DNA from: Cylindrospermopsis raciborskii Cr2010
GTDB taxonomy: Bacteria > Cyanobacteriota > Cyanobacteriia > Cyanobacteriales > Nostocaceae
Direction of reading: 5' to 3'
NCBI RefSeq assembly: GCF_003367075.2
Contig: NZ_CP065936.1
Span: 1,920,001 to 1,952,000 of the forward strand
Length of the DNA stretch: 32,000 nt
Below the pieces are notes generated by a model. That model saw only the letters and a program-made list of their open reading frames with translations, was not told the origin of the DNA and did not search any database. Within the stretch, counting starts at the first letter, position 1; every line of letters starts with the position of its first letter. Positions 1 to 32,000 of this stretch are shown one piece after another. The translations under genes and the position numbers were made by a program.

Positions 1-203
<203 letters not shown>

Positions 204-450
204 TTACAGCCTCAACAAATGTAAACAAAGACACTTTAGGTGATTACAATCTTTCCCCGCATCTATCTTAAGGTAGATATTTAAAACTTGGAAAGAAATG
301 CGATCGCATTTCTTAATACCTATAGATCCCAGCCTTGAAATGGGTTATGATGTCCACATACCAAGTCTAATCAACAATGATAACCTAGCCTTATTGTTAT
401 AGAAAAGGCTTTTACAAACCTTAAAACAAACTCGGAGGGGCAAATTTTCC

Positions 451-1146
451 ATGAAAGGGAAACAAGTTTTACTAACAGGTGGAACAGGTGGACTGGGCTT
501 AGGGGTCACACCCACGATTTTGGCTCAAGGTGCATATCTCACCATTCCGTACCGCAATCTTACTTATGTCGAAAGATTAAAAACAATCTTACCCCCTGCG
601 GATATGGCCAGGATTCAATTTATTCCCGTAAATCTTGAAAGCGATTCTTCCGTGGAAGAACTGGTTAATAGCATGACCAAAGTCGACGTCTTAATTCATT
701 TAGTCGGTGGTTTTTACTATGGCAAAACCCATGAATGCAGTTTTGACGATTGGAAACATCAATTTGAATTAAATGTTTACACAACTTTCTTAACCTGCAA
801 ATATAGTTTAAAAAGAATGCTAGAGAATGGTTATGGGCGCATTGTTACTGTTAGTTCTCGTGCTGGTTTAGAGCCTGCTGCCAATCTAGCAGCTTATTCT
901 GCATCTAAAGCCGCTGTGATAGCTCTAACTAAGGCTATAGCTGATGAAACTAGGGGCACTAATATCACCGCAAATACGGTTTTACCCAGTGTTATTGATA
1001 CACCCACTAATAGGGAGGCAATGGGTGTGGAAAAAGCTGGCGAATGGGTCAAACCCGAATCCATTGGCCAGGTAATTTGTTTTTTGGCTTCGGAAGCTGC
1101 TGGGGATATCCGGGGTGCTACTATTCCCGTTTATGGCAATATTTAA
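451..1146 (+). CDS. Short-chain dehydrogenase/reductase (SDR) family oxidoreductase
   Basis: 231-aa ORF with an N-terminal TGGTGGLG dinucleotide-binding motif, the YSASKAA (YxxxK) catalytic motif, and classical SDR length. Confidence 0.85.
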   Translation: MKGKQVLLTGGTGGLGLGVTPTILAQGAYLTIPYRNLTYVERLKTILPPADMARIQFIPVNLESDSSVEELVNSMTKVDVLIHLVGGFYYGKTHECSFDDWKHQFELNVYTTFLTCKYSLKRMLENGYGRIVTVSSRAGLEPAANLAAYSASKAAVIALTKAIADETRGTNITANTVLPSVIDTPTNREAMGVEKAGEWVKPESIGQVICFLASEAAGDIRGATIPVYGNI

Positions 1147-1352
1147 GGGGAGCGATCGCATGGTTTGGGGATATTTTTTAAAAACCCCCCAATCCTCTCG
1201 AAGCAATGTTGAGTGGAGTATCTAATCCAGGCGATCGCATTTCTTAACACATATTTAGATGCCCGACCTAATCATTGTTATTCTTTACTACTTGAAGTAA
1301 AATTAGTATCCATATTTAGTTGATTCATCGCGCAAATATACAACGCTAAGTT

Positions 1353-1571
1353 ATGTTGAAGCAAGAAGCACAATGGCTAGGAAAAATGATTTATTCTCTT
1401 GATCAAGATAGTATTTTTCCATTATTAAATCTTGGAAGTTCCAGTCAAAACTTCCGAGAAAAACAACAACCTTGGATATATCAATTCTTGTTTAAACCTG
1501 CTCAGCAATCCGCTGTAGTTTTAATTCCCCACGCCCTGGGTATCCTAGAAAATGTGGAAATTGGGCTTTAA
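1353..1571 (+). pseudogene. N-terminal fragment of a probable class I SAM-dependent methyltransferase (copy 1)
   Basis: 72-aa ORF. The segment LLNLGSSSQNFREKQQPWIYQFLFKP resembles the N-terminal GxGxG-like region of small methyltransferases, but the catalytic core is missing. An identical copy lies at 5633..5851. Confidence 0.35.
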
Positions 1572-1616
1572 TTCCTCTAGAAATAGCGATCGCACAGCCA
1601 AAAACATTTTGTTGAA

Positions 1617-2249
1617 CTATCCTTTCTCCGGATTGGTTAGTTTAATAACAAAATTTCTCAATACTTTCAACATAGCCAAATTAACTTCATGTCCCGCATC
1701 AAAGTGATGGTACTCAACAGGAACTCCCAAGGATTGTGCAACCTGTTGGCTTTTAATTGCAGCTGAGAGGGGAACAATCTGGTCTTGGGTTCCGTGCATA
1801 ATCAGAGTTGGGGGGAACTGGCGTTTTTCCATAGTGGAGACTTGAGGATGTAAATAGCCACTCATGACTGCTAAACCGGCTAAGGGTAAGTTGAGACCCA
1901 CATCTAAGGTCATGGCGCCACCCTGGGAAAATCCGGTCAAAATAGTTTTAGACAGGGGAATTCCTGTGGTGGTTGGTAGGGATTGCAACCAGTCTATTAA
2001 CAATTGACGGCTTACTACTAGTCCTTAATACATTTTGTCGTCTCGTAGATCATACCATGCTCTACCATTATCGCTATAGGGATAGGGATAGGGGGCATTA
2101 GGAAGCAAAAATTCATACTCAGGTAGGTTGACATGGGGTAATAAGGATGCTACGTCCTCAGCATTGGCACCCCAACCGTGTAAGGTGACAATTAGTCCCA
2201 GTGGAGTTTTTGTGGTTTGGGCGGAAATTTTAATAACATCTAAGGTCAT
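1617..2249 (-). pseudogene. Phospholipase/carboxylesterase-family alpha/beta hydrolase, copy 1, interrupted by an in-frame TAA
   Basis: ORFs 2025..2249 and 1617..2003 are two halves of one gene of about 205 aa. It carries the HGWG oxyanion region, the GFSQGG nucleophile elbow, and the C-terminal HGTQD...GH triad residues. Codon 2025-2027 reads TAA here, whereas copy 2 has GAA (6302-6304). Confidence 0.85.
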
Positions 2250-2394
2250 ATAGACAATCAGAAAAATTAACTGTTATTAATTTTACTTAGTTTTGTCTCC
2301 CATAGCAACACTTTTTTCTTGAGGGAGAATTTGAGCGGGAACTTCATTTTCTGGAATGGGAAATCCGCCATATGTGGGATAACCGTGCACATCA

Positions 2395-2630
2395 AAGTAG
2401 GCTCTTTGAGGATAATCTGAATATAAACACTGAGAGAATAGTTCAGATGTTAACATTATTCATTGATTGGGATTATTGCATGCTTGGTCTTAAAAATTTA
2501 TCTAAAGGAAATTATAAGTCGCCTCGATCCCGAAGAATATTATATCGCTTTTATTGTCAAACCAGATAGTTTTTCTACTTAAGGGATAAGTTACTACATG
2601 ATTTAATGTTTCCCAATATAGTGGTAATGC
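2395..2630 (+). repeat. Internally deleted relic of the 8400..11464 cassette unit
   Basis: 2395-2508 matches 8400-8513, 2509-2581 matches 11171-11243 (inside the third cassette gene), and 2581-2630 matches 11408-11464. Both deletion junctions fall on short shared sequences: aagg at the first, and a single shared a at the second. Confidence 0.9.
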
Positions 2631-2633
2631 TTT

Positions 2634-2671
2634 ACCGCCGATCTCCCGTAGGGAGCGCCTTGCAATCTCCC
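2634..2671 (+). repeat. 38-nt direct repeat, copy A (accgccgatctcccgtagggagCgccttgcaatctccc)
   Basis: Identical except for 1 nt to 5339..5376. A degenerate third copy lies at about 5120..5153. It contains a small CTCCC-GTA-GGGAG hairpin. Confidence 0.9.
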
Positions 2672-2735
2672 ACCAGAAACCATCCTCTATAGTATTGTTA
2701 ACTTTTGTAAGTTGTAACAAAAAAAACGATAAAAA

Positions 2736-2744
2736 TGCTACAAT
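2736..2744 (+). promoter_or_regulatory. Possible extended -10 promoter element (TGcTACAAT) for the CARF gene
   Basis: TGnTACAAT lies about 31 nt upstream of the ATG at 2775. No convincing -35 element was seen. Confidence 0.25.
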
Positions 2745-2774
2745 GATGCGTGAACACTTGCAAAAGCAAAAACT

Positions 2775-3890
2775 ATGGTTAAGACAGTAATATGTTCCGT
2801 AGGAACCAGTGCGGCAAAAGCGATCGGAAAACCGGGAGATCTCCTGAATTGGGTTAATCAACAAGAAAGCCGAGAAATCGCCGCCGAAAATATATTTCTC
2901 ACCTTTAGAGATAAGGAACCAATAGAAGCAAATCTTAGGGATTTATCAGCAGAAATTCACTCCCTAGTTAGAATTGGCATCGATAATGGATATAGAATTA
3001 TTCTCCTGGCTTCCCAGACCGAAGATGGTTACTGCTGCGCCAGCGCTATCGAGAAATATCTTAAATATTATTGGACTAGTATTGTTACTAAAGTTCACCA
3101 GGTGACGGGATTACAAGTTAATAATGCTGACCTTTTTCGCAGTCAGGGGGTAGTGGAATTTGTTCGCCATATTATTCGAGAAATTTATCAATATGGTTCG
3201 GAAAATATTATCCTTAATCCTACTGGTGGTTATAAAGCTTTAGTTCCTTATACCGTGCTACTGGGGATGTTAAAAGGGGTAAAGTGCGATTATATTTTTG
3301 AGCAGTCCACTACTCTCCTAGAATTGCCACCTTTACCCGTAGAATTCAAGCGATCGCAATTTGAAATCTACAAAGAATTATTTGAGGAAATCGAACGAGA
3401 AAGCAGCATTTCCCTCCAAAAATGGGAGGAAAAAATTTCCAGGCAAGAAAGAAAATTCTTAGAACCTTTGACGGAATTAGTCAACAACGAAATAACCCTT
3501 TCTGCGGTGGGTTTTTTATTTCTTGATGAGATTCGTTCTCCAGGGGTTTTAGTACCTTTTTTATCCAGAAAAGCGATCAATGATTGTTTCGATGATTTAT
3601 CCCAATTAGATAACTGTGATCCCTTCCGTTATTTAGAAAGGGTTGCTACTCATTATGATGAAACTATTCAACAAGCAGAACATATCAATGTTGGCGATGG
3701 TTTACGCTGGCTAAAACCAGGGCGAACAACTGATCGCTATCTAGTTTCTAAAGATCGTTGGCGATTATTAGTCTGGCGGGCAATTCGTGAGGATAAAGTG
3801 GGTTCAAATTACGCTCATAAAGTAGAAGTTAACTCTAAAAATAAACGCGCCCATTATCCCTTTCTCAGGATGGAATTTGTGAGAGAATAA
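2775..3890 (+). CDS. CARF-domain protein (APE2256/TIGR02619-like CRISPR-associated ring-nuclease/effector family) with a C-terminal RelE/ParE-like domain (Cami1-like architecture, tentative)
   Basis: 371 aa. CARF motifs present: N-terminal ICSVGTS, LSAEIHSL, and NPTGGYKALVPY (the TGGxK motif). The C-terminal roughly 90 aa (LRWLKPGRTTDRYLVSKDRWRLLVWRAIRED) resembles the beta-strand core of RelE-type mRNA interferases. Confidence 0.7.
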   Translation: MVKTVICSVGTSAAKAIGKPGDLLNWVNQQESREIAAENIFLTFRDKEPIEANLRDLSAEIHSLVRIGIDNGYRIILLASQTEDGYCCASAIEKYLKYYWTSIVTKVHQVTGLQVNNADLFRSQGVVEFVRHIIREIYQYGSENIILNPTGGYKALVPYTVLLGMLKGVKCDYIFEQSTTLLELPPLPVEFKRSQFEIYKELFEEIERESSISLQKWEEKISRQERKFLEPLTELVNNEITLSAVGFLFLDEIRSPGVLVPFLSRKAINDCFDDLSQLDNCDPFRYLERVATHYDETIQQAEHINVGDGLRWLKPGRTTDRYLVSKDRWRLLVWRAIREDKVGSNYAHKVEVNSKNKRAHYPFLRMEFVRE

Positions 3891-4171
3891 GCAACTTAAC
3901 ACAATTAATTAGAAACAGAAATGTTGAATGTCGTTGCAAAACTTTATATAGTTAGATATAGTACCTCTATCAAAGGTGAAAATGTCAACATCTCATAATA
4001 TCTTCCATCCAATGAACATAACTGATTTATTGACACATACAAGCTGGAAGATAACGGAACTTATCTAACATTTTTTCATCCCATTCATATTAGAAAAGGA
4101 TAGGTATGTTGCTGAGATTATGGCAGAAATTCAAGATATATTAAATCTAAGTCAGTTTTGAATGGTGATAA

Positions 4172-5002
4172 ATGAGTGAATTAACTGAAAAAATATCTTC
4201 GGTGCGTCATTATTTTGTGGATGAAGCAGGAGATCCTGTAATTTTTAATGGTAAAGGTAAGATTTTAATTGGATCAGATGGATGTTCTCATTTTTTTATA
4301 CTTGGTCTATTAGACGTTGCTAATACTGAATCTTTATCTCAAGATTTGGAAAATTTAAGAGCTAATTTATTAGCTGATCCATATTTTAAGAAAGTTCCTT
4401 CAATGCAACCTGAAAATAAAAAAACTGCTTTATATTTTCATGCTAAAGACGATATTCCTGAAGTGAGAAGAGAAGTTTTTAATTTGTTGCAGCGACATGA
4501 ACTCAAATTTTTTGCTGTGGTGAGAAGTAAAGATAAGTTACTTGAGTATGTTAGACAACGTAATCAAAATGACCCTGGTTATCGTTATCAACAAAATGAA
4601 TTATACGATTATTTGACGCGGCGTTTATTTAAGAATCGTTTACACAAGGATGATGAATATAATATTTGCTTTGCTAGACGAGGTACTTCTGATAGAACCG
4701 AAGCCTTCAAAGTTGCTTTAGAATCAGCTAGAGCAAAATTCGCTGAACAATGGGGTATTACCAGTACAGCAACTATTAATATAACTGCTAATATACCTCC
4801 CAATTCTCCAAGTTTACAAGCGGTAGATTACTTTCTGTGGGCTTTACAACGCCTATATGAGAGAGGTGAGGGTAGATATGTTGAGTTTCTTTGGTCAAAA
4901 TTTGCACTCGTGCATGATATTGATGACACAAAATTTGCTAGGTACGGCGTGTACTATACTCGTAAAAACCCTCTAACAGCCACAAAAATACCAGGGATAT
5001 AG
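4172..5002 (+). CDS. DUF3800-family protein
   Basis: 276 aa. It has the N-terminal HYFVDEAGD (DUF3800 DESG-like acidic motif) and the C-terminal SLQAVDYFLWAL (LQxxD motif). The gene is visibly more AT-rich than its neighbours. Confidence 0.6.
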   Translation: MSELTEKISSVRHYFVDEAGDPVIFNGKGKILIGSDGCSHFFILGLLDVANTESLSQDLENLRANLLADPYFKKVPSMQPENKKTALYFHAKDDIPEVRREVFNLLQRHELKFFAVVRSKDKLLEYVRQRNQNDPGYRYQQNELYDYLTRRLFKNRLHKDDEYNICFARRGTSDRTEAFKVALESARAKFAEQWGITSTATINITANIPPNSPSLQAVDYFLWALQRLYERGEGRYVEFLWSKFALVHDIDDTKFARYGVYYTRKNPLTATKIPGI

Positions 5003-5208
5003 GATTGTTAAGGCTTTGCTTGACAATCACACGGCATGAAGCCGAATTTTGTCCCTGGTTCATTATAGTATATCATTTTTAGACCAATTGGTAAAGGAAC
5101 TGGGGGATAATCTCCAAATGCGATCTCCCTAGTGCGAGTGCTTCGCAATCGCTCTTTTAATTTAAGACAATTTCACATTGTAACATAACTAGTAAAACAC
5201 ATGTTGTG

Positions 5209-5233
5209 TGTTCAATTCCATCCACCCACGGCA
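5209..5233 (+). other. tRNA-like 3' fragment (T-loop, 3' T-stem and acceptor 3' strand); not a functional tRNA
   Basis: The sequence gTTCAATTCCATCCACCCACGgca looks like a T-loop (TTCAATT), a 3' T-stem, a 7-nt acceptor strand and a discriminator. The upstream bases cannot pair to form the 5' half. Confidence 0.3.
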
Positions 5234-5238
5234 AAACC

Positions 5239-5291
5239 AGTCAGTTGAAAACTGACTTGAGCTTTGAGACAGGGAATAAATTCCCTGTCTC
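5239..5291. other. Two adjacent perfect hairpins (8-bp stem at 5239-5257; 26-nt perfect palindrome at 5266-5291)
   Basis: The hairpins are AGTCAGTT-gaa-AACTGACT and GAGACAGGGAAT-aa-ATTCCCTGTCTC. Neither strand has a U-tract after them, so they are not classical intrinsic terminators. Confidence 0.6.
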
Positions 5292-5338
5292 CCCCACAGA
5301 CAGTCTCCAGGCGTGGGTTGACTCAAACTGCACACAAA

Positions 5339-5376
5339 ACCGCCGATCTCCCGTAGGGAGTGCCTTGCAATCTCCC
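5339..5376 (+). repeat. 38-nt direct repeat, copy B
   Basis: accgccgatctcccgtagggagTgccttgcaatctccc. It ends 4 nt before duplication copy 2 begins. Confidence 0.9.
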
Positions 5377-5632
5377 GTGGTGGGGATATCCGGGGTGCTA
5401 CTATTCCCGTTTATGGCAATATTTAAGGGGAGCGATCGCATGGTTTGGGGATATTTTTTAAAAACCCCCCAATCCTCTCGAAGCAATGTTGAGTGGAGTA
5501 TCTAATCCAAGCGATCGCATTTCTTAACACATATTTAGATGCCCGACCTAATGATTGTTATTCTTTACTACTTGAAGTAAAATTAGTATCCACATTTAGT
5601 TGATTCATCGCGCAAATATACAACGCTAAGTT

Positions 5633-5851
5633 ATGTTGAAGCAAGAAGCACAATGGCTAGGAAAAATGATTTATTCTCTTGATCAAGATAGTATTTTTCC
5701 ATTATTAAATCTTGGAAGTTCCAGTCAAAACTTCCGAGAAAAACAACAACCTTGGATATATCAATTCTTGTTTAAACCTGCTCAGCAATCCGCTGTAGTT
5801 TTAATTCCCCACGCCCTGGGTATCCTAGAAAATGTGGAAATTGGGCTTTAA
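5633..5851 (+). pseudogene. Methyltransferase-like N-terminal fragment (copy 2)
   Basis: Protein sequence is identical to 1353..1571. Confidence 0.35.
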
Positions 5852-5896
5852 TTCCTCTAGAAATAGCGATCGCACAGCCAAAAACATTTTGTTGAA

Positions 5897-6526
5897 CTAT
5901 CCTTTCTCCGGATTGGTTAGTTTAATAACAAAATTTCAATACTTTCAACATAGCCAAATTAACTTCATGTCCCGCATCAAAGTGATGGTACTCAACAGGA
6001 ACTCCCAAGGATTGTGCAACCTGTTGGCTTTTAATTGCAGCTGAGAGGGGAACAATCTGGTCTTGGGTTCCGTGCATAATCAGAGTTGGGGGAACTGGCG
6101 TTTTTCCATAGTGGAGACTTGAGGATGTAAATAGCCACTCATGACTGCTAAACCGGCTAAGGGTAAGTTGAGACCCACATCTAAGGTCATGGCGCCACCC
6201 TGGGAAAATCCGGTCAAAATAGTTTTAGACAGGGGAATTCCTGTGGTGGTTGGTAGGGATTGCAACCAGTCTATTAACAATTGACGGCTTACTACTAGTC
6301 CTTCATACATTTTGTCGTCTCGTAGATCATACCATGCTCTACCATTATCGCTATAGGGATAGGGATAGGGGGCATTAGGAAGCAAAAATTCATACTCAGG
6401 TAGGTTGACATGGGGTAATAAGGATGCTACGTCCTCAGCATTGGCACCCCAACCGTGTAAGGTGACAATTAGTCCCAGTGGAGTTTTTGTGGTTTGGGCG
6501 GAAATTTTAATAACATCTAAGGTCAT
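5897..6526 (-). pseudogene. Phospholipase/carboxylesterase-family hydrolase, copy 2, disrupted by two frameshifting deletions
   Basis: The G-run at 6088-6092 has 5 G where copy 1 has 6 (1810-1815). A 2-nt deletion near 5937 corresponds to copy 1 position ~1658. The ORF 6080..6526 therefore ends prematurely (…RQFPQL*). Confidence 0.85.
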
Positions 6527-6631
6527 ATAGACAATCAGAAAAATTAACTGTTATTAATTTTACGTAGTTTTGTCTCCCATAGCAAGACTTTTTTTTGTCT
6601 GTTCTGCTATAATTTTAGGATAGTTCTATGG

Positions 6632-6847
6632 ATGTCTAAAACTATGAAGTGGCGAGTCATACTTGAACCCGATCCAGAGACCAGGGAATGGGGAATTTGG
6701 TGTCCAGAGTTGCCTGGATGCACATCTGCTGGTATCACACAAGAGGAGGCTCTTAACAATATACGGGAAGCCATTGAGCTTTATTTGCAGCCTGATAACA
6801 TTGAACTTTTACCTGGAGCATTAATCTGCGAGGTTATAGTCGGATGA
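6632..6847 (+). CDS. hicB: HicB-family antitoxin (UPF0150 fold)
   Basis: 71 aa. The segment W.VILEPDPETREWGIWCPELPGCTSAGITQEEALNNIREAIELYL is the typical HicB N-terminal domain pattern. Confidence 0.75.
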   Translation: MSKTMKWRVILEPDPETREWGIWCPELPGCTSAGITQEEALNNIREAIELYLQPDNIELLPGALICEVIVG

Positions 6848-6924
6848 CTCGGCTCAAGAGAATGAATGCTGACGAGGTTGAGCGCATATTACGCAAGTAT
6901 GGCTTTGAACTGATTGATATTTAA
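6844..6924 (+). pseudogene. hicA: HicA toxin remnant (first 26 codons only)
   Basis: My own translation is MTRLKRMNADEVERILRKYGFELIDI*. The ATG overlaps the hicB stop (GGATGA). It matches the HicA N-terminus (xxxEVxKxLxKxGFxL) but lacks the catalytic His region. Homology stops where the IS remnant begins. Confidence 0.6.
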
Positions 6925-6937
6925 CCGTGATGCGGAT

Positions 6938-7165
6938 AATATACCTTTTAATAACATCTGCTGAAACCTGTCCAGCAGTGGAATAAAAATAACTATTAGT
7001 CCATAGGCTAGGAAGTTTAAGTAATTCAGGAAATTTTCGTCTTAACAAGCAAGATGACCGTCCTTTAAAAGCTTTAACCACTTGATTTATAGCAACATCT
7101 GGTTGATGTTCTACAAATAAATGAACATGGTCTGGAGCACAAGTGTTGAATCCTGCAATAAAAAT
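6938..7165 (-). pseudogene. tnpA: IS200-type Y1 transposase TnpA, C-terminal fragment
   Basis: The minus-strand translation is …CAPDHVHLFVEHQPDVAINQVVKAFKGRSSCLLRRKFPELLKLPSLWTNSYFYSTAGQVSADVIKRYI. It carries the classic TnpA motifs (HVHLxV, KGxSS, LWxxSYF). The N-terminal half, including the HUH region, is missing. Confidence 0.8.
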
Positions 7166-7199
7166 TTACAATCTTTGCGTTTTACCCAGGTAAAATCCA

Positions 7200-8140
7200 T
7201 TGTCTATTGAGAATAGAGTCATTAATTGATCAAATTTGGTATCACCAATACCAATGCACAACTTGGACACAATCCTCAAAATCTTAACATTCAACACTTC
7301 TGAGTGTAGCTGAATCCTTTAAATCGTACATTGAGCTAGTAAAAGCTGCAAAAAAGGGCGAAGTTTCCCAAAAACCAAAATTACCTAATTACTGTAGATG
7401 AAATAAAATCTGATGTTGATAGAAATAATGTTTTAGGGATTGACCACGGGTTAAATAACTGGTTAACTTGTGTTTCTAATCTGGGAACATCATTTATTGT
7501 TGATGGACTTCATTTAAAAAGTTTAAATCAGTGGTACAACAAATCAGTAGCTAAACTTAAAAGTGATAAACCGCAAGGTTTTTGGTCTAATAGATTAGCT
7601 GCTATTACTGAAAAAAGAAACCGACAAATGCGTGATGCAGTTAACAAAGCTGCAAGAATAGTCGTTAACCACTGTATTGAAAATAAGATTGGTGCTATTG
7701 TTTTTGGATGGAATAAAGGACAAAAAGATAGTATTGATTTGGGGTCTAAAAACAATCAGAAGTTTGTCCAAATTCCCACAGCAAGATTAAAAGACCGTAT
7801 TGCTCAATTATGTAAACAATACGGAATAGATTTTATTGAAACAGAAGAATCATACACTTCTCAATCATCGTTTTTTGATTGCGACAATATACCTAAATTC
7901 GGTGAAAAACCCGAAGGGTGGGAAGCAAGCGGGAAACGAGTTAGTCGTGGAGTATATGAAACTTCTGATGGGTTCAAAATTAATGCGGACTGTAATGGTG
8001 CTGCTAATATTTTGAAAAAAGTAGCGGTGATGCTAGGAATTGATCTTAGCGGAATCAGTAGAGGCTGTTTAAGCCAGCCTCAGAAAGTTCGTTTATGGAC
8101 TCTTCAGAAATCTCCGTGTCTTCAGACCGGAGAAGCTTAA
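7200..8140 (+). pseudogene. tnpB: TnpB (IS605 OrfB, RuvC-like RNA-guided nuclease family), frameshifted and internally deleted
   Basis: An open frame runs 7343-8140 and contains GIDHGLNN (RuvC-I), ETEESYTSQ (RuvC-II) and NADCNGAANILKK (RuvC-III). An upstream fragment, FKSYIELVKAAKKGEVSQKPKLPNY, lies in a different frame (about 7315-7390). Only about 15 codons separate LPNY from GID, whereas I recall roughly 100 in intact TnpB. The left boundary is approximate. Confidence 0.75.
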
Positions 8141-8215
8141 TCCAACCTCTTAATTTGCAAAAACTCTCTTTTAGGTTTTAGCAATGTGAGCGATCGCCTC
8201 CGGTAGGAGGAGAAG

Positions 8216-8315
8216 GGGGAATTCCTGTGGTGGTTGGTAGGGATTGTAACCAGTCTATTAATAATTGACGGCTTGCTACTAGTCCTTCATACATTTTGTC
8301 ATCTCGTAGATCATA
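8216..8315 (-). pseudogene. Third, 100-bp internal fragment of the carboxylesterase gene
   Basis: Matches 6232-6331 and 1955-2054 with 4 substitutions. It carries the GAA (Glu) codon found in copy 2, not the TAA of copy 1. Confidence 0.9.
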
Positions 8316-8757
8316 TGTTTCCTAAAGTGTTCATAATGCTATTGTAACAGAGATAGTACCCATTATGTATTCATTTTACTATATTATGGAAATATTACTA
8401 AGTAGGCTATTTGAGAATAATTTGAATATAAACACTGAGAGAATAGTTCAAATGTTGACATTATTCATTGATGAGGATTATTGTATGCTTGAGCTTAAAA
8501 ATCTATCTAAAGGTAGATGCAATCGGATATTCTAATTAATTACTGTTTCATTGTTTACTATAACTGGAAGTTGCACTCCATTTCAAAATATGAAAATTTA
8601 TTCATTCTTGTGGTTTCCTCTTGTACTATCTAGTTTAAAGGAATGAAATCCCTGTGTAAAAACCAGAGATTTTTATGTCATGAAACCTCAAATTTAGAAT
8701 TGCTGTAAAATTGGAGACTAGCCCGATGAAAATCTATCAATCTGTTCAATCTTGGTT

Positions 8758-10170
8758 ATGAAAGCCAAATTTATTTTAAACTCACTCAAATCAGATCGAA
8801 GGGAATTAGACGTCAGTTTTCTCGTGGTTTCTGGGATTGGCTTAGTAATCACCCTAGCCATCTACGGTCTGCTATTTCCGATCAAAAATACTTTTATTGG
8901 GATTTTATTGTATGAGAGGGGATTCACTCAAATTCTCACGATTGCCTTTGCCGGAATTGTAGCGGCTTTAACCCTGCTAAAATTTTTTAAGCTTCAAAAA
9001 CAATCGCGAACTTTGGGGGAAGAACTAATTCCATCTGACATATCCCTTGACGATCCAACTAGCGATCAGGTCATCAATCTTCAACAGAATCTAGCTCAAG
9101 AGAAGAATGTATTAGCCCGTCGTTGTAGTCGGCTACTAGCCGTGTATATTAACTCTGGTAATCGTCAAATTGCTAACGAATTTTCTTTGGAAGATTCCGC
9201 TTTTTACCATAGTGCCTCCGAGTCTTCCTATACCATTCCGAAGATTTTAGTTTGGGCAATTCCCCTATTGGGATTTATCGGCACGGTGTTCGGTATTAGT
9301 GCTTCCGTGGGGGGATTTACAGGGTTTCTGGAAAATGCCGGCGATATCGACCAAATTAAACAGGGTATCGGTACTGTGACACAAGGATTAGCGATTGCAT
9401 TTGATACTACTCTTTTGGCTTTATTTATGAGCGTATTGGTGATGTTGCCCTTAGTGATGGTCGAACGTTTAGAATCCCGTCTGCTACTGGCGATCGATAT
9501 CTACATCAACGATAAGGTATTACCACGATTAAAAGATACAAGTAAAGGGAGCGAGACCATTAGCGAAGAAATGGTCGAACAAGCAGTAATAAAAGCTGTT
9601 CAACAAAACTTCCTTGCTCCTGAAACTTTAATCGAACCAGCCAAACATTATGCAGAACAAGCGGCGGTAGCATTAGCAAAAGGGTTCACTCAAGAAGTAC
9701 ACAGCATACAAGAAGCCATTACTCAAACAGTTCAAGAAATTCAAACTGTAAGGGAGAGGGTAACTAGAGAAAGTCAGGATTTTTCGACCTTTCTTGGTGA
9801 CCAGATAAAACTACAGCAAGGGCTAGTAAATCAGATTCAAACAACTGTCCAGGAGATTCATCGAAATCATCTAGCTGTGTCCGATGGATTTAGAGAACAA
9901 GCTCTAGTAGTTGGTTATAAACTGGAGGCAGCGGCGCAAGCCTTAGAACAAAGAATAAGCAGTTTAGAGAAATACGCGACCCAAATCAGTGAGATTGATA
10001 ATTTGCAGCGTAGTTTAGACAATAATCTCCGTAATCTCAAAGAAAAAGCCGTTTTGGAAGGAGTTTTAGGGGAAATTCAGACTAGCTTGGAGCGGTTAAG
10101 ACCAACGTTAGACCAACTGAATAAGCCGCGCCGGATTCTACTTTTAGAACAAGAAGATCAAAGAACTTAA
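8758..10170 (+). CDS. MotA/TolQ/ExbB-family proton-channel protein with a C-terminal coiled-coil tail of about 220 aa (ZorA-like architecture)
   Basis: The track ORF starts at TTG 8752; ATG 8758 is the more likely start. There are two N-terminal hydrophobic helices, then the channel core ILVWAIPLLGFIGTVFGI…GLAIAFDTTLLALFMSVLVMLPLVMVE, then a Q/E/L-rich heptad-like region running to the C-terminus. Confidence 0.75.
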   Translation: MKAKFILNSLKSDRRELDVSFLVVSGIGLVITLAIYGLLFPIKNTFIGILLYERGFTQILTIAFAGIVAALTLLKFFKLQKQSRTLGEELIPSDISLDDPTSDQVINLQQNLAQEKNVLARRCSRLLAVYINSGNRQIANEFSLEDSAFYHSASESSYTIPKILVWAIPLLGFIGTVFGISASVGGFTGFLENAGDIDQIKQGIGTVTQGLAIAFDTTLLALFMSVLVMLPLVMVERLESRLLLAIDIYINDKVLPRLKDTSKGSETISEEMVEQAVIKAVQQNFLAPETLIEPAKHYAEQAAVALAKGFTQEVHSIQEAITQTVQEIQTVRERVTRESQDFSTFLGDQIKLQQGLVNQIQTTVQEIHRNHLAVSDGFREQALVVGYKLEAAAQALEQRISSLEKYATQISEIDNLQRSLDNNLRNLKEKAVLEGVLGEIQTSLERLRPTLDQLNKPRRILLLEQEDQRT

Positions 10171-10173
10171 ATT

Positions 10174-10635
10174 ATGCCTAGAGCGATCCGTAGCCGACAG
10201 TCTATACAGATAGATTTATTTCCATTTTTATCGATTCTAGCCTGTACGATTGGCAGTCTTATTCTCTTAATTATAGTGCTTACTTCCGAGATTATCGGCA
10301 GCCAAAAGCAAGTAACAATTGTAGCTAAGAGTGATAATGGTTTAAATCGATCAAAACAGCCCCGTTATATCGAGTGTAAAGCCGATGGTGTAATTTTGCA
10401 TCCCGACCAAGTTTTGGTACCTTCCTCTGGTTTAGAAAGTCAGTTCTCACCACTCGGAATATTACTAAAGAAAATCGATCCCGGTCAAGAATATCTAATC
10501 GTCGTGGTCAGATCCGACGGCATCGATACCTTTAGAAGAGTCAGAAGTTTGATTGAGGGTAGGGGAATAGATATTGGTTATGAGCCTTTGGATAAAGATT
10601 GGAAGTTAAATATAAAATCAGAAATAAAAAACTGA
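10174..10635 (+). CDS. ExbD/TolR-like single-pass membrane protein (paralog 1)
   Basis: 153 aa, starting 3 nt after the upstream stop. It has an N-terminal TM helix (IDLFPFLSILACTIGSLILLIIVL) and a C-terminal block EYLIVVVRSDGIDTFRRVRSLIEGRGIDIGYEP that resembles the ExbD periplasmic domain. Confidence 0.6.
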   Translation: MPRAIRSRQSIQIDLFPFLSILACTIGSLILLIIVLTSEIIGSQKQVTIVAKSDNGLNRSKQPRYIECKADGVILHPDQVLVPSSGLESQFSPLGILLKKIDPGQEYLIVVVRSDGIDTFRRVRSLIEGRGIDIGYEPLDKDWKLNIKSEIKN

Positions 10636-10647
10636 CTGGACAAATAA

Positions 10648-11358
10648 ATGAGAAAACTAAGAAAGTACAATCATTCAAGTTTATCTGCAGGTAATCTAGA
10701 TTCGTTCCTTGACATCATGACCAATACGGTAGGTGTTCTCATGTTTGTCAGTTTATTTATAACTCTGGTAGCCGTGCAGTCAGGAACCACGATCCGAACT
10801 CCTCTAGTCTCTCAAACCGAAAAAAGTCCTCATCTTTTTGAGGTGGTAGATAACCACGTTAGTTATCTAGATACCGAGGAGATTTCTCGACAAATTAAGG
10901 ATTTTGTTAAAACCTTACCTACCTGTACAGAACCTATAGAGTCTTATTCCTACGGACTGGATCAATTAACGGTATACATAGAAGAACTGCGCCAATATAA
11001 AAGCTGTCTTGATGAAAAAGTCAGCAGATTTAGGGAATTTAGACCGCAAACAGAATCTTATCAAGTTCAATTAGTAGATATTGAATCATTTTCATGGCAG
11101 TACCAAAAACTTAACAAAAATATAGGAACATCTAACGAGCAGTTATCAGAAGCTGATTCTCAGTTTAAGGAAATTATAAGTCGCCTCGATCCCGAAAAAG
11201 ATTATATCGCTTTTATTGTCAAACCAGATAGTTTTTCTACTTACAGAAAGGCGAGAGAAATCGCTTGGAAAAAGGGATTTAATGTCGGTTGGGAGCCTCA
11301 AAAACTAGAGCAATTTATTATTCTTGGATCATCGGGTAGAAGTATCGGTATTCAGTAG
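10648..11358 (+). CDS. ExbD/TolR-like single-pass membrane protein (paralog 2, with an inserted middle domain of about 100 aa)
   Basis: 236 aa, after a 12-nt gap. The N-terminal LDSFLDIMTNTVGVLMFVSLFITLV matches the ExbD/TolR PxxDVxLVLL-type TM helix, including the Asp. The C-terminal DYIAFIVKPDSFSTYRKAREIAWKKGFNVGWEP is paralogous to the previous gene. Confidence 0.6.
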   Translation: MRKLRKYNHSSLSAGNLDSFLDIMTNTVGVLMFVSLFITLVAVQSGTTIRTPLVSQTEKSPHLFEVVDNHVSYLDTEEISRQIKDFVKTLPTCTEPIESYSYGLDQLTVYIEELRQYKSCLDEKVSRFREFRPQTESYQVQLVDIESFSWQYQKLNKNIGTSNEQLSEADSQFKEIISRLDPEKDYIAFIVKPDSFSTYRKAREIAWKKGFNVGWEPQKLEQFIILGSSGRSIGIQ

Positions 11359-11474
11359 CCTCCCCTACGAAAACCAATTTCTATCAAGTGATAAATAGCA
11401 TCTTCTCAAGGGATAAGTTACTATTTCCTACATGATTTAATGTTTCCCAATATAGTGGTAAAGCATGAGTACCC

Positions 11475-11840
11475 TTAAATTTCTTCATCAATCTCTGATT
11501 CTAATACGCACATTTTCAGAAGATCGGTTTCCCCAATTCGGGAATCAAAAACCCAACGGGCTTTCTTATCGTTATTATTGATAGTAAAAGTGATTAACTC
11601 TTGCTCTGCACGGTTAAAAAGAGCATCTCTTGCTGTACCTATGGAAACCAACTCGCCATTTAATGCCAATCCGTCACGGTTTAGCAGGTTCTGTTGATAT
11701 GATTGGCGCAGTAATAACAAGGATTGAAGCAAAGAGGATTTACCGGTGCTGTTTAATCCAGAAAGTAATGTTAGTGGTCTCAGGACAAAAGATTGATTTT
11801 CAAATGGCTTAAAATTTTCTAAGTTTAAGCTATTTAACAT
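11475..11840 (-). pseudogene. AAA15/ABC-like ATPase (DUF3696-type), truncated after about 120 aa
   Basis: The N-terminus, LNLENFKPFENQSFVLRPLTLLSGLNSTGKSSLLQSLLLLRQS, includes the Walker A motif. There is no Walker B motif or C-terminal domain. The stop lies 10 nt from the right end of the cassette unit (11464). The start overlaps the DUF262 stop by 7 nt. Confidence 0.65.
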
Positions 11841-12979
11841 GATAAAATCTCCCGAACTATTTGGTTAATTTGCTCAAACCTATATATAACCTGATCACTG
11901 GCTTGAGAAATGGATTTCTCAAAGTTGGCATCTGTTTCAATTTTTTTCATAAATGTTTTATTTAACAAGTCTTTATAATTTATCAATTTATCAATTTGCC
12001 CCGGTGTTAACCTACTCAAAATAACTGACCATGCTTCAAACAGAGATTTATTAACAGGGAACCTTGTTTTGCCATTTTTGGGAGGTTTACGGAAAGCGTT
12101 ACTGCTAAAAATGCTATCTGCTGCTCTCATGGATTTAATGAAGTCTCGTTTCATATCCTTGAGCCTAGTATCCTCTAAATTATTTAACTTCGACATGGCA
12201 CTATTTAAAAACTCATTTCTTCCTTGAGTATAATCATGATAATCTATCAACCAAAATGCAATAAAACCTATAATATATTCATGATCGTCCATTCTTTTCC
12301 TTCTTTTTTCACTGATGTTTATCAACTTCTTAAACTCTGCTAATTCTGAAAACTCCTTCAGAATCCTCAAGGACTTTCCAGGGTACATAGCTTGACGCAG
12401 CTCCTGGTTATTCAGTGATACACCACCAGTATTAATTCTTTGAAAAATATTATATTTTACTTCCGGGGGAGTTCCGGACTCAACTAAGCAGACTATTAAC
12501 TCTGTTTCTTCTATCCTTCTTTGGTGATGACGAGACAATTCATCATATTTTTTGTGTTCTAAATCCCTCAGAAATTGTAAATCAGTTAATCTCAGTTCCT
12601 GGTCAAGAATGAATTTTTTAAATGTATTAATTCTTTGAATACCATCTATCACTAACCACTTATCATCAGTAGTTGCATCCACATAAAATGCTGGAAGTGG
12701 AATCCCAATTAAAACAGATTCAATTAAACGACTCTTATTTTTGTCATTCCAAATGTCGGCATGACGTTGAAAATCAGGGGCTAAATCAATTTCGTCATGC
12801 TGAATTCTTTTTAGCAATATATCTATTGACATCATCTTAGTCTTGATCCTAATTTTTGTAGGATCAAACGGTTCTAGGTTTTCAATCTCATCCTCTTCAA
12901 CATCTTCATCACTGTCATCATATATCTCCCTAATTGGCAGTTCCATTTGTTGAGTGTTAATACCCTTAGTAATTGTCAT
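11834..12979 (-). CDS. DUF262 (ParB-like/GmrSD N-terminal type) domain protein
   Basis: 381 aa with an acidic N-terminus, then DFQRHADIWNDKNKSRLIESVLIGIPLPAFYV…VIDGIQRINTF, which is the DUF262 signature (QR…W…LI.S…P.P…DG.QR). I saw no DUF1524/HNH motif in the C-terminal half. Confidence 0.75.
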   Translation of the reverse strand: MTITKGINTQQMELPIREIYDDSDEDVEEDEIENLEPFDPTKIRIKTKMMSIDILLKRIQHDEIDLAPDFQRHADIWNDKNKSRLIESVLIGIPLPAFYVDATTDDKWLVIDGIQRINTFKKFILDQELRLTDLQFLRDLEHKKYDELSRHHQRRIEETELIVCLVESGTPPEVKYNIFQRINTGGVSLNNQELRQAMYPGKSLRILKEFSELAEFKKLINISEKRRKRMDDHEYIIGFIAFWLIDYHDYTQGRNEFLNSAMSKLNNLEDTRLKDMKRDFIKSMRAADSIFSSNAFRKPPKNGKTRFPVNKSLFEAWSVILSRLTPGQIDKLINYKDLLNKTFMKKIETDANFEKSISQASDQVIYRFEQINQIVREILSC

Positions 12980-12984
12980 AAATT

Positions 12985-13720
12985 GACGCTCCCATCGCTA
13001 AAAGCGAGGGATTCCCTGTTCATCCAGTTACCTTATCTAGGAGGCTTTCACCTAATAGACAGTGGGTAGTCTGTCCGAGGGCTTGAATTTCTGTCCGCCC
13101 GACAGTATTTGCTTTTTGAAGTATGTTTTTAGCGGCGTTTTCATCCCTATCCAAAACACAACCACAAGAACAAATATGTGTTCTTACAGACAACGTTTTC
13201 TTAACAATATTGCCACAAATAGAACATTGCTGGCTAGTATATTGTGGGTTTACCGCTATTACAAACTTCCCGTGTATTTTCCCAAAGTAGTCTAACCAAT
13301 CGGTGAACATTGACCAACTTGCGTCATTAATAGACTTAGCAAGTTTTCTATTTTTCACCATATTAAAAACCTTCAAGTCTTCATAAACTACCAAATCGTT
13401 AGATTGGATTAACGCTTTTGCTGTCTTTACAACAAAATCTTTACGTTGTCTGGAGACTTTTAAATGAAGACGGGCTACTTTTGACTTTTGTTTTTGACGC
13501 TTGTTGCTCCCCTTTTTCTTTAAAGTCTAAGGCATTTATTCCGAATAAACTGCCCTGTTCTAATAGCTTCCAGGATAGCTACTTGTTGCCTTTGTGTCGC
13601 TTTGATTTTAAACTCTATGACTCGCATTGAACCGACATCTCAATGTGTTACATTATAATTATATCATCTCATCGGTAAAACCGAGAGCCTTCAAGCAGAC
13701 ATTTTAGGTAAAAAGAATTC
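12985..13720 (-). mobile_element. Internally deleted IS200/IS605-family (tnpB-only) element
   Basis: It contains the tnpB remnant below. A short hairpin-containing end (ccCaTCGCtaaaaGCGAggg, 12990-13012) abuts the DUF262 start codon. The outer boundaries are approximate. Confidence 0.6.
13020..13627 (-). pseudogene. tnpB: TnpB remnant: N-terminal 35 codons joined out of frame to the C-terminal RuvC/zinc-finger part
   Basis: From ATG 13627 the translation is MRVIEFKIKATQRQQVAILEAIRTGQFIRNKCLRL*. The 3' ORF encodes …LIQSNDLVVYEDLKV…NPQYTSQQCSICGN…CSCGC…DRDENAAKNIL, which carries the RuvC-II and RuvC-III motifs and the CxxC…CxC zinc finger. Confidence 0.8.
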
Positions 13721-13724
13721 CAAT

Positions 13725-14618
13725 TTACCAATTTCTCCACCCACCCTGGGTTTGATCTCGATTTTCCAAACCCTTATTTCCCAGGAGATTATGGTACTCA
13801 ACACTGCTAGACCATCGATCAATTTCCCTGGCCCGCAGAACAGGTACAGGATGACTTAACTGAGCTGTGTGAGCATCTTTAACCATCATACCCAATTCAG
13901 TTTTGCTTATTGCATCATAAGCACGAGCTTGGGCAACAAAAGCATCCAGATTTAATCGGGGTGCTAGGGTTGGTGAACCACCAGCTAGTTTCATTAATAC
14001 TGACATTACCACTTTCGGATTTTGAGTCGCTAATAATGCAGCGCGATCGCAAGTGAATTCAGCACAGCGTACCCATTCTAATAACTGGTTTTGTAGTGAC
14101 TGAGCTAAAACAACGCCAATGTTGGGTAAAATAGAAGTGGCTAATATTAACAGGTTGGCTGGTGTTAGATAAACACTGTGGTCACATTTAAGGTGTCCGA
14201 GTTCGTGACCAATTACGGCTTGTATTTCCTCTGGTGTGAGCATATCAACCAGGGAAGTGTGTAATACTATAAAAGGTTTTTTACCCCGCATGGCAAAAGT
14301 ATAAGCATTGGGACTAGGATGCTGACGGATATATAATTGTGGTAGCTCAATATCCAAATTCTTACAAGCATCTATTAATAGATAATGTAAATCAGGTAGT
14401 TGTTTTTCGCTCACCAAAATACTGGAGGCTATATTTTCTGCATAAAATACCTGTTCAGCAACTGGGCCAAGCAAATTTCTGACCATAATATCTATTCCTG
14501 GAATTTGCCGAAGAGTTTTTGTTGCTTCCAAGTCTAAAGGGTGACGGAAAGAGTCTGCTTTTAAACCAATAAGTGGTTTTTTTGCTATTGCTTGTACTGG
14601 TGTTTTAACTAAAGACAT
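13725..14618 (-). CDS. M48-family zinc metallopeptidase
   Basis: 297 aa with the HELGHLKCDH (HExxH) motif in an M48-like context. Confidence 0.8.
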   Translation of the reverse strand: MSLVKTPVQAIAKKPLIGLKADSFRHPLDLEATKTLRQIPGIDIMVRNLLGPVAEQVFYAENIASSILVSEKQLPDLHYLLIDACKNLDIELPQLYIRQHPSPNAYTFAMRGKKPFIVLHTSLVDMLTPEEIQAVIGHELGHLKCDHSVYLTPANLLILATSILPNIGVVLAQSLQNQLLEWVRCAEFTCDRAALLATQNPKVVMSVLMKLAGGSPTLAPRLNLDAFVAQARAYDAISKTELGMMVKDAHTAQLSHPVPVLRAREIDRWSSSVEYHNLLGNKGLENRDQTQGGWRNW

Positions 14619-14633
14619 AGATAGAAAAGAAAA

Positions 14634-15524
14634 TTAACTATTATTAATTTTAGGTACTTCTAAAACTATAGCACCCAGAAGTCCCTTGCGAAAATCACTA
14701 ATGATAGTCCTAGCAGTACGTTCCACATCTCCTTGATAACGACTTGCTGCTAACACCTCTAAATATGCTTCTCCTGTATGAATAATAGAATCAACACCAT
14801 AGCGAGAAAGTAGTGGATGGGGTGGTAATAGATGGGGGGAAGTTTCTTGAAACTGATTGACCATATCCACAAAAGCAGCTGCTATTAATTGATTATCGTA
14901 GGATGCTTCTCCAATATCATCACAGATGGCTAATTTCACTGCTGCTTGTTGATCTTCTAATCGAGAAGGAATAATTCCCGGTGCGTCTAACAACTCTAAA
15001 TGTTCAGAAATTTTCACCCAGCGCAATTGACGGGTGACACCCGGACGAGCAGCACTTTCCACAACTCTTTTCCCTAACAACCGATTAATCAGTGCGGATT
15101 TTCCCACATTGGGAAAACCAATCACTACTGCACGCACGGGACGAGGTAACATCCCCCTTTGTTTTCTCCTTTCATTCAGTTCTGTTCCTGCTATTTGTGC
15201 TGCTTTAGCTATGGCTGTAATTCCTTGACCTTGTTGAGCATTGGCAAAATAGGGCACTTCTCCTTGTTTTTTAAGCCATTCTGACCACATTGATTTCACT
15301 TGGGGCAAAATCATGTCTAGTCGGTTAATCACTAGCACCCGTGATTTATTACCTATCCATTCTTTAACTTGGGGATGGTGTGTAGATAAGGGAATACGTG
15401 CATCCCTAACTTCTAATATCACGTCTACCCTTTTTAATTGCTCTTTAAGATTTTTTTCCGCCTTAGCAATATGACCAGGATACCATTGGATGATATTTAA
15501 TTTGTAGTTTTGTGTTATGGACAT
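14634..15524 (-). CDS. rbgA: Ribosome biogenesis GTPase A (YlqF/RbgA)
   Basis: Circularly permuted GTPase motifs: WYPGHIAKA, DARIP, INRLD, GFPNVGKSALINRL, DAPG. Confidence 0.85.
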   Translation of the reverse strand: MSITQNYKLNIIQWYPGHIAKAEKNLKEQLKRVDVILEVRDARIPLSTHHPQVKEWIGNKSRVLVINRLDMILPQVKSMWSEWLKKQGEVPYFANAQQGQGITAIAKAAQIAGTELNERRKQRGMLPRPVRAVVIGFPNVGKSALINRLLGKRVVESAARPGVTRQLRWVKISEHLELLDAPGIIPSRLEDQQAAVKLAICDDIGEASYDNQLIAAAFVDMVNQFQETSPHLLPPHPLLSRYGVDSIIHTGEAYLEVLAASRYQGDVERTARTIISDFRKGLLGAIVLEVPKINNS

Positions 15525-15901
15525 TGTTTATCAATATTGCTACTGCTGTACAAAATTAAACGATTACCATCTGGATCCTGGGCATAAATCTCCTGACCAT
15601 GGGAAGTTATGGAAATCTCTCCCGTGGGAGGATAACCTAGAGATTTCAGATCAGAAATGGCATTTTCTAGGTTGCTCACCTCTATACATAAACTTAGCGG
15701 ATTTTTGCCATGAACTACAAATTCTGATTCATGATCTTTTTGCGGTCTGAAAATACTTAATCTCAGATGGTCAACTTGCCACTCAACATAAACACTAGCT
15801 ATAAATTTGGTTGGTGGGCTTTCTAGTAACTGCATATAAAAGTTGACTAACTGATCAAAATTTACCGTACCTATCGTTACTAGTATATAGTTATATTTCA
15901 T
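15515..15901 (-). CDS. VOC/glyoxalase-family protein
   Basis: 128 aa with a glyoxalase-like pattern (…YAQDPDGNRLILY near the C-terminus). It overlaps the rbgA start by 10 nt. Confidence 0.55.
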   Translation of the reverse strand: MKYNYILVTIGTVNFDQLVNFYMQLLESPPTKFIASVYVEWQVDHLRLSIFRPQKDHESEFVVHGKNPLSLCIEVSNLENAISDLKSLGYPPTGEISITSHGQEIYAQDPDGNRLILYSSSNIDKQCP

Positions 15902-15942
15902 CTATGTTGAATGTTGTCGTTTTTCTACTATATATGAACTGG

Positions 15943-16464
15943 ATGAACTTGCCAAATACTATTACCTTGTCTAGACTATTGGGCATACCGTTTTTGCTGT
16001 ATGGGCTATATATTCCCACCCAGGGTGCTAGATGGATATGCTTAATTATATTTTTAATAGCAGCACTAACAGATTGGTTAGATGGATATCTGGCCAGAAA
16101 ACTGAACCAAGTTACGGATTTGGGCAAATTCCTGGATCCATTGGTGGATAAGTTATTAGTTCTAGCACCGTTCTTAGTATTTGTAGAACTGGGTAAAATT
16201 CCCGGTTGGGGAGTATTCATCATCTTAGCAAGAGAATTAGCTATAGCAGGTTGGCGAGTTAATCAAACCACAATTAGCGGAGCTAATATTTGGGGAAAAT
16301 TAAAAACCATCACCCAAATTCTATCCATAGCTCTACTGATTGCACCATTACCCATAACTTGGCAAATCTATGCTAAATCTGCCTTCTGGCTATCTGTACT
16401 TTTAACGGTGATTTCTGGACTAATTTATTTGTTACCAGTGTTAACACCCAAGGATGGAAACTGA
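15943..16464 (+). CDS. pgsA: CDP-diacylglycerol--glycerol-3-phosphate 3-phosphatidyltransferase
   Basis: MNLPNTITLSRLLGIP… and the CDP-alcohol phosphatidyltransferase motif DWLDGYLARK…G.FLDPLVDK. The track ORF begins at 15904; the start at 15943 (MNLPN) fits the family better. Confidence 0.85.
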   Translation: MNLPNTITLSRLLGIPFLLYGLYIPTQGARWICLIIFLIAALTDWLDGYLARKLNQVTDLGKFLDPLVDKLLVLAPFLVFVELGKIPGWGVFIILARELAIAGWRVNQTTISGANIWGKLKTITQILSIALLIAPLPITWQIYAKSAFWLSVLLTVISGLIYLLPVLTPKDGN

Positions 16465-16485
16465 ATATTTTTGAGGCGCAACTTC

Positions 16486-18071
<1,586 letters not shown>

Positions 18072-18281
18072 AGGGAAATAGGGATTGAGGAAGGGTAAGA
18101 ATTAGCAATTGGCAATCACACAAAATGTGATTCTTTGGTTGCATGTCTGACCTTTTTACCAGACAACAACCTATACCTCCAAAATATCAACTTTATATGC
18201 TAATCGTCCATCTATATCTCTTGATTCTCTCCCCTGTTTTTTGTTAAGTTTTAATGCCTTATCTAAAGATTTCTTTTTAAA

Positions 18282-19067
18282 ATGGCAATTCTTGAGCAAG
18301 TTTGGCAATTTTGTCAGCGACAATTTTTATGTGTGATTGCATCTGTTTTGTTTTACACTTCCATCCCACTCCCCCATCTTCCAGGCCTGAAATTCCAAAG
18401 GGTAGCCCTTTTTGCTCCTGCTATAGGTTTGCTAATTGGTGCTATTTTGGGTCTTTTGGATATGCTGTTTGATTATTTAGGAATATCAGCATTAACACAA
18501 AGTGTTTTGATAGTCATTATTTGGATAGGGATCACAGGAGGTCTACATCTAGATGGTGCTATGGATACTGCTGATGGTTTAGCAGTGACTGATCCCCAAA
18601 GAAGATTAGAAGTCATGACCGATAGTGCTACGGGTGCTTTTGGTGTCATGGCAGCTCTGGCTATTTTACTGATGAAAATGGCTGCTTTGACGGATATTTC
18701 CCAAAATCGCTTTTTTCTTCTAATGGTTGCTTGTGGTTGGGGAAGATGGGGACAGCAATTGGCTATTTTCCAATATCCCTATCTGAAATCTACTGGTAAG
18801 GGAGCATTTCATAAACAGGCCATTCGTCATCAGATGGATTTATTGCCTAGTTGGGTTTTGCTTTTGGGTTTTAACTTGCTCACTTTGGCTTTTAACCAAG
18901 GTAACTTTGTTTTGGTTCTATTTACCCTAATTATTGGCAATATTATCTCCTTTATTGTTCCCGCATGGTTTAACCATAAACTGGGTGGACATACCGGTGA
19001 CACTTATGGTGCAGTGGTTGAATGGACTGAAGCTCTCTTCCTATGCTGTATGAGTAGTTTGACATAG
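18282..19067 (+). CDS. cobS: Adenosylcobinamide-GDP ribazoletransferase (cobalamin synthase)
   Basis: Polytopic membrane protein carrying [14 protein letters not shown] and [10 protein letters not shown], the CobS signatures. Confidence 0.85.
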
Positions 19068-19114
19068 GTAAGGTAGGGGATTATTAGACATCCCCCAGCC
19101 CTAAACCACATATA

Positions 19115-20335
19115 CTATGGTGCAAGTGCATTACCACGTAATAAACTGCCAATGGTCTTAGCCGTAATTTTTAACTGGGTGATTGGATTAGCTGGAACTA
19201 CGGTTTTATATAAATAGCTGTCAAAAGTCAGCTTTTGAACATCCATGTCATCACACATTTCTACAAATGCTTCTCTGGTAGCATCTGAGCGGTAGAACAC
19301 GGTTTGTAACAGGTCCAATACTTTATAGGTAAGTCCGTATTTTTTATCCCAACGCTTAATATAAAGTTTTAATTCCCTTTCACTAGGAATGCGCGCTCCA
19401 CTATTGGATATTTCTACAATAGTCTCCGCACACATTCTTCCAGATTTAGCAGCAAAGTAAATACCTTCGCCCGAGGATTTGGTGACGTAACCAGCAGCAT
19501 CACCTACTAAAGCAATTCGACCTACTACCCGACGTGGACGGGGATGTTCCGGTATGGGATGGGCTTCTACCTTAATGATTGTACCTCCAGCCAATTTTTC
19601 CGCTGCACGGGCGCGAATACCAGCCTGTAACTGTTTAATACTGGCTTTATTCACATGCATGGTTCCAGTACCCACAGCTACGTGGTCATACTTGGGAAAG
19701 ATCCAAGCGTAAAAATCTGTGGAAACATCATCTCCTACATACATCTCCGCTAGGTTGTTATAGTATGCCATTTTATCTTCAGGAAGACGAATTCTCTCCT
19801 GAAAGGCGATCGCATAATTATAGTCCCCAGCATCCATTTCTTTGGCAATACGGGAGTTGGCACCATCTGCACCAATAATTAAATCCACCTTGAGAGTTTT
19901 GGCCACGCCAACAGATCCACCCTCATTGTGATCAACATAATGAATTGTATAGGGGTCAGAATTATTATTAGGTATATCTAATTTATGCACAGTGGCATTA
20001 ATTAAGTTAGCACCCAATTTAGCGGCCCGGTTTCTTAAAAAACCATCTAGGACCTCTCTGCGACACATTCCTATATATTCTTCTTGGTTGATCAGATTGA
20101 TATCAACCTCCCGGTTAGAGGGGGAGATCATCTTCATATTCCGTACCCGACGGTCAATAATGTCCGCTGGTAGATCAAACTCACTAACCATACAAAGGGG
20201 GATAGCACCACCACAAGGTTTAGCATTATCCAACTTACGCTCAAATAAATAAGTTTCAATCCCTGCTTTAGCTAAAGTTTCAGCAGCAGATGAACCAGCT
20301 GGGCCAGAACCCACAACAGCAACTCGTAATGTCAA
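19115..20335 (-). CDS. chlP: Geranylgeranyl diphosphate/geranylgeranyl-chlorophyll reductase
   Basis: 406 aa. It has the N-terminal FAD motif VAVVGSGPAGSSAAETLAKAGIETYLFERK followed by KPCGGAIP, and the family-typical length. Confidence 0.85.
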   Translation of the reverse strand: MTLRVAVVGSGPAGSSAAETLAKAGIETYLFERKLDNAKPCGGAIPLCMVSEFDLPADIIDRRVRNMKMISPSNREVDINLINQEEYIGMCRREVLDGFLRNRAAKLGANLINATVHKLDIPNNNSDPYTIHYVDHNEGGSVGVAKTLKVDLIIGADGANSRIAKEMDAGDYNYAIAFQERIRLPEDKMAYYNNLAEMYVGDDVSTDFYAWIFPKYDHVAVGTGTMHVNKASIKQLQAGIRARAAEKLAGGTIIKVEAHPIPEHPRPRRVVGRIALVGDAAGYVTKSSGEGIYFAAKSGRMCAETIVEISNSGARIPSERELKLYIKRWDKKYGLTYKVLDLLQTVFYRSDATREAFVEMCDDMDVQKLTFDSYLYKTVVPANPITQLKITAKTIGSLLRGNALAP

Positions 20336-20580
20336 AGGTTTACTCCTAATCCTTCAATTTACCAGAGAATCCTAGCACACACCTTCCTGGGTTCGACCTT
20401 TTCGCTCCTAGGTTTTCACATAATTGCAACATTCCTTCATACTTCGTCATAAATACCTACCCCCACTCCCAGCAAAATTGACCAGTAAAATTGAGAAATT
20501 GTGATATGGATATGTGATATAAATAAAATTACATTAATCCTAGTTGCAAACCGTAGATTAGTAAGAGAGGTATCAAGCTA

Positions 20581-21597
20581 ATGGGTATAGTAGTAGAGAA
20601 CGTGTCTAAATACTTTGGGAGTTTTCATGCTGTTGAGGATGTGAGCTTAGAAATTGCCAGCGGATCACTAGTAGCTTTACTTGGACCCTCTGGGTCTGGC
20701 AAGTCCACATTATTGCGACTAATAGCAGGACTGGAAACACCGGACCAGGGTAAAATCTTTTTAACAGGTAAAGATGCTACTTATCAGAGTGTGCAGGAAA
20801 GAAACATTGGCTTTGTCTTTCAGCACTATGCACTATTTAAACATTTAACTGTCAGGCAAAATATAGCATTTGGGTTAGAAATCCGCAAGTTGGCAAAAAA
20901 GAAAATTCAGGGTAGGGTAGAGCAATTACTAGATCTAGTTCAATTGAGTGGATTAGGAGAGCGTTATCCCTCCCAACTTTCTGGTGGACAAAGACAAAGA
21001 GTAGCTTTAGCAAGAGCATTAGCGGTAGAACCTAAAGTGCTACTGCTAGATGAACCATTTGGAGCCCTGGATGCTAAAGTGCGTAAAGACCTACGTGCTT
21101 GGTTGCGTCGTCTCCATGAAGAAGTTAGTGTTACCACTGTTTTTGTCACCCACGACCAAGAAGAAGCTATGGAAGTTGCTAATAAAATTGTGATCATCAA
21201 TCAGGGTAGACTGGAACAAATGGGAACCCCCGCAGAAATTTATGATCATCCCGCATCCGCTTTTGTTATGAGTTTTATTGGTCCTGTCAACGTTTTGCCC
21301 AGCTCTGCTCAAATATTTCAAGGTAGTGGTTTTGACTCACCTAACCCAGAAGTGTTTTTACGTCCCCAAGATGTGATTATAGAAAAAGCTGGTAATGGAA
21401 CCAATACAACTGCGATAGTTCACCGTATCATTCACCTGGGTTGGGAAGTGCAAGTGGAATTGACTTTAGATGATGGACAAACTTTTACTGCCTATTTAAG
21501 TCGTGAACGATTTGATGAATTAAGTTTGGAACCAAAAGAACGAGTATATGTAAAACCCAAGGATGCCAAATCTTTTCCTCTCTATTATTCAATTTGA
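20581..21597 (+). CDS. cysA: Sulfate/thiosulfate ABC transporter ATP-binding protein
   Basis: Walker A (GPSGSGKST), the [15 protein letters not shown] signature, Walker B (LLLDEP), and a CysA-like C-terminal regulatory domain. Confidence 0.75.
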
Positions 21598-21612
21598 CGT
21601 ATTTTAGGGTGT

Positions 21613-22512
21613 TTATTCTCCAGCATGATAGGAACTACGTACTAGGGGACCAGATCGCACGTGGCTAAACCCCATACTTGTTGCTAACTGACCCAATTGT
21701 GCAAATTCTGCTGGAGTCCAATACTTTTGGACTGGTAAATGTTCCCAGGAAGGACGCATATACTGACCCAGGGTGATTCTATCACATCCTACAGCTCGTA
21801 GGTCTAGCATAGTTTCAACTATTTCCTCTTGGGTTTCTCCATGGCCCAACATTAAACCCGACTTAGTAGGGACAGCAGCATCAATTTCTTTAACCGTTGC
21901 TAATACATTTAGAGAACGGTCATATTTAGCGCCCCGACGCACGGATCCTGTTAAACTGCGTACTGTTTCCACATTGTGATTATAACAAACAGGTTTAGCG
22001 TGAACAACAGTGGCTATTCTTTGCTTTTGACCTATTTCACCCACACCTGCACCACCCCAAAAATCCGGTGTTAAAACCTCGATTTGGGTTTCTGGATTAA
22101 CTAGACGAATGGCCTGCATAGTCTTGACAAAATGTCCTGATCCTGCATCCGCTAGGTCATCACGAGCTACAGAGGTGAGTACAACATACTTCAAATCCAA
22201 CAATTGTACTGCTTCAGCCACTTTTTGGGGTTCTTCTGTATCTAGGGGCATAGGTGAATGGCCTTTATCTACTTGACAAAAAGCACAAGCTCTAGTGCAG
22301 GTAGGTCCCATGAGTAAAAAAGTAGCTGTTTTTTGAGAGTAGCATTCTCCGCGATTAGGACAGCGTCCCTCTTCGCAAATAGTATGAATTTGACGCTGTT
22401 TAATAATACGCTGTACGGTAGAGATTTCACTAGCTTTACCCAGAGGAGGACGTAACCAACTGGGTAGGGGGATAATTTTTGATTTTGGTTGACTACAACC
22501 TGCACTACTCAT
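21613..22512 (-). CDS. lipA: Lipoyl synthase
   Basis: Both Fe-S cluster motifs are present: [12 protein letters not shown] and [10 protein letters not shown] (radical SAM). Confidence 0.9.
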
Positions 22513-22738
22513 ATTGAAAATCCTCTATAATAATAGATTAATAGTTCATGTTTATTTTAAATCTATTTCCTGTTCCCCAGACCCACTTGAGTTGAAATCA
22601 TCAGTTTTTGATCTTTAAGTAGGTGGGTGGAATTAAATATAAGATGAACGTAGGTTGGGTTTAATATGAAACTCAACACCCCCATCGGTTACGCCATCGC
22701 CCCTACAAATAATTGTGCCTCCCTACTTAAACCAAACC

Positions 22739-23536
22739 ATGACAGTAAATCATCCTACAATTTTAGCCCTGGACTTTGATGGAGTCATTTGTGACGGACT
22801 CCTTGAATACTTTGAGGTGGCGTGGCGCACCTACTGCCAATTTTGTCCATCCCAGGAAGAAATAATACCGGATGATTTAGCTTTGAGATTTTATCGTCTC
22901 CGTCCTGTGATTGAAACCGGTTGGGAAATGCCTATTTTGATTAAAGCTATAATTGATGGTTTTTCTGATGATCAGATCCTACAAGACTGGCCAAAAATTG
23001 TCCTAGAGATCTTAAAAACATCCCATTTATCATCTCAGGAAGTTGGTAAGAAACTGGATGGTTTGCGTGACCAGTGGATATCCACAGATTTAGACGGGTG
23101 GTTGGGATTACATAGATTTTATCCAGGAGTGATAGAACGATTAAAGGTTACCATTGATAGTGAAGTGGAATTATTCATTGTTACCACTAAAGAGGGACGT
23201 TTTGTCAAGCAATTGTTAGAACAAGAGGGGGTTAATTTACCAGAAAAGGCAATTTTTGGTAAAGAAGTAAAACTTCCTAAATACGAAATTTTACGAAAAT
23301 TAATTCCTGCAACAGAACATCAACCAGCAAGATTATGGTTTGTGGAAGATAGATTGAAAACTCTACAACTGGTTCAACAACAATCGGATTTAGACAAGGT
23401 GGGGCTTTTTTTAGCAGATTGGGGTTATAATACCCAATCAGAAAGAGAAGCTGGACAAAATGACCCGCGCATTCAGTTGCTCCCACTTTCTCGCTTTGTG
23501 CAAGATTTTTCTAAGTGGTTAATATCCAGTTCCTGA
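22739..23536 (+). CDS. HAD-superfamily hydrolase
   Basis: LALDFDGVICDG (the DxDG motif I). The track start at 22715 is GTG; ATG 22739 (MTVNHP) is more likely. Confidence 0.6.
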   Translation: MTVNHPTILALDFDGVICDGLLEYFEVAWRTYCQFCPSQEEIIPDDLALRFYRLRPVIETGWEMPILIKAIIDGFSDDQILQDWPKIVLEILKTSHLSSQEVGKKLDGLRDQWISTDLDGWLGLHRFYPGVIERLKVTIDSEVELFIVTTKEGRFVKQLLEQEGVNLPEKAIFGKEVKLPKYEILRKLIPATEHQPARLWFVEDRLKTLQLVQQQSDLDKVGLFLADWGYNTQSEREAGQNDPRIQLLPLSRFVQDFSKWLISSS

Positions 23537-23560
23537 TCCCACCACCTCTTGATGTGAATA

Positions 23561-24736
23561 ATGTTAGATTTAACAAAACTAGCTGGGCAAATGCAGGGTT
23601 TAAGCCAGCACCTTTGCTCTGAAGTAGCTGAAAGTAACCGTAAGTTGGAATTAGCAAAGGAAAATTTAAAAAAGGCTTGCGAGTGTCAAGAAGAAATAGT
23701 CAAGCGTCAGGAAAAATGGCGCGATCGCATTACTTTTGCCAATGCTACACCCATAGAACCTTTAGACACCTGTATTCAAATTTCTACTCCCCCAAAAGTA
23801 CATACTATAATTGCTACGGACGGTTCTCAAATTGCTCCTAACCATCATGAAATTGCCTATTGCTACTTACTAAATATAGGGAGAGTGGTTTTATATTATG
23901 GACAAAATCGTCATCCCCTGCTAGACAGTTTACCAGAGATATTTTACCGAGAAGAAGACCTATATATTGCTCGTCAATGGGGTTTAAAAACCGAAGAATG
24001 GATGAGTCATTGCCGAACTGCTTCGGAAATTACGGTACTATCTGACCTAGCCTGTAGCATAAAAAACGAGCATCCCTCTCTAGCGATGGTAGATGGCTCT
24101 CTAATATATTGGTTTTTAGAACAGCTACCACTAGAAGCCAGAGATCAAATTTTACCACCTATCTTAGAAGCTTGGGGAAAGTTACGTCAAGCAGGAATCC
24201 CCATAGTTGGATATCTAAGTGCAGCTCGTAACAACGAAGCGAAAAATCTATTGCGTTTATTAAACTGTCCCTATCCCGTTCCTGACTGTATTAACTATTG
24301 TCCAGACCAACTAGATTACGTTCCCTGTAAAAAATTTGAAGGTTTGCGAGACACCACATTATGGGCCACCCAACTCCAACCTGGTCAAAGGAGCGCATTG
24401 TGGCGAAGCAATTCCCGGATTCTACAATTATATGATGATCAAGTCATTTACTTTTGTTATTTGCATGTAGGCACAGAAATCGCCAGAATTGAGTTTCCAG
24501 CATGGGTAGTCAATGACCCTGGGATGATAGATCAAGCTCTGGGACTCGTATTGGCACAAATACAAAAGGGGTATGGCTATCCAGTAGCGATCGCGGAAGC
24601 ACATAATCAAGCAGTAGTTAGAAGTGGGGATAGAAATCACTTCTTCGCCCTTTTAGAAAGGGAGATGATTAAAGCGGGAATTAAAAATGTTAGTATTTCC
24701 TATAAAGAAGCCAGGAAGAGGGGGAGTATTGCTTAA
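23561..24736 (+). CDS. NurA-domain (5'-3' nuclease-like) protein
   Basis: 391 aa. IIATDGSQI and MVDGSLIYW resemble the two acidic DGS motifs of NurA-family nucleases. Confidence 0.5.
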   Translation: MLDLTKLAGQMQGLSQHLCSEVAESNRKLELAKENLKKACECQEEIVKRQEKWRDRITFANATPIEPLDTCIQISTPPKVHTIIATDGSQIAPNHHEIAYCYLLNIGRVVLYYGQNRHPLLDSLPEIFYREEDLYIARQWGLKTEEWMSHCRTASEITVLSDLACSIKNEHPSLAMVDGSLIYWFLEQLPLEARDQILPPILEAWGKLRQAGIPIVGYLSAARNNEAKNLLRLLNCPYPVPDCINYCPDQLDYVPCKKFEGLRDTTLWATQLQPGQRSALWRSNSRILQLYDDQVIYFCYLHVGTEIARIEFPAWVVNDPGMIDQALGLVLAQIQKGYGYPVAIAEAHNQAVVRSGDRNHFFALLEREMIKAGIKNVSISYKEARKRGSIA

Positions 24737-24766
24737 CATTGTCCCCATTTCCACCTTGTTCCCTAT

Positions 24767-25858
24767 CTAAACATTAAATCGGAATAACATCACATCTCCC
24801 TCTTGCACAATGTATTCCTTACCCTCACTTCTGACCAGACCCTTTTCCTTAGCAGCATTTATAGATCCATGGGTAACCAGATCATCATAAGCAACGGTTT
24901 CTGCGCGAATAAATCCCCGCTCAAAATCAGAGTGAATGACACCCGCTGCTTGAGGTGCGGACATTCCTGCATGAATAGTCCAAGCGCGGGTCTCCTTGGG
25001 TCCAGAGGTGAAATATGTCCGTAGACCTAAAAGAGCATAGGTAGCACGAATCAAAGATTTGAGACCACCCTCTTGCACACCTAAAGATGCTAAAAAGTCA
25101 AACTTATCTGCATCAGGTAATTCCACTAACTCAGCTTCCACCTGAGCGGAGACTATTACCACTTGAGCATTTTCCTGTGCTGCAACTGCTCGTACCTTCT
25201 CCACAAAGTCATTACCTGTAGCTAAGTCATCCTCAGCTACATTAGCAGCATAGATAATCGGTTTACTAGTCAGCAGTCCTAGGTTTTTAATCACCCCAGC
25301 TTCTTCTGGAGTTAAACTGACTTGACGAACCAATTTACCTTCGTTGAGAGCTGCTACTAATTTGTCTAAAACCGTAATTTCAAATTGTGCATCTTTACTA
25401 GTCCGTGCCAGCTTGCGTGATCTTTCTATGCGTCTTTCAATTTGAGCTAGATCTGACAAACCTAGTTCCAAATTAATAATGTCAATATCCCGTACTGGAT
25501 CCACCGAACCACTAACGTGAATAATATCATCATTTTCAAAACAACGGACCACATGCACTATAGCATCCACTTCCCGGATGTGAGACAAAAATTGATTTCC
25601 CAACCCTTCACCCTGACTAGCACCCTTCACCAAACCAGCAATATCCACAAATTCAACCCGTGCAGGTATAATTTGTTCAGAGCTGGCCAGTTTGGCCAGG
25701 ACGTTTAACCGATCATCCGGTACTGCAACAACGCCTACATTCGGTTCTATGGTGCAAAATGGAAAGTTAGCAGCTTCCGCTTTAGCGTTAGCGACTACAG
25801 CGTTAAATAGAGTTGATTTTCCGACGTTGGGAAGTCCAACTATTCCAGCTTTTAGCAT
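24767..25858 (-). CDS. ychF: Redox-regulated ATPase YchF
   Basis: MLKAGIVGLPNVGKSTLFNA…, a C-terminal TGS domain, and a length of 363 aa from Met-38 of the track ORF (ATG at 25858). Confidence 0.9.
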   Translation of the reverse strand: MLKAGIVGLPNVGKSTLFNAVVANAKAEAANFPFCTIEPNVGVVAVPDDRLNVLAKLASSEQIIPARVEFVDIAGLVKGASQGEGLGNQFLSHIREVDAIVHVVRCFENDDIIHVSGSVDPVRDIDIINLELGLSDLAQIERRIERSRKLARTSKDAQFEITVLDKLVAALNEGKLVRQVSLTPEEAGVIKNLGLLTSKPIIYAANVAEDDLATGNDFVEKVRAVAAQENAQVVIVSAQVEAELVELPDADKFDFLASLGVQEGGLKSLIRATYALLGLRTYFTSGPKETRAWTIHAGMSAPQAAGVIHSDFERGFIRAETVAYDDLVTHGSINAAKEKGLVRSEGKEYIVQEGDVMLFRFNV

Positions 25859-26053
25859 TGTAAATTTGTAGATAATTAATGTAAAAATTCCCACAACTGG
25901 AAGCTGGAGGATTTTTGCTTCCCGGGAACTTTTATGAGTTCCTTTTGTAACTATATCCCCAGCAAGCATTTTTGGGCTTGATATTCCTGTGATCTAGTTT
26001 ATGCTTTATTTAACCCTCTAAATATTTTGCTTTTAATTTTAATTTCAACTACT

Positions 26054-27772
26054 ATGATTATGCCATCACCCATTAACCTTGGAACTATTCTCCAAAATCG
26101 CTACCATATTATTCGTCTTTTGGGACAGGGGGGATTTGGTAGAACCTATCTAGCAGAAGACCAAGGACGTTTTAACGAACTTTGCGCTATCAAGGAATTG
26201 GTTATTTTAGAACCAGATTCATACGAGGGTAAAAAAGCTCAAGAATTGTTTGATCGGGAAGCATCCATACTATATCAAATTGATCACCCCCAAATTCCTA
26301 AGTTTCGAGAAAAATTTGCCCAAGACCAACGGTTGTTCCTAGTACAGGATTTCGTGGGAGGGAAAACCTACCATACTATCTTAAATGAACGTCGTACTCA
26401 AGGTCAAAGTTTTACTCAAGCAGAAGTGCTATATTTATTACAATCCTTATTACCGATTTTAGAGTATATTCACAAAGCTAAGATCATTCACCGGGATATT
26501 TCCCCCGATAATTTAATCTTGCGCAGCACAGACCAAAAACCTGTGTTAATTGATTTTGGTGTTGTTAAAGAAGTAGCAACTAGATTGTCAAATTCTTCAA
26601 CTCATCAGGCTACTACAGTAGGTAAACTAGGATATTCCCCCATAGAACAAGTCCAAACCGGAAAGGCTTATCCTAATAGTGATTTGTATGCACTGGCTGT
26701 TACAGCTATAGTTCTCCTCACCGGAAAAGAACCAGCAGATCTATTTGATGAAACTACTTTTGTTTGGAAATGGCAGCACTGGGTACAAGTTAGTCCCAAG
26801 TTCGCTCAGGTGTTAAATCGCATGTTAAGTCGTATGCCAGGCGATCGCTATCAAACTGCTAAGGAAGTTCTTCTTGATTTAACTAATTTAGAAGTCTCAA
26901 GTCCGTTAAACCCTGGGGATCCTAATCTATCCTATTTACCTACTCTTGCTATTAGTCATCCATCTCCCACCCCAACTAACTCACCTGAACCAGTAATATC
27001 ACCTCATACTAATAGTTCTATTTTAGACAATACTTTGGCCATGGTCGCCATTGGTGGTTTTGTAGTTATTTTGGCGGGATTTAGTTCTTGGTCCCTAGTT
27101 AATTACCTTCGTGGTCAAAGGTTATCTCCCCCCACCACACCCCAGAATTTTGATTCTCCTGTAATTCCCAGATCTACCCCCAATTCCACATTTACACCCA
27201 CACCTAGCAAAACGGAACCACGGAATTTAGCATGGGATTCATCTAATAATGCTAATGAAGAAGGAATAATCAAATTTGGGGAAGTAATTGAATACAGTTT
27301 TAGAGGTAGTCCAGGACAAAAGCTCACCATAGCAGTTAATGAGGAAAGTGGCGTTTTATTAACTATTCTTACTGCTGACGGTCAACCCCTCAGCACCGAT
27401 GCTCAACAAGTGACCAGCTATGAAAGAGTCTTGACAAGTAGGGGTAGGTTAACCATCCAACTTACTTTGTCTACAACAGTTTCTGAAAGTAACTATAGTC
27501 TATCTGTCGCTTTAGAAAATCCCATTAAACGAGCTCCTATTCCCCCTAGAAATACCATTCCTCCCAGAACTACCATTCCCACCCCCCTGGAAACTATTAT
27601 TCCTACCCCTACCCCTATTCCTACGGAAACTCCCGTTCCTACCCTAACCCCCGCTCCCTTAGAAGATCCTATTCCCACCCCCACAACCACACCTATTCCT
27701 ACACCCATTCCCACACCTATTCCCACAGAAGAACCAACAATTGTGCCAACTATTAGTGAGGATGGGGTTTAA
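26054..27772 (+). CDS. Ser/Thr protein kinase with one TM helix and an extracytoplasmic Pro/Thr-rich C-terminus
   Basis: Kinase motifs [26 protein letters not shown] and GYSPIEQ. There is a TM helix ([22 protein letters not shown]) and a C-terminal IPTPTP-type repeat. The start is ATG 26054 rather than the TTG at 26027. Confidence 0.85.
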
Positions 27773-29007
27773 TTCTGCGGTATTAAGAAGTTCTCCACGC
27801 ATCTCACAAAGATTTCTACCCCCATTGCTAAAGCTATTTCATCAAAGTCAAAGCGGGGATGGTGATGGGGGTAGTTTAACTGTTTTTCAGGATTAGCAGA
27901 ACCTAAAAAGAAATAACAACCTGGAACTTCTTGCAAGAAAAATGACATATCCTCACTACCCATAATTTGACATTCAGGGATAATATTCCCAGGTGTTTCT
28001 ACCACTTGTTCTGCTACTTTTCTCACCAATTGTGCCATCCCCCCATCATTGATTACAGGGGGATAAAGATGTGTATATTCTAACTCGTAATTAGCTCCAT
28101 GACTTTCACAAATCCCCCGGATAATTTCCGTGATTCTCTGCTTGAAAAATTCTGCCAATTGACCATTAAAATACCTCACTGACCCGCTCATTCTCGCAGT
28201 ATCAGCAATTACGTTCATCCTTGTACCAGCATGAAGTTCACCAATGGTCACCACTGCTGAATCCAGGGGGTTGACATTCCGAGCTACAATAGTTTGTAAA
28301 GCACTCACAATCTGAGCTACAACCACAACCGAATCAATGGTCTGATGAGGTAAAGCTCCATGTCCACCCCTACCTAAAATTGTACAGTTAAAAAAGTCCA
28401 CCGCCGCCATAAAAGGACCTGGACGCACTCCCACAGTGCCCACCAACAGATCATTCCATAAGTGGAGACCAATAATAGCATCCACATCGGGATTTTTTAA
28501 TACTCCCGCATCAATCATTGGTTTAGCTCCACCAGGTCCTTCTTCTGCTGGTTGAAAGATGATTTTTACCTGACCACTAAAGTCTTGACGGTGTTTTTGT
28601 AGGTAATATGCTGTTCCCAATGCGATCGCAGTATGTCCATCATGTCCACAGGCGTGCATTATTCCATCCCGTTGGGAACAGTAGGATACCTTATTTTCTT
28701 CTTGAACTGGCAATGCGTCCATATCAGCACGAATGGCTAAAACCTTACCAGTGGCGGATTTTGCTCCTGTGATTGTAGCCACAATACCAGTTTGGGCAAT
28801 ACCGGTTTGATGCTCTATTCCCCAGGATTGTAACTGATGAGAAATAAACTGAGCGGTTAGTTTTTCTTGAAACCCTAATTCTGGTTTTTGATGTATTTTA
28901 CGTCTCCATTCTATCAGTTGTGGTAACAGTGCACGGATTTGTAAGCGTACCTTAGGTAGATTTTGAGTACCAGAATTAGGGAGAGTAGAAATCATGGTTA
29001 TAGTCAA
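27769..29007 (-). CDS. M20-family amidohydrolase (N-acyl-L-amino-acid amidohydrolase/hippurate hydrolase type)
   Basis: 412 aa with MHACGHDGH and [11 protein letters not shown], the M20D metal-binding motifs. Confidence 0.8.
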
Positions 29008-29084
29008 AATTATGAGTACGGGAAAATATTAGCACAAATTTTAGTATAGGTCAATGATACCTGGGGAATCTCTACCATTTCCAA

Positions 29085-29594
29085 TTATAAATTACGAGTA
29101 TATTTATGTTTTACCCCCGTGGGAAAATATTCCCTATCACCTGTAGCTTTTAATTCTACTTGTGGTCTTTGATATTCCCTAGGAACATAATTTGCAAACT
29201 CACTATTTAAACGTAACAATTGAGCAAGAATAGAAGTCAAGAACCGGGGCCAAAATGTGGGTTTTCCCGTTGAGCCAGAGGAGGCCGCTATCATATCACA
29301 ACCTCCTAACATGCCATCCTCACATAGTTCTGGCAAACTGTAAACAGAAATATAATTTTCTTTACAAATCACCGGTAATTTTTGGAAGTCCGCCAAAGTT
29401 TGAATTGTTTCCCCGTTGATCTTATGTGTCGCTAAAAACGATTGATAAGCTGGTACGGTGCTGGCTACGGTCTTAAATAGGTTAGTTGCTATTTCTTGAT
29501 GTGTAGTCTTTTCATGCTGTCTCAGTGTTTATTCTAGGGGAGTAGAAACGAATTTTTCTAGTTGTTCAATAGCTTTTTTCGTTTTTAGGTTCAT
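29085..29594 (-). pseudogene. Phenylacetate-CoA ligase-like (PaaK/CapK family) adenylating enzyme remnant
   Basis: My own translation from ATG 29594 is MNLKTKKAIEQLEKFVSTPLE*TLRQHEKTTHQEIATNLFKTVASTVPAYQSFLATHKINGETIQTLADFQKLPVICKENY…SSGSTGKPTFWPR. It has an in-frame TAA near 29528-29530 and is truncated after about 170 codons. Family members are, as I recall, roughly 430 aa or more. Confidence 0.55.
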
Positions 29595-29660
29595 AATCAT
29601 CTAGGAGAGTAAATATTGAACGGTTTAATGCGATCGCGGATTTCCATGATTGAAATTTCC

Positions 29661-30623
29661 TTAATTACTCATTTCCAACATCCTTTGTATGGGTTTTAAT
29701 GCTTGAACACGAATCTTCTCTGACATGGTAATTTCTGGAGTCCGGTTGTTCATGGCTAAATATAGCTTCTCTAAGGTGTTTAATCTCATAAATGGGCACT
29801 CATTGCAATTACAGTTATTCTCAGCAGGAGCAGGGATAAAGTGTTTGCCCGGTGCTAATTTTTGCATCTGATGGATAATTCCTGGCTCCGTAGCAACTAT
29901 AAACTCCACAGCAGGGCTTTTTTGACAATAATTGAGGAGCGCAGCAGTAGAGCCAATATAATCAGCATGACGCAAAACACTGCTCTCACATTCTGGATGG
30001 GCGATCGCCTGGGCGTGAGGATGTGCAATTTTTAACTCAACTATTTTCTTTTCAGAGAAGGTTTCATGTACAATACAGCTACCCTGCCATAAAAGCATAT
30101 CCCTTCCTGTTTGTTGGCTTACGTATTTTCCCAGATTGCGATCAGGAGCAAAAATTATCCCTTGGTCTTTAGGTATTTGCTGAACAATTTTGACCGCGTT
30201 GGAACTGGTACAGATAATATCGCTCATAGCTTTTATTTCAGCGGAGCAGTTAATATAGGAGATAACTATATGATCTGGATGAGCGGCTTTAAATGCTGCA
30301 AACTTTTCCGGAGGACAACTGTCAGCGAGGGAACAACCAGCGTTTAAGTCTGGTAACAACACTAATTTATCAGGATTAAGGATTTTTGCCGTTTCCGCCA
30401 TAAAATGAACACCAGCAAATACAATCACATCCGCGCTGGTTTTTGCTGCTGCTTTTGCTAGTTGCAGAGAATCTCCAATAAAATCTGCTATATCCTGTAT
30501 ATCTGGTTCTTGATAATAGTGAGCTAGTATTACTGCATTTAATTCGGTTTTTAAATTATTAATGGCAGTAAATAAGTCCAGGGGTGGTTTGCTCTGGGTT
30601 CGAGTTAGTGTGGTTGTAAACAC
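29661..30623 (-). CDS. nadA: Quinolinate synthase
   Basis: 320 aa. AHYYQ…[23 protein letters not shown] and [12 protein letters not shown] are typical of NadA. Confidence 0.9.
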
Positions 30624-30736
30624 AATTAGGAACTACTTTTGATTACAAATTATTAACTTAGTTAATTATAGTAGTTTTTACCAAAAATGGTGAATGGTCA
30701 GGGAAATTTTCAGTTAAAATATGAAGGATTAACCTA

Positions 30737-31024
30737 CTAAAAACTCTCTTCCATTTTTCGTGCCAGTTCCACATCTAAATTACTAATAACATCACCTAGA
30801 TCATGGGTAGCGAGATTAACCACTACTCTGTTATAAACATTAAACCATTCTGGATGATGTCCTAGAGTATCAGCATAAACACCCACCTTGACCATCCAAC
30901 CCAAAGCAGTAGCAAAGTCTTTAAACTTATATTCTTTGGATAACTTACCCCCTTGAACTTGCCATCCGGGTAAACTTTTGAGAGCTTGGGCTATTTCGAT
31001 TTCGTTAAGTTTTTGTGCTGTCAT
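30737..31024 (-). CDS. phhB: 4a-hydroxytetrahydrobiopterin (pterin-4a-carbinolamine) dehydratase
   Basis: 95 aa with the GHHPEWFNVYNRVVVNLATHD signature. Confidence 0.85.
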   Translation of the reverse strand: MTAQKLNEIEIAQALKSLPGWQVQGGKLSKEYKFKDFATALGWMVKVGVYADTLGHHPEWFNVYNRVVVNLATHDLGDVISNLDVELARKMEESF

Positions 31025-31101
31025 GGTGTGAATTTACTATAAATTTACTACAAATCAAGGCCTATACCTAAAACTATAGCGGTTAGTTCCCATTTTTTCC
31101 T

Positions 31102-32000
31102 CTAATCTGTTTCCTGAATTTGTAGTCTAATGGTATGCTCAGTAGCGCCATTAAGTTTGATTTCCATCATTTCACCACCTAGGGGTTCAATACAACCAAG
31201 TAGAGAACGTAAATTAGGTGTACTTGCCCCCGTATCAACATATAATCTATCAGCCAAATTACTAATCCGTTTCCAGACCAAATACAACTTAGCTATATTT
31301 TGCTCCATCTGAGACGCTTGATTCACCAGGTCAGCAGCAACACTTAAACACCCAACTCTTTGCGCTTCTTCCAAAGCAATTTCGATATCCACATTCTCCT
31401 CTGCTAACGCTTGAACTTGAGCTGCTGATTTGAGATATCTAGCTAACTGTCTAGCCTCTGTTGTTGCCTGCTTTAAAGTGTCCACATCAGGACTCACCTC
31501 TATTTCTCTTTGTAAGACCTTCTGATGTGATTCTGGTAGTTTCTCCATTTCCTTAACTAGGGGAGCTATATACCTAGCAGGAAGGCTATTATCCGCAGCT
31601 TTCTCCCTCACTGGTGTAGGTAATAATTCCGAGGACATGGCAGTCCATTCATCAGTCAATTGACGAACTTCTCGACGAGTAATGCGATCGCCCTTTTGAG
31701 CTGCTTCACTGACCATTTGCTGTACTTCTGGGGTTGCTTTAGCAGTTTCCACAAAAGCCCGTTTACTAAAATTATTGACTTTACCCGGGTCGAGCTTGCC
31801 ATCTTGTATTAAAGTATCAGCACTATTAGCCAGTTGAATCCAGTGATATGCTTGACTTTTGCTAATTTCCCTTTCTTTTAACCATTGGAGAAACCCAGTT
31901 CCCCTGCTGTCTCCACCTTTTTTTTCCCGGTCACGGATGGCACGTAAAATCCGACCCCGCCAGATTTCTGTCTGGAGGTCAAAACGGTCACATACCTGCC
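31102..32000 (-). CDS. Hypothetical protein, partial (the frame stays open to the right window edge)
   Basis: The track ORF starts at Met 31752, but my translation shows the frame stays open upstream: …LQTEIWRGRILRAIRDREKKGGDSRGTGFLQWLKEREISKSQAYHWIQLANSADTLIQDGKLDP…. The upstream part may be an HTH-like N-terminal region. Confidence 0.45.
   Translation of the reverse strand, partial: QVCDRFDLQTEIWRGRILRAIRDREKKGGDSRGTGFLQWLKEREISKSQAYHWIQLANSADTLIQDGKLDPGKVNNFSKRAFVETAKATPEVQQMVSEAAQKGDRITRREVRQLTDEWTAMSSELLPTPVREKAADNSLPARYIAPLVKEMEKLPESHQKVLQREIEVSPDVDTLKQATTEARQLARYLKSAAQVQALAEENVDIEIALEEAQRVGCLSVAADLVNQASQMEQNIAKLYLVWKRISNLADRLYVDTGASTPNLRSLLGCIEPLGGEMMEIKLNGATEHTIRLQIQETD

Follow-up and report, generated by a model that had tools for sequence, protein, structure and literature searches.

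The window, as we call the whole 32,000-nucleotide stretch of Cylindrospermopsis raciborskii Cr2010 analyzed here, opens inside cas10/cmr2, a gene absent from the initial annotation of this DNA. At a distance of 2.6 kb from the cas10 start lies a gene for a Cami1-family CARF-RelE effector (cami1), followed by a gene for a DUF3800 protein (Table 1), and the order Cmr, SDR, CARF recurs in related strains. Two near-identical 38-nt direct repeats (38-mers) bracket the pair, and, as initially annotated, exactly two same-strand genes lie between them; these are the only plus-strand open reading frames in that interval, 281 nt apart. The junctions were also described correctly: the left 38-mer begins after a ‘ttt’ spacer past the end of the relic homology at 2630 (where 2574-2630 matches 11401-11464), and the right one stops 1-4 nt short of the duplicated SDR 3′ end (BLAST boundary 5378; identity from ~5381). 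The relic mosaic itself recurs in strains L005 and L065. Comparison of strain loci shows that the segment from 2634 to 5376 is present in some strains and missing from others (the module-free L066, L070 and L072), with cami1 and DUF3800 adjacent on one strand in every strain that bears it. Among ten such strain loci, cami1 is intact in all, and the DUF3800 gene is disrupted in two, by a 144-nt deletion in L065 and a 1-nt deletion in L068.

Table 1. Coordinates of features at the locus (window positions)
Feature	Position	Strand	Basis or remark
cmr2/cas10 start (first 65 codons) of a type III-B (Cmr) operon continuing past the left window edge	3..197	-	translation identical to N-terminus of L066 Cmr2
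Duplication copy 1: last 49 nt of SDR gene, 72-aa ORF, esterase gene (minus strand, nonsense mutation)	1098..2317	+	window self-blastn
Relic mosaic	2395..2630	+	matches 8400-8513 (90%), 11167-11243 (97%), 11401-11464 (84%)
Left 38-mer, 1.5 units of a 24-nt minisatellite (ATCTCCCGTAGGGAGYGCCTTGCA)	2634..2671	+	pattern search
cami1, Cami1-family CARF-RelE effector, 371 aa	2775..3890	+	Pfam, PADLOC, PDB profile, AF2/Foldseek
IS4-family insertion sequence, terminal fragment	3916..4086	+	76-88% identity to Nostocales plasmid IS ends annotated transposase/IS4 family
hsdM-like (N6_Mtase-associated) gene relic, last 24 codons	4090..4161	+	encodes LEKDRYVAEIMAEIQDILNLSQF and stop, matching ILEKDRRVAEIMSEIKAILNPDNF and stop of L061
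DUF3800 gene, 276 aa, predicted RNase H-fold nuclease	4172..5002	+	Pfam, PADLOC, AF2/Foldseek
Three-way-junction RNA motif, 76 nt, spanning the DUF3800 stop codon	4987..5062	+	MFE fold, covariance model
Degenerate, weak third 38-mer copy	5121..5151	+	local alignment score 32 vs maximum 29 in 3000 shuffled 80-mers
Hairpin pair (CAGTCAGTT..AACTGACTTG and GAGACAGGGAAT..ATTCCCTGTCTC)	~5238-5260 and 5266-5291		both strong, read from sequence
Right 38-mer, always 1.5 units, abutting duplication copy 2	5339..5376	+	pattern search, strain comparison
Duplication copy 2, esterase gene frameshifted	5378..6594	+	window self-blastn

The first gene is an ordinary Cami1 orthologue, presumably in its expected role beside a type III-B operon. 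Its product matches the PDB entries for Cami1 (8PHB, apo; 8PHJ, cA4-bound on the 70S ribosome) collinearly over its full length (residues 5-370, E 1e-117, 39-40% identity), with a CARF domain followed by a RelE fold. Pfam places Cas_APE2256 at the N-terminus (7.4e-24), TIGR02619 also scores above its cut-off, and PADLOC assigns CARF7--CARF_RelE_like at E 1.6e-171. The AF2 model (pLDDT 85.8) resembles apo Cami1 at a Foldseek TM of 0.81-0.83; its CARF part is similar in fold to CARF ring nucleases and Csa3, and its C-terminus matches the RelE, ParE and HP0894 toxins at probability 0.9-1.0. Structure prediction, which the initial annotation had proposed as a check, thus upholds its view of a Cami1-like CARF protein with a RelE-type C-terminus. 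The link to type III immunity is carried by the cas10 start, by the Cmr operon in relatives and by the Cas10 of L066, whose N-terminus is identical to that encoded in the window and which has 551 residues, Pfam Cmr2_N and Cas10 palm2 domains and an intact GGDD motif. Elsewhere, Cami1-like loci likewise sit among RAMP, Cmr (Cmr3), Cas10, Cas6 and Csx3 genes, and the CARF domain of the window protein retains the conserved GTSA motif. In contrast to Cami1 itself, the protein belongs to a cyanobacterial clade that PADLOC labels ‘CARF_RelE_like’, in which R338 and D340 are invariant and the near-invariant Glu339 aligns with the histidine of 8PHB that is alanine in 8PHJ. That histidine is presumably catalytic and, with Glu339 in its place, we can only predict RNase activity for this clade. 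The setting also departs from that of Cami1, with an SDR gene and here also a duplicated segment between cami1 and the cas genes. Moreover, no Cam3 gene follows cami1 in the window, whereas Cam3 is reported immediately downstream of cami1 in all 12 type III-B loci that encode it (PMC11229360).

The second protein is, as first proposed, a DUF3800 protein with an acidic N-terminal motif. Pfam PF12686 matches at 6.6e-11 (43.6 bits, cut-off 21), PADLOC calls DUF3800_VII, and four residues are invariant among 24 homologues: D17 and E18 in YFVDEAGD, and Q216 and D219 in a QxxD motif. Its AF2 model (pLDDT 82.9, pTM 0.85) retrieves seven RNase HII chains in Foldseek at E<=7.5e-4, probability 1.00 and TM 0.37-0.53, among them 1eke and 3p83 (E 5e-6 to 2e-5). 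The subfamily is highly conserved, with 60-70% identity between Cyanobacteria and Chloroflexi, and its genes usually follow restriction-modification (RM), helicase or Abi genes; DUF3800 loci elsewhere adjoin RM, SNF2, AIPR or DarTG genes. DUF3800 is the effector of type VII retrons (PMC7736814), TPR-DUF3800 is a reported accessory of class 2 CRISPR loci with Cas12a2/Cas12a3 or of type VI-F (PMC10910872, PMC12669027, PMC13594972), and Csx32 of Cas13 CASK loci is also a DUF3800 protein (bioRxiv 10.64898/2026.08.25.746378); type III systems are mentioned in passing (PMC13594972). The window protein shares with these defense proteins PF12686, a predicted RNase HII-like fold, the DE and QxxD motifs and a defense-island setting. 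Unlike them, it is a stand-alone protein of 276 residues, has no TPR domain detectable by Pfam, and has no adjacent reverse transcriptase, Cas12 or Cas13 gene. A type VII retron was rejected, with cami1 as the upstream gene, no ORF of reverse-transcriptase size between 2300 and 5700, and no retron- or RT-associated Rfam match.

Several observations assign the two genes separate histories. The DNA unit containing cami1 (2721-3891) has a solo counterpart in Microcystis with 86.5% identity, and the unit containing DUF3800 and the hsdM relic (4087-5098) shows 91.6% nucleotide identity to a solo locus in Sphaerospermopsis (L061), in which the ORF upstream of DUF3800 ends with the peptide that the relic matches. 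Neither of these loci, which hold the closest relatives of the two genes, contains the 38-mer. Between the genes lies an insertion-sequence end that aligns at 88% to the IS end of a Sphaerospermopsis NIES-73 plasmid. Moreover, DUF3800 is missing from all 49 Cami1-like metagenome loci, and none of eight DUF3800 loci outside the genus carries a Cami1-like CARF gene. These counts reveal no enrichment, the very outcome that the initial annotation had named as speaking against its proposed CARF-DUF3800 accessory pair, and together with the solo relatives and the IS end and gene relic between the genes they leave that proposal unsupported. A role as a CRISPR-accessory DUF3800 of the TPR-DUF3800 or Csx32 kind was rejected on the same counts, none of the eight loci having any CARF or cas neighbor, and on the lack of a TPR domain. 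The DUF3800 protein of the window probably acts independently of type III signaling. Because the two defense genes were acquired separately, they do not constitute a mobile two-gene partnership, and their pairing is an accident of defense-island turnover. Given their constant adjacency on one strand in module-bearing strains, cami1 and DUF3800 may still, judging from sequence alone, have a lineage-specific functional link.

The 38-mers belong to the inserted DNA and represent a local minisatellite, not a mobility signal or recombination sites. The two copies, both on the plus strand, differ by a single mismatch (C/T at position 23), as originally noted, but their tandem-unit nature was overlooked. 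Across Raphidiopsis/Cylindrospermopsis strains the left copy grows from 1.5 to 2.5, 3.5, 5.3 and ~13 units; by itself it does not fold significantly (z = -0.03). Scanning for dispersed copies, as had been suggested, indicated that the repeat is locus-specific: with up to 3 mismatches it has only two matches in the 32-kb window (0 in 100 shuffles), it occurs in related loci at this module only, and its 19-nt core was found neither in 185,579 GTDB species-representative genomes, one chance match aside, nor in IMG/VR. On these sequences, a dispersed REP/MITE-like repeat was dismissed. In the module-free L066, L070 and L072, neither the 38-mer (<=6 mismatches) nor the 13-nt hairpin core (<=1 mismatch) was found. 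The absence of the 38-mer from strains without the module excludes both an attB site and a target duplication. Neither ORF of the segment qualifies as a recombinase gene by ORF list and Pfam, and ARAGORN and Rfam detect no tRNA target at the module. The idea of a module-specific, att-like site fails on these grounds, and with it that of an integrative element with att sites, which would bring its own recombinase and leave a repeat copy at the empty site. Direct repeats at both ends of a strain-variable segment do resemble attL and attR, but here the integrase, tRNA target and empty-site copy are lacking and the repeat is an expandable minisatellite. The two hairpins noted earlier within the module are present; their stretch is missing from L005, in which homology stops at 5190. 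The accompanying ‘tRNA-like fragment’ (~5205-5236) did not hold up: ARAGORN reports no tRNA there, an Rfam search as permissive as E<=10 returns none, and a T-stem could not be traced by eye.

We propose, with a probability of roughly 0.78, that positions 2634-5376 represent a strain-variable composite insertion in the Cmr-side defense island, comprising cami1, an unrelated DUF3800 gene and minisatellite 38-mers, and gained or lost by recombination between its flanks. The flanks are a direct duplication of 1220 nt with 99.2% identity (blastn) that encloses the module and was missed in the initial annotation; module-free strains have a single copy of this segment. Between strains, the duplicated copies have a mosaic composition. 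By homology, Cas10 of the Cmr complex would make cyclic tetra-adenylate upon detecting foreign RNA, the CARF dimer of Cami1 would bind this messenger, and the RelE domain would then cut mRNA in the ribosomal A site, halting translation. DUF3800 would have brought along a restriction-modification gene tail and a 76-nt structured RNA of its own, and an IS-mediated rearrangement would have set it beside cami1. Upstream of cami1, the 24-nt minisatellite would expand by slippage. How strains gained or lost the segment is best explained by homologous recombination between the flanking direct duplications of SDR 3′ end, 72-aa ORF and esterase gene, which measure 1.2 kb here and 376 nt in some strains. 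Neither an excised nor a circular form of the segment was observed.

Other readings of the same structure have to be weighed against this composite insertion. The exactness with which the repeats bracket both genes, the one-strand adjacency of the genes in all module-bearing strains, the strain-dependent presence of the segment and the accessory role of DUF3800 in some CRISPR systems, as cited above, would all suit a functional type III accessory pair on a mobile module with att-like 38-nt ends. We nevertheless consider this very improbable, given that module-free strains lack the 38-mer, that recombinase gene and tRNA target are missing, that the genes do not co-occur elsewhere and have solo nearest relatives, that an IS end and hsdM relic separate them, that DUF3800 has decayed to a pseudogene in L065 and L068, and that the constant downstream partner reported for cami1 is Cam3. 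Both 38-mers have exactly the same ends, which would also suit a site-specific event or, somewhat less remotely than the accessory pair, terminal redundancy: a circular or concatemeric element of 2,705 nt captured at slightly over unit length by illegitimate recombination. An insert-borne repeat of this kind would account for the absence of the 38-mer from module-free strains, and there is possible microhomology at the right junction between the unit (CCCGTAGGGAG) and SDR (GCTGGGGAT). However, the 2.7 kb contain no replication or rolling-circle gene, PLSDB and phage genomes yielded no free or plasmid copy, no strain displays the pre-insertion state (duplication and relics without the genes), and the segment is composed of pieces of separate derivation, making such a capture improbable.

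It is scarcely credible that the arrangement, in which the module lies between two copies of the duplicated segment (A-module-A), arose by collapsed or chimeric assembly of two coexisting strain variants. There are indeed two arrangements among strains, which the window resembles as a hybrid, and its A copies differ by just 7 substitutions and 2 indels. Yet the same arrangement appears in the independent assembly of L065, on a 3.35-Mb contig, and at least five other assemblies, the complete chromosomes AP018317 and CP060822 among them, have the shorter, 376-nt version of the flanking duplication.

Across the DUF3800 stop codon lies a structured RNA. The minimum-free-energy fold of this stretch gives the same three stems (z = -5.6), and a covariance model (R1) collects 23 instances of the 76-nt motif, in which covariation is strong and 16 of 21 pairs are changed on both sides; none of 500 shuffles attains the observed score, and 87.8% of cells are paired, compared with 25-44% in slid controls. 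The motif is present in all eight distinct loci of the DUF3800 subfamily, and 102 of 120 DUF3800 homologues end in Ile, matching the prediction from an AUA-UAG overlap. It also occurs in the Cylindrospermopsis phages CrV-01T and Cr-LKS4 and, without DUF3800, on 13 IMG/VR contigs and one Synechococcus plasmid. DUF3800-associated RNA motifs I-XI have been published (Weinberg et al. 2017, PMC5737381; Rfam RF02967, RF02968, RF02969) and, like ours, are structured, covarying RNAs encoded right beside a DUF3800 gene. In contrast to them, the window motif overlaps the stop codon and turns up away from DUF3800, in phages and on a plasmid, and it matches no Rfam 15 family at E<=10, a comparison that covers those published motifs included in Rfam. 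The DUF3800-VII motif is GC-rich, differs from ours and occurs separately in locus L075. In type III toxin-antitoxin (ToxIN) systems, a nuclease gene is accompanied by an adjacent structured RNA, encoded as a tandem array 5′ of the gene, and phages encode pseudo-antitoxin RNAs. Our locus is similar in that a predicted nuclease gene adjoins a structured RNA and phages infecting the same host carry a copy of this RNA with its structure preserved, but here the RNA is single-copy and lies 3′ of the gene. DUF3800 is not known to be a ToxN-like RNase. The notion that DUF3800 and the 76-nt RNA form a self-contained RNA-protein defense unit, with the RNA serving as regulator, antitoxin or scaffold and the CrV-01T and Cr-LKS4 copies as captured decoys, is speculative and rather unlikely.

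These results are mostly corrective for the earlier finding of a two-gene module. More generally, they point to a way of building defense islands in which IS-mediated joining unites genes and kilobase-scale flanking duplications permit their homologous gain and loss. Of greater use is a by-product, the RNA motif that marks the 3′ end of a DUF3800 subfamily both very widespread and very conserved. Eleven published orphan RNA motifs, a retron VII effector, Csx32 and TPR-DUF3800 are all associated with the DUF3800 family, and a motif present both at a host gene and in phages infecting that host gives experiments on DUF3800 function a concrete starting point.

The CARF protein (gene 1), whose best match is from C. 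raciborskii, appears from sequence and predicted structure to be Cami1, a known effector, encoded here beside a type III-B system. Cami1 has been described as a dimeric CARF-RelE enzyme that, once activated by cA4, cleaves mRNA at the A site of the ribosome (PMC11229360). Gene 1 matches Pfam Cas_APE2256 and, end to end, the PADLOC profile CARF7--CARF_RelE_like (E 1.6e-171), and a profile built from 24 of its homologues matches PDB entries 8PHB/8PHJ over residues 5–370 (E 1e-117). Its AlphaFold model (pLDDT 85.8) aligns with apo Cami1 (TM 0.81–0.83, 39–40% identity) and, in its C-terminal part, with RelE, ParE and related toxins, bearing out the RelE-like C-terminus proposed in the initial annotation. 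One reservation is that Glu339 in the clade of gene 1 falls opposite a histidine that the ribosome-bound entry has as alanine. Because the window begins inside cmr2/cas10, cami1 lies only 2.6 kb from cas genes; the Cmr2/Cas10 N-terminus encoded there is identical to that of a 551-aa Cas10 from a related strain, in which the GGDD cyclase motif is kept, and related strains carry the gene order Cmr operon, SDR, CARF, DUF3800, 72-aa ORF, esterase, HicB. No CRISPR array occurs within the window or beside the Cmr genes of three related strain loci (L002, L065 and L068). More broadly, in 33 non-redundant loci out of 49 metagenomic loci encoding relatives of gene 1, the neighbors include RAMPs (28 ORFs), Cmr3 (9), Cas10 (9), Cas6 (5) and Csx3 (4).

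Coordinates of features in and around the cami1–DUF3800 segment
Feature	Position	Strand	Details
cmr2/cas10 start, type III-B operon	3-197	-	first 65 residues of Cmr2/Cas10
Duplicated block	1098-2317 = 5378-6594		last 49 nt of SDR gene, 72-aa ORF, esterase gene
Esterase, copy 1	1617-2249	-	nonsense codon 2025-2027
Left 38-mer	2634-2671	+	
cami1 (gene 1)	2775-3890	+	371 aa
IS4-family element, terminal fragment	3916-4086		88% identity to IS end on Sphaerospermopsis plasmid
hsdM-like gene relic, last 24 codons	4090-4161	+	from gene preceding DUF3800 in Sphaerospermopsis L061
DUF3800 (gene 2)	4172-5002	+	276 aa
76-nt RNA motif	4987-5062	+	spans DUF3800 stop codon
Right 38-mer	5339-5376	+	
Esterase, copy 2	5922-6526	-	1-nt indel near 6078
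HicB-like antitoxin gene	6632-6847		adjacent HicA absent
C-terminal TnpB fragment	7628-8140		Cas12f1-like TNB
Three-gene set	8752-11358	+	first protein MotA/ExbB-like
NsnA gene and truncated NsnB gene	11475-12979	-	NsnA: GmrSD_N/DUF262

The second protein has a Cylindrospermopsis (Raphidiopsis) counterpart at 100% identity and matches Pfam PF12686 (DUF3800). In published work, DUF3800 is a predicted nuclease with an RNase H fold (PMC7736814, PMC10910872, PMC12669027, PMC13594972, bioRxiv 10.64898/2026.08.25.746378, PMC5737381); a structure search with the model of the second protein (pLDDT 82.9) gives matches to RNase HII from archaea (E 5e-6 to 7.5e-4), and D17, E18, Q216 and D219 are invariant. 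DUF3800 is the effector of type VII retrons (PMC7736814), an accessory protein, fused to TPR, at Cas12a2/Cas12a3 and type VI-F loci (PMC10910872, PMC12669027, PMC13594972) and the Csx32 of Cas13 CASK loci (bioRxiv 10.64898/2026.08.25.746378), and 11 orphan RNA motifs have been linked to it (PMC5737381). A PADLOC DUF3800_VII match made a type VII retron a candidate, which we rejected for want of a reverse transcriptase gene and of any ncRNA family match.

The initial annotation had suggested that the two genes form an accessory pair, and co-occurrence gives no support to this proposal. DUF3800 of this subfamily is found in none of the 49 Cami1-like metagenome loci, and Cami1-like CARF proteins are likewise missing from all of eight distinct loci that carry DUF3800 outside the genus; DUF3800 there follows an Eco57I/MmeI-type restriction-modification gene or an SNF2 helicase accompanied by an AIPR gene, or else lies near DarT-Macro genes or within an integrase-carrying element. 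Each gene also has a solo relative where the 38-mer is absent: 2721–3891, which takes in cami1 and the 54 nt before it, shares 86.5% identity with a Microcystis gene, and 4087–5098, which takes in DUF3800 and its flanks, shares 91.6% identity with a Sphaerospermopsis gene. Two remnants account for the 281-nt intergenic gap: an IS4-family end, which makes up most of it and has copies scattered over Nostocales plasmids, and an hsdM-like relic. The gap holds no known DUF3800 RNA motif. Judging by the relic, the source of DUF3800 was evidently a restriction-modification setting resembling that of Sphaerospermopsis locus L061. Whereas cami1 is intact in 10 of 10 loci, DUF3800 is damaged in two strains, by a 144-nt deletion in one and a frameshift in the other. 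These comparisons argue that the DUF3800 gene, with its own RNA, was acquired independently of cami1. Matches to plasmids and phages extend to fragments only, and an origin of the entire module from either source was rejected. Sigma-70-like promoter matches at 3924–3962, in the IS fragment, face DUF3800. In L061, a tRNA gene at 6805–6878 (+), beside N6_Mtase fragments, precedes the solo DUF3800 by about 1.1 kb, and this islet may occupy an integration hotspot linked to the tRNA.

The 38-mers and the two same-strand ORFs between them lie where first described, with one mismatch between the repeats; the tRNA-like fragment reported at about 5205–5236 was recovered neither by ARAGORN nor in Rfam, even at E ≤ 10. 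We read the 38-mers as a probable locus-specific minisatellite. In other strains, the left 38-mer is the start of a 24-nt tandem array of 2.5, 3.5, 5.3 or ~13 units (100% matches by TRF in the 5.3-unit array), so the 38-mer corresponds to one complete 24-nt unit followed by the initial 14 nt of another; the right 38-mer has 1.5 units in all cases. A dispersed genomic repeat is rejected, since a search at up to three mismatches finds only two copies in 32 kb (none in 100 shuffles) and the 19-nt core is absent from species-representative genomes apart from a single chance match in a Mageeibacillus MAG; no IMG/VR contig contains the core. The att-like site envisaged in the initial annotation fails on comparison with three module-free strains (L066, L070 and L072), which have an identical SDR gene, a single-copy flank and no trace of the 38-mer. 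Its absence there rules out both an attB site and a target-site duplication, and the 38-mer is instead part of the inserted DNA. A CRISPR repeat relic is contradicted by 24-nt tandem units without spacers, and a structured element by folding that is no better than that of shuffled sequence, with no significant structure of its own. Nor is there a cassette array with an extra 38-mer between the two genes, the sole further copy being a weak one at 5121–5151. A segment captured in circular or concatemeric form may have left the two 38-mers as its terminal redundancy. A mobile module that is bounded by att sites and encodes a new partnership of CARF and DUF3800 finds no support, and the missing co-occurrence is an outcome that the initial annotation itself had named as refuting.

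Self-comparison of the window places cami1 and DUF3800 within a kilobase-scale direct duplication of the chromosomal flank (1220 nt, 99.2% identity), and the right 38-mer is positioned exactly where copy 2 begins. Between copy 1 and the left 38-mer, 317 nt include mosaic pieces that recur at 8400–8513, 11167–11243 and 11401–11464. The duplication is present in every gene-bearing strain. It is also 1220 nt long in an independent 3.35-Mb assembly (L065) and is 376 nt in five other strains, where 1474–2614 is deleted at an ATATA microhomology; in L005, a further 232-nt deletion takes out the right 38-mer. A 51-nt indel (alignment positions 189–239) and several SNPs are mosaic among the left and right copies of this flank in the window, L002, L065 and L066, a pattern that points to frequent recombination or gene conversion, both between copies and between strains. 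We considered a single crossover between two flank copies as the source of the empty-site strains, and strain-to-strain mosaicism hides any one switch point. Homologous recombination across the long flank repeats would be the simplest route to the presence/absence pattern.

Both esterase (Abhydrolase_2) copies are disrupted in the window, and other strains carry an intact version of 210 aa. Part of the esterase region is present a third time at 8216–8315, and the segment at 2395–2508 recurs at 8400–8513; the island has gone through repeated segmental duplication. The remainder of the island holds the HicB gene, TnpB fragments, the MotA/ExbB-like three-gene set, a truncated NsnB gene and the NsnA gene. 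HicA is present in strain L070. The first protein of the three-gene set is a membrane protein with weak ZorA similarity and the other two have no family match, so that the set could be an uncharacterised Zorya-like system; the relic at 2505–2581 derives from its 3' end. The NsnB ATPase gene, which follows NsnA, is cut off after ~120 aa, exactly where the 11401–11464 relic homology ends, and the Nsn-type defence pair is broken in Cr2010. Taken as a whole, the locus is best described as a defence island moulded by IS activity, segmental duplication and deletion.

A 76-nt RNA motif spanning the DUF3800 stop codon emerged when viral loci were aligned with loci of cyanobacterial and Chloroflexi type. 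It is made up of P1 (CCAGGGA/UCCCUGG), AUAUAGG, a variable P2 hairpin, UCACA, P3 (CGGC-AUGAA-GCCG), AAUUUUGU and the P1 3' strand, and thermodynamic folding gives the same three-way junction (z = -5.6 to -6.7). A covariance model finds 23 instances (E<0.01); in their alignment, which is fitted to the model and therefore favours the structure, both sides change in 16 of 21 base pairs, 87.8% of cells are paired versus 25–44% with slid partners, and the observed score is reached in none of 500 shuffles. P1 variants are legible in the raw sequences (CCGCAGA/UCUGUGG, CCCGGCG/CGCCGGG, AGAGGCAU/AUGCCUCU and GGUGGUG/CACCACC). The motif lies 3' of DUF3800 in all eight distinct subfamily loci, across phyla, and its AUA-UAG overlap with the gene predicts the C-terminal Ile (mostly PGI) present in 102 of 120 DUF3800 homologues. 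It matches no Rfam 15 family at E ≤ 10, a comparison that covers those of the published DUF3800 motifs that Rfam includes. Rfam DUF3800-VII is a different motif: in viral contig L075 it occurs at 4166–4254 (-; 74.9 bits), on the opposite strand ~100 nt downstream of the 76-nt motif, so one DUF3800 gene has two different RNA motifs nearby.

The motif also occurs without DUF3800, in 13 IMG/VR contigs and in a plasmid of Synechococcus elongatus, where a recombinase gene and an Abi gene flank it. When the segment was compared by BLAST with 50,697 phage records, the only two matches were the Cylindrospermopsis phages CrV-01T and Cr-LKS4, both over the DUF3800 stop-codon region; their motifs, likewise without DUF3800, show 88–89% identity, and in P2 a U-A pair has become C-G by compensatory change. 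CrV-01T (MH636380) has an annotated CRISPR array at 39192–39521 and a long inverted duplication with mirrored gene blocks, which explains its second motif copy. The CARF-DUF3800 finding as originally stated is of modest interest; what merits follow-up is a DUF3800 3' RNA motif common to the host and its phages.

Follow-up and report, generated by a model that had tools for sequence, protein, structure and literature searches.

What kind of machine is encoded by three adjoining genes that lie among defence and mobile genes in Cylindrospermopsis raciborskii Cr2010? Within the window, by which we mean the whole 32,000-nucleotide stretch analysed, they occupy the forward strand at 8758..10170 (gene 1, a 470-aa A subunit of predicted MotA/ExbB/TolQ fold, or 472 aa if an alternative TTG start at 8752 is used), 10174..10635 (gene 2, a B-type subunit of 153 aa) and 10648..11358 (gene 3, an apparent B-type paralog of gene 2, 236 aa). 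They are as tightly packed as the original prediction from this DNA had it: in the list of open reading frames, 3 nt separate genes 1 and 2, and 12 nt separate genes 2 and 3. The identical gene order returns in 60 fetched cyanobacterial loci, 37 after dereplication, and this is far beyond chance. The trio is a real, conserved and uncharacterised cyanobacterial membrane module. It had also been called a candidate undescribed system, and indeed no existing system model fits it: nothing in PADLOC or NCBIfam reached the threshold for a defence model with genes 1–3.

Gene 1, whose product is 100% identical to a C. raciborskii protein, was expected to contain a MotA/TolQ/ExbB channel core. The motifs quoted for this core were found, and Pfam MotA_ExbB (PF01618) matches residues 151–232 with 24.4 bits against a cut-off of 22.9, a marginal pass; precomputed PF01618 matches are present on most gene 1 homologs. 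When the AlphaFold2 model (pLDDT 74.3) was searched with Foldseek, the best 46 matches were all ExbB, TolQ, ZorA or MotA chains (probability 0.99–1.0), including ExbB 5sv0, ZorA 8qyd, TolQ 9ddm and MotA 6ysl. Judging by this model, gene 1 has the MotA/ExbB/TolQ A-subunit fold. Hydropathy reveals four hydrophobic segments and, together with the helices of the model, places the membrane core at 8818..9462 (+ strand): TM1 (aa 21–47) and TM2 (aa 59–77) are followed by a predicted cytoplasmic helical domain (aa 78–162), then by TM3 (aa 163–181, AIPLLGFIGTVFGI) and TM4 (aa 217–235, FDTTLLALF...). Residues G172, G175, T176, G179, D216, T217 and T218 are invariant in 60 homologs.

Behind the core lies a putative cytoplasmic helical tail (aa 245–470; 9490..10167, + strand), supported by heptad contrast, DSSP and conservation. 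Its heptad contrast of 0.548 exceeds that of shuffled sequences (0.358 ± 0.029), and AlphaFold2 with DSSP predicts it to be all-helix, with one helix spanning residues 328–451, in agreement with the long coiled-coil-like tail originally proposed. Both the length of the tail, ~225 aa, and its motifs are kept in the 60 homologs, and it ends in the conserved motif LNKPRRI. Elsewhere, solitary long paralogs of gene 1 adjoin infC, and the Synechocystis-type relatives seen are solitary paralogs of 620–680 aa.

The tail had brought Zorya to mind, but membership in that system did not survive the profile check: NCBIfam antiphage_ZorA_2 scored 13.8 bits where 100 are required, and among the PADLOC ZorA models the strongest match to gene 1, ZorA3 (22.8 bits, E 8e-6), fell mostly within the coiled-coil tail. 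Neither Pfam nor PADLOC detected a ZorB/OmpA peptidoglycan-binding domain in genes 2 and 3, whose soluble domains are ExbD-sized, and no ZorC/D/E/F/G stands beside the cassette, where the window neighbours are TnpB, HicB, NsnA, AAA_15, CARF-RelE and DUF3800. With ZorA scores far below threshold, no ZorB domain and no ZorC/D/E, membership in Zorya was rejected.

Genes 2 and 3 had been described as ExbD/TolR-like paralogs, a claim of which one half stands and the other is only remotely supported. The two families align by hhalign with a probability of 98.8% (E 4.8e-17), and on the strength of this alignment we take the genes to be paralogs. TM analysis confirmed one N-terminal TM helix in each, and the C-terminal block of gene 3 does recur in gene 2. 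The ExbD label, on the other hand, was not returned by Pfam (including ExbD, PF02472), NCBIfam or PADLOC, where neither gene had a match even at E ≤ 1; gene 3 had no match in Pfam, PADLOC or PDB. What speaks for the label are remote similarities. For gene 2, hhalign against E. coli ExbD gives a probability of 37–72% (P 3.5e-4 to 3.5e-5), the upper end of which (71.6%, P 3.5e-5) comes from a broad profile. A PDB profile search placed 5 ExbD/TolR chains among 14 matches (E 0.19–1.1), all in register. The order of secondary-structure elements in a B-subunit model fits ExbD/TolR; Foldseek of that model found no ExbD. The superfamily of genes 2 and 3 is large (3057 clusters), has no Pfam model, and appears from these alignments to be only remotely ExbD/TolR-like. 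JGI annotation names gene 2 homologs ExbD.

A TM aspartate is essential in ExbD. In gene 2, whose TM helix spans aa 18–36 (FPFLSILACTIG), its position is taken by Ser20, with serine in at least 90% of the family alignment; the ExbD-type Asp is replaced in many relatives as well. Gene 3 has an invariant TM motif, QNLDSFLDI.TNTVG, and its Asp22 (codon 10711–10713), aligned with ExbD Asp25, is invariant in 61 sequences; thus only one paralog shows the TM-Asp feature. The presumed periplasmic domain of gene 2 follows a beta-beta-alpha-beta-alpha-beta order. The soluble domain of gene 3, modelled by AlphaFold2 with pLDDT >90, includes a helical insertion of ~80–90 aa with Cys93 and Cys120 invariant in 61 homologs. 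In one relative a signal peptide precedes fused gene-2-like and gene-3-like domains, and this supports a periplasmic location of the domains of genes 2 and 3. Gene-3-like genes are also found alone, in core-genome settings such as the interval between DUF3177 and hisF.

The defence and mobile genes reported around the cassette (DUF262, AAA15, CARF, hicB and tnpB) were all recovered by Pfam/PADLOC. A CARF-RelE-like cyclic-oligoadenylate-type effector (2775..3890, + strand; Pfam Cas_APE2256; PADLOC CARF7--CARF_RelE_like, E 1.6e-171), which is a type III CRISPR ancillary protein, is accompanied by a DUF3800 gene (4172–5002), a HicB-like gene (6632–6847) and, 5′ of the cassette, a TnpB (Cas12f1-like TNB) fragment (7628..8140, + strand; PF07282). 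On the opposite strand beyond gene 3 lie a truncated AAA_15 ATPase (11475–11840; Pfam), NsnA/DUF262 (GmrSD_N; 11834–12979; Pfam; PADLOC NsnA, E 1e-126) and a second TnpB fragment at the other bound of the island (13020–13394). Of the scanned window ORFs of ≥90 aa, none was recognised as tonB, a TonB-dependent receptor gene, tol-pal or an OmpA-like gene. Direct repeats of 90–97% identity and a three-way alignment expose a scar at 2395..2630 (+ strand), in which sequence upstream of gene 1 (= 8400–8513) runs into the 3′ end of gene 3 (= 11167–11243) and then into downstream sequence (= 11414–11464). From these repeats it appears that the window once held a second cassette copy, duplicated and then deleted. 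The duplicated upstream segment includes a promoter-like site 5′ of gene 1 (TTGACA-18-TATTGT; 8455..8484, + strand), the product of a consensus scan only and not evidence of function.

Across many cyanobacterial orders the trio family retains ~45–55% identity. At the protein level the C. raciborskii trio is only ~52% identical to the remaining copies from Nostocales, but its DNA is 88% identical to a copy on Microcystis plasmid p1, and the latter value demonstrates horizontal transfer. Of the further mobile copies, one resides on plasmid pANACY.03 and another adjoins a relaxase. The trio of Cylindrospermopsis, Microcystis and Aphanizomenonaceae is a horizontally mobile accessory element beside CRISPR-Cas and other defence genes; bloom-forming species carry it on plasmids and in defence islands, usually attached to CRISPR-Cas loci. 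Microcystis copies neighbour a methylase, NTase-SLATT, PLD-SNF2 and DUF559, or type I-D cas genes with WYL; those of Chroococcidiopsis neighbour type I restriction-modification and toxin-antitoxin genes and transposases. The predicted defence-island setting holds in the defence-rich DNA of Nostocales and Microcystis. Many other copies, and most of those outside Nostocales (e.g. in Pleurocapsales), lie beside housekeeping genes, among them M16 peptidases, RuvA, PBP and TrmFO. With these neighbours and its conservation across orders, the family is not a sporadic island gene. Related genera share local synteny around it, something that defence genes seldom show. Its distribution looks patchy, and PCC 7120, 6803 and 7942 were not among the matches listed for the trio proteins.

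The only recurrent partner in 69 locus groups is a small LapA_dom membrane protein, encoded after gene 3 in 16 of them and in some groups present without genes 1 and 2; no effector gene was found consistently attached to the trio. The original prediction had staked itself on the absence of a Ton or Tol-Pal link among homologs, and none turned up in the loci examined: tonB, TonB-dependent receptor, tolA, tolB and pal genes were found neither in the best 25 recurrent families (150 neighbours, 34 loci) nor in the annotated contexts.

Our preferred reading, which we hold tentatively, is that the trio forms an autonomous ion- or proton-driven machine of the 5:2 ‘stator’ kind, most likely serving envelope surveillance or anti-phage/anti-plasmid defence. 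Autonomy is suggested by the order kept in 37 dereplicated loci with no recurrent partner except the LapA_dom protein. Gene 1 would form a pentameric ring with four TM helices per subunit and with the N terminus, the loop domain and the tail on the cytoplasmic side, and genes 2 and 3 would sit inside it as a central pair, probably a heterodimer, in which gene 3 alone would bear the proton-binding Asp. Their ExbD-type domains would lie in the periplasm, where gene 3 would add a helical module, probably disulfide-bonded. Driven by the flow of protons, the gene 1 ring would rotate or switch, and the ~225-aa tails, conserved in length, would pass the movement or signal to the cytoplasm. Such a device might be a minimal Zorya-like sensor, or it might dissipate proton motive force (PMF). 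We propose a role in surveillance or defence in this lineage because the trio is mobile and kept beside CRISPR-Cas and other defence genes; given its broad conservation, housekeeping neighbours and the solo gene-3-like genes in core contexts, the hints of a defence role are a lead and not a result. The Cmr linkage is limited to one Nostocales family, where a common hotspot of integration could account for it.

The gene order Cmr2-6, Csx1/CARF-HEPN, trio was found in at least 9 loci of Nostocales; the arrangement occurs in several Aphanizomenonaceae, with three different Cmr lineages upstream. Between two such loci the trio is 99.5–100% identical, whereas Cmr4-6 share only 28–39% identity. This linkage counts in favour of the defence reading. 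Another possibility is that the trio is a dedicated type III-B CRISPR-Cas ancillary module working with CARF-HEPN (Csx1). It would then either act in the membrane as an effector, collapsing the proton motive force once the type III system is triggered, or sense the envelope and prime that system. This order is kept across three unrelated Cmr lineages with differing downstream flanks, C. raciborskii has the same Cmr lineage 5–10 kb upstream of its trio, Microcystis plasmid p1 bears a Cmr module on the same replicon, and the accepted classes of CRISPR ancillary proteins include membrane effectors, for instance CorA, Cam1 and Csx28 (PMC12669027). We nevertheless consider such dedication unlikely. 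A recombination breakpoint separates Csx1 from gene 1, and the trio brings its own upstream region. Recurrent adjacency to type III effector modules is seen within Aphanizomenonaceae only and is absent in most other lineages. Cmr genes lie within 10 kb of the trio in only 4 of 37 dereplicated loci (first sample), all of them in Nostocales, and the Tolypothrix and Microcystis copies have no adjacent Cmr module. Pfam and PADLOC found no CARF/SAVED or nuclease domain in genes 1–3, leaving the trio without a cyclic-nucleotide sensor. The weak likeness that Foldseek gives between gene 3 and the CARF domain of Cam1 (E 0.19 over 50 columns) is not significant, and this gene 3 domain would be on the periplasmic side of the membrane. 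The trio is also absent from the published type III accessory families (PMC6546367). We give similarly little credence to the bolder idea that it represents a kind of defence machinery not recognised before: a 5:2 rotary motor, driven by protons and built with a B-subunit family of its own, that has become a fixed type III-B accessory in Aphanizomenonaceae. If that were true, the tail of gene 1 would couple envelope events (phage adsorption, DNA entry) or membrane-potential collapse to the Csx1/Cmr response.

A housekeeping envelope energiser has a somewhat better claim, although we still regard it as rather unlikely. This would be a cyanobacterial Ton/Tol-like motor with an unlinked or unrecognised partner. 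It would power some outer-membrane or periplasmic process, for example the homeostasis of lipids or LPS, the import of nutrients or iron, or the upkeep of the envelope, and its presence in islands of Nostocales and Microcystis would be secondary. In its favour are the closeness of the gene 1 fold to TolQ and ExbB above all others (TMt up to 0.56), the apparent ExbD/TolR type of the B subunits, which have no OmpA domain, and annotation pipelines that label homologs ExbB/TolQ and ExbD. The LapA_dom association, the conserved synteny beside housekeeping genes in many orders and the solo gene-3-like genes in core contexts point the same way, as does the iron-stress-induced sll0477-0479 operon (PMC4195498, PMC8634477), which may or may not belong to the same family. 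But no tonB, tolA, TonB-dependent receptor or pal adjoins any copy, neither ExbB nor TolQ has anything like the long cytoplasmic tail, and the patchy distribution, the plasmid-borne and recently transferred copies, and the loss without replacement of the window's own second copy all sit poorly with such a role. By far the least probable alternative is a surface-motility motor of the AglRQS type. The layout of one A gene with two B paralogs is identical, yet no Glt-like, gliding-machinery or other motility genes were found in any trio context examined, and the trio occurs on plasmids and in non-gliding unicellular Microcystis. Gene 1 also has a long tail, which AglR is not known to carry.

The trio has partial likenesses to several known systems. 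Like CorA, Cam1 and Csx28, integral membrane proteins at the accessory end of CRISPR-Cas operons, it stands directly 3′ of Csx1 in Aphanizomenonaceae type III-B loci; unlike them, it has no CARF, SAVED or nucleotide-sensing domain and most copies lack a CRISPR neighbour. Compared by literature description only, Synechocystis sll0477-sll0478-sll0479 (‘exbB/exbD3/exbD4’) is likewise a three-gene cyanobacterial operon of an ExbB-like protein and two hypotheticals; it differs in being induced 6.7-fold by iron stress and assigned to iron uptake (PMC4195498, PMC8634477).

With ExbB-ExbD and TolQ-TolR the trio shares the gene 1 fold (Foldseek probability 1.0; TMt, the TM-score normalised to target, 0.45–0.56), the PLLG..GTV.G and TT motifs in the last two TM helices, and B subunits that appear to combine one TM helix with a small beta-beta-alpha-beta-alpha-beta periplasmic domain and no OmpA domain. 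However, gene 1 is twice as long as ExbB or TolQ, its hydrophobic helices number four instead of three, and it carries the cytoplasmic tail; there are two B paralogs, one without the Asp, and gene 3 contains the Cys-containing insertion; Pfam ExbD does not match genes 2 and 3; and TonB, TolA, TonB-dependent receptor and Pal are missing nearby. AglR-AglQ-AglS of Myxococcus, compared by layout, also encodes one TolQ-like and two TolR-like paralogs together, whereas the trio lacks a motility gene context, has a long-tailed gene 1 and belongs to cyanobacteria, including non-motile ones. From Zorya it is set apart by ExbD-like rather than MotB/OmpA-like B subunits, by a tail about half the length in ZorA models (PADLOC ZorA profiles have 692–1063 positions) and by a gene 1 model without beta-strands in the cytoplasmic part. 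What it shares with Zorya is an A subunit of MotA-like type whose cytoplasmic tail is long and helical and, in this lineage, residence in a defence island; ZorA structures are among the best fold matches of gene 1, and ZorA models are the only defence models that match it at all.

The three genes of the cassette were found as + strand open reading frames with gaps of 3 nt (between genes 1 and 2) and 12 nt (between genes 2 and 3), and every sequence feature quoted in the original prediction is present. The trio is real, conserved and uncharacterised. Gene 1 (8752 or 8758–10170, + strand; 470 aa counted from the ATG) is 100% identical to a C. raciborskii protein annotated as ‘MotA/TolQ/ExbB proton channel family protein’. 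Its residues 151–232 match Pfam MotA_ExbB at 24.4 bits, just above the cut-off of 22.9 bits, and hydropathy reveals four membrane segments (21–47, 59–77, 163–181 and 217–235). The AlphaFold2 model of gene 1 (60 homologs, pLDDT 74.3) is all helix, with an unbroken helix at 328–451. When this model was compared with the PDB using Foldseek, the top matches were exclusively A subunits of 5:2 motors (probability 0.99–1.0): ExbB 5sv0 (E 1.8e-3), ZorA 8qyd, TolQ 9ddm/9ddn (TM-score normalised to target, TMt, up to 0.56) and MotA 6ysl. The gene 1 family profile gave nothing significant against PDB chains, coiled-coil noise swamping the matches, and at the sequence level the protein is very far from every solved A subunit. 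Membership in the MotA/ExbB/TolQ superfamily is thus indicated marginally by profile, and also by fold.

Since the solved A-subunit chains matched by the model have only 214–280 residues, gene 1 can be described as an ExbB/TolQ-sized core with about 225 extra C-terminal residues. A helical, coiled-coil-like tail had been predicted, and its heptad periodicity (0.548 versus 0.358 ± 0.029 in shuffles) together with the all-helix model bears this out. In 60 homologs, nearly all of 459–492 aa, both the length of the tail and a number of tail residues are conserved, a terminal LNKPRRI motif among the latter. Solitary gene 1 paralogs of 620–680 aa (41–53% identity) were observed on Merismopediaceae/Synechocystis-type contigs (locus L018, 8001–9872; locus L022, 8001–9908) near infC and a 294–297-aa protein (a TPR protein in L022), with no gene 2 or gene 3 adjoining them.

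Gene 2 (10174–10635, + strand, 153 aa) and gene 3 (10648–11358, + strand, 236 aa) match no Pfam, NCBIfam or PADLOC model, even at E ≤ 1. Comparison of their family alignments by hhalign (probability 98.8%, E 4.8e-17) indicates that they are clear paralogs, gene 3 corresponding to gene 2 with an insertion of about 80 aa. Among 61 homologs of gene 3, the transmembrane (TM) motif N16-L-D/x-S-F-L-D22 ... T-N-T-V-G is invariant, and so are C93 and C120 of the insertion, which forms a long helix in a model whose soluble domain has pLDDT >90 throughout. Gene 2 carries FPFLSILACTIG, and at least 90% of 36 homologs have Ser20 at the position of gene 3 Asp22. The N termini of both proteins are rich in Arg/Lys and precede a single TM helix, which suggests an N-in topology with a periplasmic C-terminal domain. 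The periplasmic site of this domain is supported by a relative in which a signal peptide is followed by fused gene-2-like and gene-3-like domains.

Sequence profiles of genes 2 and 3 gave nothing significant against PDB chains. With a diverse 56-sequence profile, ExbD/TolR chains accounted for five of 14 PDB matches (E 0.19–1.1), in a common register. An hhalign comparison with a presumed E. coli ExbD sequence had a probability of 71.6% (P 3.5e-5) and placed Ser20 of gene 2, the equivalent of gene 3 Asp22, opposite ExbD Asp25. The predicted order of secondary structure in the B-type domain is beta-beta-alpha-(insertion)-beta-alpha-beta, which we take to fit the ExbD/TolR periplasmic domain, and many gene 2 homologs bear the JGI label ‘biopolymer transport protein ExbD’. 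The apparent kinship of genes 2 and 3 to ExbD/TolR is remote but consistent. A CARF-like function of gene 3 was considered and rejected: its fold matches, to Cam1 and SSO1393, covered about 50 columns at E 0.19–0.35, and prediction puts the domain in the periplasm.

When the gene 2 family profile was run against 1.84 billion representative proteins clustered at 50% identity, 3057 clusters passed E ≤ 1e-3, of which 1143 also passed E ≤ 1e-10. Among them are proteins of 280–890 aa in which the soluble domain occurs two to four times (e.g. P0394, P0398, P0402 and P0412), some with long coiled coils and Pro/Gly-rich linkers. Eight of ten multi-domain proteins scanned had no Pfam match; the other two had unrelated DUF matches outside the repeated domain. 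Judging by the number of clusters, the multi-copy members and the lack of a Pfam model, the B subunits are part of a large uncharacterised superfamily.

Full-length homologs of all three proteins (~40–57% identity) occur in Nostocales, Pleurocapsales, Chroococcales, Oscillatoriales and Chroococcidiopsidales. Among 103 DNA sources (102 fetched loci and the window), 60 loci (37 dereplicated) show the three genes in this same order. Clustering of flanking ORFs revealed no widely recurrent partner besides a LapA_dom protein (70–90 aa, two TM helices), whose gene immediately follows gene 3 in 16 of 69 locus groups (locus L003, 10657–10896, and 20 other loci); the window has no LapA_dom gene of this kind. 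Pairs of gene-3-like and LapA-like genes without genes 1 and 2 also exist. Solo gene-3-like genes (219 aa, 32–34% identity) were found at about 9300–10660 on three contigs (L085, L086 and L102) in the row thiE, methyltransferase, GCV_T, Nif11, CofD, DUF3177, gene-3-like, hisF, phosphoketolase. The place between DUF3177 and hisF in a conserved housekeeping row suggests that the gene is a core-genome paralog able to function with no A subunit beside it. In Chroococcidiopsis PCC 7203, gene 3 stands alone amid transposases, toxin-antitoxin pairs and a type I restriction-modification system.

The trio was also found in a fixed order with type III-B CRISPR-Cas genes, all on the same strand: Cmr2, Cmr3, Cmr4, Cmr5, Cmr6, an optional Csx1 of ~490 aa, a 505–510-aa protein and the trio. 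This arrangement is present on Anabaena cylindrica plasmid pANACY.03, in Cuspidothrix and Dolichospermum, in L108–L111 (four assemblies sharing a gene 2 protein named Sphaerospermopsis kisseleviana by NCBI), in L104 (Nostocales; gene 2 protein named Richelia sinica), where a relaxase follows the cassette, and on one metagenome contig. In Tolypothrix, an XRE regulator, a kinase and a transposase take the place of Cmr. The 505–510-aa protein, which in Aphanizomenonaceae lies directly upstream of the trio (L001, 6390–7922; L011, 8400–9917; L104, 6936–8468; L108, 6663–8186), matches PADLOC CARF1--CARF_HEPN (E 5e-255) and no Pfam family. Its identities between loci (74–90%) track neither the Cmr module nor the trio, and thus the Aphanizomenonaceae locus is a three-part mosaic. 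A deoxynucleoside kinase and a viperin-family radical SAM protein are encoded as a pair 3–6 kb downstream of the trio (L021, 18503–19916; L007, 9429–10930); the pair was found on pANACY.03 and in Anabaena sp. UHCC 0187.

Between L108 and L109 the trio is 99.5–100% identical, Csx1 74% and Cmr4–6 28–39%, with 99.3% DNA identity beginning 245 nt upstream of gene 1. Closely related trios have three Cmr lineages upstream, and the genes downstream differ among genera; C. raciborskii and A. cylindrica have a common Cmr lineage (48–57% identity) and trios that are 51% identical. The identity matrix across loci indicates that Cmr, Csx1 and trio modules recombine independently, yet their order persists, which argues for either selected linkage or a shared hotspot.

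The window trio is 88% identical in DNA (84–91% in protein) to the trio of Microcystis aeruginosa NIES-2481 plasmid p1 and only ~52% identical to other Nostocales trios, which indicates a recent transfer between orders. On p1, the trio lies in the row N6-methylase, nucleotidyltransferase, SLATT, PLD-SNF2 helicase, trio, DUF559, NUDIX, and this plasmid also bears a type III-B Cmr module at a distance of ~25 kb. On Microcystis-type metagenome contigs, a WYL regulator and a divergent type I-D cas operon (Cas10d, Cas7d, Cas5d, Cas3d) precede the trio. A phage origin was rejected: a search of 2.9 million viral contigs turned up no relative, and in PLSDB the trio occurs on two plasmids only.

Read in the downstream direction, the C. 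raciborskii island starts with a type III-B module immediately ahead of the window and continues with adh_short, Abhydrolase_2, HicB(A), one TnpB fragment, the trio, truncated AAA_15 with NsnA/DUF262, and another TnpB fragment; the fragments (7628–8140 and 13020–13394) bracket the island, and housekeeping genes start at ~13.7 kb. At 11475–12979 on the − strand, a DUF262/GmrSD_N protein (PADLOC NsnA, E 1e-126) is followed by an AAA_15 ATPase reduced to its first 121 aa, leaving a decayed candidate Nsn defence system. A direct segmental duplication relates 1098–2630 to 5378–11464 (1098–1397 to 5378–5677, 99%; 1658–2110 to 5936–6387, 100%). It includes the scar of a second cassette copy (2395–2630), where the region ahead of gene 1 runs straight into a ~77-nt fragment of the gene 3 3′-end and then into the gene 3 downstream region; this copy lacks gene 1, gene 2 and the greater part of gene 3. 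Thus, the locus was duplicated and one copy was then lost. The same duplication accounts for two partial copies of Abhydrolase_2 (1617–2003 and 5922–6526); splitting of this gene by an insertion was dropped in favour of segmental duplication with deletions. Between the scar and the intact copy lie a CARF-RelE-like gene (PADLOC CARF7--CARF_RelE_like, E 1.6e-171) and a DUF3800_VII gene (2775–5002), both missing from the equivalent site of C. raciborskii CP091284 (L014); in this strain a type III-B Cmr module and then a 709-aa S1-domain protein lie just upstream of the window's start point.

In the window's lineage the trio is a mobile accessory module within CRISPR-Cas and defence DNA, and on this ground our leading hypothesis has it acting in envelope surveillance or defence; we give this slightly less than an even chance. 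The defence-island setting originally proposed holds for this lineage and is not general, as neighbours elsewhere are mostly housekeeping. Ranking the 150 nearest neighbours at 34 dereplicated trio loci by Pfam family placed M16 peptidases, DAO, protein kinases, DegP-type proteases, histidine kinases and RuvA among the commonest, with families of defence type (Uma2, RAMPs, NgoPII, N6_Mtase, TnpB) in the minority; the Myxosarcina and Oscillatoria copies sit among ordinary genes. These contexts are what speaks most strongly against a pure defence reading. The main rival, a housekeeping envelope or iron energiser, is judged rather unlikely. Such an energiser would not be a canonical Ton or Tol(-Pal) system: as had been predicted, tonB, TonB-dependent receptor, tolA/tolB/pal and OmpA-type genes were found in none of the annotated trio contexts, and the listed recurrent families of neighbours do not include them. 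A dedicated type III-B ancillary function would fit the persistent gene order; Cmr genes lie within 10 kb of the trio in only 4 of 37 dereplicated loci (first sample), the linkage is limited to one Nostocales family, and we consider this reading improbable.

The best mechanistic reading of the trio is a proton-driven 5:2-type complex. Gene 1 would form the pentamer, genes 2 and 3 would pair, with the proton-binding Asp on gene 3 only, and the cytoplasmic tails of gene 1 would pass on a rotation or conformational signal. Such motors power flagella, Ton/Tol transport, gliding, type 9 secretion and Zorya defence, and to our knowledge every new branch so far has brought a new use of the proton gradient. 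Unusual in the trio are the conserved-length cytoplasmic tail, two asymmetric B subunits of which just one has the proton-binding Asp, and periplasmic domains whose large superfamily lacks a Pfam model. The trio rides plasmids and islands of toxic bloom-formers (Cylindrospermopsis, Microcystis, Dolichospermum, Cuspidothrix). If it serves in defence or as a CRISPR ancillary, cyanobacterial immunity would gain a new membrane arm, with a bearing on phage control of blooms; if it energises the envelope, it would represent a motor independent of Ton/Tol in a phylum with poorly known envelope energetics.

Literature on CRISPR-associated MotA/ExbB proteins, cyanobacterial Zorya-like systems and the family names yielded no description of the trio family, which is not mentioned in PMC6546367, PMC12669027, PMC12204202 or PMC12505986. 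The original prediction considered a Zorya-like system; membership of Zorya itself is ruled out by profile scores, B-subunit type and the missing effector genes, and the tail on the A subunit is the sole testable Zorya trait that the trio displays. Zorya-type A subunits have extra cytoplasmic beta-structure (PMC12505986), whereas the gene 1 model has none. With AglRQS the trio shares the layout of one A and two B subunits, and nothing else favours a role in motility. Recent surveys go no further than to note that numerous homologs of the ‘generic ion transporter’ kind, which carry appended domains, are of unknown function (PMC12505986). In Synechocystis, the sll0477–0479 operon, described as ‘ExbB-like + HP + HP’ with genes called exbB/exbD3/exbD4, is induced 6.7-fold by iron stress (PMC4195498, PMC8634477); it might be a member of the trio family.
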